Origin: an uncultured delta proteobacterium
GTDB taxonomy: Bacteria; Desulfobacterota; Desulfobacteria; Desulfobacterales; JAFDCJ01
DNA length: 64,000 nucleotides
NCBI GenBank assembly: GCA_963769935.1
Contig: CAVYNY010000010.1
Coordinates: 1-64,000, forward strand
Direction: 5' to 3'
The position numbers and the translations under genes were made by a program. Below, piece after piece: positions 1-64,000 of this stretch (the first letter of the stretch is position 1; every line of letters begins with the position of its first letter). A model generated the notes under the pieces. It saw nothing but the letters and a program-made list of their open reading frames with translations, did no database searches and had not been told where the DNA came from.

Positions 1-30
1 AGTGACCAATTCTGCGGCAGTAACAATTCC

Positions 31-90
31 GTCATACCCGCGAAGGCGGGTATCCAGACAGTTCCGGGGATTTTTACGATTTCATCAAAG
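31..90. repeat. Partial REP/MITE-like element (hairpin ATACCCGC-GAAG-GCGGGTAT plus TTTTTACGATTTCATCAA end)
   Basis: Palindrome seen directly; right end resembles the inverted repeat at 14330-14351. Confidence 0.55.
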
Positions 91-169
91 TTAGGCCGCA
101 GATTAAAAAGGTGCAAAATTTTTTGATATCTCTCGCAGAGCACGCCGAGGTCGCAGAGATAGATTCGAT

Positions 170-511
170 ATGCATACTGTAACATTGGGACTTTCGTCCC
201 GTCAAAAAACCAACAAGCGGTTGCTTGAAGCCTTTAAGGGAAAAGCGCAGGGAGAATTTATCAGTTTCGAATCGCCTGCCCTCCTTTTCAAGATGCTTTC
301 CGGCAATCGAGGGGAGCTGCTCAAGATCATGACCGGTGCGGGGGCAATTTCAATTCGAGAAGTATCGCGCCGCCTGGGCCGTGATGTAGAAGCGGTACAT
401 GGTGATGTTCAAATGCTACTGAATGTCGGCATTTTGAAGAAAACCGATAAGGGCCAAATTGAATTTCCCTTTGATGCTTTAAATGTGGATTTCATGCTGA
501 AAGCAGCTTAA
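170..511 (+). CDS. wHTH transcriptional regulator / probable orphan antitoxin (HVO_A0114-like)
   Basis: 113 aa; SIREVSRRLGRDVEAVHGDV helix-turn-helix. Confidence 0.7.
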   Translation: MHTVTLGLSSRQKTNKRLLEAFKGKAQGEFISFESPALLFKMLSGNRGELLKIMTGAGAISIREVSRRLGRDVEAVHGDVQMLLNVGILKKTDKGQIEFPFDALNVDFMLKAA

Positions 512-956
512 AATTGTTAGGCTGGCAAGAAAGTTGAGAAGCAGAGGGACTTTCCATTCCCAAAAAACTGGGTTTCAAATCTTGATTAGCGATTAAACGG
601 TGGATTTAAGTTTTTTTTCATAGCTTTTATGGTTCATGAATGGTGATCGAGTATAAAGGTCCTATATATAGTATTGGAAGTTGGAAATAATTTAAACTTA
701 ATTCAATTAGGTATTTAATTCGTTGTTATCGCTTTTCTCATTATTCAATTAATCCTTTTTCGGAAGATACAGTCACGGTGTATTGAATTAAGCTGCAATC
801 CACCTAAATTATATGTTTTGTATTACATTGAATATGTTTGACGCGAAAGTAAAAAACCAGGTTACGAAGCCCTTAAACCATTAGTTCATTTTTTCTCCTT
901 TTGCTTTTTTATTTATTTTGTTTCTTTGCCATTGCTGCTCTTTTTTTGACGGTAAC

Positions 957-1060
957 AGATAACAATCGGGATCGAACTGACAGGAATAAGCAGGCGGTTC
1001 GCGTATAGTCCCGAGGTAATCGAAGGTCGGTGGCCAGCAGCTCATCCCAGGACGTTCGGC
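957..1060 (+). mobile_element. attC-like site
   Basis: AGATAAC...GGGATCGAACTG / CAGCTCATCCC...GTTCGGC imperfect inverted repeat, directly before a gene. Confidence 0.65.
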
Positions 1061-1098
1061 CACTACCCTATAAACGAAATGTATAGGGTGTAAATCAA

Positions 1099-1722
1099 AT
1101 GACGCCATCTCAAAAAGAATTGTTCAGGTGGGCAGACCAAATACCAGCGACATCATGGATCGATATATGCAACCGTTCACCCCAACAAGCAGCGGAGGCC
1201 GTCGGTGCGGTATGGGATGGTAAATCTTTCAAAGTGCCTTTGTTAGGTGTCCAATATACAATTGATCCCGCTAATCAGCGAATCAAAATGGCAAATAATG
1301 CTGATCATCCTGTCAGTTATCAAGCTGGAATTGTACTGTTAACAACCTTATCTATTTCTAAAGGAGTGCCACCAAGTGGACGGATGGCTGTGCCACAGGA
1401 ACTTCCGGGTGGACGGATGTTTTTTACCGGAGCTCATGCGGTTGCTACTGGAGCGTTGGCTAAACGGTTCGAAAAAGATTCGGATCAATTGCTCAAACGC
1501 GCCCTAAGAATCGGCGGTGAATTGATTGAAGATGCGGATATCTCGATTCGACTACCTGGGTTGCCTTACGTACCACTATACATTTTATATTGGCGAGGAG
1601 ATCACGAGATTCCTGCCAGGGCAGTGATTGGAATAGATGACAGAGCACATTTTCACCTCGATTTGGCTGGAGTCTTTGCTTTAACCAACATACTTGTATT
1701 CAAATTTTGTAGAGTTGACTGA
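1099..1722 (+). CDS. DUF3786-like protein (cassette gene)
   Basis: 207 aa; ELPGGRMFF and LPYVPLYILYWRGDHEIPA motifs; lies between two attC-like sites. Confidence 0.75.
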   Translation: MTPSQKELFRWADQIPATSWIDICNRSPQQAAEAVGAVWDGKSFKVPLLGVQYTIDPANQRIKMANNADHPVSYQAGIVLLTTLSISKGVPPSGRMAVPQELPGGRMFFTGAHAVATGALAKRFEKDSDQLLKRALRIGGELIEDADISIRLPGLPYVPLYILYWRGDHEIPARAVIGIDDRAHFHLDLAGVFALTNILVFKFCRVD

Positions 1723-1777
1723 GATTGATTGAACCAGTTGTTGCGATTATCAAATCCAGCGGGAGTGATTTGGAAGC

Positions 1778-1843
1778 GCCGAACCAGCAGCTGCAGCAGA
1801 CCGCGATAGATCGCCGCGGCTGCGAAGCCGCTAAACGTTAGGC
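1778..1843 (+). mobile_element. attC-like site
   Basis: GCCGAAC...GCAGCAGACCGCG / CGCGGCTGC...GTTAGGC, 66 bp. Confidence 0.75.
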
Positions 1844-1862
1844 TCCTCAGAGAATCATCTCA

Positions 1863-2252
1863 ATGAATGCGACCATTAAAATCAAAAGAACGACTGGAAT
1901 ATATTTCATAATCGTCCTGTTTTGTATCGATGCTGCCATTTCACTAACACTGTTACTGAAAGGAACACAATATGTTGCGATCAATGGAATCGGACTATCA
2001 GCAGATTTGGTCGCCATCGCAGGAATCTGGTCGATGAGAAAATGGGGGGCTGCATTTACTATAATTGCATCTGGGAAGGGCTTGGGGCAGAGCATTATGA
2101 CACTCCAGCTTGCATACTTAAACATTTATAAACATGATTTGTCTTTATACTATTCTTTCGACAGGGTAGTGCTGCCTTTTCTAACGATTGGAACCGACAT
2201 TTTTATAATGATTTACCTTTTTAGGGGGATATTCAGAGGGCGTTTTGAATAA
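1863..2252 (+). CDS. Hypothetical membrane protein (cassette gene)
   Basis: About 4 hydrophobic segments; starts 20 bp after GTTAGGC. Confidence 0.6.
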   Translation: MNATIKIKRTTGIYFIIVLFCIDAAISLTLLLKGTQYVAINGIGLSADLVAIAGIWSMRKWGAAFTIIASGKGLGQSIMTLQLAYLNIYKHDLSLYYSFDRVVLPFLTIGTDIFIMIYLFRGIFRGRFE

Positions 2253-2520
2253 AGATTTGTTGCGTGTGGTTGTATAATGGGAGAAGAATAATGGCTCGAA
2301 CAAAAGAAGAGTTTGTTCAAATCATAAAAGCATTACGCGACTTTGTAGCTTCCAATGAATCTAAGGAATGTTCATGTCCCAATGTGAGATGTGAATTTAG
2401 AGTCCGGGGTCGGGCCACAGCAACAAATTGATAAGGAACGGATGATTGCCAATTCTGCCCTCTGAAATTGGCCTATATTGAGCTTTTCGAGGGCAAAAAG
2501 ACCATTTTTCTCTGATAATC

Positions 2521-2768
2521 ATGGCGAGAGCAAACCGACATTATATTCCGGGGTACATTTGGCATACCCCAATCAAACAAAGTAAGAAAAGGTTTAACGG
2601 GGTAAATAACCCATCGATGCCATAAAAGAAAATTCCTTCTCAAATTCTCAAAGGATGGCCATCGCTATATGCAGTGGCTTTATCAGGCCAGGAAGCGGTA
2701 TGGATTGGCGAATCTGAACTATATGATTACCTCAAATCACATTCATCTGATAGTTGTTGATACGGGAA
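2521..2768 (+). pseudogene. REP-associated (Y1/HUH) tyrosine transposase N-terminal remnant, interrupted by a 40-bp insert
   Basis: Manual translation MARANRHYIPGYIWH|ITHRCHKRKFLLKF...NYMITSNHIHLIV with HUH motif. Confidence 0.8.
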
Positions 2769-2855
2769 CCGCACCCCGTTGCGATTAGAAAAGTAAGAAG
2801 GATTCGGACAAGGTACGGTGGATATCAGTTAGTCAAATACGGAAGGAGTGAGGAT

Positions 2856-3944
2856 ATGTTACTGCAACACTTTGTTCTATCCTACTCACGCTATGATACG
2901 GATCTCGTTGAACGTCTGCGCATTGATCTTGATAATGCTGGGATTCCCGTTTGGAAAGACGATCGAAATATCGAACCGGGGACACCGAACTACGACAAGG
3001 CCATCCGTCAAGCTCTACGAGAGGCTTATGCTGTTTTATTGCTTGCCTCTCCACGCATTCCCAACTCCAATTTTGTGCCCGACGAAATTAGCGTAGCCAA
3101 CCAATATGAGCGGCACGTAATTCCCGTCTGGATTGATGGCGAAAACTATATCGCCTGCATTCCATTGGGGATGGGCAAGTATCAGTACATTGATGCCCGC
3201 AGGGAGAGTTATCGACATGGCCTGGCGCAGCTAATTGACCGAGCCAAGCAATTAGTCGATGAACAGACGCCTAAGCATCAGGTCGTGCCGAAGCTCTATA
3301 GGAACCACATTACGGTCCCCAACCACCTTCTGACGATACTTCCCCACACGCCATTTTCTCCTACACGTGATATTCTGCCAGATTTCGGCGCAGACGGGAT
3401 TGCAGACATCCAGGACGACGATGCAATTGTCATTAACCCTAAAGCCTATCTCACCCTGAAAGCTCTGCTGGACGATCTTTACATGCACTATTTACGAGAG
3501 CGGTTCAGCCCTCTTGCTTATGGTAAGGACTGGCTTCTGCAAAGGCACCTCCGAGCTTATCCACAGCTCGCCGTGCCATGGAGTTGGTTCGTTGCTGAGG
3601 GATGCAAAGCAATTGCGTTCGAATGGGCGGAGCGAGTTTCGTTGCAGGAATGTGGGCTGGAGGCAGGGGATAGCTGGGAAATAGCCGAATTGGAAAAGAC
3701 TGATAAGCGAGGCACAGTTATCAAGAGTGAAACGATTTGTGTACTTTGTCGGGATAAGGCCATTATCGATGCTGTTATATCTGATGACCTCGGCAAAGAG
3801 ATCTATTATCAGCTTCAAGCGAAAAAATCCTTGGCTTGGGTGGAACTTGATGCCGTCAGTCCCCAAGACTTTCCCCACCTTGCCATCATCAAAGCGCCGA
3901 ATTTGGTGGAAACTCAGAGAATTCGAGTGCTGAGACAAACGTAG
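2856..3944 (+). CDS. TIR-domain protein with unrecognised C-terminal region
   Basis: FVLSYSRYD, VWKDD, SNFVPDEI, VIPVWID TIR motifs; RBS-like GAGGA before ATG 2856. Confidence 0.8.
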   Translation: MLLQHFVLSYSRYDTDLVERLRIDLDNAGIPVWKDDRNIEPGTPNYDKAIRQALREAYAVLLLASPRIPNSNFVPDEISVANQYERHVIPVWIDGENYIACIPLGMGKYQYIDARRESYRHGLAQLIDRAKQLVDEQTPKHQVVPKLYRNHITVPNHLLTILPHTPFSPTRDILPDFGADGIADIQDDDAIVINPKAYLTLKALLDDLYMHYLRERFSPLAYGKDWLLQRHLRAYPQLAVPWSWFVAEGCKAIAFEWAERVSLQECGLEAGDSWEIAELEKTDKRGTVIKSETICVLCRDKAIIDAVISDDLGKEIYYQLQAKKSLAWVELDAVSPQDFPHLAIIKAPNLVETQRIRVLRQT

Positions 3945-4020
3945 GAAGGCCCGGGGGTCATTGGAATTGGGGGTCTGGGGTCAGGCCTAATGCCGTTAAC
4001 TTAAAAAGAAGGTAGAAGAT

Positions 4021-5175
4021 TTGCAACGCGAACTAACGCCATCTAGAATCCTGACCCTGGATATTGCACGGTTTTACGCCATGGCCCTGGTCTTTTACGG
4101 TCATTTTGTCGAACGGGTGATGTATTTGCACCATGCGACCGCGGCTTTGCAGTATAAATTCATTTACTCGTTTCATATGGTGGCCTTTTTTGTGTTGGCC
4201 GGCTATGTGGCCAAGGAAAGTGATCTGCAGATACCCTGCAAGAGCTTTTTAAAGCATCGCTTTCTGTCGCGCCTGTTGCCCTTTCTCTTCTTTACCCTCC
4301 TGTTTATGATCCCGCCGGCGTTCGTTTCGGGAGAATTCTTCGGTTTGCCCCTGCCCAGCGTGAAGGGGTATATGACCGGGCTGGAGGACACTGCTTTCGG
4401 ACTGCCCTTGTTTTGTGTGCCGTCCTGGTTTCTGATGATGATCTTTTCGGTTGAATTGGTGCATTATGCCGCCTTCCGCTATTTGAAATCCGATGCCAAA
4501 ATCCTGATCGGGGCCGCGTGCTTTTATGTCGTAGGCTATATCCTGAACTGGCAGATTCAATTCCTCGATCCAACCAAGGGCAGGGTTGTGGGATGGAACT
4601 ACCTTTTCATTCATGAAGCGATCACCATGTATGCATTTTACTTAGTAGGGATTTATATGCGGCACAAGGGATTCTTCATGAAAAAAGTGCCCGCCAAATT
4701 ATGGGCGCCGGCCATGGCAGCCGCCTTTCTGTTGGTTCTGTTCACTTATGAATTGAACACCGGGCATTTCACCTTCGCTCCGTTAGACGCGGTGGTCATC
4801 ATGATGGCCTCGCATGGACATTTTCTCTGGTTCCCTTTTACCGCGATAGTTGGTTCTCTGCTGCTCCTTTTTCTCGCCAGCGCAACGCCGGCCCAAAAAA
4901 CCATTCTCTGGATGGGACGCAACACCTTGCTCCTGATGTGCTTGAACGGCATTTTTTACCATTTTTTCAATCCACGGGCCGCCGTCTGGATCTCCCATGC
5001 ATTTGCAGTCACCCCCTGGACGCTGACAGGCATTGCCGTCGCAGTGACCGTGGCGAGCATGGCTTTGTGCATGCCTTTGATGTATCTGTTCAACCAATAT
5101 GTCCCCGAGCTGGTCGGCAAGCCCAATGCCCGCAGGGCTTTGCAAAGCCGCCTGGCTGTGGCGCAGGAAAATTAA
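4021..5175 (+). CDS. Acyltransferase family 3 membrane protein
   Basis: LDIARFYAMALVFYGH, FIYSFHMVAFFVLAGY, WFL motifs; polytopic. Confidence 0.8.
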   Translation: MQRELTPSRILTLDIARFYAMALVFYGHFVERVMYLHHATAALQYKFIYSFHMVAFFVLAGYVAKESDLQIPCKSFLKHRFLSRLLPFLFFTLLFMIPPAFVSGEFFGLPLPSVKGYMTGLEDTAFGLPLFCVPSWFLMMIFSVELVHYAAFRYLKSDAKILIGAACFYVVGYILNWQIQFLDPTKGRVVGWNYLFIHEAITMYAFYLVGIYMRHKGFFMKKVPAKLWAPAMAAAFLLVLFTYELNTGHFTFAPLDAVVIMMASHGHFLWFPFTAIVGSLLLLFLASATPAQKTILWMGRNTLLLMCLNGIFYHFFNPRAAVWISHAFAVTPWTLTGIAVAVTVASMALCMPLMYLFNQYVPELVGKPNARRALQSRLAVAQEN

Positions 5176-5372
5176 AAGAAGAAAGATCCATCGACAATTG
5201 AATATGGAGATGCCTCATTATGGGGGCAGATAAAGGACGCACCCAATATGACGCGCGTCCAGCAGATTGTGCATCCTATCCATATTTACACAAAAAGGAT
5301 TTTGTTTTTAGGTTAATCGGCGTAGTGAATAATTATTCAATTTGCCCCATTGTCTAAAATGTGAATCGACAC

Positions 5373-5442
5373 AGAATAATTCCATGCACTCGGTAGGGAA
5401 TTCCGCTTCGCTCCATTCCGGCCGGTGATGGTCATGTTATAA
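5373..5442 (+). mobile_element. Degenerate attC-like site
   Basis: CCATGCACTCGG...CCGGTGATGG imperfect inverted repeat ending GTTATAA. Confidence 0.5.
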
Positions 5443-5579
5443 ATTTTAGGTGAGACATGAAAATTATCAGGAAAGAAAATTCGCCTCAATATGTCAGAGA
5501 CAATATTCGAATGATGATTTTGCCCTATCTGTAAGTGAAGATCCGAATGACAATAAATTTATCGAAGGAAGGAGGGGAA

Positions 5580-5897
5580 ATGAAAACCTTTTCCGAAAAA
5601 GTGTACGATCTATTAAGAAAGGTGCCTAAAGGGCGGGTAACGACCTATAAAGAGATTGCCCATGCGCTAGAAACCAAAGCCTATCGAGGGGTCGGTCAGG
5701 CCATGAAAAGAAACCCCTACGCGCCCGAGGTTCCCTGACACCGGGTTGTTGCCACATCCGGTCGGATTGGGGGATTTAAGGGGAAGACATCGGGAGCCGC
5801 TATACAGGAAAAAATAAAAATGCTCAAAGACGAAGGGATCGAATTCCACGGAGAAAGAGTAAAAAATTTTGAAGAAATTCTTTTCCGATTATCCTAA
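5580..5897 (+). CDS. O6-alkylguanine-DNA alkyltransferase (MGMT family), probable selenoprotein with TGA at 5736-5738
   Basis: VPKGRVTTY, RGVGQAM, NP...VP-TGA-HRVV; frame stays open to TAA 5897; GGAGG RBS. Confidence 0.8.
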
Positions 5898-6108
5898 TCT
5901 TGTCCTTCACTTCGGAGGAAGATGGTGGATTAATTGACTTAATTCACCTTGATGTGCCGGACCAGGACTACGAAGGTGTAAACCAGGGTTGGGAAAAATA
6001 CTACTGGACCCCTTGGCGCACCTATTTGACAAGCATATAATGGCCATAGTTTTCTGGCCCCTCAACCCCACGTTGAGCCTTTTCACCTTTAAATGGAAAG
6101 CCAAAATA

Positions 6109-6660
6109 TCATGGGCAGTGCCCCAGGTCCGGATAATCGGTAATCAAGACATCCACAGGCCATTGGCAATACCTTTCAAGATCATCCCGGGTGTTGGGCA
6201 TAAACAACACCACCTCTACTCCGTTGTCCCGGGCTTTCCCGGCTGCGTGCCGGGTAATCACCTGCGTTGGGCCGGCCACTGCCCTGGCTTGCGCTTTACG
6301 AGCCGCCGATAGAGGGCTGCGCAGCTGTAGTTTGGTAAGCCAGCGGGCCTTGCCTTGAGGGCCGTCCAGGTGAAATTCTCCGAAACGCTGAAAGCCGGAT
6401 AGGACAACACGGGCACATAGTTCATCGTGAACGCCGAGCGATAGGCCGCCAGGCTTTCCGGCGAAGGCCCCTCAACATAAAGACGATTTGACAAGCCAGC
6501 GGCCTCCCAACGCGTGGATATGGCTTTGGCGTAATCTTCGGCATTTGCGGTCAGGTCACCGCCGATTTTGACGTCCAGATACAGCATCATTTCCGGCGCC
6601 TGCTTCAATGCCTGGAAGACTTCATCCAGGGTCATGATCGGCTCGGCTTTCGGATGGACC
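6109..6660 (-). pseudogene. Glycerophosphodiester phosphodiesterase C-terminal remnant, frameshifted near 6345
   Basis: IMTLDEVF...LYLDVK in one frame; VDVLITDYP in another. Confidence 0.7.
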
Positions 6661-7017
6661 TGTGGAAAATCAGACTCCCGAACTCCCCCACAGAGGTATT
6701 GGGATTGAAGTTGAACCGGAGATTTGGGAACGGGCCACGCTAACAGACTATAATTATAGAGAATGAGCTCACTTGTACCCCTTTTTAACTGGGGTAGGGA
6801 GTGAATCTTTTTCCCAAAATGTAAAAGTGCTAATGGGTGGCATGGCATTGGGACGAAAGGACCTTGAAGCGGGAGAATCGTTTCAACTTAAAGAAGCGCA
6901 ATATCCCTATATTGCTCATTTTGGGCGAAAAAGAGCGAAATAGGCACCCAAAACACCTGTGTTTGGGATCAAAACTTTGAAAATGCAACGACTTAGCTTG
7001 GCCTGGCCCGTCCCCCT

Positions 7018-7272
7018 GAGACTGACCCAGCGGGCCATTACACGCAAGCTGGGCATCAGCCTCAGCACCGTGAAGAAATATCTGGAGAACCCTGAGCTAT
7101 CACTAGCTTCTGCAGCCAAACGCACCCGCAAAAGCCTACTGGATCCTTTTACCGACAATATCGAAACCTGGCTCAATGAGGATCCGTTCTACAGCGCTAC
7201 CTGTATATATTACCGGCTTGCGGCCCATCGGGTTTTGCGGCAGCTACGAGATCGTCAAGCGCATGGTCGGCC
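7018..7272 (+). mobile_element. IS21-family IstA transposase N-terminal remnant
   Basis: QRAITRKLGISLSTVKKYL, SLLDPF, and frameshifted GFCGSYEIVKR. Confidence 0.75.
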
Positions 7273-7352
7273 AAGTATTATTTACCTGTCCCTATTTTCC
7301 TTTTCCTTGCTCAGACAGGATATGGTCTTGAGGGGGCAGGCCAAAATATTGC

Positions 7353-7395
7353 TTGACATTTGGCCTACCGATGGTAAATTAGCTACCGTCGGTAG
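7353..7395 (+). promoter_or_regulatory. Sigma70-like promoter with two palindromic operators (probable TetR sites)
   Basis: TTGACA 7353, TAAATT 7375; TACCGATGGTA and CTACCGTCGGTAG. Confidence 0.6.
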
Positions 7396-7423
7396 ATTTA
7401 ATGCCAGCGGTAAATGAAGATTT

Positions 7424-8134
7424 GTGTTTTCCCCACTTCAAAAACCGAAAAATTGGAGCGATCATTTGAACAAAAACAAACCTGTCAAAGATATAATCCG
7501 GGCAAGAAAAAAGCGCGAAAAAAAACATCGCGTCGAAAGCATTATAGATTCGGCGAAAAGAGTTTTTTTTAAAAAAGGTTACCTCAAAGCGACTATGGAC
7601 GAAATTGCACGTGGTGCCGAAATCACGAAGCCAACCATCTATCAGTATTTCAAGAACAAGGACGATCTGTTTTTTTCTTTGATGACGCCAGTGATTGATG
7701 ACGTCGGCGTTCAACTGGAAAAAATTTGGAAAAAACTGGAAAACTCGCAATACAAATCAGGGGAAAAAATTCTAAGAGAGATGTTTCAAGCATTTTACCA
7801 CTCCTACGAACTTTCACCTGATATTTTTCGAATCGTCCAAATGTTTCAGCAAACCAATTTGGTTTCAAAACTTACCCCGGAAGTTGGGGATGCAATGAAT
7901 CGCAAGGGAAGAAACAATTTTCAATTAGGCCGCAAAATCCTGACCACGGCGATGAAACGCGGCTTGATAAAAAAAATGGACACCAACAGTCTCGTTGATT
8001 TGTTTTGGGGGCTTACGGTTGGGGTTATCCAATTGGAAGACATCAAAAAGGACGACCAGTTTGACCACCGTTACAAAAGGTCAGTGTTGGGCCTCGCTGA
8101 GAATATTTTTGTTGAGGCGTTGAATGTTAAATAG
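7424..8134 (+). CDS. TetR/AcrR family regulator (start uncertain, possibly 7466)
   Basis: ATMDEIARGAEITKPTIYQYFKNKDDL HTH. Confidence 0.92.
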   Translation: MFSPLQKPKNWSDHLNKNKPVKDIIRARKKREKKHRVESIIDSAKRVFFKKGYLKATMDEIARGAEITKPTIYQYFKNKDDLFFSLMTPVIDDVGVQLEKIWKKLENSQYKSGEKILREMFQAFYHSYELSPDIFRIVQMFQQTNLVSKLTPEVGDAMNRKGRNNFQLGRKILTTAMKRGLIKKMDTNSLVDLFWGLTVGVIQLEDIKKDDQFDHRYKRSVLGLAENIFVEALNVK

Positions 8135-8200
8135 GGGACATAATCGAATGGCACGAAACAACAAGATTCGTTTCAAAAAGAAACCGAGGGGGTAAAATCG

Positions 8201-9796
8201 TTGGCCAATTCAGAGAACAACTCCGGAATTTCGATAAAAGGCTACTACACACCAAGCGATATTCCCAAGGGACATCTGGACGATATCGGCGAGCCCGGCA
8301 CATATCCCTTTGCCCGCGGCATCAGCGCCAAACGCCCAGGTGGCTGGATCCAAAGAGAACTATCGGGAGAAGGAGAGGCGCAAAGATCTAACGAGCAACT
8401 TCTGTATTTAATCGGAAAAGGACAAACAGGCATTGATGTAATCGGAGATAGTCCGACAATGGGTATGGTGGATCCGGATCATCCCATAGCGGCAAATGCC
8501 GTTGGGACCCAAGGCGTTTCCCTGTGCCGATATCAAGACTATATCGAACTCTTCGAAAATATTCCGTTGGATAAAATATCCGTTTCCAGCTCCGTCCCCC
8601 CGCTTTTTGCCATGACCGGGCTTTATCTAGCGGCAAAAGCAACCGGCGTTCCTACGAAAAAACTCCGCGGTTCCGTATTGCAGCCCCCGTTTTATGCAGA
8701 AGACTGTGGATACGCAAATCACCTACCGATTAATCTGCGAATTCGTCTCTCACTTGACTGTATGGAATTCGCATCCAGAGAAATGCCCCGTTTTCATGCT
8801 TATATCGAAGATACCTATTTCTTCAGCGAGTCCGGCCTGAACGCAGTCGAAGAGATGGCGCTGGGATTGGTTGAAATTCGATATTTGATCAGGAAGATGA
8901 TGGAACGAGGGATAGATGTGGACCAATTTGCTCCGAGAATCGCCATTTTGGTGAATTGCGGCATGGATTTTTTCGAAGAAGTCGCAAAAATTCGGTCTGT
9001 GCGGCGGATTTTTGCGCAAATGATGAAAGAGGAATTTGGCGCAAAAGATCCCAGATCCATGGCGGTAGTCATTGCCTCCCACACCTCCGGTTTGTCTCTT
9101 ACGGCCCAGCAACCTTTCGGTAATATCGTCCGGGGAACAATCCAGGCGCTGGCACTGGTTATGGCTGGGGTTCAAGCTCTGGAGATATCGGCGTTTGACG
9201 AAGCATTTCGAACTCCCAGTAATGCATCTCACCTAATCGGGCTGCGAACCCAACAAATCATCCACCTGGAATCGAAAGTGGCGGACGTTGCCGATCCATT
9301 AGGCGGTTCATATTACGTGGAATCGCTGACCGATGATATCGAAGGACGTATCCGGGATATGGTTCGGGAACTAGAATCGATGGGCGATGCAGCGGAATTA
9401 ACGGAACGAGGATATTTCAAAAAACTCTTTCATAACGCCATGGAGCGATATGCCGGAAAGATCGGTTCGGGGGAAATCCAAAAAGTGGGATTGAACGTCC
9501 ACCGGATTCCGGATGAGGAAGACACGATCCTCCGGGACCTTGCGGAGGAGAAGATCGAACCCTGCTGGAAGCGGATCGATGAAATCAAGGAATTCAGGAA
9601 ACGTCGGGATCAGGAAAAGGTTAAAGACGCTTTGTCAAAAGTTGTAAAGACGGCCCGGCGGCCGAACGAGAACCTGGTGCCCGTGGTGGCGGATGCCTTG
9701 ATTGCAGAGGCAACCATGGGGGAGATCACCGGGATGATGCGGCTTGGGTATGACATGGATTATGATCCATTCGGGCTGATCGAACAACCATTTTGA
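8201..9796 (+). CDS. B12-dependent acyl-CoA mutase, substrate-binding large subunit (divergent)
   Basis: PGTYPFARG, DFFEEVAKIR, HTSGLSLTAQQP, DPLGGSYYVESLT. Confidence 0.9.
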   Translation: MANSENNSGISIKGYYTPSDIPKGHLDDIGEPGTYPFARGISAKRPGGWIQRELSGEGEAQRSNEQLLYLIGKGQTGIDVIGDSPTMGMVDPDHPIAANAVGTQGVSLCRYQDYIELFENIPLDKISVSSSVPPLFAMTGLYLAAKATGVPTKKLRGSVLQPPFYAEDCGYANHLPINLRIRLSLDCMEFASREMPRFHAYIEDTYFFSESGLNAVEEMALGLVEIRYLIRKMMERGIDVDQFAPRIAILVNCGMDFFEEVAKIRSVRRIFAQMMKEEFGAKDPRSMAVVIASHTSGLSLTAQQPFGNIVRGTIQALALVMAGVQALEISAFDEAFRTPSNASHLIGLRTQQIIHLESKVADVADPLGGSYYVESLTDDIEGRIRDMVRELESMGDAAELTERGYFKKLFHNAMERYAGKIGSGEIQKVGLNVHRIPDEEDTILRDLAEEKIEPCWKRIDEIKEFRKRRDQEKVKDALSKVVKTARRPNENLVPVVADALIAEATMGEITGMMRLGYDMDYDPFGLIEQPF

Positions 9797-10617
9797 TTCA
9801 AACGGGCAAGGAAATGGGGCGAGTGATAGAATCTCTGAAAGGAAAAAACGCATTGATCACAGGCGCTGCCAGGGGAATCGGCCAGGTTGTCGCCCATCAA
9901 CTCGCGCGAAACGGGGCATGCGTAGGACTTATCGACATTCTGCCGGAAGTTCAGTATTCGGCGAGCAAAGTTGTCGAAACGGGAACCAACAGCGCCTGGG
10001 CTATTGTGGATATTTCCGACCCCTGTCAGGTAGATGCGGGGGTGGAGGAGATTCGTTCGAAGATCGGCGATATCGATATCCTGGTCAATAACGCAGGGAT
10101 AGTAAACAACATCGCTCCATTGAAAGAAATGACGCATGAAGCGTGGAACCGGGAAGTGTCCGTCAATCTTTCCGGTGCGTTTAATATGATTCAAGCGGTT
10201 ATTCGTCCTATGGCGGAAAACAAATGGGGCCGAATTATAAATGTCTCTTCTCTCGGTGCCTCAGGTGGGCTGAAATTTCAGGCCGCATACGCAGCCAGCA
10301 AAGCCGGATTGCTGGGTCTGACCAAAACCGTTACGTTGGAACATGCTTGTGACGGCATCACCTGCAATGCAATCCTGCCGGGTATGATTCAAACGGAAAT
10401 GGTTCAACGGATGCCTGATGAAATCATCCAAAATGCAAAGGCCGCAATTCCGAGCGGGCGATTTGGAAGAATGGAAGAAGTGGCTGCGCTGATCGCTTTT
10501 CTGGCAACGGATGAAGCAGGATTTATCAACGGCGCTGAAATTCATATTGACGGCGGTATGCGATTGAACCAGAGCAGTTTAGGCAGTCGACAGAAAGTAT
10601 CCAAAAAACCCAAATGA
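9793..10617 (+). CDS. SDR oxidoreductase (FabG-like)
   Basis: TGAARGIG, NNAG, YAASK. Confidence 0.92.
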   Translation: MIQTGKEMGRVIESLKGKNALITGAARGIGQVVAHQLARNGACVGLIDILPEVQYSASKVVETGTNSAWAIVDISDPCQVDAGVEEIRSKIGDIDILVNNAGIVNNIAPLKEMTHEAWNREVSVNLSGAFNMIQAVIRPMAENKWGRIINVSSLGASGGLKFQAAYAASKAGLLGLTKTVTLEHACDGITCNAILPGMIQTEMVQRMPDEIIQNAKAAIPSGRFGRMEEVAALIAFLATDEAGFINGAEIHIDGGMRLNQSSLGSRQKVSKKPK

Positions 10618-10747
10618 CATGAGGGCTTTTTTGTTTTTTTTAAAGGAATGGGGAAATGTATCGCAGAAAATTTCGCGAAGCCTTCCCGTAGGATTTTGAT
10701 GATGGGCCTTTGGGCGCATCGGAACCCCTTTTGAACCGGAATTAAAA

Positions 10748-11137
10748 ATGCGAAAGATACGTGTACTGATCGGCACTCTCGGTATGGACCAGCATGAGGT
10801 TGGCGCGATTGCCGTGGCACGAATGCTGCGGGATGCCGGAATGGAAGTTATTTATATTTCAAAATTCAACTTGCCGGCAGGCATTGTGACAACAAGTCTG
10901 CAGGAGGATGTGGATGTCATCGGCCTCAGTTGCCATTCGTGGGAATATCTGCACTACGTTCCGGATTTGTTGAAACTGCTGAAGGAGAACCAGGCAGATA
11001 TTCCTGTCGTGTTGGGCGGATCTGTCATTACTCCGCAGGATCAGCGAGAGTTGATGGAAATGGGTGTTTCGGCATCATTCGGTTCCGGCGCGGAAGAGAA
11101 TTGCATTGTAGGCAAAATTCGTGAGTTGGCCGGATAA
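10748..11137 (+). CDS. Cobalamin-binding small subunit of the mutase
   Basis: DQHEVG (DxHxxG), VIGLS, VVLGG. Confidence 0.9.
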   Translation: MRKIRVLIGTLGMDQHEVGAIAVARMLRDAGMEVIYISKFNLPAGIVTTSLQEDVDVIGLSCHSWEYLHYVPDLLKLLKENQADIPVVLGGSVITPQDQRELMEMGVSASFGSGAEENCIVGKIRELAG

Positions 11138-11327
11138 CCCGGGAGTTCGATTTTTAATACCTGAATTTTGCACGACGAATCAGAATGAAAGTAGAAACCA
11201 TCTGGGAATCCTTTTATAAAGGGAGCCAAGCAACTCCCACTTAGATCATGTCCTCGTTTTTTCCGAATGAAACCCCAGTACAACGGGGCTTCAGGAATTA
11301 AGCCAATTTTTACAGAAAGGAAAAATT

Positions 11328-12902
11328 ATGAACAAGGATTTGCAGGAAAATTTACTTAGGAGAGCCACCATTGGAGATTTGGTTGCTCGTTCAGCTGTGC
11401 GTTTTGGAAATAGAATCGCATTGGTGTCGGGAGAAAAACAGGTAAGTTTTAAGGAGTTGAATGAACAGAGTTGTCGAGCAGCAAACTCATTTCTTGCGCT
11501 CGGCATTAAACGAGGTGATCGAGTGGCGTTTATGACGCACAACTGCCTGGAGTTTGTCTACCTGAGACTCGGTCTGGCAAAAATCGGCGCGGCTCCGGTT
11601 CCACTGAATTTTATGCTCAAGGGTGATGAGATTGGTTTTATCCTCAAGCACTCGGAACCTGCCGCGTTCTTTGTGGAAGACAGCCTAGTTGAAACCGTTT
11701 TACAGGTCAAGGGCGAGCCGTTTGAAATCAACACATTTGGTGTTTTTGATTTTGGCGCAGAATGCCAGATGCCTGAAGGGTGGATTAAGGCTGTTGATCT
11801 TGTTGATTCCAGTGTCTCTGCAAAAGAGCCTGAAGTCTTGGTTGAATCGGACGATATGGCAACTCTGATGTACACGACAGGCACAGAAAGTTTTCCAAAA
11901 GGGGTTATGACGTCTCATTTGAATTATTTCATGAGCATGTTTCATTTCTCCTCTGACTGCGATTTCAAGAACGACGATACGCTGATTATCGACATTCCCC
12001 TTTTCCATGTTGCAGGGACGACGATCCTGATGGCCTCCATCAGTTTTGGATCAAAGGCTATTCTGGAATATGCTGCGGACCCGAAGGTCACGTTGCAACG
12101 AACCCAGTCGGAAAAAGTCACTACCTGGGTCTATCCACCGACTTTATATCATGCGCTGCCGACAGTTCCAGGTTTTGAGAATTTTGACATCTCCTCCCTG
12201 AAAAAGTGTATCTGTTTCGGTGCTGTGATGCCGCAAGTGGTCTTGGAGAACTGGATGAAGATCAAGCCTGACATTCAATGGAGAAACTACTGGGGACAGA
12301 CTGAAAGCTCCCCTGTTGGCACAACCTCTATTCCTAAGGAGTTTTCCCAAAAAATCAACTCCATTGGCATTCCAGATACCGGTGTGACTATAAAAGTGTT
12401 TGATGATGAAGACCAGGAACTACCTCTCGGGGAAGTGGGTGAATTGGTTATTCGGGGACCTGCCGTCATGAAGGGATACTGGAAAGATGAAAAAAAAACG
12501 CAGGAGACCTTAAGGAATGGCTGGCTGCATACAGGTGACCTTGGGTACCAGGATGATGATGGATACATCTTTTTCGTTGATCGGAAGAAGGATATGATCA
12601 AATCGGGTGGCGAAAATGTGTCTTCTCAAGAAGTCGAAGCCATGCTGCTCAGAAATCCAAAAGTCGCTCAGTCCGCCGTTATCGGGACTCCCGATCCATA
12701 CTGGACTGAATTGGTAACCGCCTTTGTCTTGCTTAAACCGGAAAACCAAGCTACGGAAGAGGAGATTATCGATTTTTGTAAAGAAAATATGGCGGGCTAT
12801 AAAGTCCCTAAAAAGGTTGTCTTTGTAGATAGTTTCCCCATGTCGGCTACCGGAAAGCTGCTCAAACGAAAGGTGAAAGACGAATACATTAAAGCAAACT
12901 AA
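11328..12902 (+). CDS. Acyl-CoA synthetase (AMP-binding)
   Basis: YTTGTESFPKG, WGQTE, HTGD, DRKKDMIKSGGENV. Confidence 0.92.
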   Translation: MNKDLQENLLRRATIGDLVARSAVRFGNRIALVSGEKQVSFKELNEQSCRAANSFLALGIKRGDRVAFMTHNCLEFVYLRLGLAKIGAAPVPLNFMLKGDEIGFILKHSEPAAFFVEDSLVETVLQVKGEPFEINTFGVFDFGAECQMPEGWIKAVDLVDSSVSAKEPEVLVESDDMATLMYTTGTESFPKGVMTSHLNYFMSMFHFSSDCDFKNDDTLIIDIPLFHVAGTTILMASISFGSKAILEYAADPKVTLQRTQSEKVTTWVYPPTLYHALPTVPGFENFDISSLKKCICFGAVMPQVVLENWMKIKPDIQWRNYWGQTESSPVGTTSIPKEFSQKINSIGIPDTGVTIKVFDDEDQELPLGEVGELVIRGPAVMKGYWKDEKKTQETLRNGWLHTGDLGYQDDDGYIFFVDRKKDMIKSGGENVSSQEVEAMLLRNPKVAQSAVIGTPDPYWTELVTAFVLLKPENQATEEEIIDFCKENMAGYKVPKKVVFVDSFPMSATGKLLKRKVKDEYIKAN

Positions 12903-12977
12903 GACAACACTTGTAGTAGGTGCGTTTGCACAATAACACTTTTAATGAATTTGACTTAAAAACAAAAGAGAGGAATA

Positions 12978-13874
12978 ATGTCTGAAAAAACAGTTCTTTA
13001 TAAAACCGACGGGAGACTGGCCATCATCACCTTGAACCGTCCCGACAAATTTAATTGTATTCGTCCTCCGATGACCGAAGAGCTGGAAGATGCACTCAAA
13101 CAGGCCAATGCAGATAGAGAGGTTCGAGTGATCATTCTCCAGGGGGCGGGTAAGGCTTTTTGTGCGGGGTTTGATTTTTCTGAGAACCTTGATCATTTCA
13201 AGAGCTGGGGAATTGATGTGACAGGTGAACAATGGGATCCGGGTGTCGATATGATGGGTGTCACCAATCCATTTACCGGGCCGGTGCCAAAATTTATGGG
13301 AATCTGGAGAGGTCCAAAACCGGTAATTGCCAAAGTTCATGGCTGGTGTGTGGGAGGGGGCTCAGACATGGCGCTGCTTTCAGATATCATTATCGCTGCC
13401 GAGGATGCAAGAATCGGAACTCCATACTCCAGGGTTTGGGGTTGCTATCTGACAGGGATGTGGATTTATCGCCTGGGACTGACAAAGGTCAAAGAGCTGG
13501 CGTTAACAGGGGATTGTTTATCTGGAAAGCGGGCCCATGAAATCGGTTTGATCAACCGGGCAGTCCCAGCTGACAAGCTGAATGAAGAGGTTCTTGCCTG
13601 GGCCAATAAGATGGCTCAATGCCCCACCACCCAATTGGCGGCGATGAAACTGATTGTAAATCAAACGCTGGACAATATGGGACTTCAGTCTACCCAGACC
13701 CTGGGTATGATTTTGGATGGGGGTATGAGAAATACGCCGGAAGGGTTGGCGTTTGTAGAGCTGGCAAAATCCGAGGGCGTGGGCGCTGCCATCGCTAAAC
13801 GAGACGGACCCTTTAATGATTACTCCATGGGCCCCAAGGAGAATCAACCTTTTGGTGTCCCGGAGATGTTGTAA
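12978..13874 (+). CDS. Crotonase/enoyl-CoA hydratase family protein
   Basis: LNRPDKFN, AFCAGFD, KPVIAKVHGWCVGGG. Confidence 0.9.
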   Translation: MSEKTVLYKTDGRLAIITLNRPDKFNCIRPPMTEELEDALKQANADREVRVIILQGAGKAFCAGFDFSENLDHFKSWGIDVTGEQWDPGVDMMGVTNPFTGPVPKFMGIWRGPKPVIAKVHGWCVGGGSDMALLSDIIIAAEDARIGTPYSRVWGCYLTGMWIYRLGLTKVKELALTGDCLSGKRAHEIGLINRAVPADKLNEEVLAWANKMAQCPTTQLAAMKLIVNQTLDNMGLQSTQTLGMILDGGMRNTPEGLAFVELAKSEGVGAAIAKRDGPFNDYSMGPKENQPFGVPEML

Positions 13875-13946
13875 TTTTTTTTAACCTGTCCGCCTGGGGA
13901 CAGCCGGTCCCTCAGCTATTCCAAACCCTGACTCAATGGAATTGCT

Positions 13947-14155
13947 ATGTTTCTTGAAGGTAAGAAAATTCTGATCACCGGTGCTGCCCGTGGGATTGGC
14001 CGAACCATGGCTCTGATGATGGCAGACGAGGGCGCAGATCTTGGATTGATTGACCGAAATCCCTCCGTTGAAGAAACGGCTGAGGAGATCCGTAAAAAAG
14101 GAGGTCAGGTTGAGGCCGGAATACTGGATATTTCAAAACCGGACCAGGTAAATGT
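13947..14155 (+). pseudogene. Truncated SDR oxidoreductase
   Basis: TGAARGIG N-terminus; similarity ends after about 68 aa. Confidence 0.8.
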
Positions 14156-14240
14156 AGAAAAGAAATGGGTGTCACCCATTAAAGGGTGGGTCAAGAGAAA
14201 AAACACCCCCTTGATCAAAAAAACCACTTTTTGATTGACC

Positions 14241-14351
14241 GTTGATGGATTCCTGAAAAGCCCGACTCATATGTTGACTATTGAGCGCCGGTAAGGATCT
14301 ACGAGGCTATTAATTCAAAGATAATTTCAGGCTTTTTAGGAATCCATCAAC
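14241..14351. mobile_element. MITE-like element with 22-bp terminal inverted repeats
   Basis: GTTGATGGATTCCTGAAAAGCC / GGCTTTTTAGGAATCCATCAAC, one mismatch. Confidence 0.75.
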
Positions 14352-14686
14352 CTTATCGCTTGCTCAGCCAGTCTCGTTTTTTCGCCCGGTTCGCGTCCGC
14401 TATTTCGTTCTTATAGGTTTACGGATAGTATTTTCTGATCCGCACCAGTCACCCATCAGGTTCAAGGCGTTTGTGCTTTAAGCCCACGGCTTGAAAACAC
14501 GGCCCCTGGTCCGCTTGGACCCCAGAAATTCTTCGGTACCATACCGTGTTCAATTGGATGGGTTACAAATCTTGTGGTTATTAGCCAACCCCTTGTGGAC
14601 TCACGGCATAGGCGAATCAGGATCTAAAACGATCACGGCCTGGTTATTTGTGGGTGCAGCAGCTGCCAATCACATCTGGTGGTTTA

Positions 14687-14789
14687 TTACCAACCGGATG
14701 AACCAGACAGGAAAAACTATGGGGTTTTACGTAAATGCTGTGCTGTATTGCAATTTATCAAGCCTGCTGGTTATCCGCAAACGTTCGCA
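14687..14789 (+). mobile_element. attC-like site
   Basis: CGGATGAACCAGACAGG / CCTGCTGGTTATCCG, ending GTTCGCA. Confidence 0.65.
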
Positions 14790-14812
14790 ATAGGAAATGA
14801 AATGGAGAATTA

Positions 14813-15025
14813 ATGGATCCTGAAAAAATAATAAATGGATTGTCAAAAGAATTAGCTTCCGAATTGAAAGCAATGTCGAAAGCCAAAGATATTAATGAAA
14901 AAGAAGTCCATAGTCGTATTGTGAAGAATTTATGTGAATCTTTGGGTGTCTTCTTTGATTTGGCAAGCGAAATGATGCCTTTTGATTTTGATGGTGATTC
15001 AGATAAAGAAGATATCCCTTTTTGA
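14813..15025 (+). CDS. Small acidic hypothetical protein (cassette gene)
   Basis: GGAG RBS; directly follows an attC-like site. Confidence 0.65.
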   Translation: MDPEKIINGLSKELASELKAMSKAKDINEKEVHSRIVKNLCESLGVFFDLASEMMPFDFDGDSDKEDIPF

Positions 15026-15184
15026 GGGAACGTTCGCACAGTTGAAATGCCACAAACAAAATGCCGGCTGCGAGCCAGTCGGTCAAGAAGACCGGGTACG
15101 CGCAGCGATCAAGATCTTTGCACTTGTTATCCCGGGGCATGTTCGCGTGTTTCATAACAACGAACTTGCCGAGGCAACGCGATG

Positions 15185-15345
15185 GATAAGAGAGTAGATT
15201 ATCCTATTGCCGATGAATTTGTTCTTGCTCCACTTAATACGCAAGAAGTAGAAGATGTAATGATGTTCTTAAATCATTCGTGTGAGCCAAACGTTGGAGT
15301 TCTTGAACAAATTGTATTTGTAGCAATGCAAAATATTGATGGCGG
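15185..15345 (+). pseudogene. SET-domain protein fragment
   Basis: FLNHSCEPNV motif; N-terminus and post-SET region absent. Confidence 0.6.
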
Positions 15346-15382
15346 GTTATGCCTTTGGCTGGAATTGGAATGCAAGGATGTG

Positions 15383-15784
15383 TCATTTATTTGAGGATAG
15401 AATTTTCAATGAAAGATGTGAAACCATTGGATCAAAGTCGCGGTCATCATGCAACAATTGAAGATCCTCCAAAATGCAATATGTGCCGATGATAACGTCG
15501 ATTGTTTTACGAACCGTCACGCCTTTTTTTCTTAATGTCCTGTAATTTTGAGCACTTTGAACAGCAACCTGATACCCTCCCATACGGTGGAACGGCAAGT
15601 CGCTCAAAAAGGATTTGGCAGTTTTATAATCATTATCCGATCGAAATCCTTGTAATATTTCGGTCAGAATTAAATCTCCCATGATGATGGGCACATCTGA
15701 TAAAAGATTTTCCAACAGATCCGTCTGCCATGTTTTTGGGCCGTTGAAATAATCGATCCAAACAGAAGTGTCGACCAGTATCAT
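15383..15784 (-). CDS. vapC: PIN-domain toxin VapC
   Basis: MILVDTSVWID, EILQG, TIDVII, HDDRDF. Confidence 0.9.
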   Translation of the reverse strand: MILVDTSVWIDYFNGPKTWQTDLLENLLSDVPIIMGDLILTEILQGFRSDNDYKTAKSFLSDLPFHRMGGYQVAVQSAQNYRTLRKKGVTVRKTIDVIIGTYCILEDLQLLHDDRDFDPMVSHLSLKILSSNK

Positions 15785-15975
15785 TGGTCTAATCTCATTT
15801 TTTCAAGGTCGCCATCCCAATTTAACTTTCCGCGCAAGCCTTTAATGCGCTCCTGTTTCTTAATTTGGATTAATAGCCGCAACCCAGTTTCAACAACTGC
15901 TTTTTTAGTTTTCAATTGGCTTAGCTTAATAGCCTCAGCCATAAGTTTGTCATCAATAACGATATTTGTGCGCAT
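15781..15975 (-). CDS. vapB: VapB antitoxin
   Basis: MRTNIVIDDKLM...KTKKAVVE; 4-bp overlap with vapC. Confidence 0.88.
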   Translation of the reverse strand: MRTNIVIDDKLMAEAIKLSQLKTKKAVVETGLRLLIQIKKQERIKGLRGKLNWDGDLEKMRLDQ

Positions 15976-16070
15976 AATTAATTTCCTTGTGTACGCTTTT
16001 GTGGAAATATGCACATTAATAATGTATAATGCAAGTCGATAATAAAATTTGTTTAAAATAAGATAGCGAG

Positions 16071-16175
16071 GCATAATAATGCCACTGGAGCAGACGGCGT
16101 GAAGATAGCGGTCCACCGTAAAGGCACCGCAAGGTTGGTCTGAAGGGGGGCCGCTGCTCACCAGCGGCGTTCGGT
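16071..16175 (+). mobile_element. attC-like site
   Basis: GCCACTGGAGCAGACGGC / GCCGCTGCTCACCAGCGGC-GTTCGGT; related to the site at 27646-27749. Confidence 0.65.
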
Positions 16176-16432
16176 GCGTCAACAAGATCAGGAAGCGGAA
16201 AACTGGAGAAAGGATAATCGTTTATTATCTTAAATACGGGAATATAGGGGGACGGGTATTGATTTATTGATTAAGCAGCAACAAATCACCCAACCAAATG
16301 ATTGAGCAGATGCCTAAAGGCTGATTATATTAAATCTGTTGCATTCTTTGAAATCGTATTTTTTATTTGAACTATTACGCCATTAATCCAGCCCTGCTCA
16401 TCATCGTCGTTACTGTCAAGATAAAAATTTTA

Positions 16433-16556
16433 TCCCAACAATGGCATAAAGATGGACGGGCTATAAGCTGCTGTTTATGTCGAACCGGACTTTTTCAAAA
16501 GCTGAACTTTTTTCAACGTCCATGGTTCGCACCGCCCGCCACTTATGCCTTTAGGC
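16433..16556 (+). mobile_element. attC-like site (right core degenerate)
   Basis: TCCCAAC-AAT-GGCATAAAGATGGACGGGC / GCCCGCCACTTATGCC-TTTAGGC. Confidence 0.65.
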
Positions 16557-16573
16557 TTCAACAAAGAATTGCA

Positions 16574-17416
16574 ATGAATATGTCACTCTTAAAAGATAAA
16601 GAATGCCTTAAGGCGTTAGAAGATGCGGGTGCAAAAAGGGTAGCATTTGTATACCACCTGAATATTGACGACATTAGTGGTTATGAAAAATGGCTAAGTG
16701 AAAGCAAAAATAACTTTAGTGGCAAGAGGTTATTCCGAGTTAAAGCTGATCCTGTCGCTCGGGAAGGGATGCTAATAGATGAAATCGTGATTGACGAGTT
16801 TCCATCAACCCAGGCTGCTTTCGAGTTTATGTCGATCTTCGATGATATACTAAAGCGAGTTTGTACTGAATATACTGTTCTTATAATTGTGCCGGAACCA
16901 TCGGTTACTTTTTATTTGGTTAAAGGTATCTCTTGGCTTATTCAGTTGTTTAGAGGCGTCACTGATAGGGGCATTCCTAGTGCGAATTGGAAAGCTGATA
17001 ATATTGCTGTGTGGCCAGATGAGAATCAAATGAAAGTTGCAAGATCCCAAGATCTTGATGAGCCTCTTTTTGTTTACAACCTGAATAAATACAAACCAGT
17101 TGCCGACTATAAGGATTCAGGCGAAGACACCAAAAGGATCAGCGGCAAAGAAGCCTATGATCGTTATTCAAAAATTGCCGGCCGTGAGCTACTGCGCAGA
17201 GGTGCATATCCAGTTTATGGTGGAAAGCCCCTTTGTCTCTTTGGCAGTCGCGAGGATTGTATGTTGGCAGATCACTGGGATCATTTCATATTTGTTCGTT
17301 ATCCTCAACGTCGAAATCTTTTGGCAATTATAGAAAGTGACGAATTTCACAAAGGGGAAGTCCATCGCAACGCTGGGCTGGAACGTGTTGCGCTTTTTAT
17401 GGCAAAAAAAGCCTAA
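16574..17416 (+). CDS. DUF1330-like domain protein (cassette gene)
   Basis: NLNKY, ISGKEAYDRY, WDHFIFVRYP, HRNAGLER; stop lies inside GCCTAAC. Confidence 0.7.
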   Translation: MNMSLLKDKECLKALEDAGAKRVAFVYHLNIDDISGYEKWLSESKNNFSGKRLFRVKADPVAREGMLIDEIVIDEFPSTQAAFEFMSIFDDILKRVCTEYTVLIIVPEPSVTFYLVKGISWLIQLFRGVTDRGIPSANWKADNIAVWPDENQMKVARSQDLDEPLFVYNLNKYKPVADYKDSGEDTKRISGKEAYDRYSKIAGRELLRRGAYPVYGGKPLCLFGSREDCMLADHWDHFIFVRYPQRRNLLAIIESDEFHKGEVHRNAGLERVALFMAKKA

Positions 17417-17702
17417 CAAAGCAAATTAACTTATATGAAACTACATCTCACACAGAGCGCTCAGAGATCACAGAGGTTTGGGGTTACAGCCGCCTGCGGC
17501 GAAAGAAAAATGTTCTCCGCGGTCTCTGTGAGCTCTAACGGCTTGTCGGGTCGTAGCTCGAAGAGCGAAGCCTGAAAGTGGGCGTGATATCAAACTGTGT
17601 CCGAGTTCCTAAAAGTTTCTTTTATCGATCAGACTGGACGCTCGCGACCAGCGACGCCGCTCGTATGCAAATTCCGCTGCGCTCGTTTTGCACCGGTTAT
17701 TT
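17411..17702 (+). mobile_element. attC-like site split by a dispersed repeat
   Basis: GCCTAAC-AAAGCAAATTAAC [insert] TGCAAATTCCGCTGCGCTCGTTTTGCACCGGTTATTT. Confidence 0.55.
17433..17665. repeat. Dispersed non-coding repeat of about 200-230 bp, copy 1
   Basis: Near-identical to 37640-37850. Confidence 0.9.
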
Positions 17703-17703
17703 A

Positions 17704-17790
17704 ATGAAAAATAAAAAACTTCCTCCCATTCATCCTGGAGAAATTCTCATGGAGGAATTCTTTAAACCAATGGGGATCAGTCAATATCTC
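17704..17790 (+). pseudogene. higA: HigA-family antitoxin N-terminal fragment
   Basis: MKNKKLPPIHPGEILMEEFFKPMGISQY, then similarity lost. Confidence 0.75.
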
Positions 17791-17940
17791 CGAAGACAGC
17801 ACTGCGAACCTACTGAGATCTTTGTCATCTGAGAGGGTCAATGACCTTGAGGCGATAATGAGAGACCTTGAGATTTATATGGACATTCCATATATTGCCT
17901 CCATTAACTGCAATTTAAAAAATAGCAGCCGGGACGCAGT

Positions 17941-18080
17941 CGCGAGAAGGGGGTTGCGGCGGGACGCCGGCCCGAATTAACGAGAGGTGGATTGGTGAGA
18001 AGCGCCGGATGATGGTCCCCATTTTTGCTATTTGCAAAAGTCAGTGGAAGCCCTTGCTGCCCCTGACCGCAGCGTTCGGC
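17941..18080 (+). mobile_element. Degenerate attC-like site
   Basis: GTTGCGGCGGGAC / CCCCTGACCGCAGC-GTTCGGC. Confidence 0.4.
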
Positions 18081-18137
18081 TAGGGTAAAATCACCTTGAT
18101 AACGAAAAATCTAATGGTTTTGATATTAAGATGGCCG

Positions 18138-18183
18138 TTGACAACTTTATCAATCCACCTTAGACTAGTCTTAAACTAGTCTA
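18138..18183 (+). promoter_or_regulatory. Sigma70 promoter with overlapping TA operator palindrome
   Basis: TTGACA-17 bp-TAGACT; TAGACTAGT-CTTAA-ACTAGTCTA. Confidence 0.75.
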
Positions 18184-18195
18184 AGGAGGTATGCC

Positions 18196-18435
18196 GTGGA
18201 AACCGTAGGTGCTTATGAAGCCAAAACCCATCTTCCTAAATTGCTGGAACGCGTGCTTAAGGGTGAGCGTATAACCATTACAAAACATGGTATTCCTGTA
18301 GCCGTATTACAACCCCCTGATCCTGCAAAAAAAGTGGATGCCCGATCCGTCATTGTTGAACTTAGAAAATTCCGTAACAAACATAGTCTTGGTGGAACCT
18401 CAATTCGGGACATGATTGAAGAAGGAAGGCGATAA
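18196..18435 (+). CDS. Phd/YefM family antitoxin
   Basis: VGAYEAKTHLPKLLERV, ITITKHGIPVA. Confidence 0.9.
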   Translation: METVGAYEAKTHLPKLLERVLKGERITITKHGIPVAVLQPPDPAKKVDARSVIVELRKFRNKHSLGGTSIRDMIEEGRR

Positions 18436-18852
18436 ATGATCGAGCAATTCGTTGTCGATAATTCTGTTGTAATGTCATGGTGCTTCAAAGATGAAACAAA
18501 CAATTACGCCGATACCATCCTGGACAAGTTCACAGAATCAGCTGCCGTTGTTCCATCGATCTGGCCCCTTGAAGTTGTGAATGTTTTGTTAGTGGCCGAA
18601 CGACAAAAGCGGCTCAGTGAATCAGATAGTATTCGGTTTCTAACTTTATTATCTCAACTTCCGATCATTGTGGAATATGAACGCCCAGAGATGATGAAGG
18701 AGCTTTTGGCATTGGCACGGTCAAACAATCTATCGAGTTATGATGCCTCATATCTGGATCTTGCAATGAGGAAAGGCTTTCCAATAGCCACGCTGGACAA
18801 CAGGCTGATCGTAGCAGCCAGAAGGATTAATGTTCCAGTTCTATCAACTTGA
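18436..18852 (+). CDS. vapC: PIN-domain toxin VapC
   Basis: VVDNSVVMSW, LEVVN, YDASYLDLA, ATLD. Confidence 0.9.
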   Translation: MIEQFVVDNSVVMSWCFKDETNNYADTILDKFTESAAVVPSIWPLEVVNVLLVAERQKRLSESDSIRFLTLLSQLPIIVEYERPEMMKELLALARSNNLSSYDASYLDLAMRKGFPIATLDNRLIVAARRINVPVLST

Positions 18853-19089
18853 TGAAGCTCCCCGCAGCAAGCTGCAGGGTATTCGGGCGAAGGCAAATAA
18901 ATTTCGGGAAGCTTTGAGGAAGCATTATGGGTAAAGGCGATAGGATGAAGCGTTTGCGAAGAGAGCCAAAGCTGGGGTTGAAGAAGACATTGTCAGATCG
19001 CCTAACAATGAACTTTCAAAAAGAGATTCGCAACTCGAAGATATGGGACCAGATGGTAGCAGAATTTGGATCGAAAGTTTGGGCTCTGT

Positions 19090-19215
19090 GCTTGTAGGGT
19101 ATGACTTTGACTGGTTGGTGGATCGAGTGCTCGGTTTATTCGGCCTTACTTTCAACGAGTTATTGACTGGCGGAAAGCTAAGAAGAACGGCACAGGCTCG
19201 AAGCGTGATATGTTA
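19090..19215 (+). pseudogene. Probable C-terminal HTH remnant of a Y1 transposase
   Basis: GYDFDWLVDRV...ARSVICY recalled from such C-termini. Confidence 0.4.
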
Positions 19216-19252
19216 CCCGGTACTTCTGCAATAGTCAGAAGAGGTGTGATTC

Positions 19253-19714
19253 ATGAAGAAATTTCTTATTTTAATTGTAATTTGCATCGGAGCATACTTT
19301 TTGGTTACCCATGCTCCAGGTAGCATTTCCATAAATTCAATAAAATCACTTCTTCCATTTATAAAATCTGAGCTTTCAACAAGCGATAAAGCGATACAAA
19401 ACGCTTATGACAACAAACTCAGTAACATTCAAGTTGGCGGGTCGGGAAAGGTCATCAAAATTCTGCCAGATGATAATAACGGCAGCAGACACCAACGGTT
19501 CATAATAAAACTGGGCTCAAGCCAAACCCTACTAATCGCATACAACATTGACCTTGCCCCAAAAATCAGTAACCTAAGAGTCGGTGATCACATCAATTTT
19601 TATGGTGAATATGAATGGAACTCTGAGGGGGGAGTTGTTCACTGGACACACCATGATCCCAATAATCGTCATGAAGGTGGCTGGTTGAATCATGGTGGAA
19701 AACTTTACCAGTAA
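19253..19714 (+). CDS. DUF3465 family protein
   Basis: GSRHQRFI, NIDLAP, GEYEWN, HWTHHDP. Confidence 0.85.
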   Translation: MKKFLILIVICIGAYFLVTHAPGSISINSIKSLLPFIKSELSTSDKAIQNAYDNKLSNIQVGGSGKVIKILPDDNNGSRHQRFIIKLGSSQTLLIAYNIDLAPKISNLRVGDHINFYGEYEWNSEGGVVHWTHHDPNNRHEGGWLNHGGKLYQ

Positions 19715-20195
19715 AGAATCCTGGCCCACAGGACCAGGTTTTCAATGTTGGCATAACTCACTATTCAAGACGCGACACCCGGATTTTTTTGTTGCGGATT
19801 TTATTTGTTTGACAAACAAACAGCCGTTTGCCATACAATCGCTTCCAGAAAACAAGTTCTTATCTTTTATCTTTTTTAGGGTGCCGGGCACTTGAATAAA
19901 GGTATCCGAGCTCCTATGTTTTTCGGTATGGACATCGTAGGGTGCAGCAGAAGTCGGGCACCCGTTCCATAAGATAGTGGGTAGGGCATGCTCAATGCGG
20001 CATGTTCCTGCGTCGATTCCATGCGCCATCCTGCCCTTGTCCAGTATCTTGGATACAGCATCTCCACCGAGCGCGTCCGGCATTTTTCTGTCTGCACAGG
20101 GAATGGAGGTCCGGCCTTGACAACGGAGGCATCACCCCGCGAGGCCAAGGCGATTGCCTATACGACGGTAGGGCAGCAGGGCCGGGTTTTGCAAG

Positions 20196-20224
20196 TTGAA
20201 ACGGCTCGACCGCCGCTCTATGAT
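20196..20224 (+). promoter_or_regulatory. Sigma70-like promoter of the tct operon
   Basis: TTGAAA-17 bp-TATGAT. Confidence 0.5.
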
Positions 20225-20306
20225 GAGATATCACTATACGCTTCAAGTCTCTTTTTGCTTCAATGGAATTTCAAGCCTCAAACACCCCACAAAGGAGGTA
20301 GATACT

Positions 20307-21296
20307 ATGAAAAGGAAATTGACATGGTGGATTGGTTTGGTTGTATCGGTTTTGATGGTTGGGTCTGCGGGAGTGGTCCTTGCCAAGGATTGGAAGCCCC
20401 AGAGGCCCATTGAGATCATTGCTCCGGCGGGACCCGGCGGCGGCTGGGATCTCCTGGCCCGCACCATGCAAAAGGCGCTGACCCAAGAGAAGCTTGTGGA
20501 CCAGCCGATTATCGTCACCAACAAACCGGGCGGCGGCGGCGCTACGGGCTGGACCTATCTGAAGAACAAGGCGGGGCACGGTGAATACCTGGCAGCCAAC
20601 TCCCCGCTTATCCTCCAGAACCATCTTCTCGGAAAAAGTAAGCTGACCTTTAAAGACTTCACGCTGGTCGCCAACCTCATGGCCGAATGGGAAGTGATTG
20701 CGGTCAGGGCCGATGCACCCTGGCAGGACGGCAAATCATTCTTTGAGGCCCTCAAGAAAGACCCAGCCGGCATGCCTATCGGCGTAGGTCCTGCGCTTGG
20801 AAACGACGATCACATCCAGTTCCTGTCGCTTGCCAAGGCCTTCGGCGCAAACCCCAAAACCGTTAAGTTCGTCGTCTACCCCCGGACAGCCGCAGAGCAG
20901 ATACCCGCTTTGCTGGGAGGCCATATCAAGGCCATAACCATCAGCCTGGCGGAAACATTGGAGCAGGTCAAGGCCGGGAAGCTCCGTCTGCTGGGGGTCA
21001 GTTCGCCGGAACGGCTTGCCGATATCCCGGATATTGCCACCTGGAAAGAGCAGGGCGTTGATTTCGTTTATCCGCATTGGCGCGGCGTGATGGCCGCCCC
21101 CAAACTCTCGGCCGAGCAAAAGAAGTTCTGGTCGGACACCATCGCCAAGATGGTCGCGTCTCCATCCTGGAAAAATTCTCTTAAAACCCTGGACTGGGAT
21201 TCGTTCTACCAGCCCGCCGCCGAGTATGAGACTTTTCTGGAAAACCAGGACAAATTGATGAAGGAGACCCTCACGGATGTCGGCCTGATCAAGTAG
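20307..21296 (+). CDS. tctC: Tripartite tricarboxylate transporter substrate-binding protein
   Basis: Signal peptide; PAGPGGGWD, NKPGGGG, WRG; GGAGG RBS. Confidence 0.92.
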   Translation: MKRKLTWWIGLVVSVLMVGSAGVVLAKDWKPQRPIEIIAPAGPGGGWDLLARTMQKALTQEKLVDQPIIVTNKPGGGGATGWTYLKNKAGHGEYLAANSPLILQNHLLGKSKLTFKDFTLVANLMAEWEVIAVRADAPWQDGKSFFEALKKDPAGMPIGVGPALGNDDHIQFLSLAKAFGANPKTVKFVVYPRTAAEQIPALLGGHIKAITISLAETLEQVKAGKLRLLGVSSPERLADIPDIATWKEQGVDFVYPHWRGVMAAPKLSAEQKKFWSDTIAKMVASPSWKNSLKTLDWDSFYQPAAEYETFLENQDKLMKETLTDVGLIK

Positions 21297-21397
21297 GTTC
21301 CTGTTTGCCCTTTTTGTTTCGACCCGGTCACGGACGAGGAGAAAAGGCTCCGGCCTTGTTCTCCTCCGGTCAATTCTATAGACAGGGAGAATTGAAA

Positions 21398-21871
21398 ATG
21401 ACAAAGGATATGACCGCCGGAATTTTTTCAGTGGTGCTGGGGCTGGGTTATCTGGTTGCAGCCTTCAGGATACCTGTGTTTGACACAGGAGACGAAATCG
21501 GACCAAGGGCGTTTCCGTTCATGATTTCAGCGGTGGTGATCTGCTGCGGGCTGGCACTTATTCTAAAGGAACTCAAGAGCAGGAATCGCAAGCCGTTCTC
21601 GTGGGGGTTCACATCCGAACGAGGCATCTGGCTTCGAATCCTGATTACGATTGCAGCCGGCATCATTTACGGGCTCGTCCTGGATGGGCTCGGCTACGTC
21701 ATCGCGACCTTCTTTTTTATGATTGTGGTGGCCTCGATCGTCAACATTGGACGGCACCTGCAGAACATCCTCATTGCGGCGGCTTTTTCGATCGTCACAT
21801 TTGTCGCCTTCGAAGTTATCCTGAAACTCAGCCTGCCCAGGGGCATTCTCGGTGGAGTTCTGCCGTTCTAA
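21398..21871 (+). CDS. tctB: TTT small membrane subunit
   Basis: GPRAFP, LGYVIAT, LPRG; position in operon. Confidence 0.9.
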   Translation: MTKDMTAGIFSVVLGLGYLVAAFRIPVFDTGDEIGPRAFPFMISAVVICCGLALILKELKSRNRKPFSWGFTSERGIWLRILITIAAGIIYGLVLDGLGYVIATFFFMIVVASIVNIGRHLQNILIAAAFSIVTFVAFEVILKLSLPRGILGGVLPF

Positions 21872-21887
21872 GGGAGGACTGTGACTC

Positions 21888-23384
21888 ATGGATGCTATTT
21901 TTCATCACCTCCTGCAGGGACTCGCAGTAGCCCTGATGCCCCTGAATGTCCTTTGGATTATCATCGGGGGTCTGCTGGGTACGATCATTGGGATGCTGCC
22001 GGGTCTTGGTCCGGCCACGGGCGTGGCCATTCTTATCCCCATAACCTATGGTATGAACCCCGCCACGGCCCTGATAACCATGTGCGCCGTCTATTACGGT
22101 GCCATGTTCGGGGGCTCCCGGTCTTCCATCATGATAAACACGCCGGGAGATGCTTCGGCCATCGTCTCGTGCTTCGACGGGTACCCCATGACCAAAAACG
22201 GGCGAGCGGGAGAGGCGCTGGCCATATCCGCCATTGCATCTTTCATCGGCGGAATCGTGGGAATGATTTTTCTCATCTTTCTGACCGAACCAGTGGCGGC
22301 GATGGCGTTAAAATTCGGCCCGGCGGAGAAGTTTTCGCTCATGCTGTTTGCTCTGACCGCTACCATTACACTCTCCGAAGGCAGTCTTCTCAAAGGATTC
22401 ATAGCCATGGGGATCGGATTCATGGTTGCCACCATCGGCATCGACGGCCAGTCGGGAGCCATTCGATTCACTTTTGGTATAGAGGATTTGCAGGATGGCA
22501 TCGACTTTCTCGTGGCTATGATCGGTCTCTATGCCGTGGCCGAAGTGTTCAAAAACTATCGCACGATAAACGTCCAATATGAAGTTGATTCCAAAAGGAT
22601 CGGCAAGGTGTGGGTCAAGCGGGCTGAGTTCAAGAGATCGCTCATGCCCATGCTGCGAAGCGCTCCCATGGGTTTCCTGGTGGGAGTTTTGCCTGGCGCC
22701 GGCGGCACCATCGCCACCTTCCTGGCTTATGCCGTGGAGAAGTCCATCAGCAAAAGACCCGAGCAGTTCGGCAAGGGGGCCATCGAGGGGCTTGCTGCTC
22801 CCGAAGCGGCCAACAATGCCTGTTCCTGCGGCGCCCTGGTGCCCCTTCTAACGCTGGGAATACCCGGCTCGGGAACCACAGCGGTCATGCTCGGAGCGCT
22901 CATGATGCTCGGTGTTCGTCCCGGTCCGATCCTCTTTGATCAACACCCGGAAATAGCGTGGGGAGTCATCGCGTCGATGCTGGCCGGCAACATCATTTTG
23001 CTGCTGATCAACTTGCCGCTGGCAGTACCTTTGGTCCGGCTGCTGAAAACCCCCCAGCGCATCATGCTGCCGCTCATTCTCGGAATGGGGTTTATGGGGA
23101 CCTATTTTCTCAACTACAGTTCCTTCGATTTTATCCTCGTGTCCGTGTTCGCACTGGGAGGCTATATGCTCTCCAGGCTGGAGATTCCAATCCCGCCCCT
23201 GGTTCTGGCATTGATCCTCGGCGGTATGACAGAGCAGTCTTTCAGAAACGCCATGACGATTTCCAACGGCAGCCCTGCCATCTTCTTTCAGAAACCGATT
23301 TCCCTGACCCTTCTGATCATGGCCGCCATATCCCTGCTCTATGCCCTGCGAAAACACAGAAGAAAAGCTGAAACAAAGGCTTAG
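21888..23384 (+). CDS. tctA: TTT large permease
   Basis: GMLPGLGP, DGYPM, APEAANNA, LTLGIPGS. Confidence 0.95.
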   Translation: MDAIFHHLLQGLAVALMPLNVLWIIIGGLLGTIIGMLPGLGPATGVAILIPITYGMNPATALITMCAVYYGAMFGGSRSSIMINTPGDASAIVSCFDGYPMTKNGRAGEALAISAIASFIGGIVGMIFLIFLTEPVAAMALKFGPAEKFSLMLFALTATITLSEGSLLKGFIAMGIGFMVATIGIDGQSGAIRFTFGIEDLQDGIDFLVAMIGLYAVAEVFKNYRTINVQYEVDSKRIGKVWVKRAEFKRSLMPMLRSAPMGFLVGVLPGAGGTIATFLAYAVEKSISKRPEQFGKGAIEGLAAPEAANNACSCGALVPLLTLGIPGSGTTAVMLGALMMLGVRPGPILFDQHPEIAWGVIASMLAGNIILLLINLPLAVPLVRLLKTPQRIMLPLILGMGFMGTYFLNYSSFDFILVSVFALGGYMLSRLEIPIPPLVLALILGGMTEQSFRNAMTISNGSPAIFFQKPISLTLLIMAAISLLYALRKHRRKAETKA

Positions 23385-23419
23385 GCTCTATCTCGCAACG
23401 GCACGCAGACTTGCGTGCA

Positions 23420-23496
23420 GCCTAACGACAAACTCACCAGCGCAATTGGTGGAGGAAGCACAGCGACCGGCACACTCTGCAGCGCCGGGTTCAGGC
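23420..23496 (+). mobile_element. attC-like site
   Basis: GCCTAAC...GCAGCGCCGG-GTTCAGGC. Confidence 0.55.
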
Positions 23497-23766
23497 TGCG
23501 GTCCGCACATTCATAGAAAATATCTATAATAGCTGCAAAAGTGAACCGTATCAGAAAACGATAAGCAGCCTAAGCAAAAGATCGGTTAAGCTGGCCCCAA
23601 CCGCAATTTTAATTCGGATTTCAGCCTCAGCCACTATTGATTTTTAGCGGCATGAAAATGCTTCAAAAATAGCGGTTTAAAAATGCAGGTGCCTAGAGGT
23701 GGAGATACATTCTAATGGGTTAATGAGAATCTAACCAGCGCCGCTGTCAGTTCTGCAACAATAATT

Positions 23767-23841
23767 GGGGTGGCCGGAATCCATCGGAATCGGTGGCCGG
23801 CTTCGTCCGGAATGGGTGGCCGGAATCGAGCGGAACATGCA
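23767..23841. mobile_element. IS21-family terminal repeat remnant
   Basis: Three GGTGGCCGG...CGGAA repeats ending in TGCA. Confidence 0.7.
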
Positions 23842-23904
23842 ATGATTCTGAAAGCTTTGGGATTATACGTTTAACTCTCTTAAAGTTGCTTCGCTTAGTG
23901 AACT

Positions 23905-24276
23905 CTAAATATCATCTTGCAGATCCATCTGAATCTGTTTCTCCCGTATGATTATCCCAACCAAATAATGGCCTTTGTAAGGCTTTTCGGGGGCTTCCGT
24001 AATGTGGCTTATTTCAGACTTGAATACTTCTGACGGCTCGGTTTCATCCTCTGCATGATATCGCATGTTCAAAATTTGACCAACTTTGAGATGCTTTAAA
24101 ATAGCCGATCCCTCTTTAACCATGAAGCATGCTCCATTTGCTGATACATCCTTCAATTTGAAAAGATAAATCGGCAAAGAACCTAACTTCATCTCAACAC
24201 TGTGGAACCTTTTTGACGGCTTCCTCGGTTCGGCTCTTCTGTCGGACGGGTATTTTGCAGATAGTTCTTCAGTCAT
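23905..24276 (-). CDS. PilZ-domain protein
   Basis: RRAEPR (RxxxR) and DVSANG (DxSxxG); GGAGG RBS. Confidence 0.8.
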   Translation of the reverse strand: MTEELSAKYPSDRRAEPRKPSKRFHSVEMKLGSLPIYLFKLKDVSANGACFMVKEGSAILKHLKVGQILNMRYHAEDETEPSEVFKSEISHITEAPEKPYKGHYLVGIIIREKQIQMDLQDDI

Positions 24277-24788
24277 ATTCCTCCTTACATCTTGCATTAT
24301 ACTGAAAATTATAGCAAAAATTGATAAGAGGTCAACAAAATTTTGCAAATATTAAATTATATCAAGATGTTAATGTGTGACGGGAACATAATGCATGTCA
24401 GAATTTGGGTTGCCCCGGATAATGCATTTTATTAGTACTTTTGCGGAGTGTTCCTCACGTATCTCGACAGATGAGTTGAAATTGAACCGACTTCTTCCTT
24501 CGTTAGGACAATATTCCCATTATGGTATTTTCTCAACTTACTCAGCCCAATTCGTCAACTCGGTCGACCGCGTTCCCTGCTCTCTCCATCCGTGCGGAAA
24601 GCGCAGGTGTTCGGCACGACCGATTTCGAGTCGGCAAGCCATTGAAAATTTATTAAATCGTGTTAGAATCGGTAGCTGAGACAATGAACACAAGCTGAGA
24701 ATTGATAGTACGGATCGGGGCCAAACTGTTACAGATTAAGAACCCCTCGGGTAACGAGGTTAATATATTTTAAGGAAGGAGAAGTCGC

Positions 24789-25841
24789 ATGGCACTTCAA
24801 GCTGCCGCAATTGAGACGAAGGATGCCCTGGATGCCATAGAGCTTTTTTATCAGAAAGGTTGGACGGATGGGCTTCCGATTATCCCGCCGACAGAACGCC
24901 GCATCCAGGCCATGTTGGATACGGTGCACCTGCAACCGGATACGGTCATCGGCTCGATTCCGGAACGCAGCCGTGTCTTTACGGCCGAGGTTGTCGCCAT
25001 CAACGCGGTGATGGCCGGTTGTCTGCCGGAGTATTTTCCGGTGGTGGTGGCCGCAATTTCCGCTGTCAGCGACCCCGCCTTCGGGCTCCATGGACCTACC
25101 GCCACCACGCACGGCGCCGCCATCCTGATGATTGTAAACGGACCGATTACCGAAGCCATTGGCCTGAATTCAGGCCAAAATGTATTCGGACCCGGCAACC
25201 GGGCCAATGCGACCATTGGACGGACGCTGCGTCTGGTTTTAATCAATGCCGGAGGAAGTCACGAATTTGACCGCGCCACCCTCGGGCATCCCGGTAAATA
25301 TTCCTATTGCATTGCCGAGGATGAATCCACTGACTGGCAGCCGCTTCATGTTCAGAGGGGGTTTGAGCAATCCGTCAGCACGGTAACGGTTTTTGCGGGC
25401 GAAAGCCCCAACCAGGTGAACAACCACACGGCCTTGAAGGCCGAAAATATCCTTCTCACCCTGGCTGATCGGATGTCCGCTCTGGGCACGTTCAACATGG
25501 GCGGACACACGGAGATGGCCGTGATCATTTGCCCGGAGCATTATAACACGTTGAACCAGCAGGGGTGGGACAAAGCCAGGGTTCAGCAATTTCTTTACGA
25601 AAGGGCAGCCCGTCCGCTGGCCGATCTCAAAAAGGGTGGTTTCCTTGAAAAACCGATTGAAGATGGTGATATGAACCGTTTGGTACGGGCGGTACCGTCC
25701 CCCAACGATATCCTGCTGGTGGTGGCCGGGGGGATTGCCGGGCGTTTCTCGGCCTGTATCCCGGGATGGGCCAGTATGAAAGCCTGCCATTCGGTCACCC
25801 GGGCCCTGCGCGACGCCAGCTGCGGTACCTGAGGGTGGTAA
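24789..25841 (+). CDS. UGSC-associated protein; ends at TGA 25832 or reads through (Sec) to TAA 25841
   Basis: WTDGLPIIPPT, AINAVMAGC, GNRANATIGR; C-terminus SCGT-TGA-GW-TAA. Confidence 0.8.
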
Positions 25842-25899
25842 CAGCCAATCGTGAATTGGCGAAAAGAAAATCTTCCGGACAAAAAGGAGATCAGGTAAA

Positions 25900-26442
25900 A
25901 TGAATTTCGTCGTCTATAATCCGACCAGCGGGCCCACCGCTGGAAAAATGGGGCTGGCGCCCCGGATTGAAAACTTGCAAAATGGTGTATTGGGAGTGAT
26001 TGACAACGGTAAGACAAACTCGGATACGGTTTTGAATCGGATTGTCACTAAACTGGCCGAACGTTTTTCTCTGGAAGACGTTATCACCGTAAGAAAACAT
26101 TCCGTGTCCCATGCAATTAAAGATGATGCCGCCCGGATGCTGGCGCAGAAATGTAACTTTGTTCTGGCCGGAATTGGTGATTGAGGATCGTGCAGTTCGG
26201 GCAGTTTGCTCGACGGCATCGTCATGGAAAAATTGGGCGTACCCACCGTCGTAGTGATCACGGAGCCGTTTATAAGTTCCGCCAAAGCCATGGCTGTATC
26301 ACATGGGATGCCTGACTATCCGTTCGCTGTCATCCCGCATCCCATCGCTGCAACAGAGACCTCAAAATTGCACAGCTGGGCGGATAAGGTGGCTGATCAG
26401 ATCGTTTCGATCTGGTTGAAAGGGGAAACCGCTGAGCTTTAG
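25900..26442 (+). CDS. UGSC-family selenoprotein with TGA at 26182-26184
   Basis: ORFs 25900-26184 and 26206-26442 are in frame; junction reads GIGD-U-GSCSSGS; SECIS-like hairpin at 26197-26213. Confidence 0.9.
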
Positions 26443-26617
26443 GATTCCTCTTCAACTACCCGATAGGGGCACTCAATCCCGGCATTTGCCGATGCCAGGG
26501 CCCGGCAAAATGCAGCCGGGATGTTTGGCACTGATCGACTACTTTCAGGATACGCCCTTGAAATGGTTTTATAACGGGTGACCCTTTTCTTCCCATGGGC
26601 TTGCTTGAAACGGCAGG

Positions 26618-27097
26618 TCACCGATTATCTTCTCTCAGCGCCTTCCTTGCCGCTCTATCCACAAGTGTAAAAAGCTTACTAATATCATCTTTTTGATTCG
26701 ATACCTGATGTCCACGGACTTTGACCAATTCACAATCCAAATGATCGGTCATTCTATAAAACTCCTGATACAGCTCAAAATTGCTGAGGCGTTTATTTCT
26801 CTTTGAACGATAATCATTTTGCTCAAACCGTTCCCGCCTCCCCTGTAACCCCAAAATGTTTTGAGAATCCGTATACAAAATCACTTTACGCCCCAATGCT
26901 TGAATATCGTTCAGCGCCCATAATACTGTCTGCAATTCCAGTTTCGTTGAAGACGTATGTTCAAATCGCCTCACTTTCACGCTCGCCCTCACCGAATCCA
27001 GGGAAAGACCACGCTCAGATACAGATAGGTAAGCCCCATATCCAATATTTGACTGAGTATTCACACTTCCATCCGCAAATAGCATCAGTTGATCCAT
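26618..27097 (-). CDS. Ribonuclease HI family protein (cassette gene)
   Basis: FADGS, LELQ, YTDSQ, KVRGH, VDRAA. Confidence 0.85.
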   Translation of the reverse strand: MDQLMLFADGSVNTQSNIGYGAYLSVSERGLSLDSVRASVKVRRFEHTSSTKLELQTVLWALNDIQALGRKVILYTDSQNILGLQGRRERFEQNDYRSKRNKRLSNFELYQEFYRMTDHLDCELVKVRGHQVSNQKDDISKLFTLVDRAARKALREDNR

Positions 27098-27114
27098 AAA
27101 AATATCACTTTATC

Positions 27115-27242
27115 TCATAACGTGCCGGTCCGTGGCAACCAGGGTTTAGACTGATCTTGGCAAAATTTGCAATTAGATAAATTTTTGAAAAATGTTGCTA
27201 AATAGCACGACCCTGGCTGTCTACTGCACGGCACGGTTAGGC
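27115..27242 (-). mobile_element. attC site
   Basis: Minus strand GCCTAAC (contains upstream gene's stop)...GTTATGA with paired GTGCCG arms, 128 bp. Confidence 0.8.
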
Positions 27243-27641
27243 CGTTTCTTCCTTTGTGCGATAACTCTCATAGGAGATGAACTCCATCAACGATCCATCT
27301 GGATCACGAAAATAAACGCTGATCCCCGTTCCTTTCACTCCGGTCCGCACAGCAGGACCTACTTCGATCGGCACATCATACGCCTGAAGATGCGCTACGG
27401 CATCTTCAATCGGTCCTGGCCACTCAAAACACAAATCGCTGCCACCCGCCGGAACAGGAATTCGCGCGTTCGGATCGCCCGGCTGATTTGGACCATGTAC
27501 ATTCAATTGCTCGGCGCCGAAACGATATGCCCATCCATTCGCAAATCGGACTAGCTCGGCGCCGAGGACATCACGATAGAAGCGATTGGAACGGTCCCAA
27601 TGCAAAACGGTGATAACGCAGTGATCTAACTTGGGTTTCAT
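27237..27641 (-). CDS. VOC/glyoxalase family protein (cassette gene)
   Basis: LDHCVI, FYRDVLG, DLCF, SVYFRDPDGSLMEF. Confidence 0.9.
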   Translation of the reverse strand: MKPKLDHCVITVLHWDRSNRFYRDVLGAELVRFANGWAYRFGAEQLNVHGPNQPGDPNARIPVPAGGSDLCFEWPGPIEDAVAHLQAYDVPIEVGPAVRTGVKGTGISVYFRDPDGSLMEFISYESYRTKEETA

Positions 27642-27645
27642 ATTT

Positions 27646-27749
27646 TGCCTCGTCGAGCGTGAGCAGCGGCCCAAATAAGTTTCAAATTTGCACGGTCCTT
27701 ACGAAAACCCGCTATCTTCTCGCCGTCTGGCCCACGCATCTTGTTATGT
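27646..27749 (-). mobile_element. attC-like site
   Basis: ACATAAC...CAGACGGCGAGAAGATAGCGG...GGGCCGCTGCTCAC; similar to 16071-16175. Confidence 0.6.
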
Positions 27750-28164
27750 GAAAAGTTTCCAAATATTCTGAACTGTACGTAAGTCACACGCTGACTTCCG
27801 CGCCTGGATGATGGCTGTTTGCCTTCAGAAGATTTTCGTTAACAGCCTTAGGGTCATTTTCGGTTATTTGTCTCTTTCTTTTTAATGCGCTGGATTACCT
27901 CCAGTATCACCCCTAAAAGCACGATTACGCCGCCAAGGAACGCAAATAATTTTCCATAACTCTCAATAAAGGATCTACACTCAGTCGCGGCTATGAAACC
28001 GGGAAATACCTTTGACCAGGGTAGTATAAAAATAAATACAAAGAATAAAGCAAAGTGAATTACCCAATAAATGGGTTCGTCTTCTAATCTTATTACCGAC
28101 CAAATAGAAGACGATTCGAAAATTCGGCCCGGCCGCATCGATCTCATAGCGGATGTTTTCAAAA

Positions 28165-28493
28165 AATGCAGCTCAGGCTGATGGCTGCCGGTCAGAATAA
28201 GCATGCCCTTTTTATGGGCCCGGTCGACGATGCCCTGAATGTAAGAGAGCAGCTGCGGAAGGCGCTGAATCTCATCCAAAACACAGCCCCCGGGGAAGAT
28301 TTGCCAGAAAACCTCTCGGGTCTGTTTCAACCGCCGTGCGCAAACCAGGATCTTCCAAAGAATAATACAATTTATCGGGGAATGTCATCTGCACCAATGT
28401 GGTCTTACCGGATTGATGAGGCCCGAATACAGTCACTACCGGATATTCACCGGCGGATGCCAGCAATTCTGTTGTAATATCCCGCTTGTTCAT
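28165..28493 (-). pseudogene. AAA+ ATPase (AAA_14/DUF4143 type) N-terminal remnant, frameshifted and truncated
   Basis: GPHQSGKTT, then LDEIQR...ILTGS in another frame, joined to an unrelated membrane-protein fragment. Confidence 0.8.
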
Positions 28494-28883
28494 GTTTCCT
28501 ACGTTTGCCTGGCCTTTGTGAAAATGTCAAATTCTAGTTTGGATTTTCACAACAAGTTTATGGGCAAGTCCGGACTCGGCACATTTTGGCTCGGATTTGC
28601 CGGGCCCTTTTGACCTCCCTAATTTTATGCCCGCTGATTTACGAACCTCAGGGCCTCTTATGTCCGCCGGCGGACAAAATATCTCTCAAGCTCGCTGAAC
28701 AGATCCGGCATGGTTGACATGATTTGGGGAAAACATTAAAATGCATCAACGATATCTCTTTTAGATTCACTCGGCACCGCCAAGCTGTAACTGCATGGCT
28801 TGCAGCAATGCTATCTGATCGCCTTGCTAAGGATTTTTAACTTTTTCTTCATCTAAAATCATTCAGAACCTAAGGAACTCGTT

Positions 28884-29801
28884 ATGCGGCAGCCCATTGG
28901 CCTGTTGAGTGATAACCTGAGTTGGGTGCAGCCCTTGTTGCGGGCTATGGACGCGGCCGGTGTTCCAAGCCGGCTCATCCCCTTTCCCCATCCACCGTTC
29001 ACAGAATTTGACGGGCAGGCCTATCCTAAAGTGATTTTTAATCGCGTGGCCACCCGCACCGCCATGGGTTCCCCGGGGATCATCACCCTGGTCAGAGATC
29101 TGCTGTCGGCCCTCGAATTGCAGGACAAGCACATCATCAACAACCGCCAATGCCATCATGTGGGTTCCAGCAAGGCTCTGCAGTCTTTGGTTTTTGAGCG
29201 TGCCGGAGTGATGAGTCCCAAGACCTTGGTGCTGCATGACAAGGCCATGCTCAAAACAGCCCGGGAACAAATGGCGGACGGCATGCTGAAATCCAATGTG
29301 GGCGGCTTTGGCGCCGGTGTCTGGGCGCCTGCGTCTGCCGACCAGGATGTGCCCCCTTCGATTCTGGCGGCGGCTTTTGCAGCCGACGGCATGGCGGTGT
29401 GGCAGCAAAGATATATACCCCGGGATAACGTTATTTATCGGGTGGAGCTGCTGGGCGGGGAAGTACTTTACAGAGCCCGGGTGTCTGTCAAGCCGGAAGC
29501 ATTCAACTACTGTTTAGGGAATGCGGGCAGCTCTTCCGGTCCGGAGACGACTCCTGACGATCCGGTCACCTTGGATCAAGTGCCGGATACGAAGCTGCGC
29601 TCGGCTTTGGCGCGCATCTGCCGGCTTGCCGACCTGGATGTGGGCAGCGTCGAGTATCTGATTCCCAAGGGAGAATCGGAAGCATGTTTTTTTGATATCA
29701 ATCCGGTTTCTACCTATCATCCCAAAGCCGCCGCCCTCTTGGGCTTCGACCCCTATGAAAAATTGGCAGCCTGGCTTAAGGCAATCGATCAAAGCTACTG
29801 A
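28884..29801 (+). CDS. ATP-grasp ligase (RimK-like)
   Basis: IFNRV, SKALQ, KSNVGGFGAG, QQRYIP, FFDINP. Confidence 0.75.
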   Translation: MRQPIGLLSDNLSWVQPLLRAMDAAGVPSRLIPFPHPPFTEFDGQAYPKVIFNRVATRTAMGSPGIITLVRDLLSALELQDKHIINNRQCHHVGSSKALQSLVFERAGVMSPKTLVLHDKAMLKTAREQMADGMLKSNVGGFGAGVWAPASADQDVPPSILAAAFAADGMAVWQQRYIPRDNVIYRVELLGGEVLYRARVSVKPEAFNYCLGNAGSSSGPETTPDDPVTLDQVPDTKLRSALARICRLADLDVGSVEYLIPKGESEACFFDINPVSTYHPKAAALLGFDPYEKLAAWLKAIDQSY

Positions 29802-29825
29802 ATAGCGTCTTTCGCGCCTGTCAAC

Positions 29826-29846
29826 GGTGGGCAATGCCCACCCTAC
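29826..29846 (-). repeat. GTAG-type REP sequence
   Basis: GTAG-GGTGGGCA-T-TGCCCACC. Confidence 0.65.
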
Positions 29847-29947
29847 ATCGGTAATGATGGATTCAACAGACGGTGAGTCCCGGATAACCGATTTCTTCCG
29901 CTCGATTTCAAATTGCTCGACCTGGGCCTTGAGCACCAGCCGACCGG

Positions 29948-31420
29948 CTAGAAGAGGTGGGCGACATCCGATATGATCTGCTTGGTTTTCTCGCCGATAT
30001 CCTCAACAATTGCAGGATCCATTTTCAGTATTTGAGCGGATTCGAGCTCGGCATAATCCAATTCATCCTCAAAAAGACTGAAGCCGATTTTGCGGGTCAG
30101 CAAATTGGCCAGATGAACAACCAGTATCTCCTTGTCGGTATCCGGGCTTAAGCCCTTGTCTTCATGGTGGGTCAGGACATTGATGAAGTCTTCATCAAAT
30201 CCCCACCGTTTGAGCAGCAGACTGCCGAGGCTGAGGTGGGCTTCCTGAATAAGGGTTGTAATTGCATTCATGTTGAGTTTTCTATCTTTGGAAGCTTCCG
30301 TAAAGGCTTTCAGCAGCAATATCTTGCCGATATCATGGGTCAGCCCCATCAGGAAAAATTTTTCCGAGTCGTCTAACTTTAAATTTTGCGCGATCAGTTT
30401 TGAACCGTACGCGCTCGCCAGTGAATGCACCCACAGCTTGTCCATTAAAATTCTGAATTGAACCTTGTCGGTGCTGTAAAGGCTTTTATTGGCTATCGCC
30501 AGAACAATGTTCAAGGTCTCTTTGAGTCCCAGACGCGGCAGAGCGCTTTTGACATTGCGTATCTCGGTGACCCCGCGGTAGATGGGGCTGTTGGCCACCG
30601 AAATCAGGCGCAGGGATATGACCGGATCTTTTTCGATAACCTGGGCCAATTCATCAGATGTCGACTTCGGCCGTTTGACAACCGCCTGGACTTCACGCAC
30701 CACTTGCGGCATCACGGGTGGGTTCATTTTGCCGGCCGTAAATTTTTGCAGGATGTTGGTGAAGATGCTTCGCATGGAAGCCGTTTCTTTTTTCAACAGA
30801 TAATCTTCGGATTTGCCGGAGTTGGCTTCAACAAAGGTAATAAAATCGTCGATGAGCGTTTTGTCGAACAGCTGCTCGGCCTTGCCTTTTATATTTTCCA
30901 GAGCGGCTTCTATGCTCAAGCCCCTGGCCGAGAAACGGGGAAACACCAGGTTGTCAAAATAGTTGAAGAGTCCTATGATCCTGGCCCCTAAAGGAATTTT
31001 GTCGCCTTCGATGCCATCCGGATATCCGCTGCCGTCCATGGCTTCATGATGGTGGCGTACCATCGGTAAGAGGGGCTTCAGATAGCTGAAGTTTGACAAA
31101 ACTTTCTCTCCGCTGACGGGATGTCTTTTTATCCGAATCATTTCTTCTTCCGTAAGCGGTTCGGAACTTTTCAATATCTCTATCGGAACTGCAACGATGC
31201 CGATATCGTGCAGCAAACCGGCGAAAAAGACCATTTCAATATCTTCGGCATCAAGGATCTTAAATTGCTCACAAAAATTGGCGCAATTATTGGCAACGCA
31301 TTCTGAATGCTTTTTTAAAAACGGATCCTTCTCTTCAAGCAGGGCGACCAGCGTTTTGACAACCTCTAAAACCAGATCTCTCACTTCAGCTTTCGACTGC
31401 GGAATTTTTATCTCGGGCAT
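29948..31420 (-). CDS. HD-GYP plus HDOD signalling protein
   Basis: HDIG, HHEAMDGSGYPDG; DPVISLRLISVANS, LWVHS, HDIGK. Confidence 0.88.
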   Translation of the reverse strand: MPEIKIPQSKAEVRDLVLEVVKTLVALLEEKDPFLKKHSECVANNCANFCEQFKILDAEDIEMVFFAGLLHDIGIVAVPIEILKSSEPLTEEEMIRIKRHPVSGEKVLSNFSYLKPLLPMVRHHHEAMDGSGYPDGIEGDKIPLGARIIGLFNYFDNLVFPRFSARGLSIEAALENIKGKAEQLFDKTLIDDFITFVEANSGKSEDYLLKKETASMRSIFTNILQKFTAGKMNPPVMPQVVREVQAVVKRPKSTSDELAQVIEKDPVISLRLISVANSPIYRGVTEIRNVKSALPRLGLKETLNIVLAIANKSLYSTDKVQFRILMDKLWVHSLASAYGSKLIAQNLKLDDSEKFFLMGLTHDIGKILLLKAFTEASKDRKLNMNAITTLIQEAHLSLGSLLLKRWGFDEDFINVLTHHEDKGLSPDTDKEILVVHLANLLTRKIGFSLFEDELDYAELESAQILKMDPAIVEDIGEKTKQIISDVAHLF

Positions 31421-31756
31421 GCTGATTCTTCTTTTCGATAGGGAATTAAATTTAATGCTTGCACGCGTTTCACTATAAGCTTATAAAATTTAACGGTTTT
31501 TTGTCAAGTGAAACCGTCGGGGTCAATTGATTGAAGGGGTGCTTGCAAGCAAGTCTCCGGCTAAAATAAAGAGCCGGGTTGCAATTTGGAGTCAAATGCA
31601 CATAGTATAACCTCATCATATTTGAAAACATGACAATTATGATTTGACACACACCTGTCTTTTCCATATTATTCGCTGGGAATACATAGGTTTACACCTG
31701 CTTCCAACGAATGCCGGCGAAGAACTGCATCTGAAACGCGACACCCCGATAAAGGT

Positions 31757-34511
31757 ATGACGATTATGGATCTTCCTGCAACCTTTAATGCGGATTACAT
31801 TGACGCCCAATATAAGCTGTGGAAAACGGAACCGGAAAAAATTTCCCGGGAATGGCGCTTATTCTTTGAAGGTTTTGAACTGGCTGCCGCCGGAAAAATG
31901 CCCGCGGAAGAAACGGTCACCGGAGATCAGCTGGAGCGGCAATCGCGGGTGCAAACCCTTATCGACCGCTACCGGGACATCGGACATCTGATGGCCTGCC
32001 TTGATCCCCTGACAACGTGTCCGGCGGATCATCCGCTTTTAAATCTGGCGGCCTTTGATCTTACCCCCCAGGACCTGGACCGTGAATTTCTGGCCCGAAG
32101 TCCTGCCGAATCAGGCCGAATGCTGCTGCGTGAAATCATTCAGAACCTGAAAGAAACGTATTGCCGTTCCATCGGTGTGGAGTTCATGCACCTGCAGGAT
32201 CCGAATGAAAGACAATGGCTGCTGGATCGAATGGAGCCGGTGCGCAACCGGCCGCAAATGAGCGCTGCGGAAAAAAGGCACATATTGGAAAAACTTTATC
32301 AGGCCGCCCTGCTTGAACAGTTTCTCAATAAAAAATACATGGCGGTGACACGGTTTTCCCTGGAAGGCGCCGATGCAATCATTCCGGCCCTGTCCGGCCT
32401 GATCGAACACGTCACGCCCAAGGGATGCCGGGAAATTATCCTCGGTACGGCCCATCGTGGAAGGCTGAACATCCAGGCCCATATCCTGCACAAACCGTAC
32501 GAAGATATTTTTAGTGAATTTGAAAATTGCTATAACCCGGATGATCTGTTCGGCGCCGGTGACGTAAAATATCACAACGGATATCTGGCCGATATTGTCA
32601 CCGCCGAAGATCACAGCCTGCGAATTTTTCTGATGAACAATCCCAGCCATCTGGAGTTGGTGAATCCGGTGGTGGAGGGCTTTGTGCGGGCCCGGCAGGA
32701 CATGACTGCCGACCGGAATCGAAGCGGGGTGCTGGCATTGCTGGTGCATGGCGACGCCGCGTTTGCCGGTCAGGGCATCGTGGCTGAAACGCTGAACATG
32801 TCACAGCTTGAGGGCTATCGAACCGGCGGTACCGTTCACATCGTCATCAACAACCAGATCGGATACACCACCTTACCTGAAGACGCCCGCTCCACGCGAT
32901 ATTCGACCGATGTCGCCAAGATGCTCATGGTACCGATTTTTCATGTGCACGGCGAGGACCCGGAAGCCCTCCTTCACGTAGTTCGGCTCGCCGCGGACTA
33001 CCGGTGGGAATTCGGCAAAGACGTTGTCGTCGATGTGGTTTGCTACCGGCGCTACGGACACAACGAAGGCGATGAGCCGTATTTTACCCAGCCGTTGATG
33101 TACGAGCGAATTCGGCAGCGTCCGTCCCTGCACCAGGTTTACGCTGAAAAACTCCTCGAGGAGAAAATTATTCGACAAGACGACATCGAATCGCTGGACA
33201 CAGCCTTTAACACGGCATTGAACACGGCCTACGAAACGGTCCACAACAGCGAATGTCCTTTTCCGACGCCCCGCTTTTATCAAAACTGGGAAAAATTCCA
33301 CGGAAATTATTCCCATAATTCCGCCCATACCGGTGTCGCCAAAGAAAAGCTCATCTCTCTGATCGTGAAGCTGGGCGAGCTGCCCGACGGATTTGCTTTA
33401 AATTCGAAACTGGAGCGGCTGCTGAACAAACGTATCCAAACGGTTGAGCAGGGATACGGCATTGACTGGGCCTGCGCCGAAGCACTGGCCTTTGCCACTC
33501 TGTTGACGGAAGGGGTCCCCATTCGTCTAAGCGGCCAGGACAGCAGCCGGGGGACGTTCAGCCAGCGCCACAGCGTATTGGTGGATACCACGACCGGCAG
33601 CCGGTTTACACCCTTGAACAATCTGGCTGAAAACCAGGGGCCTTTTTATGTCTATGACAGCCTGTTATCAGAAATAGGGGTGCTTGGTTTTGAATACGGC
33701 TATTCGGTCGCCCAACCCGATGGGCTGGAGCTGTGGGAGGCTCAATTCGGAGATTTTGTCAACAACGCCCAGTCGATGGTTGATCTTTTTATTGCCAGCG
33801 GGGAAGCCAAGTGGCAGCGCCTGAGCGGTCTGGTGCTGCTGCTGCCCCATGGATTCGAGGGATTGGGTCCCGAACATTCCAGTGCCCGCCTGGAACGCTT
33901 TCTGCAGCTGTGTGCCGGAGACAATATCCAGGTTTGCCAGCCCACGACCCCGGCCCAGTATTTTCATCTGTTGCGCAGGCAGGTAAAAAGCAGTTATCGC
34001 AAACCGCTGATCATCCTGACGCCCAAAAGCCTGCTGCGCCATCCCATGGCGGTTTCCGGCCTTGAAGAATTTGACACCGGCGCTTTTGAAAGCGTACTGA
34101 ATGATGCCGCGTGATGTAGGGGATCCGAAAACCGTCCTGTTTTGCAGCGGCAAGCTCTATTATGAACTGGCAGCCCGGCGCAGGGAGCTGGACATCTCCA
34201 ACATCGCAATTATTCGAATTGAACAGTTTTATCCATTCCCCCAAAATCGAATAAAAAAATTAGCCAAACATTTTTCCGGTGCCAAAAAGTGGTGTTGGGT
34301 CCAGGAAGAACCTCAAAACATGGGCGGCTGGCAATTCATGCAGCCCCGCCTGGAAGAAATCTTGAAACACAACGTGACGTACATCGGCCGCGGGGCGTCT
34401 GCCAGCCCGGCCACCGGTTTTGCGGCAATCTTCAAGCAGCAGCAAAGCGAGATTCTCCGCAAGGCCGTAGGACCGCTGAGCGGAGTCAGGCAAGAGGCAG
34501 CGGTCAGCTAG
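31757..34511 (+). CDS. sucA: 2-oxoglutarate dehydrogenase E1, split by a +1 frameshift near 34105-34112 (pseudogene or sequence error)
   Basis: RFSLEG, AHRGRLN, HGDAAFAGQG, WEAQFGDF; C-terminal CSGK...WVQEEP in 34101-34511. Confidence 0.92.
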
Positions 34512-34778
34512 GTCCGTTGCCCGTGGTCGGTGGCTGTTGATCCGTTGGGAATCAACACGGCTTGCCGGATAATCTCGGTACTGGAGTGATGGAGGATTGG
34601 CGGGTTGAAAATAAGACATCAATTTTTCAGCCATTACTCCAACACTCCGGTACTGCAACCTGTCCCGTCGAAGTTACGCCGATGCGTGACGAAGGCGGAT
34701 ACTCTAAAACTAACTAAATTTGTCCTGTTTTAGCGACATATATCAAAAAAACAATCAACGGACATTGCAGGAGTCAAC

Positions 34779-36146
34779 ATGGTCATTGAAATTAGAGTCC
34801 CCAGTGTCGGAGAATCCGTTACGGAAGCGCTGCTGGCCCAGTGGTTTAAAAAAGACGGCGACCGGGTGCAAAAAGATGAGCCGCTTTTTGTGATCGAAAC
34901 CGATAAGGTCACACTGGAAGTCGTGGCCGAGGAAGACGGCGTCCTGACGATTAAAGTGCCGGAAGGCGAGACGGTGGCCATCGGAGCCCTGGTCGGCACC
35001 CTGGATACGGAGGCGGCTCCCAAAGCCGCGGCGGCCAAAGATGCCCCCCGAACCGAGGAAGCCAAAGCGGCAACGCCGGCAGCTGCCCGGGCGCCGGAAG
35101 AAAGAGCACCCAAACCGCCGCCGGAAAAAGAGCTTCAGGAACCTGGCGATACTATTCCACCACCGGCGGCACCGCAGTCCACACCCATCCGGCAGGAGCC
35201 CAAAGAGCCTGCGGCAACCGACCGCCAACTGGCACCGTCCGTGCGACGGCTGGTGGCGGAAAACAACCTGAATCCCTCTCAAATTCCGGGAACCGGCCCC
35301 CACGGCCGCATCACCAAAGGCGATGTTATTTTATACCTGGAAAGCCGCCGGGCGGCAGCGTCGGCCGGCAAAGGCGATCAGGCCATCGAACCTGCCGCCG
35401 GGCAACCCACAGCCGGTGTCCAGCCCGCCGCGGTTCTGCCGGACACGGAACTCGTCCAACGCAAGCCCATGAGCCCCATCCGCCGGCGCATCGCCGCCCG
35501 CCTCCTTGAAGCAAAACAAAACACGGCCATGCTTACGACATTTAATGAAATCGATATGGACAATGTCATGACCCTGCGCCGGCAGTATAAAGAATCATTT
35601 AAGCAGAAATACGGCGTTAATCTGGGCATGATGTCTTTTTTTATCAAAGCCAGCATCGAGGCGCTCAGGGAAATTTCTCGAATTAACGCCTTTATAGACG
35701 GCAAGGATTTTATCGAACATCACTACTACCATATTGGGGTGGCGGTGGGCTCCGAACGCGGCTTGGTGGTTCCGGTCATCCGGCATGCCGATCGGCTGAG
35801 TTTCGCCGGCCTGGAACAGGCGATCGTTGATTTTGTCAAAAAGATCAATGAAAATCGTCTTGAAATCTCCGATCTGGAAGGCGGTACGTTTACCATCAGC
35901 AACGGCGGCGTTTACGGCTCTTTGCTGAGCACTCCTATTTTGAACACACCCCAAAGCGCGATTCTGGGAATGCACAAAATCGAGAAAAGGCCGGTGGTCA
36001 TCGACGATCAAATCGTCATCCGTCCCATGATGTATGTGGCGTTGAGCTATGATCACCGTATCGTGGACGGCAGGGAAGCGGTCACGTTCCTCAAGCGGAT
36101 CAAGGAATGTGTGGAAAATCCGGAACGCATGTTAATGGAGATCTAA
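34779..36146 (+). CDS. sucB: Dihydrolipoamide succinyltransferase E2
   Basis: IETDKV lipoyl site; DHRIVDG. Confidence 0.95.
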
Positions 36147-36147
36147 A

Positions 36148-37575
36148 ATGGCCAAATCACAAAACTATGACGTCGTCATTATCGGCAGTGGTCCCGGCGG
36201 GTATGTGGCCGCAGTTCGCGCCGCTCAGCTCGGCCTGAAAGCTGCCTGTATTGAAAAAGAACCCCGCCTGGGAGGCGTCTGCCTGAATGTCGGGTGCATT
36301 CCCAGCAAAGCCCTGCTTGATTCCAGTGAATACTACCTGCTGGCCAAAGAGCAGTTCGCAGACCATGGGATCAAAATCGGCAAAGTCGGCCTGGATCTTC
36401 CCGTCATGATGGCCCGCAAGGAAAAAGTGGTTTATGAGCTGACCGAAAATGTCAGAAAGCTCCTTGAAGGCCATAAAATCGATATCATTCACGGTACGGC
36501 CAGACTGGCCGGGGCGGACCGGGTCGAAGTAGCGGTCCATTCCGACGGATCTGAAAAGGCAGCGGGGTTGAACCTGCAGGCCGGTGCCATCATTTTAGCG
36601 ACCGGCAGTGAACCGCTTGCGCTGCCGGATGCGGGGTTTGACGGCCGGCATATTGTCAGCTCACGCGAGGCCTTAACCTTTGATTCCGTGCCCAAACATC
36701 TCGGCATTGTCGGCGGCGGGTACATCGGACTGGAGTTGGGCTCGGTGTGGCTTCGACTGGGCGCCAAAGTAACGGTGATCGAAATGCTGCCAAATATCGC
36801 CACTGGCCTGGATGGACAGGTCGGTCGCAAGCTGCAGCGGGTGCTCAAGCGCCAGGGGATCGACTTTAAGTTGCAAACCAAAGTGACCGGTGCCGAAATC
36901 TCGGACAAATCCGTAAGGGTGAACCTGGAGACCAAAAAAGGGGCGGAAACATTAACCTGCCACCCCCTGTTAATCAGCGTCGGACGACGTCCCCTGACCC
37001 GGGGCCTGGGCCTGGACGAGGTGGGAGTTAAAACCGACCCCGACACCGGACACGTGCTGGTGGACGCGTCATATCGCACCAGCATCGATTCAATTTACGC
37101 CATCGGCGACCTGATTCCGGGACCGATGTTGGCCCACAAAGCATCGGCTGAAGGCATCGCCGCGGTGGAAGGCATCGCCGGCAAACCCGGTGAGGTTAAC
37201 TATGATGCCGTGCCGGCGGTCATTTATACCTGGCCCGAGGTTGCCAGCGTGGGGCTCACCGAGGAACAGGTCAAAGAGCGCGACATCCCCTATTGCACCG
37301 GCACCTACCCGTTTGCCGGCGCCGGGCGCGCCCGCTGCCTCGGCGAAACCGAAGGCTTTGTCAAAGTTATCGCCCACGGGAAAACCGATCGAGTTCTGGG
37401 GGTGCACATCATCGGTCCCCGGGCCGCCGATATGATCGCCGAGTGCGTTCTGGCCGTTGAGTTCGGCGCCAGCTCCGAGGACATCGCGCGCACCATCCAC
37501 GGTCATCCGACCTTTGCCGAAGCACTGCAGGAGGCGGCCATGGCGGTGCAGAAGTGCTCGATTTATGGGTCTTAA
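36148..37575 (+). CDS. lpdA: Dihydrolipoamide dehydrogenase E3
   Basis: GGVCLNVGCIPSK; HPTFAE. Confidence 0.95.
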   Translation: MAKSQNYDVVIIGSGPGGYVAAVRAAQLGLKAACIEKEPRLGGVCLNVGCIPSKALLDSSEYYLLAKEQFADHGIKIGKVGLDLPVMMARKEKVVYELTENVRKLLEGHKIDIIHGTARLAGADRVEVAVHSDGSEKAAGLNLQAGAIILATGSEPLALPDAGFDGRHIVSSREALTFDSVPKHLGIVGGGYIGLELGSVWLRLGAKVTVIEMLPNIATGLDGQVGRKLQRVLKRQGIDFKLQTKVTGAEISDKSVRVNLETKKGAETLTCHPLLISVGRRPLTRGLGLDEVGVKTDPDTGHVLVDASYRTSIDSIYAIGDLIPGPMLAHKASAEGIAAVEGIAGKPGEVNYDAVPAVIYTWPEVASVGLTEEQVKERDIPYCTGTYPFAGAGRARCLGETEGFVKVIAHGKTDRVLGVHIIGPRAADMIAECVLAVEFGASSEDIARTIHGHPTFAEALQEAAMAVQKCSIYGS

Positions 37576-37639
37576 AGCAAAAAAGGTTTCGGGTGTCAGG
37601 TGGGAGTGGTTTCCAGCCCAGCGACTACGCTGACACCTC

Positions 37640-37850
37640 ATATGAAACTACATCTCACACAGAGCGCTCAGAGATCACAGAGGTCTGGATTTACAGGCGC
37701 CTGCGGCGAAAGAAAAATGTTCTCTGCGGTCTCTGTGAGCTCTAACGGCTTGTCGGGTCGTAGCTCGAAGAGCGAAGCCTGAAAGTGGGCGTGATATTAA
37801 ATCCAACTGTGTCCGATTTCCAAAAGTTTCTTTTATGATCAGACCGGCCG
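37640..37850. repeat. Dispersed non-coding repeat, copy 2
   Basis: Near-identical to 17433-17640. Confidence 0.9.
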
Positions 37851-37894
37851 TTGTTTTGGCCGGCGGCGGGGCTGACACCTGAACACTGAAACCT

Positions 37895-38974
37895 CTATTT
37901 CCATGTCTCCCGCAGCACGCGCTCCCAGTTTGCATGGGCGATTTTGTGCAGGGAATCGTTGTCAAATCCCTGCTCGCGCAGAATCCTGACAAGTTTGGGC
38001 ATCCCTGCCACGTCGCCGAGTTCCTGCGGCATGATGGCGCCGTCAAAATCCGATCCCAGCGCGACATGCTCGATTCCGATACGGTGCGCGATGTAATTAA
38101 TATGGTTTGCAATTTCTTCAAGGGGCGTATCAGGATCCAAAAGACCGTCTTGGCGCAGAAAACCTACATGAAAGTTGATTCCCACAACCCCCTTGGACTC
38201 ACCGATGGCATCCAGCTGTTTATCGGTTAAATTGCGGGTGGCGGGGCAAAGGGCATGAACCCCCGCATGGGTTACCACCAGCGGCGCATCTGTGATCTCG
38301 GCTGCATCCCAGAAGCCTTTTTCATTGATATGAGCCAGATCGATCATAATACCGAGCCGGTTGCAGGCCGTTGCCAATTCCCGCCCCGCCTCGCTCAGGC
38401 CCGGGCCCGTGTCCGGCGATTGGGGAAACCGGAAGGGGACGCCGTGGGCGAAAATATTGGGGCGGCTCCAGGCAATCCCCAATGATCTCAGGCCGGCCTG
38501 GTAAAAAACTTCCAGAGACTCCAGCGCGGGGTCAATGGCTTCGGCGCCCTCAAAATGCAACACTACGGCGATAGTCCTGCGGCGCAGGCATTCAACCAGC
38601 TCCCCGGCAGTACGCACCACTTTGATCTGTCCCTTGGATTGAGCCTCAAGACGAAACAGACAGGCCATTCCCTTAATGGTAGTTCTTTGGGCGTGGGCCA
38701 AATCGACGGCCGGCGGCAACGGTAAATCATATGCCGCTTTACCGGATTTTGGATCTGCTCCCGGGAACCCATCGTCGAACGTATTTGAGGGTACAAATAT
38801 CGCAAAAAATCCGCCGGCGTATCCACCCTCCCGCATGCGCGGCAAATCAATGTGCCCCTGATCATTTCGCTTAAAAAAGGGCCGCGCTTTTCCATTTTTC
38901 GGTAGATAGATGCTTTGCAGAGCATCATTATGGCCGTCGAAAATCGGCAGGTCGTCAGGCATTATCATGATCAT
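37895..38974 (-). CDS. Membrane dipeptidase (peptidase M19)
   Basis: DGHND, HFEG, IDLAH, GSDFDG. Confidence 0.92.
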   Translation of the reverse strand: MIMIMPDDLPIFDGHNDALQSIYLPKNGKARPFFKRNDQGHIDLPRMREGGYAGGFFAIFVPSNTFDDGFPGADPKSGKAAYDLPLPPAVDLAHAQRTTIKGMACLFRLEAQSKGQIKVVRTAGELVECLRRRTIAVVLHFEGAEAIDPALESLEVFYQAGLRSLGIAWSRPNIFAHGVPFRFPQSPDTGPGLSEAGRELATACNRLGIMIDLAHINEKGFWDAAEITDAPLVVTHAGVHALCPATRNLTDKQLDAIGESKGVVGINFHVGFLRQDGLLDPDTPLEEIANHINYIAHRIGIEHVALGSDFDGAIMPQELGDVAGMPKLVRILREQGFDNDSLHKIAHANWERVLRETWK

Positions 38975-39324
38975 CCCATTTCAAAATAAGATTTAATTCA
39001 ACTCGATAGCTATCAAGCTTTGTTAAGCTTGTAAAGTTGGAATCCGGGCTTGCGGGCTTTAAACCTGTAACCGAGATCGGGTATTATTTTCATCTGCCTG
39101 AAGGAGTGTCTATTCAGTATTCGCAAGACTAGCGCAATAGTTCCAGTTGACCGCATGCCGGTTAAGTGCTAAATATTACTCCGGCCCGGCGAATTTCAAG
39201 CCGGGCAGGATGGCCTGGTCGTTGCTGAAAGTGAATGGTTTATGGTTTAATAATGATTAAAGGGAAAATTGCTATCCGTTAAATCCCGGCAATCTCAATT
39301 CCCAAAGTCAAATGCAGCTGAAAA

Positions 39325-40902
39325 GTGTCTCTCAATAATCAAGACACAGATTTTAAACAGGTTCTCGGTCTGCAAAAGGACCCATTTTCACCGGAACCGG
39401 ATCCCGCGTTCTACTATGCTTTTGATTCTTTTGAGCAGCGTCTGAAAGTATTGCGGGGATTGGTTCAGGGGACGGATATTCTGGTCCTGATTATCGGCGA
39501 GCCGGGCAGCGGCAAGACCACCCTGTTAAACCGTTATCTGGCCGCGGCCGAGGGTCAATGGAAATCCGTTCGGATTCTGACGGATCCGGACACCGCTTCG
39601 CCCCGCACAACGGATACGCTGGACCGCGGGGGGTATCCCGCCTATGTTCTGCAGGATTCAGAGAATCCCATCGTAATCGTCGACGATTCTCACAAGCTCC
39701 CTCAAAAGGAGTTGGAATTTCTGCTCCAGGAAGCACTGGTACCCGGCGGCACCAACAAAATCAAACGATTGGTTCTTTGCGGCGAATCTGATTTACATAC
39801 CAGGGTCACCCGGATTGCGACAACTTACACTGTGCAGCCGGCCGTCAACAAAATCTACCTGCCGGGGTTGACGGAAATGCAAACCGGCGCGTATCTCCAA
39901 CACCGGCTGGCAGCCGCCGGTTACACGGGAAAAAATCCTTTCAATTCTTCAGCGGTTAAAGACATTCATCAAACTTCGGGCGGATATCCGGGAGCTGTCA
40001 ATGAGATTGCCAATCAATGGCTCCGGGTAAAATATTCAACCCAGGAGGAAGGTCAAAGCATGTTGCAGCACTTTTCAACACCCTTACGACGCGTTGCCGT
40101 GTGGATTGCTGCCGGGGTCATTATCTTTTTGCTGGCGGTGTTTTGGTATTTACCGGGTCGCAAGCCGGCGGTATCAAAACCGCCGGATCAAACAGCAGCA
40201 AAAAAAGTGTTTCGTCAAAAGATAACGCAGAATCATCCGCCAGCCGAAACCGTAGTTCGCAAAAAAATAACCCTGGCCAAAGCCGCCACCCCATCGCCGG
40301 CCGAAATCAAGACACCTCAACCGGAAGCAATCGAGACACCTCAACCGGAAGCGATCAAGACACCTCAACCGGAAGCGATCAAGACACCCCAACCGGAAGC
40401 GATCAAGACGTCACCCCAGCCACCGCCGGAAATTAAGACGCAACAGACGGCCAAGGCAGAAACTGCGCTGGCGGAACCGGCTGTTGCCGCGCCGGTAAAG
40501 GAAGCGCCGCTGCAGAAAATTCAAATCCAACCGGCACCCCTGCCGGCGGCGCCAAGCACATCTGCGACTCCCGGAACGATAGCGGATAAAGGAGCAGTCC
40601 AGCGCGAGAAATGGCTTCTATCCCAGGATGCGGCATCTTATACGATCCAGATCATGGGCGTTCACAATGAGCAATCAATCTTTGAATTCATCGAAAAGAA
40701 CCAACTATTGCAGCAAAACGAAATTGCCTATTACGAGTCGACTTTTCAAGGTAAGGCTTGGTACCAGCTGCTGTATGGCCTATATCCGACAAGGCAGGCG
40801 GCTGAACTGGCCGCAAATAATCTACCTGAAAATATCCGCCGGGCCGGACCTTGGATAAGAAAAATGGCGGGTATCCAAAAAACGATTAAAGACAGGGGAT
40901 AG
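39325..40902 (+). CDS. ExeA-like AAA ATPase with TM segment and SPOR domain (DamX-like)
   Basis: GEPGSGKTT, YLQHRL, YTIQI, WYQLLYGLY, PWIR. Confidence 0.8.
   Translation: MSLNNQDTDFKQVLGLQKDPFSPEPDPAFYYAFDSFEQRLKVLRGLVQGTDILVLIIGEPGSGKTTLLNRYLAAAEGQWKSVRILTDPDTASPRTTDTLDRGGYPAYVLQDSENPIVIVDDSHKLPQKELEFLLQEALVPGGTNKIKRLVLCGESDLHTRVTRIATTYTVQPAVNKIYLPGLTEMQTGAYLQHRLAAAGYTGKNPFNSSAVKDIHQTSGGYPGAVNEIANQWLRVKYSTQEEGQSMLQHFSTPLRRVAVWIAAGVIIFLLAVFWYLPGRKPAVSKPPDQTAAKKVFRQKITQNHPPAETVVRKKITLAKAATPSPAEIKTPQPEAIETPQPEAIKTPQPEAIKTPQPEAIKTSPQPPPEIKTQQTAKAETALAEPAVAAPVKEAPLQKIQIQPAPLPAAPSTSATPGTIADKGAVQREKWLLSQDAASYTIQIMGVHNEQSIFEFIEKNQLLQQNEIAYYESTFQGKAWYQLLYGLYPTRQAAELAANNLPENIRRAGPWIRKMAGIQKTIKDRG
40306..40410 (+). 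repeat. 24-bp coding tandem repeat, about 4.4 units (IKTPQPEA)
   Basis: ATCAAGACACCTCAACCGGAAGCG units. Confidence 0.95.
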
Positions 40903-40917
40903 CTGTAATGCTTGATG

Positions 40918-41034
40918 CTAATCTTCAGAATTTTTCTCCGACCCCAGCATCTCTTCGGTCTCCATCCACATTACGTTGATGATCCCAAAGGCACAGGCCA
41001 GCAAGACGCCTAAAATCCATGCAAAGTACCACAT
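40918..41034 (-). CDS. cydX: Cytochrome bd small subunit CydX (38 aa, absent from the ORF track)
   Basis: MWYFAWILGVLLACAFGIINVMW; downstream of cydB; GAGGA RBS. Confidence 0.92.
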   Translation of the reverse strand: MWYFAWILGVLLACAFGIINVMWMETEEMLGSEKNSED

Positions 41035-41308
41035 ATTATATCCTCAGAACTCTTATTATTTCCGGTCTCGGATAGATTGTAGTTTAATGCGATGATCATT
41101 TTAACTAGAGTCCGTTGTCGGTTGTCCGTTGTATAAAATTGACAAAATGCAGTATACGATGTTGGACGTCCAATGTTCAATGTTCGATGTTCATTTTTTA
41201 ATTAGCCCCCCCGCCTGAAACTTGCCCAGGTCAAGGTTTCTTTTTCGACTAGACTGGCCGCTTTTCAGGCCAATGGCTGCGCTGATGTCTGACCACAGAC
41301 AACTGACA

Positions 41309-42451
41309 TCAGTACGCCGTATGCGTCTCCTTATTAATTTTTTCTTCCGTAACCTTACCCCGCATCACCCGATACACCCAGCTGCTGTAAGCCAGTACAA
41401 TGGGCAGAAAGACAACCACCGCAAAAAACATCAGGTTCAGGGTGCGATGACTTGAAACGGCATCGTAAACAGTCAGGCTGCCGTTAGGGTCCGCGCTGGA
41501 GGGCATGACAAACGGAAACATGGCAAAACCGGCGGTCAGGATGACACCGGCCAGTGCAGCACCGCTGCACACAAAGGCCGCCCCGGCGCGTTTGGTTCCG
41601 GACAGTAAAAGTGCCAGAATGCTTCCGGCAAAGGCCAGTATCGGAGCGATTATCGTGTATCCGCATATGGTGTAGTTTTGCATCCAGGCGCCGGCTGCTG
41701 TTTCCACTTTCTTGGCGAGCGGGCTGAAAGCGGTTCCGGCCTCCGGCATGGCCGCGATTCGATAACCGTCGATACCGAAAGCCTGCCAGATACCGGCAGC
41801 CGCGAAGGCGGCCATGAAGACAATTCCGAAAATCCAGGCCGCTTTTTTGGCACGGGCCTTGATTTCACCTTCGGTGCGCATTTGAAGATAGACCGCCCCG
41901 TGCATGATGAGCATGGTTAAACTGATAATGCCGGCCAGAAGCGCAAACGGATTCAGCAGCCCCCAGAAACTGCCGGTATAGTGCGGACGCATAAATTCAT
42001 CATAATTAAACGGTACCCCCTGCAGCAAATTGCCGAACGCTACGCCAAAAATCAGGGCCGGCACCAATCCCCCCACAAACAGACCCCAATCCCATGCGTT
42101 GCGCCAGCGGGGATCTGAAATTTTGCTGCGGTATTCAAAGCCGACCGGACGGAAAAAGAGCGCAAACAATACCAGCAGCATGGCCCAGTAAAAGCCTGAA
42201 AAAGCCGCCGCGTAAACCAGCGGCCAGGCAGCGAAAAGAGCGCCGCCGGCGGTAATCAGCCACACCTGATTGCCTTCCCAGGTGGGGCCGATGACATTGA
42301 GCACGACACGGCGCTGCGCGTCTGTTCGAGCGACAAACGGCAGAAGCGTACCAATGCCTAAATCAAATCCGTCCATGATTGCAAAACCGATTAATAAGAC
42401 GCCGACGAAAACCCACCAGATGATTTTCAAAGTGAGGTAGTCGAATAACAT
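41309..42451 (-). CDS. cydB: Cytochrome bd oxidase subunit II
   Basis: DGFDLG, PTWEGNQVW, RPVGFEYR. Confidence 0.95.
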   Translation of the reverse strand: MLFDYLTLKIIWWVFVGVLLIGFAIMDGFDLGIGTLLPFVARTDAQRRVVLNVIGPTWEGNQVWLITAGGALFAAWPLVYAAAFSGFYWAMLLVLFALFFRPVGFEYRSKISDPRWRNAWDWGLFVGGLVPALIFGVAFGNLLQGVPFNYDEFMRPHYTGSFWGLLNPFALLAGIISLTMLIMHGAVYLQMRTEGEIKARAKKAAWIFGIVFMAAFAAAGIWQAFGIDGYRIAAMPEAGTAFSPLAKKVETAAGAWMQNYTICGYTIIAPILAFAGSILALLLSGTKRAGAAFVCSGAALAGVILTAGFAMFPFVMPSSADPNGSLTVYDAVSSHRTLNLMFFAVVVFLPIVLAYSSWVYRVMRGKVTEEKINKETHTAY

Positions 42452-42551
42452 TTTTCAACTCTCCAATAGGAACGACGTTCAAATTACAATTAAGTAATTA
42501 AGGTCCATTTAAAAAAGAAAGAGCGAAGCGACATCCATAAATCTTCAATCT

Positions 42552-44120
42552 TCAATCTTCAATTCCGCTGCCCTGCTCAAAATAATATCTCCCGGTGTGC
42601 AAACTGCTGGGACCGAGACGGACGAATTTGGTCATCAGATACATTTCAACGATCAGAAGAACCGTGTAAAGTGCGATCACCGCGCTAAGGGAGCCGATGA
42701 TATCCCCTGACGTCAGGCTCGAGGCGGATAGGTAGGTGGGCAGTACCCCGCCGATGGTCCAGGGCTGACGCCCATATTCCGACACAAGCCAGCCCAGTTC
42801 TATGGCGATCCAGGGAACCGGCAGGCTGTAAAACAAGGTTTTTAAAAGCCACCGTTTTTGGTCGAACGCGCGGGTGGCACAAAAGTAAAAGCTGGTCGCA
42901 ATCAGGGCCAGCATATAAAAACCCAATCCCACCATGACACGAAACGACCAGAACATGGTCGCCACGTTGGGAATGGTATTGCGCGCGGCCTGCCGGATCT
43001 GTTGATCGGAGGCATCCACCACCTTGGGCGTATAGCGTTTTAAAAGCAGGCCGTATCCCAGATTCTCCTTGTTTTGGTTGAACAGCAGCTTGTTTTTTGC
43101 CGATTGATCACCTTGGCGCAGTTTCCCAAGCATATCATAAGCAATCATTCCGCTGCGAATGCGTTGTTCGTTGTCCGCAATTAAATCCTGCACCCCGGGC
43201 ACCGGTGTATCAGTCGACCGGGTAACGATAATTCCTCCGAGCCAGGGTATTTTAATTGCGGCGAGGGTTTTCTGCGCTTCCTGATCCGGAAAGCCGAACA
43301 GGGTGAAATGGCCCGGCGGCGGCTCGGTCTTCCATTCGGCCTCCATGGCGGCCAGCTTAACCTTCTGAACCTGGCCGACCACATAGCCGGTTTCATCCCC
43401 CAGCACGATGACGGACAAGATCGATGCCAGTCCGAATCCGGCCGCCACGGCAAAGGAGCGCCGCGCAAAAGCCGGGTCGCGGCCTTTGAGCAAGTAGTAG
43501 GAACTGACGGCCAGCACGAATATGGAAGCCGCCACATAGCCGGCGCCGACCGTATGAACAAATTTCACCTGGGCGACCGGATTATAAAACAGTTCTTTAA
43601 AACTGGCCAGTTCCATGCGCATGGTTTCGAAATTAAATTCCGCCCCAACCGGATTCTGCATCCAGGCATTGGCAATCAGAATCCACAAGGCGGAAAGATT
43701 GGAACCCAGGGCCACTAAAAAAGTCACCGCTAAATGAGCCCGTTTGCTGAGACGATCCCAGCCGAAGAAAAACAGTCCCACAAAGGTGGACTCCAGAAAA
43801 AAGGCCATCAATCCCTCGATGGCCAGCGGGGCGCCGAAGATATCCCCCACATAATGCGAATAGTAGGCCCAGTTGGTTCCGAATTGAAATTCCAGGGTAA
43901 GGCCGGTGGTAACTCCCAGGGCAAAGTTAATGCCGAACAATTTACCCCAGAAACGGGTCATGTCCTTGTAAATTTGCATGCCGGTCATGACATAGACCGA
44001 CTCCATGATAAACAGTATCCATGACAGACCCAGGGTCAGAGGCACGAATATGAAATGGTACAGGGTTGTCAGGGCAAATTGCCAGCGGGATAGATCGACG
44101 AATGCTTCGGTAGGTAGCAT
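42552..44120 (-). CDS. cydA: Cytochrome bd oxidase subunit I (long Q-loop)
   Basis: [30 protein letters not shown]. Confidence 0.96.
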
Positions 44121-44256
44121 GAATCGGCTCCTTGCTCGTGTTATTTTTCCAAAAGGCTTTAGATTGGGTTTAAACTTGAACGCCGCAGGCGTTTTGGGGT
44201 AAGAGGACGGTATGATCTCTATTATATTTTGCCGTTAGTTGTCAAACAGATTTCAA

Positions 44257-46041
44257 ATGAAACCCACCAAAAATTCATCCAACAAAATCGCGCGTCGCTG
44301 GCTGCTTAAACGGGTCGGAGCGGCCCGCCGCTGGATATTGCTTTCAATGGGACTGGGGCTGGGCAGCGGAATTTTGCTGATTGTGCAGGCTCGCTATTTA
44401 GCACTTATCGTTCAGGCGGCCCTTTTGCAAAAACGCCCGCTGGCGCAGATGTGGCCCTTTTTCTGGATTCTGATAAGCGTTGTCGGTTTGCGGGCCGCCC
44501 TCGGCTGGGCCAGAGAAATATCCGGATTCTATGCCGGAGCCGGGATTCGGCATCAAATCCGGCTGGAATTAATCACCCACATCACCTCCCTGGGTCCCTC
44601 TTATACGAGCAGCCGGAGCACCGGCGCGCTGGCCAGCGTCGTTATGGAACACGTAGAAGGGCTGCATGATTTTTATGCCTTCTATCTACCCCAGCTGGCT
44701 TTGGCGGTCATGATCCCGGCGGCCATTCTTGCTTTTATCTTTCCTCACAGCTGGGCGGCCGGCGGCCTTTTACTGGCAACCGCACCGCTGATCCCATTTT
44801 TCATGATTCTGGTGGGTATGGGGGCTGAAAGCATCAGCCAGCGTCATTTCAAGGCCCTGGCACGCATGAGTGCTTATTTCCTTGATGTTTTACAGGGCCT
44901 AACCACGTTGAAGCTGTTTGATCGCAGCAAAGGCGCCGAAAAAACCATTGCCGCAGTTTCAGACAACTATCGCAAGCGGACGATGGGGGTATTGCGGGTT
45001 GCATTTTTATCCGCCGCGGTTCTTGAATTCTTCAGCTCCATTTCGCTTGCCCTGGTGGCGGTTTATCTGGGAATGAGCTATCTGGGTTATTTCTCCTTCG
45101 GAGTCTATGGCAAACCGCTGAGTTTGGCGAACGGCTTCTTTATTCTTTTGCTGGCACCTGATTTTTATTTCCCCTTAAGACAACTGGGAACTCACTATCA
45201 TGCCCGGGCAGAAGCCATTGGGGCTGCTGAAGAAATATTGAAAATTCTGACGGTGCCGCGTTCCCGCAAAACGGGTGAGTTAACCGTGCAGCTTGGAAAA
45301 AAGCCTTTTTCCATTCAATACCGGGACGTGCATCTGGCATTTGACGGCGGCCTGAGGCCCGCCTTGAAGGGGATCAGTTTTGATCTCAGATCCGGCGAAC
45401 AGGTGGTGCTGGTCGGCGCCAGCGGCGCAGGTAAAACCACAATTCTAAACCTTTTGCTGGGATTTCTCGTGCCGGACACCGGGCAGATCTTTGTCAACCA
45501 GACGCCTTTGACCGACCTGAATCCCGACCACTGGCGCCATCATATTGCCTGGATCGGACAGCACCCGGTTTTGTTCCATGGAACGATTAGAGAAAATATT
45601 CTGGTCGGAAAACCACACGCATCCGACGAACAGATCGAACAGGCGGCCCGCAATGCCAGGGTCCTGGATTTTTCAATGCATTTGCCGGAAGGACTCGATA
45701 CCCATGTCGGTGAACGGGGTTTGGGCCTATCCCGCGGCCAGGCCCAGCGTGTCGCCCTGGCACGCGCCTTTTTAAAAGATGCGCCGATTTTATTGCTGGA
45801 CGAACCGACGTCCGGCCTGGATGTCGCCAATGAGGCCCTGATCCTCCGGACCTTAAACGAGCTTTCGCAGGGCCGGACGGTTCTTTTGCTGACCCACCGG
45901 TTGGGAAATATCAGGCAGGCGGACCGGATCCTGGTGCTTGAAAATGGCGGTATCGTAGAACAGGGCAAGTACGCCGAGTTGATGCGCGCCGGCGGGATTT
46001 TTCACAAATTGGCAAAAGGGAAATTGAATATTGCAGATTGA
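44257..46041 (+). CDS. cydD: Thiol reductant/heme ABC exporter CydD
   Basis: YLPQ, LEFFS, PLRQLGTHYHARA, LSRGQ. Confidence 0.92.
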   Translation: MKPTKNSSNKIARRWLLKRVGAARRWILLSMGLGLGSGILLIVQARYLALIVQAALLQKRPLAQMWPFFWILISVVGLRAALGWAREISGFYAGAGIRHQIRLELITHITSLGPSYTSSRSTGALASVVMEHVEGLHDFYAFYLPQLALAVMIPAAILAFIFPHSWAAGGLLLATAPLIPFFMILVGMGAESISQRHFKALARMSAYFLDVLQGLTTLKLFDRSKGAEKTIAAVSDNYRKRTMGVLRVAFLSAAVLEFFSSISLALVAVYLGMSYLGYFSFGVYGKPLSLANGFFILLLAPDFYFPLRQLGTHYHARAEAIGAAEEILKILTVPRSRKTGELTVQLGKKPFSIQYRDVHLAFDGGLRPALKGISFDLRSGEQVVLVGASGAGKTTILNLLLGFLVPDTGQIFVNQTPLTDLNPDHWRHHIAWIGQHPVLFHGTIRENILVGKPHASDEQIEQAARNARVLDFSMHLPEGLDTHVGERGLGLSRGQAQRVALARAFLKDAPILLLDEPTSGLDVANEALILRTLNELSQGRTVLLLTHRLGNIRQADRILVLENGGIVEQGKYAELMRAGGIFHKLAKGKLNIAD

Positions 46042-46179
46042 AAATTGAATAATTAAGGTATCCTGACTTCTATTAGGTGTTGCTTTCATCATGAAGAATT
46101 TAAAAATAAAAATGACAGAATTCCACAAATCTTCAATCTACAATTTTCAATATTCAATCCTATTCGGAGGTTAAACACC

Positions 46180-47931
46180 GTGTTTGATCAATGGCGACAG
46201 CTGGCACCTTTTATCAAGTTATTGCGTCACCATCTGAAATGGATGGCTCTGGGCACCGGACTCGGGCTGCTGGCGGTGGCTTCAGCGGTGGGGCTGCTGG
46301 CGTTATCAGGCTGGTTCATCTGCGCTGCCGCATTCGCCGGTTTATCCGTAACAAGCGCGCCGCTGTTTAATTTTTTCCATCCTAGCATCGGGATTCGATT
46401 GTTTGCCATCGGCCGCACTCTGGCGCGCTATGCCGAGAGAGTTGTTACCCACGACACCACCTTCAGGATTTTGCAAAGCCTGAGGAGCTGGTTTTATATT
46501 CATCTGGAACCCCTGGCCCCGTCACGTTTGATGATGTTTCGCAGCGGCGATATATTAAATCGCATCGTCGCGGATATCGATGCGCTGGACAATCTCTATT
46601 TAAGGGTCTTGTCGCCCAGTTTAATTGCGCTGATAATGATGTTTCTGGTAACGGCCTTCCTGTGGATTTTTAATCCGCTTATTGCACTTTCCACCGCACT
46701 GTTTCTGCTGTTAGCCGGATTTGGTGTATCTTTGGCTGCGTTGCGCCTTGGATCGGCCGTCGGGAATATATTAACCCATCGTGTAGCCGATCTGCGAATC
46801 CGGATTGTCGATGGATTGCAAGGCTTGCCGGAACTGCTGGTTTTCGGGGCCTGTCCTCAATATTTTGAAAGGGTGGCGCAGAGCAGTCTGGCGCTGGTAA
46901 AAAACCAGCTGCGCATGAGTCATATCAGGGGAGCGGCGACGGCCCTGCTCACACTGCTTTCCGGGCTTGCCGTTCTGGTTGTGCTTTATCTGGCGGTAAA
47001 TCTGGTGAATCACGGTTCGCTGGATGGCGCCGGTCTGGCGCTGGTAACTTTGGCCGTCATGGCATCATTTGAAGCCGTTTTACCCCTGCCGGCGGCCTAC
47101 CAGTACCTCGGACAAACGCGGGAGGCCGGCCGACGCTTGCTGCAGATCGTGCACACCCGACCCCAGGTGGTTTTTCCCGATCAATCCATCACCCTGGCCC
47201 GGCCGGCTGGGGTAAAATTTGAAAAGGTCAGTTTTCGCTATCATGAAAAAGGGCCCTGGGCCCTGCGCGCAGTTGATTTTCAGATTCCAGCCGGACAGCG
47301 CGTGGCTGTGATCGGCGAGACCGGCTCGGGGAAATCGACCCTGGTTCGACTGCTGGTGCGTTTCTGGAACCCGGTTGCGGGCCATATTCACATCGGCGGT
47401 GAAGATGTTCGCAATTTTAGCGAATCTGAGCTGCGACGGATAATTTCCGTCGTATCACAGCAACCGCACATGTTTAACACCACTATAAAGGAGAACCTGC
47501 TGGTGGCCTGCCCCGGGGCCGGCGAAGATGATTTACGGGCGGCCCTTGATGCCGTGCAATTATCCAATTTTGTAAATGCCCTGCCCAATGGCCTTGAGAC
47601 CTGGATTGGAGAGGCCGGTCAACTTCTATCCGGCGGCCAGGCGCGGCGCCTGGCCGTCGCGCGAGCCATCCTGCACAATGCACCCTTATGGGTGCTGGAT
47701 GAACCGACCGAGGGCTTGGACCCGATTACCGAAAGAAAAATGATGCAGGCCTTAAAAGAACAAATTGCCGAACGGACCTTGCTGCTGATAACCCATCGAC
47801 TGGTTGATTTAAATTGGATGGATCAGATTGTGATGCTGGATCGGGGCCGCATCATTGCCGCGGGAACCCATGAGGAATTGCTGAAAAACAGCCGGCGCTA
47901 CGCTGAGTTGTATATGCGAGTAACGTACTAA
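46180..47931 (+). CDS. cydC: ABC exporter CydC
   Basis: LLALSGWFI, RYAERVVTHD, DEPTEGLD. Confidence 0.92.
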   Translation: MFDQWRQLAPFIKLLRHHLKWMALGTGLGLLAVASAVGLLALSGWFICAAAFAGLSVTSAPLFNFFHPSIGIRLFAIGRTLARYAERVVTHDTTFRILQSLRSWFYIHLEPLAPSRLMMFRSGDILNRIVADIDALDNLYLRVLSPSLIALIMMFLVTAFLWIFNPLIALSTALFLLLAGFGVSLAALRLGSAVGNILTHRVADLRIRIVDGLQGLPELLVFGACPQYFERVAQSSLALVKNQLRMSHIRGAATALLTLLSGLAVLVVLYLAVNLVNHGSLDGAGLALVTLAVMASFEAVLPLPAAYQYLGQTREAGRRLLQIVHTRPQVVFPDQSITLARPAGVKFEKVSFRYHEKGPWALRAVDFQIPAGQRVAVIGETGSGKSTLVRLLVRFWNPVAGHIHIGGEDVRNFSESELRRIISVVSQQPHMFNTTIKENLLVACPGAGEDDLRAALDAVQLSNFVNALPNGLETWIGEAGQLLSGGQARRLAVARAILHNAPLWVLDEPTEGLDPITERKMMQALKEQIAERTLLLITHRLVDLNWMDQIVMLDRGRIIAAGTHEELLKNSRRYAELYMRVTY

Positions 47932-48016
47932 TCAAGTAGAAACTAGCGGGGCGTCTTTGTCTATAAAATAACAAATCACGAGCACCAAATCTCAAATAAA
48001 TTCCAAATTCGAAATT

Positions 48017-48943
48017 TCAATCTTCAATAAAAAGCTCCGTACTGATATAACGCTCCCCGGTGCTGGGTATAATGGCCACGATGATTTTGCCGACGGATTC
48101 CGGCCGCTTGGCAACCTCGATGGCCGCCCAGATGGCAGCGCCGGAGGAGATACCACAAAGAATTCCTTCCTGCTTGGCCGCTTGGCGTGCAGTTTCAAAA
48201 GCATCATCATCGGCTACTTTCACTACATCGTCAATCAGCGATCGTTCCAGTACTTCGGGAATGAAACCGGCGCCGATGCCCTGGATCTTATGCGGTCCTT
48301 TTACACCGCCGGATAATACCGCTGAATTGGCCGGTTCCACGGCAATAGCCTTAAAAGACGGTTTTCTGGGTTTGATGCCTTGGGCCACGCCCGTGAGGGT
48401 ACCGCCGGTTCCGACACCGGCCACCAGAATATCGACCTTGCCCTCGGTATCACGCCATATTTCCTCAGCCGTTGTCTCACGGTGAACTCTCGGATTTGCG
48501 GGATTGGCAAACTGGTTCGGCATCCAGGAGTTTTTTTCAGACTCAAGGATTTCTTTGGCTTTATTGATAGCGCCCCCCATTCCCTCGGTACCCGGCGTCA
48601 ATACCAGCTCTGCTCCCAGGTGTTTCAGTAAGCTTCGCCTTTCCCGGCTCATGGTGTCGGGCATTGTCAGGCAAAGACGGTAATTTTTAGCAGCACAAAT
48701 AAAGGCCAGCGCAATCCCCGTATTCCCACTGGTAGGTTCCACGATCAGCGTCTCAGAATCAAGCAACCCTTCGACTTCCGCCGCTTCAATCATGGAGGCC
48801 GCGATCCGGTCTTTGACGCTGCCCAAGGGATTGAAAAACTCGAGTTTGGCGAATATTTCAGCGCCGGTATCTACAACCATTCGGTTAAGGCGCACCAAGG
48901 GCGTCAATCCGATGGTGCTGCTGATGATGGAATGAAATTTCAT
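48017..48943 (-). CDS. cysK: Cysteine synthase A
   Basis: [24 protein letters not shown]. Confidence 0.96.
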
Positions 48944-49011
48944 AACTCATCTCCTTTTAAAATCCGGCCAGTTGGAAAAGCGCGGGAAAAAAATCGATAA
49001 TCAGGAAGCCG

Positions 49012-50013
49012 TCAAGTTTGGTGGGCCGCCGGTTCAAACGAACGTTTCAAAGAAGAATCCTTTTTTGATTTGTAGATGAGACTCGGTGTTTCCATAATGA
49101 CCGTGGTATCTGCAGGCACGGATTCTGTCAGCCACACGTTGCCGCCGATTACCGAACGGGCGCCGATGATCGTATCTCCCCCGAGAATCGTGGCGCCCGA
49201 ATATATAATTACCTCGTCTTCGATGGTCGGATGACGCTTTTTGCCGCGGAATTGATCGGCCTTATCCTTTGGGATAGAGAGGGCACCCAGGGTCACGCCC
49301 TGATATAGGCGAACGCTGCGCCCGATAAAAGTGGTTTCACCGATAACGACACCGGTTCCGTGGTCAATAACGAAGCTTTCATCAATTTCAGCTCCGGGAT
49401 GTATATCGATCCCGGTAACATTGTGGGCATACTCAGTCATGATCCGGGGCAGCAGGGGGACGCCGAATTCGTATAGCTTGTGGGCAACGCGATAGACGGT
49501 AATGGCGAAAATTCCCGGATAACTGAATATAATCTCGTCATAGCTTTTGGCTGCCGGGTCGCCTTCGTATGCCGCCTGCACATCGGTGGCCAGTGTCTTG
49601 CGAATCGAGGGAATCACTTTTAAAAGCTGCAATGCAGTGGTGTGTCCCTGATCGTCACACTCAGAGCAGCTCTGATCGTAGCGGATGCAATCATGTCTGA
49701 TGCTTCTGCTGATTTGGTCAGACAACAGGTCAAAGATGTGGGCCGTAGATTCGCCCATGCTGTATCTCAAATTAATCGGATCGAGTTTTCCCCTGGTAAA
49801 ATATCCGGGAAATAGGATTTCTCTCAACCGGTCGATAATCTCGATGACGCTTTCCCGGGAGGGTATCGGCTCGTAGTCGATGTGGGTATAGCATTCTTTG
49901 TCATTACAGTTTTCAATGATTTCTTCTGCAATTGCGGGCAACTGGCTTCTGATTTGAGCCAGAGAATTCAAGTCGATTTTACACTTTTGCTCTTTTTTGA
50001 CCGTAGCGACCAT
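49012..50013 (-). CDS. cysE: Serine O-acetyltransferase
   Basis: [29 protein letters not shown]. Confidence 0.93.
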
Positions 50014-50316
50014 CTTGATGGGATCTCCTTATCGCCGGGTCGCAAATATCGGACCAAATCCTGCAACCGGGTGAGCGAGCACCCGGTCGGTACGGCGGAA
50101 CTCAAAATTGAAGGACGGCGGACATTGCCTCCTCGTATTTTTTTTCATCCCTATTTTTCTCTTTTCGCAGATCTGCTCATCTGTTCACAGGCGCTTTATC
50201 CATTATCGTTTTCGGATCTGTCAATTTGTAATTCTGCAGGATTTTTTACCCGGGCGATACTTCAAAAATAAACTGAAAATGCGCTATGTCAATAAAAGCC
50301 TCATTTTACGTCTTGG

Positions 50317-50451
50317 TTGAAAATTATTGGCATTGATGAAGACTGCCGGGTAAGGCTGGCCTGGCAGGATGCCACCCGACTACTTTATGAAAAACTCGAC
50401 AGCACGACGATTGCAGATCTAGTGAATTCCAATTTTTCCGATTGCAAGTAA
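50317..50451 (+). pseudogene. C-terminal remnant of an Rrf2-family regulator
   Basis: DCRVRLAWQDATRLLYEKLDSTTIADL; no HTH portion upstream. Confidence 0.55.
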
Positions 50452-50544
50452 ACCGGTTTCCCAGGCGCTTGAGTTCGCTGAAAGCAGGCAAAACCGAAAA
50501 CCCGGTTTCGCCTGCGGACGGTTCAGCTGCCGGGACTCAATTGC

Positions 50545-51435
50545 TTAAAACGGGCCTGCCAGGGTTACACGATATTTGCGGAGAAATTGGGCCGGATGGT
50601 AGGAAAGTTTGGCCTTGCGAAGGCCTTCGTCGTTTAAATCCTGTTCGCGGTTTACCCACGTAAAATTGTCAGCCCTATGCGCCAGAAACATCTGATTGAT
50701 GGCTTGGTAAATCCCTTTGTACTGCGTGTCGCCTTTTTCAAAATGAATGACGAGCGTGTCCTGGGTCAAAGCGTCGGCAATCGTGTAGGCCGCCATCTTG
50801 CCGTCGATAAAAATGGCGCCCCCCATGGTGCCGTTTAAATGCCGCCAGTCCCTGAGCATCCGGAATATTGCTTTATTTTCAGCTGAGAGAATCTCGGACG
50901 ACTCGCAATCCCGCCAAACGCACCAATCCTGCTGCATGTTCAGCGCCTGCTCGATGGAATCAGGTCCGATGGGGACATAGGTATACTCGTAATTCCTGGT
51001 AAACTGGTTGAACAGGTTCTTTTTTTTGTGGTAGCGGTTGCCCTTTAATTCAATGAGATCCTTTAGCGCATATAAGTAATCCCAATGTTCTCTTGCCTCG
51101 GCAGCCTCTATCCGATCCCCCAGAGCGGCACGCCAGTATTCGACGAGCTTTTCCGGCACCCGAATAAATTCCGTCCGGCGATCGGCCTGCCCGGCAAATC
51201 TGCGTTGCCAGTCGACTAAATCCCAGGCGCCGACCGGCGCCCATAAATGCTCCTCAGGACGCGTTTGCTTGATCCAGACTAATTGCTCTTCCCAGGCCCA
51301 GCGCAGGCCGTAATCTTCAGCCCAGGCCCATAGATTCAGAAAACTGTAGTCTGAGGCAACCTGGGGGCATTTACCCATTAGCTCCAAATAATCCCTTTGT
51401 TTATCCAGGCGTATCGATTCAAAATTTAGCTTCAT
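50545..51435 (-). CDS. DUF2156 domain protein
   Basis: DYSFLNLWAW, DYLY, HFEKG, NREQDL, GLRKAKLSYHP. Confidence 0.88.
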   Translation of the reverse strand: MKLNFESIRLDKQRDYLELMGKCPQVASDYSFLNLWAWAEDYGLRWAWEEQLVWIKQTRPEEHLWAPVGAWDLVDWQRRFAGQADRRTEFIRVPEKLVEYWRAALGDRIEAAEAREHWDYLYALKDLIELKGNRYHKKKNLFNQFTRNYEYTYVPIGPDSIEQALNMQQDWCVWRDCESSEILSAENKAIFRMLRDWRHLNGTMGGAIFIDGKMAAYTIADALTQDTLVIHFEKGDTQYKGIYQAINQMFLAHRADNFTWVNREQDLNDEGLRKAKLSYHPAQFLRKYRVTLAGPF

Positions 51436-52036
51436 GACTGAGAACTTCGGCAAACTCCTTTCCTGCTTGATAGGCTTCATCCAAATATTGGGGGAACTTA
51501 AGAACATCGCCCTCAAAATCAAGACCCCGGTATAAAAGGGCTTTCCAGAGTTCCATATCAATAACTTCAAAGAAATACTTCAAACTGAGCAGTATTCCAT
51601 CAAACAATTTTTTCCCTTTTGTAGCACCGGCTGAGATGAAAAGCCCTTTACGGCGTTTGGTTTGTTGATCCCTGCCTGTTTTTTCAATCCAGTGTTTTTT
51701 AACCCAAAGAGATTGAAACCGGTCCATTAGAATCTTCGTATGGGCGCTGACAGTATAAAAAAAGACCGGTGAGGCAAGCATTAAACCCTGGGCGGCTAAA
51801 ATCCGGTCCCGTGCTGCCTGAAAATCATCTTTCAGCCTGCATTCACCGGCTTGATTGCAGCCGTAAATCTCAAGGCAGGGAGACATTTTTAAGTCCCGCA
51901 GTACGATTTCTTCTACCCGGGCTCCGGCATCACTTGCACCCCCGACCGCTTTTTTCAACAGCGTCGCTGTATTGCCGTTTCGCCGAGGACTACCATACAC
52001 CGCAACTATCTTTGGTCCTGTCACGCTTTTACCCAT
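51419..52036 (-). CDS. Flavodoxin-fold / iron-sulfur flavoprotein family protein
   Basis: GSPRRNGNT, KDDF, ASPVFFY. Confidence 0.85.
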   Translation of the reverse strand: MGKSVTGPKIVAVYGSPRRNGNTATLLKKAVGGASDAGARVEEIVLRDLKMSPCLEIYGCNQAGECRLKDDFQAARDRILAAQGLMLASPVFFYTVSAHTKILMDRFQSLWVKKHWIEKTGRDQQTKRRKGLFISAGATKGKKLFDGILLSLKYFFEVIDMELWKALLYRGLDFEGDVLKFPQYLDEAYQAGKEFAEVLSHEAKF

Positions 52037-52087
52037 AAGCTTTTGTCTTAAATGGACCGGATTAATTCCTGAAACCCGTGCCTTTGT

Positions 52088-52888
52088 TCAGATCTCCAGC
52101 ACCAGCCCGATCGGACAATGATCGGAGCCATAAATATCATTGTGGATGGGTGTCTCCTTAACCCAGCCCTTGTCGATGATGTCCCGGGTGATAAAAAAAT
52201 AATCAATTCGCCACCCGATGTCGCGATCCCGGGCCTTGAAACGGTAGGTCCACCACGAGTATTTGACGGTATCCGGATTAAAATAACGAAAGGTATCCAC
52301 ATATTCGTTTTCAATTAGGCGGTCGAGCCAGTCGCGCTCAATTCTAAGAAAGCCGGAAGTATTTTCATTTGCTTTGGGATTTTTCAGATCGATTTCGTTG
52401 TGGGCGGTATTATAATCCCCGGTGATAATGAGGCTTCGGCCCTGCTTTTTATACTCATCCGTATATTTGAAAAATGCTTCATAAAAATCAAGTTTGTACT
52501 GCAGCCGTTCTTCACTCATCTGTCCGTTGGGAAAGTATACATTAAAAAAGACAAAATCATCGAAATCCAGCTCCAGAATACGCCCCTCATCATCGTACCT
52601 GGGTTCTCCGATGCCGTGTTTCACGCTTTTGGGTTTGATGCGCGTATAGGCGGCCACACCGCTGTATCCCTTTTTAACTGTGGCATGCGACCAATGGGAT
52701 TCATACGGCTGGATATCGGTGATTTCCGGGGTAAGCTGCGGATGCTGAAGTTTGGTTTCCTGCAGCGCAACAACATCGGCATCCAATAGTTTGACGGAGC
52801 CGAAGAAGTCCTTTTTGAGGGCGGCCCGCAGACCGTTTACATTCCAGGAAATCAACGATATTCTTTTTCTATTCCTTTTCGTAGTCAT
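52088..52888 (-). CDS. xth: Exodeoxyribonuclease III
   Basis: SWNVNGLRA, LQETK, GWRIDY, SDHCP. Confidence 0.95.
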   Translation of the reverse strand: MTTKRNRKRISLISWNVNGLRAALKKDFFGSVKLLDADVVALQETKLQHPQLTPEITDIQPYESHWSHATVKKGYSGVAAYTRIKPKSVKHGIGEPRYDDEGRILELDFDDFVFFNVYFPNGQMSEERLQYKLDFYEAFFKYTDEYKKQGRSLIITGDYNTAHNEIDLKNPKANENTSGFLRIERDWLDRLIENEYVDTFRYFNPDTVKYSWWTYRFKARDRDIGWRIDYFFITRDIIDKGWVKETPIHNDIYGSDHCPIGLVLEI

Positions 52889-52924
52889 TTTCCCGACGCT
52901 ATCAGAGTTAAAAAATTGATCGAC

Positions 52925-53473
52925 CTACCGGCCCAGCAATCCATGGACTCGGCCATTCAGACTGCTGTTGGGTATGGCCTTCAGCACATTGCCGATCGAA
53001 ACGAAACACTGCCTGACAATTGCCGTTTTGGGCCGTGATGATTCCAGCTGGGCACCAATGGTTTTCAAATCAGCCATCAATTCGGCCAGGGGATCAAAGC
53101 CCAGCCCCAGAGTGCCGACTTGATCTTTGATTTCTGTGACAATTTGCTCAACCGCCTGCCGCGCGGCCGAATTCAAAAGCGGTTCCTCACCCAGCTTGGT
53201 TGACTTGCCGGCATCGGAAGCCAAAGGACCGATCAGGTCCTGAACCAGCTCCGATCCGGCGGCGCTGATTCCGATCCCGCCGGAGAGAGTTCGGATTTCC
53301 ACCAGCTGCGAGCCGATCAACTTTTCGGCTACCCTGGCAGCGGCATCCCGCTCCAGGCCCATCAGCCCGCCGATGTCATACATGGACACCTGCACCGAGG
53401 AATCGCCGCGGGTCTTTTCAAACAATTGGATTAAAAACTGCTTGCCGGTTTCATCAACTTCAGGATCCGTCAT
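52925..53473 (-). CDS. Hypothetical protein
   Basis: Fills the gap between citrate synthase and xth; GAAAGG before ATG. Confidence 0.65.
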   Translation of the reverse strand: MTDPEVDETGKQFLIQLFEKTRGDSSVQVSMYDIGGLMGLERDAAARVAEKLIGSQLVEIRTLSGGIGISAAGSELVQDLIGPLASDAGKSTKLGEEPLLNSAARQAVEQIVTEIKDQVGTLGLGFDPLAELMADLKTIGAQLESSRPKTAIVRQCFVSIGNVLKAIPNSSLNGRVHGLLGR

Positions 53474-53474
53474 A

Positions 53475-54659
53475 TTACCTTTCTTCCAACGGTGTATATT
53501 CGCATACCGCCGGACCGCAATAGTCCCCGACGTACTCGGATTCAGGTCGGTAGAGCATCGGTTTGGGAGCGGCACCTGCAAATTGTTCCTCGATGATGTG
53601 GGCGCACCAGCCTGCTATCCGGGCAACGGCAAATACCGGGGTGAATAAATCCACGGGAAACCCCATGGCGTAATACAAGGAGCCGCTGTAAAAATCGACA
53701 TTGACGTATATATCCTTCCCCTTGCGTTTTTTAAATTCTTCTTTGCCGGTTTTTTCAAGCAGCGTGGCGATATCGTACCACCTGGTCTCTCCGGTTCTTT
53801 CGGCCATGGCCTTGATCATCTCTTCCAGAATGGGTGCGCGGGGATCGTCGGTATCGTAAACGGCATGTCCCAGGCCAAAAATCACCCGGCCGGCATCAAA
53901 TTCCTGATTGACATAATCATGTACCTTGTCGGCTGAGCCGATTTTAAAAAGCATTTCCATGACCCGCGCATTGGCACCGCCATGCAGGTCACCGGACAGT
54001 GAGCCCACCGCGGCGGCAACTGCGGCATACATGTGGGCTCTGGTGGAGGCAACTTCGCGGGCGGCAAAGGTGGAAGCATTGAAGGAGTGCTCGGCGTGGC
54101 AGACAAGCGCGACGTCCAGAAAACGGGCCACCTGCTTATCGGGAATCTCCCCGGTGAGCATGTATAAAAAATTGGCCGCGTGATCCAGATCGGGTAATGG
54201 CGGGACCGGTTTTTTGTTATTGCGGATTCGGTGCCAGACGGCGATGATCGCCGAAAATTTGGCAATCAGTTTGGTGGCCATGCGCCATGCCGCATCCATG
54301 GTTTGATCTCGGTTGAGGACATCCTCATCATGCTGCGCCAGCATGGGTACCACCGACTGCAAAATGTCCATGGGCAAAGCATTTTTGGGCATGGTGTGCA
54401 TGGCAGCAATCACCTCGTCCGGCAGCCCCTGCTGGGCCCGGATCCGGTGCCGGAACTCTTCTAGTTCGGCTTTGTCGGGCAATTTTTCGTAAAGCAGCAA
54501 ATGGGCGGTTTCTTCAAATGAAGCCCGTTTTGCCAAATCCTGGATTAAATACCCCCTGTAAATTAACCGTCCGTTGGCACCATCAACATCGCATATGCGC
54601 GACTGTGCAATGACAAAGCCTCGCAGGCCCGTATTCAAGATGGGTTTGCATGCTTCCAT
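53475..54659 (-). CDS. gltA: Citrate synthase family protein
   Basis: LIYRGY, HAEHSFNAST, LHGGAN, GLGHAVY, NVDFYSG. Confidence 0.9.
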   Translation of the reverse strand: MEACKPILNTGLRGFVIAQSRICDVDGANGRLIYRGYLIQDLAKRASFEETAHLLLYEKLPDKAELEEFRHRIRAQQGLPDEVIAAMHTMPKNALPMDILQSVVPMLAQHDEDVLNRDQTMDAAWRMATKLIAKFSAIIAVWHRIRNNKKPVPPLPDLDHAANFLYMLTGEIPDKQVARFLDVALVCHAEHSFNASTFAAREVASTRAHMYAAVAAAVGSLSGDLHGGANARVMEMLFKIGSADKVHDYVNQEFDAGRVIFGLGHAVYDTDDPRAPILEEMIKAMAERTGETRWYDIATLLEKTGKEEFKKRKGKDIYVNVDFYSGSLYYAMGFPVDLFTPVFAVARIAGWCAHIIEEQFAGAAPKPMLYRPESEYVGDYCGPAVCEYTPLEER

Positions 54660-54781
54660 ATTCTCACCTCTCATGTTGTTCTCAGTTCGTTGCGGTCTTT
54701 CAATCTGGATGATTAAAAGGATTTAAAAAGGCCTATTCTAATAATGTATTAATGTGAGTTGTGGGAAAAAAGTCAAGCAAA

Positions 54782-55117
54782 TTAAAAAATCATTTTCTCA
54801 GGCGGCCGGCGTTCGGGAACATACTCGTGTGGTATTCGGCCGTCGTTCCATTCCTGCGAAACATAAAGATTGCAATAGCAGCTGCCGTATTCTTCAATAT
54901 CGGGTATGCTGTAAACGCAAGGGCAGATGATGTCCCGGTCGGCTGCGCGGTCCCCGGAAACCAGGCGGCACGGGCAGCCCATGTATCCATAACGCTCTTT
55001 GTTGACCAGCAGTGCCTCCAACAGCTCAAAGGTCCCCTGCTTGTCCTTGTTGAAATAATAACCTTTGGGTTCCTGAACCTTTTTCATTCTTTCGTAAAGC
55101 GCTTGTGCATCCATCAC
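54782..55117 (-). CDS. Ferredoxin-thioredoxin reductase catalytic subunit-like protein
   Basis: CPCR, IICPC, CYCNLY. Confidence 0.9.
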   Translation of the reverse strand: MMDAQALYERMKKVQEPKGYYFNKDKQGTFELLEALLVNKERYGYMGCPCRLVSGDRAADRDIICPCVYSIPDIEEYGSCYCNLYVSQEWNDGRIPHEYVPERRPPEKMIF

Positions 55118-55368
55118 ATTCCCAATGCCTCCTTGATTTCTTTTTCCTTGAATCCGACGATAACCTTATCACCGATAATGATGGTGGGAAAGGAGCAGCG
55201 CGGATTAAATTTTTTGACATCCTCGATAATTGCTTTTCTTTCATCGCCCTTTAGCAGATCCACGTCGATAAATTCGTACTTGATGGTGCAGTCGCTCAGA
55301 TATTTTTTGGTCGCCCTGCAATGGCTGCACGTACTCAGAGAAAATACTTTTACCTCAGGATTAGACAT
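55114..55368 (-). CDS. Glutaredoxin (NrdH-like)
   Basis: CSHC, SFPT, IVGF. Confidence 0.9.
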   Translation of the reverse strand: MSNPEVKVFSLSTCSHCRATKKYLSDCTIKYEFIDVDLLKGDERKAIIEDVKKFNPRCSFPTIIIGDKVIVGFKEKEIKEALGM

Positions 55369-56062
55369 TGAATCTTCCTTTCAAAGTTGGAATGCCGACC
55401 CAGTTTCAGAAGCCGGCTCTAAGGCCGCCGGAAATGATACCTGATGATAATTTGAATTTAGATAATCAATTAAGATAGTAAGATAGCAAAAAATCCGGTA
55501 CATTAACACAGAAAATTTAAAATTAAATATCCAAAACCGGCATGCGTATCCAATCAAATTTTATACCAGGGAAATGATTAAATATACAAGTTATTAGATT
55601 ATTATGATATTAATAGGTTAATTCGATAATATCGGAAAACAATCTCATTATTCAATACAATGAGACAGATGAGACGCTGAAAAGGCCGGTTCATAGATAA
55701 AGAAATCAAAAACATTTAAATTGGCCTCGGACTGGCTTCAAAGTCAGTATCTCAAAAACAGATATTCTGGTGCCGGAAACCGATCAGTACATAACCGTCT
55801 ATTATTGTTATATTTTTTTGGCAACCGAAATTTTATGGTCGAATCTGAATTAAAGGTTCTTTCAATTTAAACAAAAGAGCTGAAGTCTCAAGTTTTTATG
55901 ATGCATACATGTATCACAAGACAGTTGCCGAAATGTTTACTAAACACCGAAAGTATGCTATCAAATCGCAGTTCTTTGGCCGCCTCCTGAATTTGGTTAA
56001 TTTCTAAATAGTTACGCAAAGAGCGATTTAAATGCCGCATGTATTTAATTTTCTCTTGCATC

Positions 56063-56078
56063 TGGCATGGAATTGGCA
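56063..56078 (+). promoter_or_regulatory. Sigma54 -24/-12 promoter of cooS copy 1
   Basis: TGGCATGGAATTGGCA (GG-N10-GC). Confidence 0.6.
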
Positions 56079-56276
56079 GATAAAATTCGAGAACCTTGTA
56101 ATTGGTTAAATGTTTCTATCACGAGGGCCAACTCGTGGCAGCATAAGTTTGAGTGATATTCGTTTCTGGTAATTTATCCCATTTTAACTTTCAAACTGAA
56201 TTTTCATAATCACATCTAAGGTGGAAGTCCAGCCAGGTTATTTGAATTTCAATAAATCCAAAAAGGGAGGCCACTA

Positions 56277-58250
56277 ATGGAAGAGAAAAAAGTCATCTCC
56301 AAAACAAAGGAGATCGATATTAAAGATTTGACAATCTGCGAGGCCACCGCTCAAATGCTGGCCAAGGCCAGACGAGACGGCGTCGAAACCGCTTTTGACC
56401 GGGCAATTAATATGAAGGCTTGTCCCATCGGGGCGGATTCAGCCTGCTGCAAACATTGCGCCATGGGGCCCTGCCGGCTCAATGCCAAGGATCCTTACGG
56501 CAAAGTCGGGGTATGCGGGGCCACCATCGATACGATCATGGCGCGCAACTTCGCCCGCATGGTGGCCAGCGGCGCTGCCGCTCACACTGACCACGGCATG
56601 AGCATGCTGGATTTGTTCCGCGAAGTGGTAAACGGCAAGATCAAGGATTACCGGATCAAGGATACGATAAAGCTCGAGAAAGTTGCCACAGAAATCGGCA
56701 TTGAGACCGACGGCCGGGAAATCAAAGACATCGCCATGGATCTATATAAGGAGCTTGAGCGCACCTATACCCAGGTTGAAGGCGAAATACCGTTTACCAA
56801 GCGAGTTCCGGCAAAGACCCTTGAAACCTGGCGCAAACTTGGGATCGTGCCCCGGGGTGCCATGCGCGAAATCATGGAACTCATGCATCGAACCCACATG
56901 GGTGTCGACCAGCATTATGAAAATATCACCAAACAATGCAGCCGCACGGCCCTGGCCGACGGCTGGGGCGGTTCCATGGTGGCTACCGAAATTTCAGACA
57001 TCCTCTTCGGAACGCCGACACCGGTCGCAGCCGAGGTAAACATGGGAGTTCTGAAAGAAGATGCGGTCAATATCATTGTCCACGGACATGAGCCCAACCT
57101 GTTCGAGTCTATTCTGGAATCTGTAAATGAGCCGACCCTGGTGCGAGCTGCGAAAGATGCCGGGGCTTCCGGCATAAACCTGGTGGGCATGTGCTGCTCC
57201 GGAGCCGAGATGCTTTCCCGTCACGGAATTCCCCACGCCGGAAATTTCATGTCCACCGAAGCCGTGCTGGTTACCGGTGCCGTTGATGCCATGGCAGTTG
57301 ATGTTCAATGCATTAAACAGGGACTTGCCAAAGTCGCCGAATGTTACAATACGGTTCTGCTGACCACAAACCCCAGATGCCATATTGAAGGTGCGGAACA
57401 CATCGAGCTGCATGAACATGATCCCAAAAGCTGCACCGACGAAATCGTTATCAAGGCTATCGGTCGGTTTAAAAACAGATCGCTGCCCATCGAAATCCCC
57501 AAAATCAAAAACACCGGCATCCACGGGTTTTCGCACGAATATATCAATTATATGCTCGGTGGTACATTCAGAGCTTCGTATACCCCGCTGAATGACAACA
57601 TTATCAATGGACGCATCCGCGGCGTGGCTGGAGTCGTGGGTTGCACCAACCCGAGGGTAAAGCAGGACTACGTGCATGTTGAACTGGTCAAGGAACTGAT
57701 CAAAAACGACGTTCTGGTCCTTCAAACAGGTTGCTCGCAAATATCGCTTGCCAAAGCAGGCCTGCTGACCCCGGAAGCCGCCCATTTGGCCGGTGCCGGT
57801 CTGAAGGAGGTCTGCGAAACTGTCGGCATGCCGCCTGTCCTGGGCGTGGGGTCCTGCGTCGACAATAGCCGCATCCTGATTGCGGCTTCCGAAATGGTTC
57901 GCGTTGGCGGGCTCGGAAACAGTATCGCAGATCTCCCGGCGGCCGGAGCTGCCCCGGAATGGATGAGCGAAAAAGCCATCAGTATCGGTCATTATTTCGT
58001 CGCATCCGGCGTATATACGGTATTCGGAGTAACCTTCCCCATCGTGGAAGAGACCAAATTCCACAAACTTCTCTTTGGAGGGCTGGAAAAACAGGGTCTT
58101 GGAAAATGGGGATTTGCACCGGATCCGATTGAAATGGCCCACCTGATGATCGCCCATATTGATAAGAAACGCAAAGAATTGGGCATCGACAAGGCCAGAG
58201 AACGCACCCTTGTTGATATGGCTGATCGGCGGGCAATGGAAGCAGCGTAG
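56277..58250 (+). CDS. cooS: Ni,Fe carbon monoxide dehydrogenase, copy 1
   Basis: CCKHCAMGPC, AHTDH, HGHEP, MCCSG, GSCVD, SEKA. Confidence 0.96.
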   Translation: MEEKKVISKTKEIDIKDLTICEATAQMLAKARRDGVETAFDRAINMKACPIGADSACCKHCAMGPCRLNAKDPYGKVGVCGATIDTIMARNFARMVASGAAAHTDHGMSMLDLFREVVNGKIKDYRIKDTIKLEKVATEIGIETDGREIKDIAMDLYKELERTYTQVEGEIPFTKRVPAKTLETWRKLGIVPRGAMREIMELMHRTHMGVDQHYENITKQCSRTALADGWGGSMVATEISDILFGTPTPVAAEVNMGVLKEDAVNIIVHGHEPNLFESILESVNEPTLVRAAKDAGASGINLVGMCCSGAEMLSRHGIPHAGNFMSTEAVLVTGAVDAMAVDVQCIKQGLAKVAECYNTVLLTTNPRCHIEGAEHIELHEHDPKSCTDEIVIKAIGRFKNRSLPIEIPKIKNTGIHGFSHEYINYMLGGTFRASYTPLNDNIINGRIRGVAGVVGCTNPRVKQDYVHVELVKELIKNDVLVLQTGCSQISLAKAGLLTPEAAHLAGAGLKEVCETVGMPPVLGVGSCVDNSRILIAASEMVRVGGLGNSIADLPAAGAAPEWMSEKAISIGHYFVASGVYTVFGVTFPIVEETKFHKLLFGGLEKQGLGKWGFAPDPIEMAHLMIAHIDKKRKELGIDKARERTLVDMADRRAMEAA

Positions 58251-58270
58251 TGTCAGCCCACTCCATCGCA

Positions 58271-58302
58271 GGATGGCGTCTCAACCCGGACGCCATCCTT
58301 TG
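58271..58302 (+). terminator. Hairpin terminator
   Basis: GGATGGCGTC / GACGCCATCC-TTT. Confidence 0.6.
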
Positions 58303-58609
58303 CTGGGCTAAAAAATTTTAAATCAGACCAAAATCCTTTTTTATGATGTTACCCGGACTTGCACTTTGGGGCTCGTCGGCAGCCGGTTTTCAATCTTCCT
58401 CTTTTTTGCGCCATGTCCTGCCATTTGTCTCATCATCGATTTAGCACGAACCTGTATCATAAGACAAACCGCGGATGGCTTTGCATCCTGAACGCTCGTT
58501 TCTTTCCCCCTACTATTTTTCCCATAAAATAAAATTTTATATGTTATTTTAATTGTTTAGCTATTATATCCAGGTTATATTCATACTTATTTAGTATATA
58601 TCAATAAAC

Positions 58610-58625
58610 TGGCATGAAAATTGTT
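58610..58625 (+). promoter_or_regulatory. Sigma54-like promoter of cooS copy 2
   Basis: TGGCATGAAAATTGTT (GG-N10-GT variant). Confidence 0.5.
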
Positions 58626-58660
58626 ATATAATTTATAAATTCAACAAAGGGAGGCCACTA

Positions 58661-60634
58661 ATGGAAGAGAAAAAAGTCATCTCCAAAACAAAGGAGATCG
58701 ATATTAAAGATTTGACAATCTGCGAGGCCACCGCTCAAATGCTGGCCAAGGCCAGACGAGACGGCGTCGAAACCGCTTTTGACCGGGCAATTAATATGAA
58801 GGCTTGTCCCATCGGGGCGGATTCAGCCTGCTGCAAACATTGCGCCATGGGGCCCTGCCGGCTCAATGCCAAGGATCCTTACGGCAAAGTCGGGGTATGC
58901 GGGGCCACCATCGATACGATCATGGCGCGCAACTTCGCCCGCATGGTGGCCGCCGGCAGTGCCGCCCATACGGACCACGGCATGGGCATGCTCGACCTTT
59001 TCCGGGAGGTGCTGAACGGCAACATCCAGGATTACGGCATTAAAGACCCGCTCAAACTCATAGAGGTGGCCAAATCAATCGATATCGAGACGGACGGCCG
59101 GGAAATCAAAGACATCGCCATGGATCTATACAAGGAGCTTGAGCGCACCTACACCCAGGTGGAAGGAGAAATTCCCTTTGCGAAACGGGTGCCGCAAAAA
59201 ACACTGGAGACCTGGCGCAAGCAGGGAATCGTTCCCCGGGGAGCCATGCGCGAAATCATGGAGTTGATGCATCGCACGCATATGGGCGTGGACCAGCATT
59301 ATGAAAATATCACCAAGCAGTGCAGCCGCACCGCGCTGGCCGACGGCTGGGGCGGTTCCATGGTGGCTACGGAAATTTCCGACATTTTGTTCGGCACCCC
59401 ATCGCCGGTAGCGGTCGAGGTGAACATGGGCGTGCTAAAAGAAGACCAGGTCAATATCATCATTCACGGCCATGAACCCAATTTATTTGAATCCATAGTT
59501 GAATCGGTCAATGAACCCACCCTGATTCAGGCCGCCAAAGATGCCGGTGCCAAGGGGATCAACCTGGTAGGGATGTGCTGCTCAGGACTGGAAATGTTTG
59601 TCCGTCACGGAATACCTCACGCCGGCAACTTTATGTCCACCGAAGCCGTACTGGTCACCGGGGCCGTGGACGCCATGGGCGTTGATGTGCAGTGCATTAA
59701 ACAGGGCCTGGTTAAAGTTGCGGACTGTTATGAAACGCCGCTGATTACGACCAACCCGCGCTGCCGCATCGAAGGCGCCCTTCACATTGAATTTCACGAG
59801 CACGATCCCAAGGCCTGCACGGATGAAATCGTCATTCAGGCCATCGGTCGCTTCAAAAACCGCAGGCTGCCCATCGAAATTCCGCAAATCGTCAACACCG
59901 GCGTGCACGGGTTTTCCCACGAGTATATCAATTATATGCTCGGCGGAACTTTCCGGGCCTCCTATACGCCCCTTAACGACAATATTATCAATGGCCGCAT
60001 TCGCGGGGTGGCGGGTGTCGTCGGCTGCACCAATCCCCGGATAAAGCAGGATTGGGTGCATGTGGAACTGGTTAAAGAGCTGATTAAAAACGACGTGCTG
60101 GTGGTACAGACCGGCTGCTCTCAAATCGCACTGGCCAAAGCCGGACTGACGACTCCGGAAGCCGCTCATCTGGCCGGCCCGGGATTAAAAGAAGTCTGCG
60201 AAACTGTGGGTATGCCGCCGGTCCTGGGCTGCGGCGCCTGTGTCGACAACAGCCGGATTCTGATTGCCTGCGCTGAAATGGTCAAAACAGGCGGTCTGGG
60301 AGAAAGCATCGCCGATCTGCCGGTGGCCGGCTGTGCACCGGAGTACATGAGTGAAAAAGCGATCTGCATCGGACAGTATTTTGTGGCTTCGGGTGTCTAC
60401 ACGGTATTCGGTGTTACCTTTCCCATCGTGGAAGGAACCAAATTCTACAAACACCTGTTCGAAGAGCTGGAACAAAAGGGTATGGGAAAATGGGGCTTTG
60501 CCACCGATCCGTATGAAATTGCAGCGATGATGATCGCCCATATCGATAAAAAACGCAAGCAGCTTGGGATCGACAAGACCCGCGAGCGGACACTGGTGGA
60601 TATGGCTGACCGTCGGGCAATGGATGCGGCCTAA
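58661..60634 (+). CDS. cooS: Ni,Fe carbon monoxide dehydrogenase, copy 2
   Basis: Same length and motifs as copy 1. Confidence 0.96.
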   Translation: MEEKKVISKTKEIDIKDLTICEATAQMLAKARRDGVETAFDRAINMKACPIGADSACCKHCAMGPCRLNAKDPYGKVGVCGATIDTIMARNFARMVAAGSAAHTDHGMGMLDLFREVLNGNIQDYGIKDPLKLIEVAKSIDIETDGREIKDIAMDLYKELERTYTQVEGEIPFAKRVPQKTLETWRKQGIVPRGAMREIMELMHRTHMGVDQHYENITKQCSRTALADGWGGSMVATEISDILFGTPSPVAVEVNMGVLKEDQVNIIIHGHEPNLFESIVESVNEPTLIQAAKDAGAKGINLVGMCCSGLEMFVRHGIPHAGNFMSTEAVLVTGAVDAMGVDVQCIKQGLVKVADCYETPLITTNPRCRIEGALHIEFHEHDPKACTDEIVIQAIGRFKNRRLPIEIPQIVNTGVHGFSHEYINYMLGGTFRASYTPLNDNIINGRIRGVAGVVGCTNPRIKQDWVHVELVKELIKNDVLVVQTGCSQIALAKAGLTTPEAAHLAGPGLKEVCETVGMPPVLGCGACVDNSRILIACAEMVKTGGLGESIADLPVAGCAPEYMSEKAICIGQYFVASGVYTVFGVTFPIVEGTKFYKHLFEELEQKGMGKWGFATDPYEIAAMMIAHIDKKRKQLGIDKTRERTLVDMADRRAMDAA

Positions 60635-60667
60635 TCAATCCGACAGACCGCAACAGTCAAAAACAAT

Positions 60668-60709
60668 AAAAACAAAAGGGGCTTCCCAACGGGAGCCCCT
60701 TTTGTTTTT
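60668..60709. terminator. Bidirectional intrinsic terminator
   Basis: AAAACAAAAGGGGCTTCC / GGGAGCCCCTTTTGTTTT between convergent genes. Confidence 0.85.
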
Positions 60710-60821
60710 GATCTTGGAACGCGAATGCGGCGGTCTTGCTTCTGTTTCAATGCCAGGAGGCGGCCGGCTGGAACCCAAAAATCAATGGGGCCTGAAGCCC
60801 AAACCTCTCAACCCTTACGAT

Positions 60822-61175
60822 TCATCTTTCCACGCCCAATTCACGTTTTAACCAAGCTTTTACATCGTCTTCAAGGGCATACACCCCTTTCAGCTCGCAG
60901 ACCTCCTTTTCATACTGCTGCGGCAGTTCAAATTGTGCCAGTTCAACCGCTTCTTCTGAATTGCGTCGGATCAGGTAAATAAAATAGGGTTTGTGCCAGC
61001 AGTTGACCACAAAATAGGTAGAATAATCGCTTTTCGAACGTATGGTATACTTCCCGCTGCCCCAATCCGTGTTGCCCCATTCCAGATAGAGTTTGACCGC
61101 TTGCTCAGGTCCCAGATCCCAGCTGATCTCATTGATCAGGTCGGTTTCTTTTTTTAATTCTTCCAGCGACAGCAT
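60822..61175 (-). CDS. Conserved hypothetical protein (DVU0772-like)
   Basis: ISWDL, LYLEWGN, YFVVNCW; GGAGG RBS; family name recalled from memory. Confidence 0.6.
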   Translation of the reverse strand: MLSLEELKKETDLINEISWDLGPEQAVKLYLEWGNTDWGSGKYTIRSKSDYSTYFVVNCWHKPYFIYLIRRNSEEAVELAQFELPQQYEKEVCELKGVYALEDDVKAWLKRELGVER

Positions 61176-61298
61176 TTAGACCTCCTTTAATAGCAACCAA
61201 TCCTTTAAAACACAAAGAATGTAAGGATGTGTAGGACGGGTGTCAAACAGCTGCAGGGAAGGTCCGGTATGGTACTTGCAACCTGGAAATATAAGCGG

Positions 61299-62684
61299 TT
61301 AGGACAGCTTAGCGACTTGATACAGTTCGGGGTGATCCCCTAAAAATCGATAAAGGGTTGCCCGCCCGACGCCGAGCAGCTTGGCGGCTTTGGCCTTGTT
61401 GCCGCCGGTCCTGATCAAGGCCGAGCGTACACCTTCTAAATTTAGTTTGCGGGTGGGCCCTCGGCGGATGCATGTATTTTCAATTTCCCGCAGCTCAATC
61501 GGCAAATCTTCTGCTTCAATGGTGTCGCCGCTGCATTTGACAAAGGCAAACTGGATAGCGTTCTGCAATTCACGGACATTGCCCGGCCAATGGTAGTCCA
61601 ATATTAGTGACAGGGCCGGAGCGGAGACTCTGACAGGATCACGTTTGTAGCGTTCACTGGCTTCCTGCAGAAAGTGTTCGATCAGCAGCGGTATGTCCAT
61701 CTTGCGTTCACGCAAAGGCGGCATATGAATCGGAATGACATTTAGCCTGTAATAGAGGTCTTCGCGAAATCGCCCCTGTTTCACGGCCTCCTTAAGATTT
61801 TTGTTTGAGGCGCTGATGACCCGCACATCAACCGAAATTGTCCGCTCACCGCCGACCCGTTCAAATTTGCTTTCCTGCAGGCAACGCAAAATTTTGGCCT
61901 GCATATTGTTGGAGAGTTCGGCCACTTCATCGAGAAATACCGTTCCGCCATCGGCAAGCTCGAAACGGCCTTTTTTGTCGCGTATGGCGCCTGAAAATGC
62001 GCCTTTCACATGACCGAAAAGCTCGCTTTCGATAAGACCTTCCGGCAGCGCGCCGCAGTTGATGGGAACAAAAGCGGCGCCGTTGCGCGAACTTTCATTA
62101 TGGATGGCATTGGCAACCAGTTCTTTGCCGGTCCCGGTTTCACCGGATATATAAACGGGATAATCATAGCTCGAAACATCGCGTATATGTTTGAAAATTT
62201 TATACATTTTATGGTCCTGGCCGATAATGTTGCCGAAACTGGTCAGTTTACCGGCCTGCAGCTTCAGACTGAAAAGATCGGTAACATCCCGGAAGGAGGC
62301 CAGGACTCCGACAAATTCACCGCTGTCATCCCGCATGCTGGTGATGGTCATTTCCACCCGGCGCGATTCACCGCTTTTAGTTGTGATGCTCAGGGAATGC
62401 TCGGAAGTTTCAGCCAGATCCGGCACGTCGTCACAAAACTTGCAGCGGCCACCGCAAAAAGGATGACCGAAAGCCTCATGGCATTCCTTGCCCAGAACAT
62501 CTCCCCGGCTGTAACCGGAAATACGCTCGGCTTCCTGGTTGAAGAAAAAGATGCGTCGATTCATGTCATGGGCGATTATCCCTTCTTTGAGATTGTCCAG
62601 CACATGCTCCAGGTTATCCTGGTGACACATTAAATTTTCAAGGGAAAGATCCGACATCATTTTCTTTCGATAAATTCTGCTCAT
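61299..62684 (-). CDS. PAS-domain sigma54-dependent activator
   Basis: GETGTGKE, GAFSGA, WPGNVREL, Fis HTH; Cx8Cx3C in PAS. Confidence 0.93.
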   Translation of the reverse strand: MSRIYRKKMMSDLSLENLMCHQDNLEHVLDNLKEGIIAHDMNRRIFFFNQEAERISGYSRGDVLGKECHEAFGHPFCGGRCKFCDDVPDLAETSEHSLSITTKSGESRRVEMTITSMRDDSGEFVGVLASFRDVTDLFSLKLQAGKLTSFGNIIGQDHKMYKIFKHIRDVSSYDYPVYISGETGTGKELVANAIHNESSRNGAAFVPINCGALPEGLIESELFGHVKGAFSGAIRDKKGRFELADGGTVFLDEVAELSNNMQAKILRCLQESKFERVGGERTISVDVRVISASNKNLKEAVKQGRFREDLYYRLNVIPIHMPPLRERKMDIPLLIEHFLQEASERYKRDPVRVSAPALSLILDYHWPGNVRELQNAIQFAFVKCSGDTIEAEDLPIELREIENTCIRRGPTRKLNLEGVRSALIRTGGNKAKAAKLLGVGRATLYRFLGDHPELYQVAKLS

Positions 62685-62773
62685 ACCGTGCAGGGTATTT
62701 TCCGGTTCAATTGAATTCCGCTTAAATCAATACGAACATCATAAGCCAGTATCTCAACACCCCGGTCTGGTCT

Positions 62774-63280
62774 TTAAAACTTATATTTTTCATCCACCTT
62801 TAAATACCTTTCCTCTATAAAGGCCGCCAGAGAATCAATGTCTTCAAGACCGAATACAGGTACATCCAAATCAAAACCGACATCACTGACGACGGCAACC
62901 AGGTGCGGGTCTTCCAGTAGAAGCGCTTGGCTGTGTCGGGCTGCCCGCACCACCTCAATTTTAGGTTTGAGCGCTCTTTTATAACCTTCGGCAATCACCA
63001 GATCCAGATCGTTGAAATAGTTTTGCAGGCTTTCCAGGGTTCCTTGATGATCATTTTTTACCATGGCAATTTTGCCCGGGGAGGCGATGATTACCGTTTC
63101 AGCTCCGGCATCTTTATGGCGCCAGCTGTCTTTGCCGGTTTTATCAAAATCAAAAATGTGGTGAGAGTGTTTGATGGTGCCGATCCGATAACCTTTGCGG
63201 ATGAGTACCGGAATCAACTTCTCGATTAGCGTGGTTTTACCGGACTCTGACCGACCTGCGATGCAAATAATCTGAGGCAT
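62774..63280 (-). CDS. mobB: Molybdopterin-guanine dinucleotide biosynthesis protein B
   Basis: GRSESGKTTL, IKHSHH, GKDSWRH, EGYK. Confidence 0.92.
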   Translation of the reverse strand: MPQIICIAGRSESGKTTLIEKLIPVLIRKGYRIGTIKHSHHIFDFDKTGKDSWRHKDAGAETVIIASPGKIAMVKNDHQGTLESLQNYFNDLDLVIAEGYKRALKPKIEVVRAARHSQALLLEDPHLVAVVSDVGFDLDVPVFGLEDIDSLAAFIEERYLKVDEKYKF

Positions 63281-63497
63281 TCCGAGCTCCCTGCCGAAAT
63301 CGTTTTTCCATTCAGACTCAAAATAGAATTCAACCCAACCGCAGCTGAAAACGTAAGCATCAAAATTAGGTTGCAAAAGACATATTGTCAAGAGTCAACG
63401 ATAACCTGCCAAAATAGATTTTTTACTGAAACTCGGCGAACCGCCCTACGAATATTATGTCAGCGATACCTCCCCCAATGGCTATGAGCCGGAACAA

Positions 63498-63833
63498 ATG
63501 TTCAAGGCCAGCTTAATTCCGGCGGAATTTAAGATCGCCGCCCTTAAAAAGGAAATTCACGCCGGCTCAATCCGGTATATCGACTGGTTGTTTCCGGGCA
63601 TTCCGGCCATGAACATGATGTCCAGCGCACTGTGGAGCGTGGGTTATGTGGTGGTGCGGTATCGCCAAAACGGCGTTTTAAAGCGTTTGAAAGTGACACC
63701 GTTAACGGCCCTGGCCCTGTCGCGCATTTTTCTGCTGATGTTTACCCTTGTGGTGGTCTGGGTGGGTTGCGATTTGATTTTTGCGGTTCGAGTTGTCGGG
63801 TCTTACCTGGACCGGATATTTTGCGGGGCTTAA
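63498..63833 (+). pseudogene. ABC-2 type permease fragment
   Basis: YIDWLFPGI, LKRLKVTP; too short and appears internally deleted. Confidence 0.6.
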
Positions 63834-64000
63834 TAGTTCTGCTTTTAGGGATAAACTCAGTGACAAAATGGTTGGAATGGACCAAGGCTGCGATTTTTAT
63901 ATAGATAAAAAGCGGAATCATAGCCCAATGAAAGGGACTGACCGGTATCTGGCGGCTAAAATCTTTAACCATATAAACGATAAAGGCGAGCAGGACCAAT

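Follow-up and report, generated by a model that had tools for sequence, protein, structure and literature searches.

Does the in-frame TGA at the end of the gene directly upstream of a UGSC gene encode selenocysteine (Sec) rather than termination and, if so, what might a Sec only three codons from the end of a protein do? In the window (the whole 64,000-nucleotide stretch of DNA that was analysed), gene 1 (24789..25841, + strand) encodes a protein of 347 amino acids if the TGA is a stop, or of 350 amino acids with a predicted Sec at position 348 if it is not, and gene 2 (25900..26442, + strand) encodes a UGSC family selenoprotein of 180 amino acids with the motif U95-G-S-C98. Read base by base, gene 1 ends in TGC GGT ACC TGA GGG TGG TAA, which would give a C-terminal tail C345-G-T-U348-G-W-stop (25821..25841, + strand), with the TGA at 25830-25832 and TAA at 25839-25841 as the true stop. 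The predicted bacterial SECIS of gene 1 is the hairpin GCCAAT-CGTGA-ATTGGC (25844..25860, + strand; 6-bp stem, loop CGUGA), which begins 11 nt past the TGA and lies entirely 3' of the TAA, in the intergenic 3' UTR. Both this gene end and the hairpin 11 nt downstream had been described in the first-pass annotation, and we confirmed them base for base. Gene 1 is preceded by a Shine-Dalgarno-like sequence, AAGGAAGGAG (24772..24781, + strand), and by a candidate sigma-70-like promoter, TTGAAA-16-TG-TAGAAT (24642..24669, + strand), proposed solely from its match to the consensus (10/12); the cover of RNA-library contigs of relatives starts near this candidate, which is a weak indication. Contigs from four sediment RNA runs of one study, with libraries that lack a DNA control, cover both genes, and one of them corresponds to 25758-26129 and has the TGA and the hairpin unchanged among the differences listed (30 more being unlisted); we give this cover no weight as evidence.

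Judged by its sequence, gene 1 is a member of the 'Unknown_1' family, a domain drawn as fused to UGSC in the available part of Zhang and Gladyshev (2008; PMC2398784, Fig S1A). An alignment by eye with that figure, as far as it was accessible, matches the A-I/V-N-A/G-V-M-A-G-C-x-P-E-Y segment and the conserved Cys, and gene 1 carries N-x-V-M-A-G-C-x-P-E-Y with UGSC adjoining or fused. The conserved-Cys region of the accessible figure is the region of Cys78 (25020..25022, + strand), which is invariant in the family (122/122 aligned members), and Cys174 (25308..25310, + strand) is nearly so (116/122). The Unknown_1 domain in the available text of PMC2398784 is a Cys-containing fused domain and differs from gene 1 in having neither Sec nor tail. 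The first-pass annotation knew of no description of the tail; the family had been on record since 2008 as Unknown_1, and the 119-family table of a 2026 review (PMC13188914), in the form in which it was available, has no entry that we could match to gene 1. At E<=0.1 Pfam yielded nothing for gene 1, nor did NCBIfam (June 2026) at E<=0.001 for any of the 122 aligned family members. Its closest named database matches are Desulfobacterales, the protein matches also include Mesobacillus harenae, Bacillus mesophilus and Alteribacillus iranensis, and an ESM Atlas search returned unnamed clusters and one UGSC-bearing cluster among its results.

Gene 2 matches PF24696 (E 3.8e-48, above the cut-off) and NF041046 (137.6 bits, cut-off 125), has its in-frame TGA at 26182-26184 within G-D-U-G-S-C, and is equipped with a Shine-Dalgarno-like AGGAG (25885..25889, + strand) and a predicted SECIS of its own, TCGGGCA-GTT-TGCTCGA (26197..26213, + strand), 12 nt past the UGA. 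In the GOS survey of 2008 the UGSC family, represented by 255 sequences, was among the most abundant marine selenoproteins. A UGSC gene stands directly downstream of the gene 1 homologue in 31 of 32 close loci, at a gap of 61-331 nt, and 67 of the 80 wider loci also have one; in at least 10 loci UGSC is fused in frame, upstream. The single exception among the close loci, L114, has lost an internal part of its gene 1 copy, which retains TGA-GGG-TGG-TAA and the hairpin, with no UGSC match downstream. A larger conserved operon was rejected, as the neighbours, inspected by eye, vary among the loci.

Taken as a single locus, the hairpin is weak evidence for Sec insertion, because TGA, TAA and TAG ends of long open frames in this genome pass the same test at similar rates. 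The bacterial SECIS consensus in the available text of PMC13188914 has a loop of 3-9 nt, a stem of 4-16 bp and a G at loop position 1-2, with further limits of 16-37 nt to the loop and an MFE <= -7.5, and the gene 1 hairpin lies within all four constraints taken from that text (loop 5, stem 6, CGUGA, and a UGA-to-loop distance of 17 nt). RNAfold places the hairpin in the first 51 nt at -11.2 kcal/mol, but just its inner 4 pairs are retained in a longer fragment of 71 nt, and its stability against shuffles is unexceptional (z -1.29; 18 of 200 shuffles as good). At the 3662 ends of long open frames in the source genome, some of them non-coding, the test was passed by 55/1446 TGA, 57/1386 TAA and 39/830 TAG ends, a background rate of about 4%. 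An Rfam search gave a single match at chance level, and a terminator was ruled out by the missing U tract. What lifts the hairpin beyond chance is its conservation among homologues.

For the survey of stops we took the first stop after a fixed anchor in pooled loci, counting as close those distinct loci with >=55% identity, the window included; the survey leaves aside L058, L080 and L091 (unusable 3' DNA), L126 (open into UGSC), L144 (selA locus), L147 (identical to L007) and the duplicates L090, L101 and L103. TGA is the stop in 27 of 29 close loci, 34-36 codons past the anchor, a count to be read with the identity cut and the offset picked after inspection of the data, the loci being related and 16 of the 27 belonging to one G-W subclade. 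These TGA loci span the Desulfobacterota and the Bacillales, and the two close loci with another stop are a Cys form (L117) and L150, which has neither a second Cys nor a Sec. The 113 rows of distant homologues end in TGA (59), TAA (27) and TAG (27), with TGA at scattered positions. The hairpin test, which asks for at least 5 bp, a start 10-12 nt after the stop and a G early in the loop, was passed by 23 of the 27 close TGA loci and by 2 of the 113 distant homologues (1/59 TGA, 0/27 TAA, 1/27 TAG); the four close loci that fail are L110, L111, L113 (4 bp) and L146 (an 8-bp stem at 16 nt). UGSC-type Sec codons served as the positive control: 103 of 108 have a hairpin in the range of 10-16 nt, and by our count 93 of these fall within 10-12 nt. 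In L110 (1067-1111) and L111 (514-558) an extra base past the TGA displaces the second stop and the stem is degenerate, and these tails are possibly on the way to loss.

The hairpins of separate lineages, GCCAAT-CGTG(A/T), GGCCC-AG(G/T)T, ACCAATC-GGT and GCTCATTC-GG(T/C), have the register in common and not the sequence. In 16 hand-picked loci 98.9% of the cells are paired, double changes occur in 3 of 6 pairs, and the covariation score was reached by none of 500 shuffles, a test that is inflated by relatedness. A second in-frame stop within 4 codons of the TGA is present in 21 of 27 close loci versus 5 of 59 distant TGA homologues, and in the G-W subclade it stands constantly at codon +3, as TAA in 8 loci, TAG in 7 and TGA in 1; this switching at a fixed place is as expected of a real stop. 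Homology past the predicted Sec extends over 1-3 residues in most loci, with G-W, A-W or G-F followed by the fixed stop in 16 of them, and LAQ(L/V)G recurs past the Sec in the CSGGxU group. The first-pass annotation had named TAA or TAG ends and the loss of the hairpin in homologues as observations that would speak against it; what we found is a TGA and a hairpin kept in most close loci.

The tail itself varies. Its form is C-G-x-U-G-W in the genus of the window, C-S-G-G-x-U-(S/T)-x-x-x-A-Q in another family of the Desulfobacterota, C-T-G-x-G-U-Q-L in two Bacillales, and T-G-F-T-U-H-E-C or T-G-F-T-U-A-D-C in two other Bacillales, where a UxxC would stand at the very C-terminus. The UxxC form is represented by 2 DNA loci, among 4 Bacillales genomes covered, and by 28 proteins ending in G-F-T/I at the tail column. 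A Cys is close to the predicted Sec (<=6 residues before or <=4 after) in 26 of the 27 close TGA loci; L112, with T-G-G-A-U-G-F, has a lone Sec, no Cys and a good hairpin. On the evidence of these alignments, the general rule, of which CxxU is one form, is a Sec close to the C-terminus and, in most cases, a Cys before or after it. The CxxU motif proposed in the first-pass annotation therefore stands as the local form in the window, but not as the motif of the family, since CxxxU, CxxxxU, UxxC and lone U occur as well.

At the protein level, 109 of the best 120 database homologues stop 34-36 residues past the anchor and bear a tail signature (Cxx in 32, Cxxx in 1, Cxxxx in 41, GFT/GFI in 28 and TGG/TGS-x in 7), their records being shortened if the tail is real, while 3 of the remaining 11 end at the column without a signature and 8 differ in length. 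Among these 8 are three Cys forms that read on as CSGDICAL, CSGDVCEI and CSDGTCDV. The forms with a Cys aligned to the UGA (L117/P0111, P0113 and P0114), matched by the spacing from the upstream Cys since the tail is short, are all nested within the tail clade, so that the Cys variants sought by the first-pass annotation do exist, as CxxxxC forms among TGA forms. In a tree of 159 rows (the query, 32 hand-picked members of the 120 proteins, and those loci whose alignment covers >=280 residues, less 13 near-duplicates), built by a quick method with a midpoint root and without the tail residues, the Sec-type tails fall in one 54-row clade with an SH-aLRT of 93, in which CSGDIC, CSGDVC and CSDGTC sit beside the CSGGx-U forms. 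Cys tails outside this clade (CxDGTC in L043 and L086, CIDC in L009 and CGCEAC in L133) suggest that a tail was gained repeatedly. One cluster of 723 members, including one named SAR324, ends in ATCDT, as seen at the protein level only. Tail loss is visible in P0199 and P0206, which fuse the upstream Cys straight to LAQLG, the sequence after the UGA in L116. In these two proteins and in P0192 and P0193 the Sec (or the second Cys) has disappeared through small deletions, so that the first Cys is followed by the downstream residues, and other members of their 90% clusters end at the tail column or read through it. Most distant homologues are without a tail, and with most of the family tailless the arm would be an add-on of one clade.

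The source genome (8.0 Mb, 51% GC) contains tRNA-Sec, selB and two copies of selD (C20:157619-158545 and C7:116160-117080), each selD with an in-frame TGA. Its selA (C22:678107-679262) was found but is frameshifted and spread over three frames, and two further SelB-like GTPase matches on the same contig, which by their position beside a tRNA cluster are probably EF-Tu, are likewise fragmented; the probable EF-Tu gene is broken by frameshifts at C22:721234-722131. Since genes on the same contig are broken in this way and all 5 congeners examined have selA as a single match free of stops, the breaks in selA and the probable EF-Tu gene are most likely indel errors of the assembly. Of the other genomes, G457 and 4 out of 5 tested have selA, which is absent from G416 (90% complete), and all 10 that were tested have selB. 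The full set of sel genes that the annotation had asked for is thus present, with selA frameshifted in the assembly, but this gives no independent support for a Sec in gene 1, because UGSC requires the machinery anyway.

Combining the conserved TGA, the Cys forms and the conserved hairpin, we consider it highly probable that the TGA of gene 1 is decoded as Sec with the hairpin 11 nt downstream acting as SECIS, and the earlier proposal of two selenoproteins in one operon gains support from the same three lines. That the TGA is instead a normal stop backed by a second one, next to an unrelated intergenic hairpin, agrees with the frequency of TGA at the long open frames of this genome and at the ends of distant homologues and with the ordinary stability of the single hairpin, but it leaves a TGA in nearly all close loci over two phyla, hairpins that differ in sequence yet share one register, a Cys aligned with the TGA and the lack of a terminator-like U tract to coincidence, and we hold it to be very improbable. 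Still harder to credit is that UGA and SECIS serve mainly as a selenium sensor, with SelB-dependent readthrough adjusting how well the UGSC message is translated or how stable it is, and with the added residues of no consequence in themselves. The place of the hairpin between the genes, ending 39 nt ahead of the UGSC start, and the post-UGA codons of the G-W subclade (GGG 14/16, TGG 15/16), conserved mostly at the nucleotide level, would suit such a role; against it, the TGA is replaced by Cys in nested relatives, the partner Cys before or after the Sec is kept in all but one close TGA locus, and the hairpin holds its distance to the UGA while its distance to the UGSC start follows a variable gap.

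With Sec insertion as the preferred reading, the question becomes what the tail would do. The AF2 model of the gene 1 core has a mean pLDDT of 95, residues 346-350 fall below 50, and the modelled tail is consistent with a flexible arm. Compared with solved structures, the core model found no resembling fold. The UGSC model is a generic alpha/beta domain with U95 opening a helix, and the chains that it matches best are alpha/beta chains of a generic flavodoxin/Rossmann-like type, which differs from the Trx-like fold suggested for UGSC in the available text of PMC2398784; no Trx-fold chains were among the matches listed for either model, a listing that does not exclude a Trx fold. Our reading of the locus as a whole, which the sequences favour at a probability of roughly 0.55, is Sec insertion together with a flexible Cys-x-x-Sec arm, the role of which would be to return the active site of a putative gene 1-UGSC enzyme to its reduced state. 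The chances seem to us about even that the core (Cys78, Cys174) and UGSC (U95xxC98) form one thiol/selenol-dependent reductase with the tail as its electron-entry arm, as analogy suggests. In such an enzyme the tail would take electrons from cellular thioredoxin or glutaredoxin, swing in and reset the oxidised site, in the manner of the C-terminal cysteine pair of ribonucleotide reductases. The electrons of the tail may go to the UxxC site of UGSC, as the first-pass annotation had proposed, or to the conserved cysteines of the core.

In other branches, a fused N-terminal thioredoxin-like domain might serve the same need. Tailless loci with an N-terminal CxxC or CxxS domain number 21 (L074-L076, L082-L086, L095, L096 and L126-L141), and 7 of 8 such domains tested match thioredoxin-clan Pfams, 4 of them above the cut-off; these loci belong for the most part to a single clade, and both tail and domain are lacking in most distant homologues. 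The linker to the core in the 21 loci holds a conserved P-G-C-(G/A/S), one more conserved Cys.

The analogy draws on class I/II ribonucleotide reductases, in which a flexible C-terminal redox pair sits on a folded core, as we propose for gene 1. The spacing of that pair is CxxxxC, and mammalian thioredoxin reductase carries a C-terminal Cys-Sec arm. Neither enzyme is related to gene 1 in sequence or fold, and the likeness is one of mechanism only. According to the available text of PMC5704485, the ribonucleotide reductase pair is reduced by thioredoxin or glutaredoxin.

Two other roles for an inserted Sec have to be weighed against the redox arm. The tail could bind a metal or metalloid, or deliver one to the active site, with no electron shuttling; its loose spacing and order (CxxU, CxxxxU, UxxC, lone U) suit chelation, and C-terminal Cys-Cys or Cys-Sec ends are found in metal-linked systems such as SaoC, in the available part of bioRxiv 10.1101/2022.07.06.499078. 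We consider this role unlikely, as no recurrent metal-handling genes were seen by eye among the long ORFs beside 21 tail-clade loci and the thioredoxin-like CxxC domains of other branches point to disulfide chemistry. A more doubtful proposal is that the tail selenol is, as in GrdA, the attacking nucleophile or product carrier and UGSC its reductant, electrons passing from UGSC to the tail. The persistence of the lone-Sec tail of L112 speaks for it, as does the layout of two selenoproteins, which recalls GrdA/GrdB; GrdA, GrdB and PrdB, in the accessible text of PMC13188914, combine several selenoproteins per reductase with CxxU and UxxC motifs, like the gene pair here. However, the tail is missing in most of the family, so that it is unlikely to be the catalytic nucleophile there, and hhalign of UGSC against the PF07355 protein of the source genome gave a probability of 0.4 in a weak, single-sequence test, which does not support UGSC as a GrdB/PrdB homologue. 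Gene 1, gene 2 and 66 UGSC members gave no match to PF04723 or PF07355 at E<=0.1. That PF07355 (GrdB/PrdB-like) gene (L152:1411-2217, on C35 of the source genome) has an in-frame TGA in V-U-P-K-C and is likely another selenoprotein.

Returning to the Sec-bearing redox arm, its closest counterparts among named families are SaoC (NF040734), KCU-star (NF033934) and the CUAEP-tail radical SAM proteins (NF040546), which, in the sources as available, resemble gene 1 in having a Sec at or near the C-terminus and Cys variants. For SaoC, the available text of bioRxiv 10.1101/2022.07.06.499078, which also names the KCU-star family, places a hairpin downstream of the true stop. These proteins are unrelated to gene 1, as none of the 122 aligned members has an NCBIfam match, and their Cys and Sec are adjacent, whereas the tails of gene 1 have 2-4 spacer residues or the reversed order. 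The accessible part of PMC13188914 lists UGSC and contains no family that matches gene 1 by name and motif; no description of the gene 1 family was found in the available text of PMC1976440 and PMC12013277, subscription literature being outside the scope, and Table S2 of PMC13326102, available in part, could include it. From these sequence comparisons it is very likely that gene 1 represents a selenoprotein family absent from current lists. Standard screens would miss its tail because no more than 1-3 residues come after the UGA and the SECIS is situated beyond the called gene, and the reading, if true, adds a family that they have overlooked. It also offers a handle on UGSC, a family without function since 2007, and a partner redox arm that is elsewhere replaced by a thioredoxin fusion suggests the electron entry point. 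Tentatively, and with somewhat less confidence than in the parts, we picture a very widespread unnamed selenium-dependent reductase, with a large-subunit fold new to the PDB, of which one clade (sulfate reducers, SAR324 and Bacillales) might have added a second Sec on a swinging arm, rebuilt as CxxU, CxxxxU, UxxC, lone U or CxxxxC and interchangeable with a fused thioredoxin domain, as a bacterial counterpart, within a two-Sec enzyme, of the arm of ribonucleotide reductase and thioredoxin reductase. The named Bacillales species provide cultured material.

Several further features of the genome and its relatives were observed. ARAGORN calls a tRNA-Pyl (CTA) at C11:285724-285797, and the organism may employ both selenocysteine and pyrrolysine. 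A 2-oxoglutarate dehydrogenase-like operon at 31757-37575 has its first gene split at ~34101-34114, perhaps by a further assembly frameshift. Upstream of gene 1, at 20196-23384, lies a three-gene operon that by its motifs resembles a tripartite tricarboxylate transporter; it is not kept beside relatives, and we do not count it with the gene 1-UGSC system. Short repeated GGTGGCCGG motifs at 23700-23850 look like insertion-sequence ends, and in the close relative L088 a transposase-like ORF comes right after UGSC.
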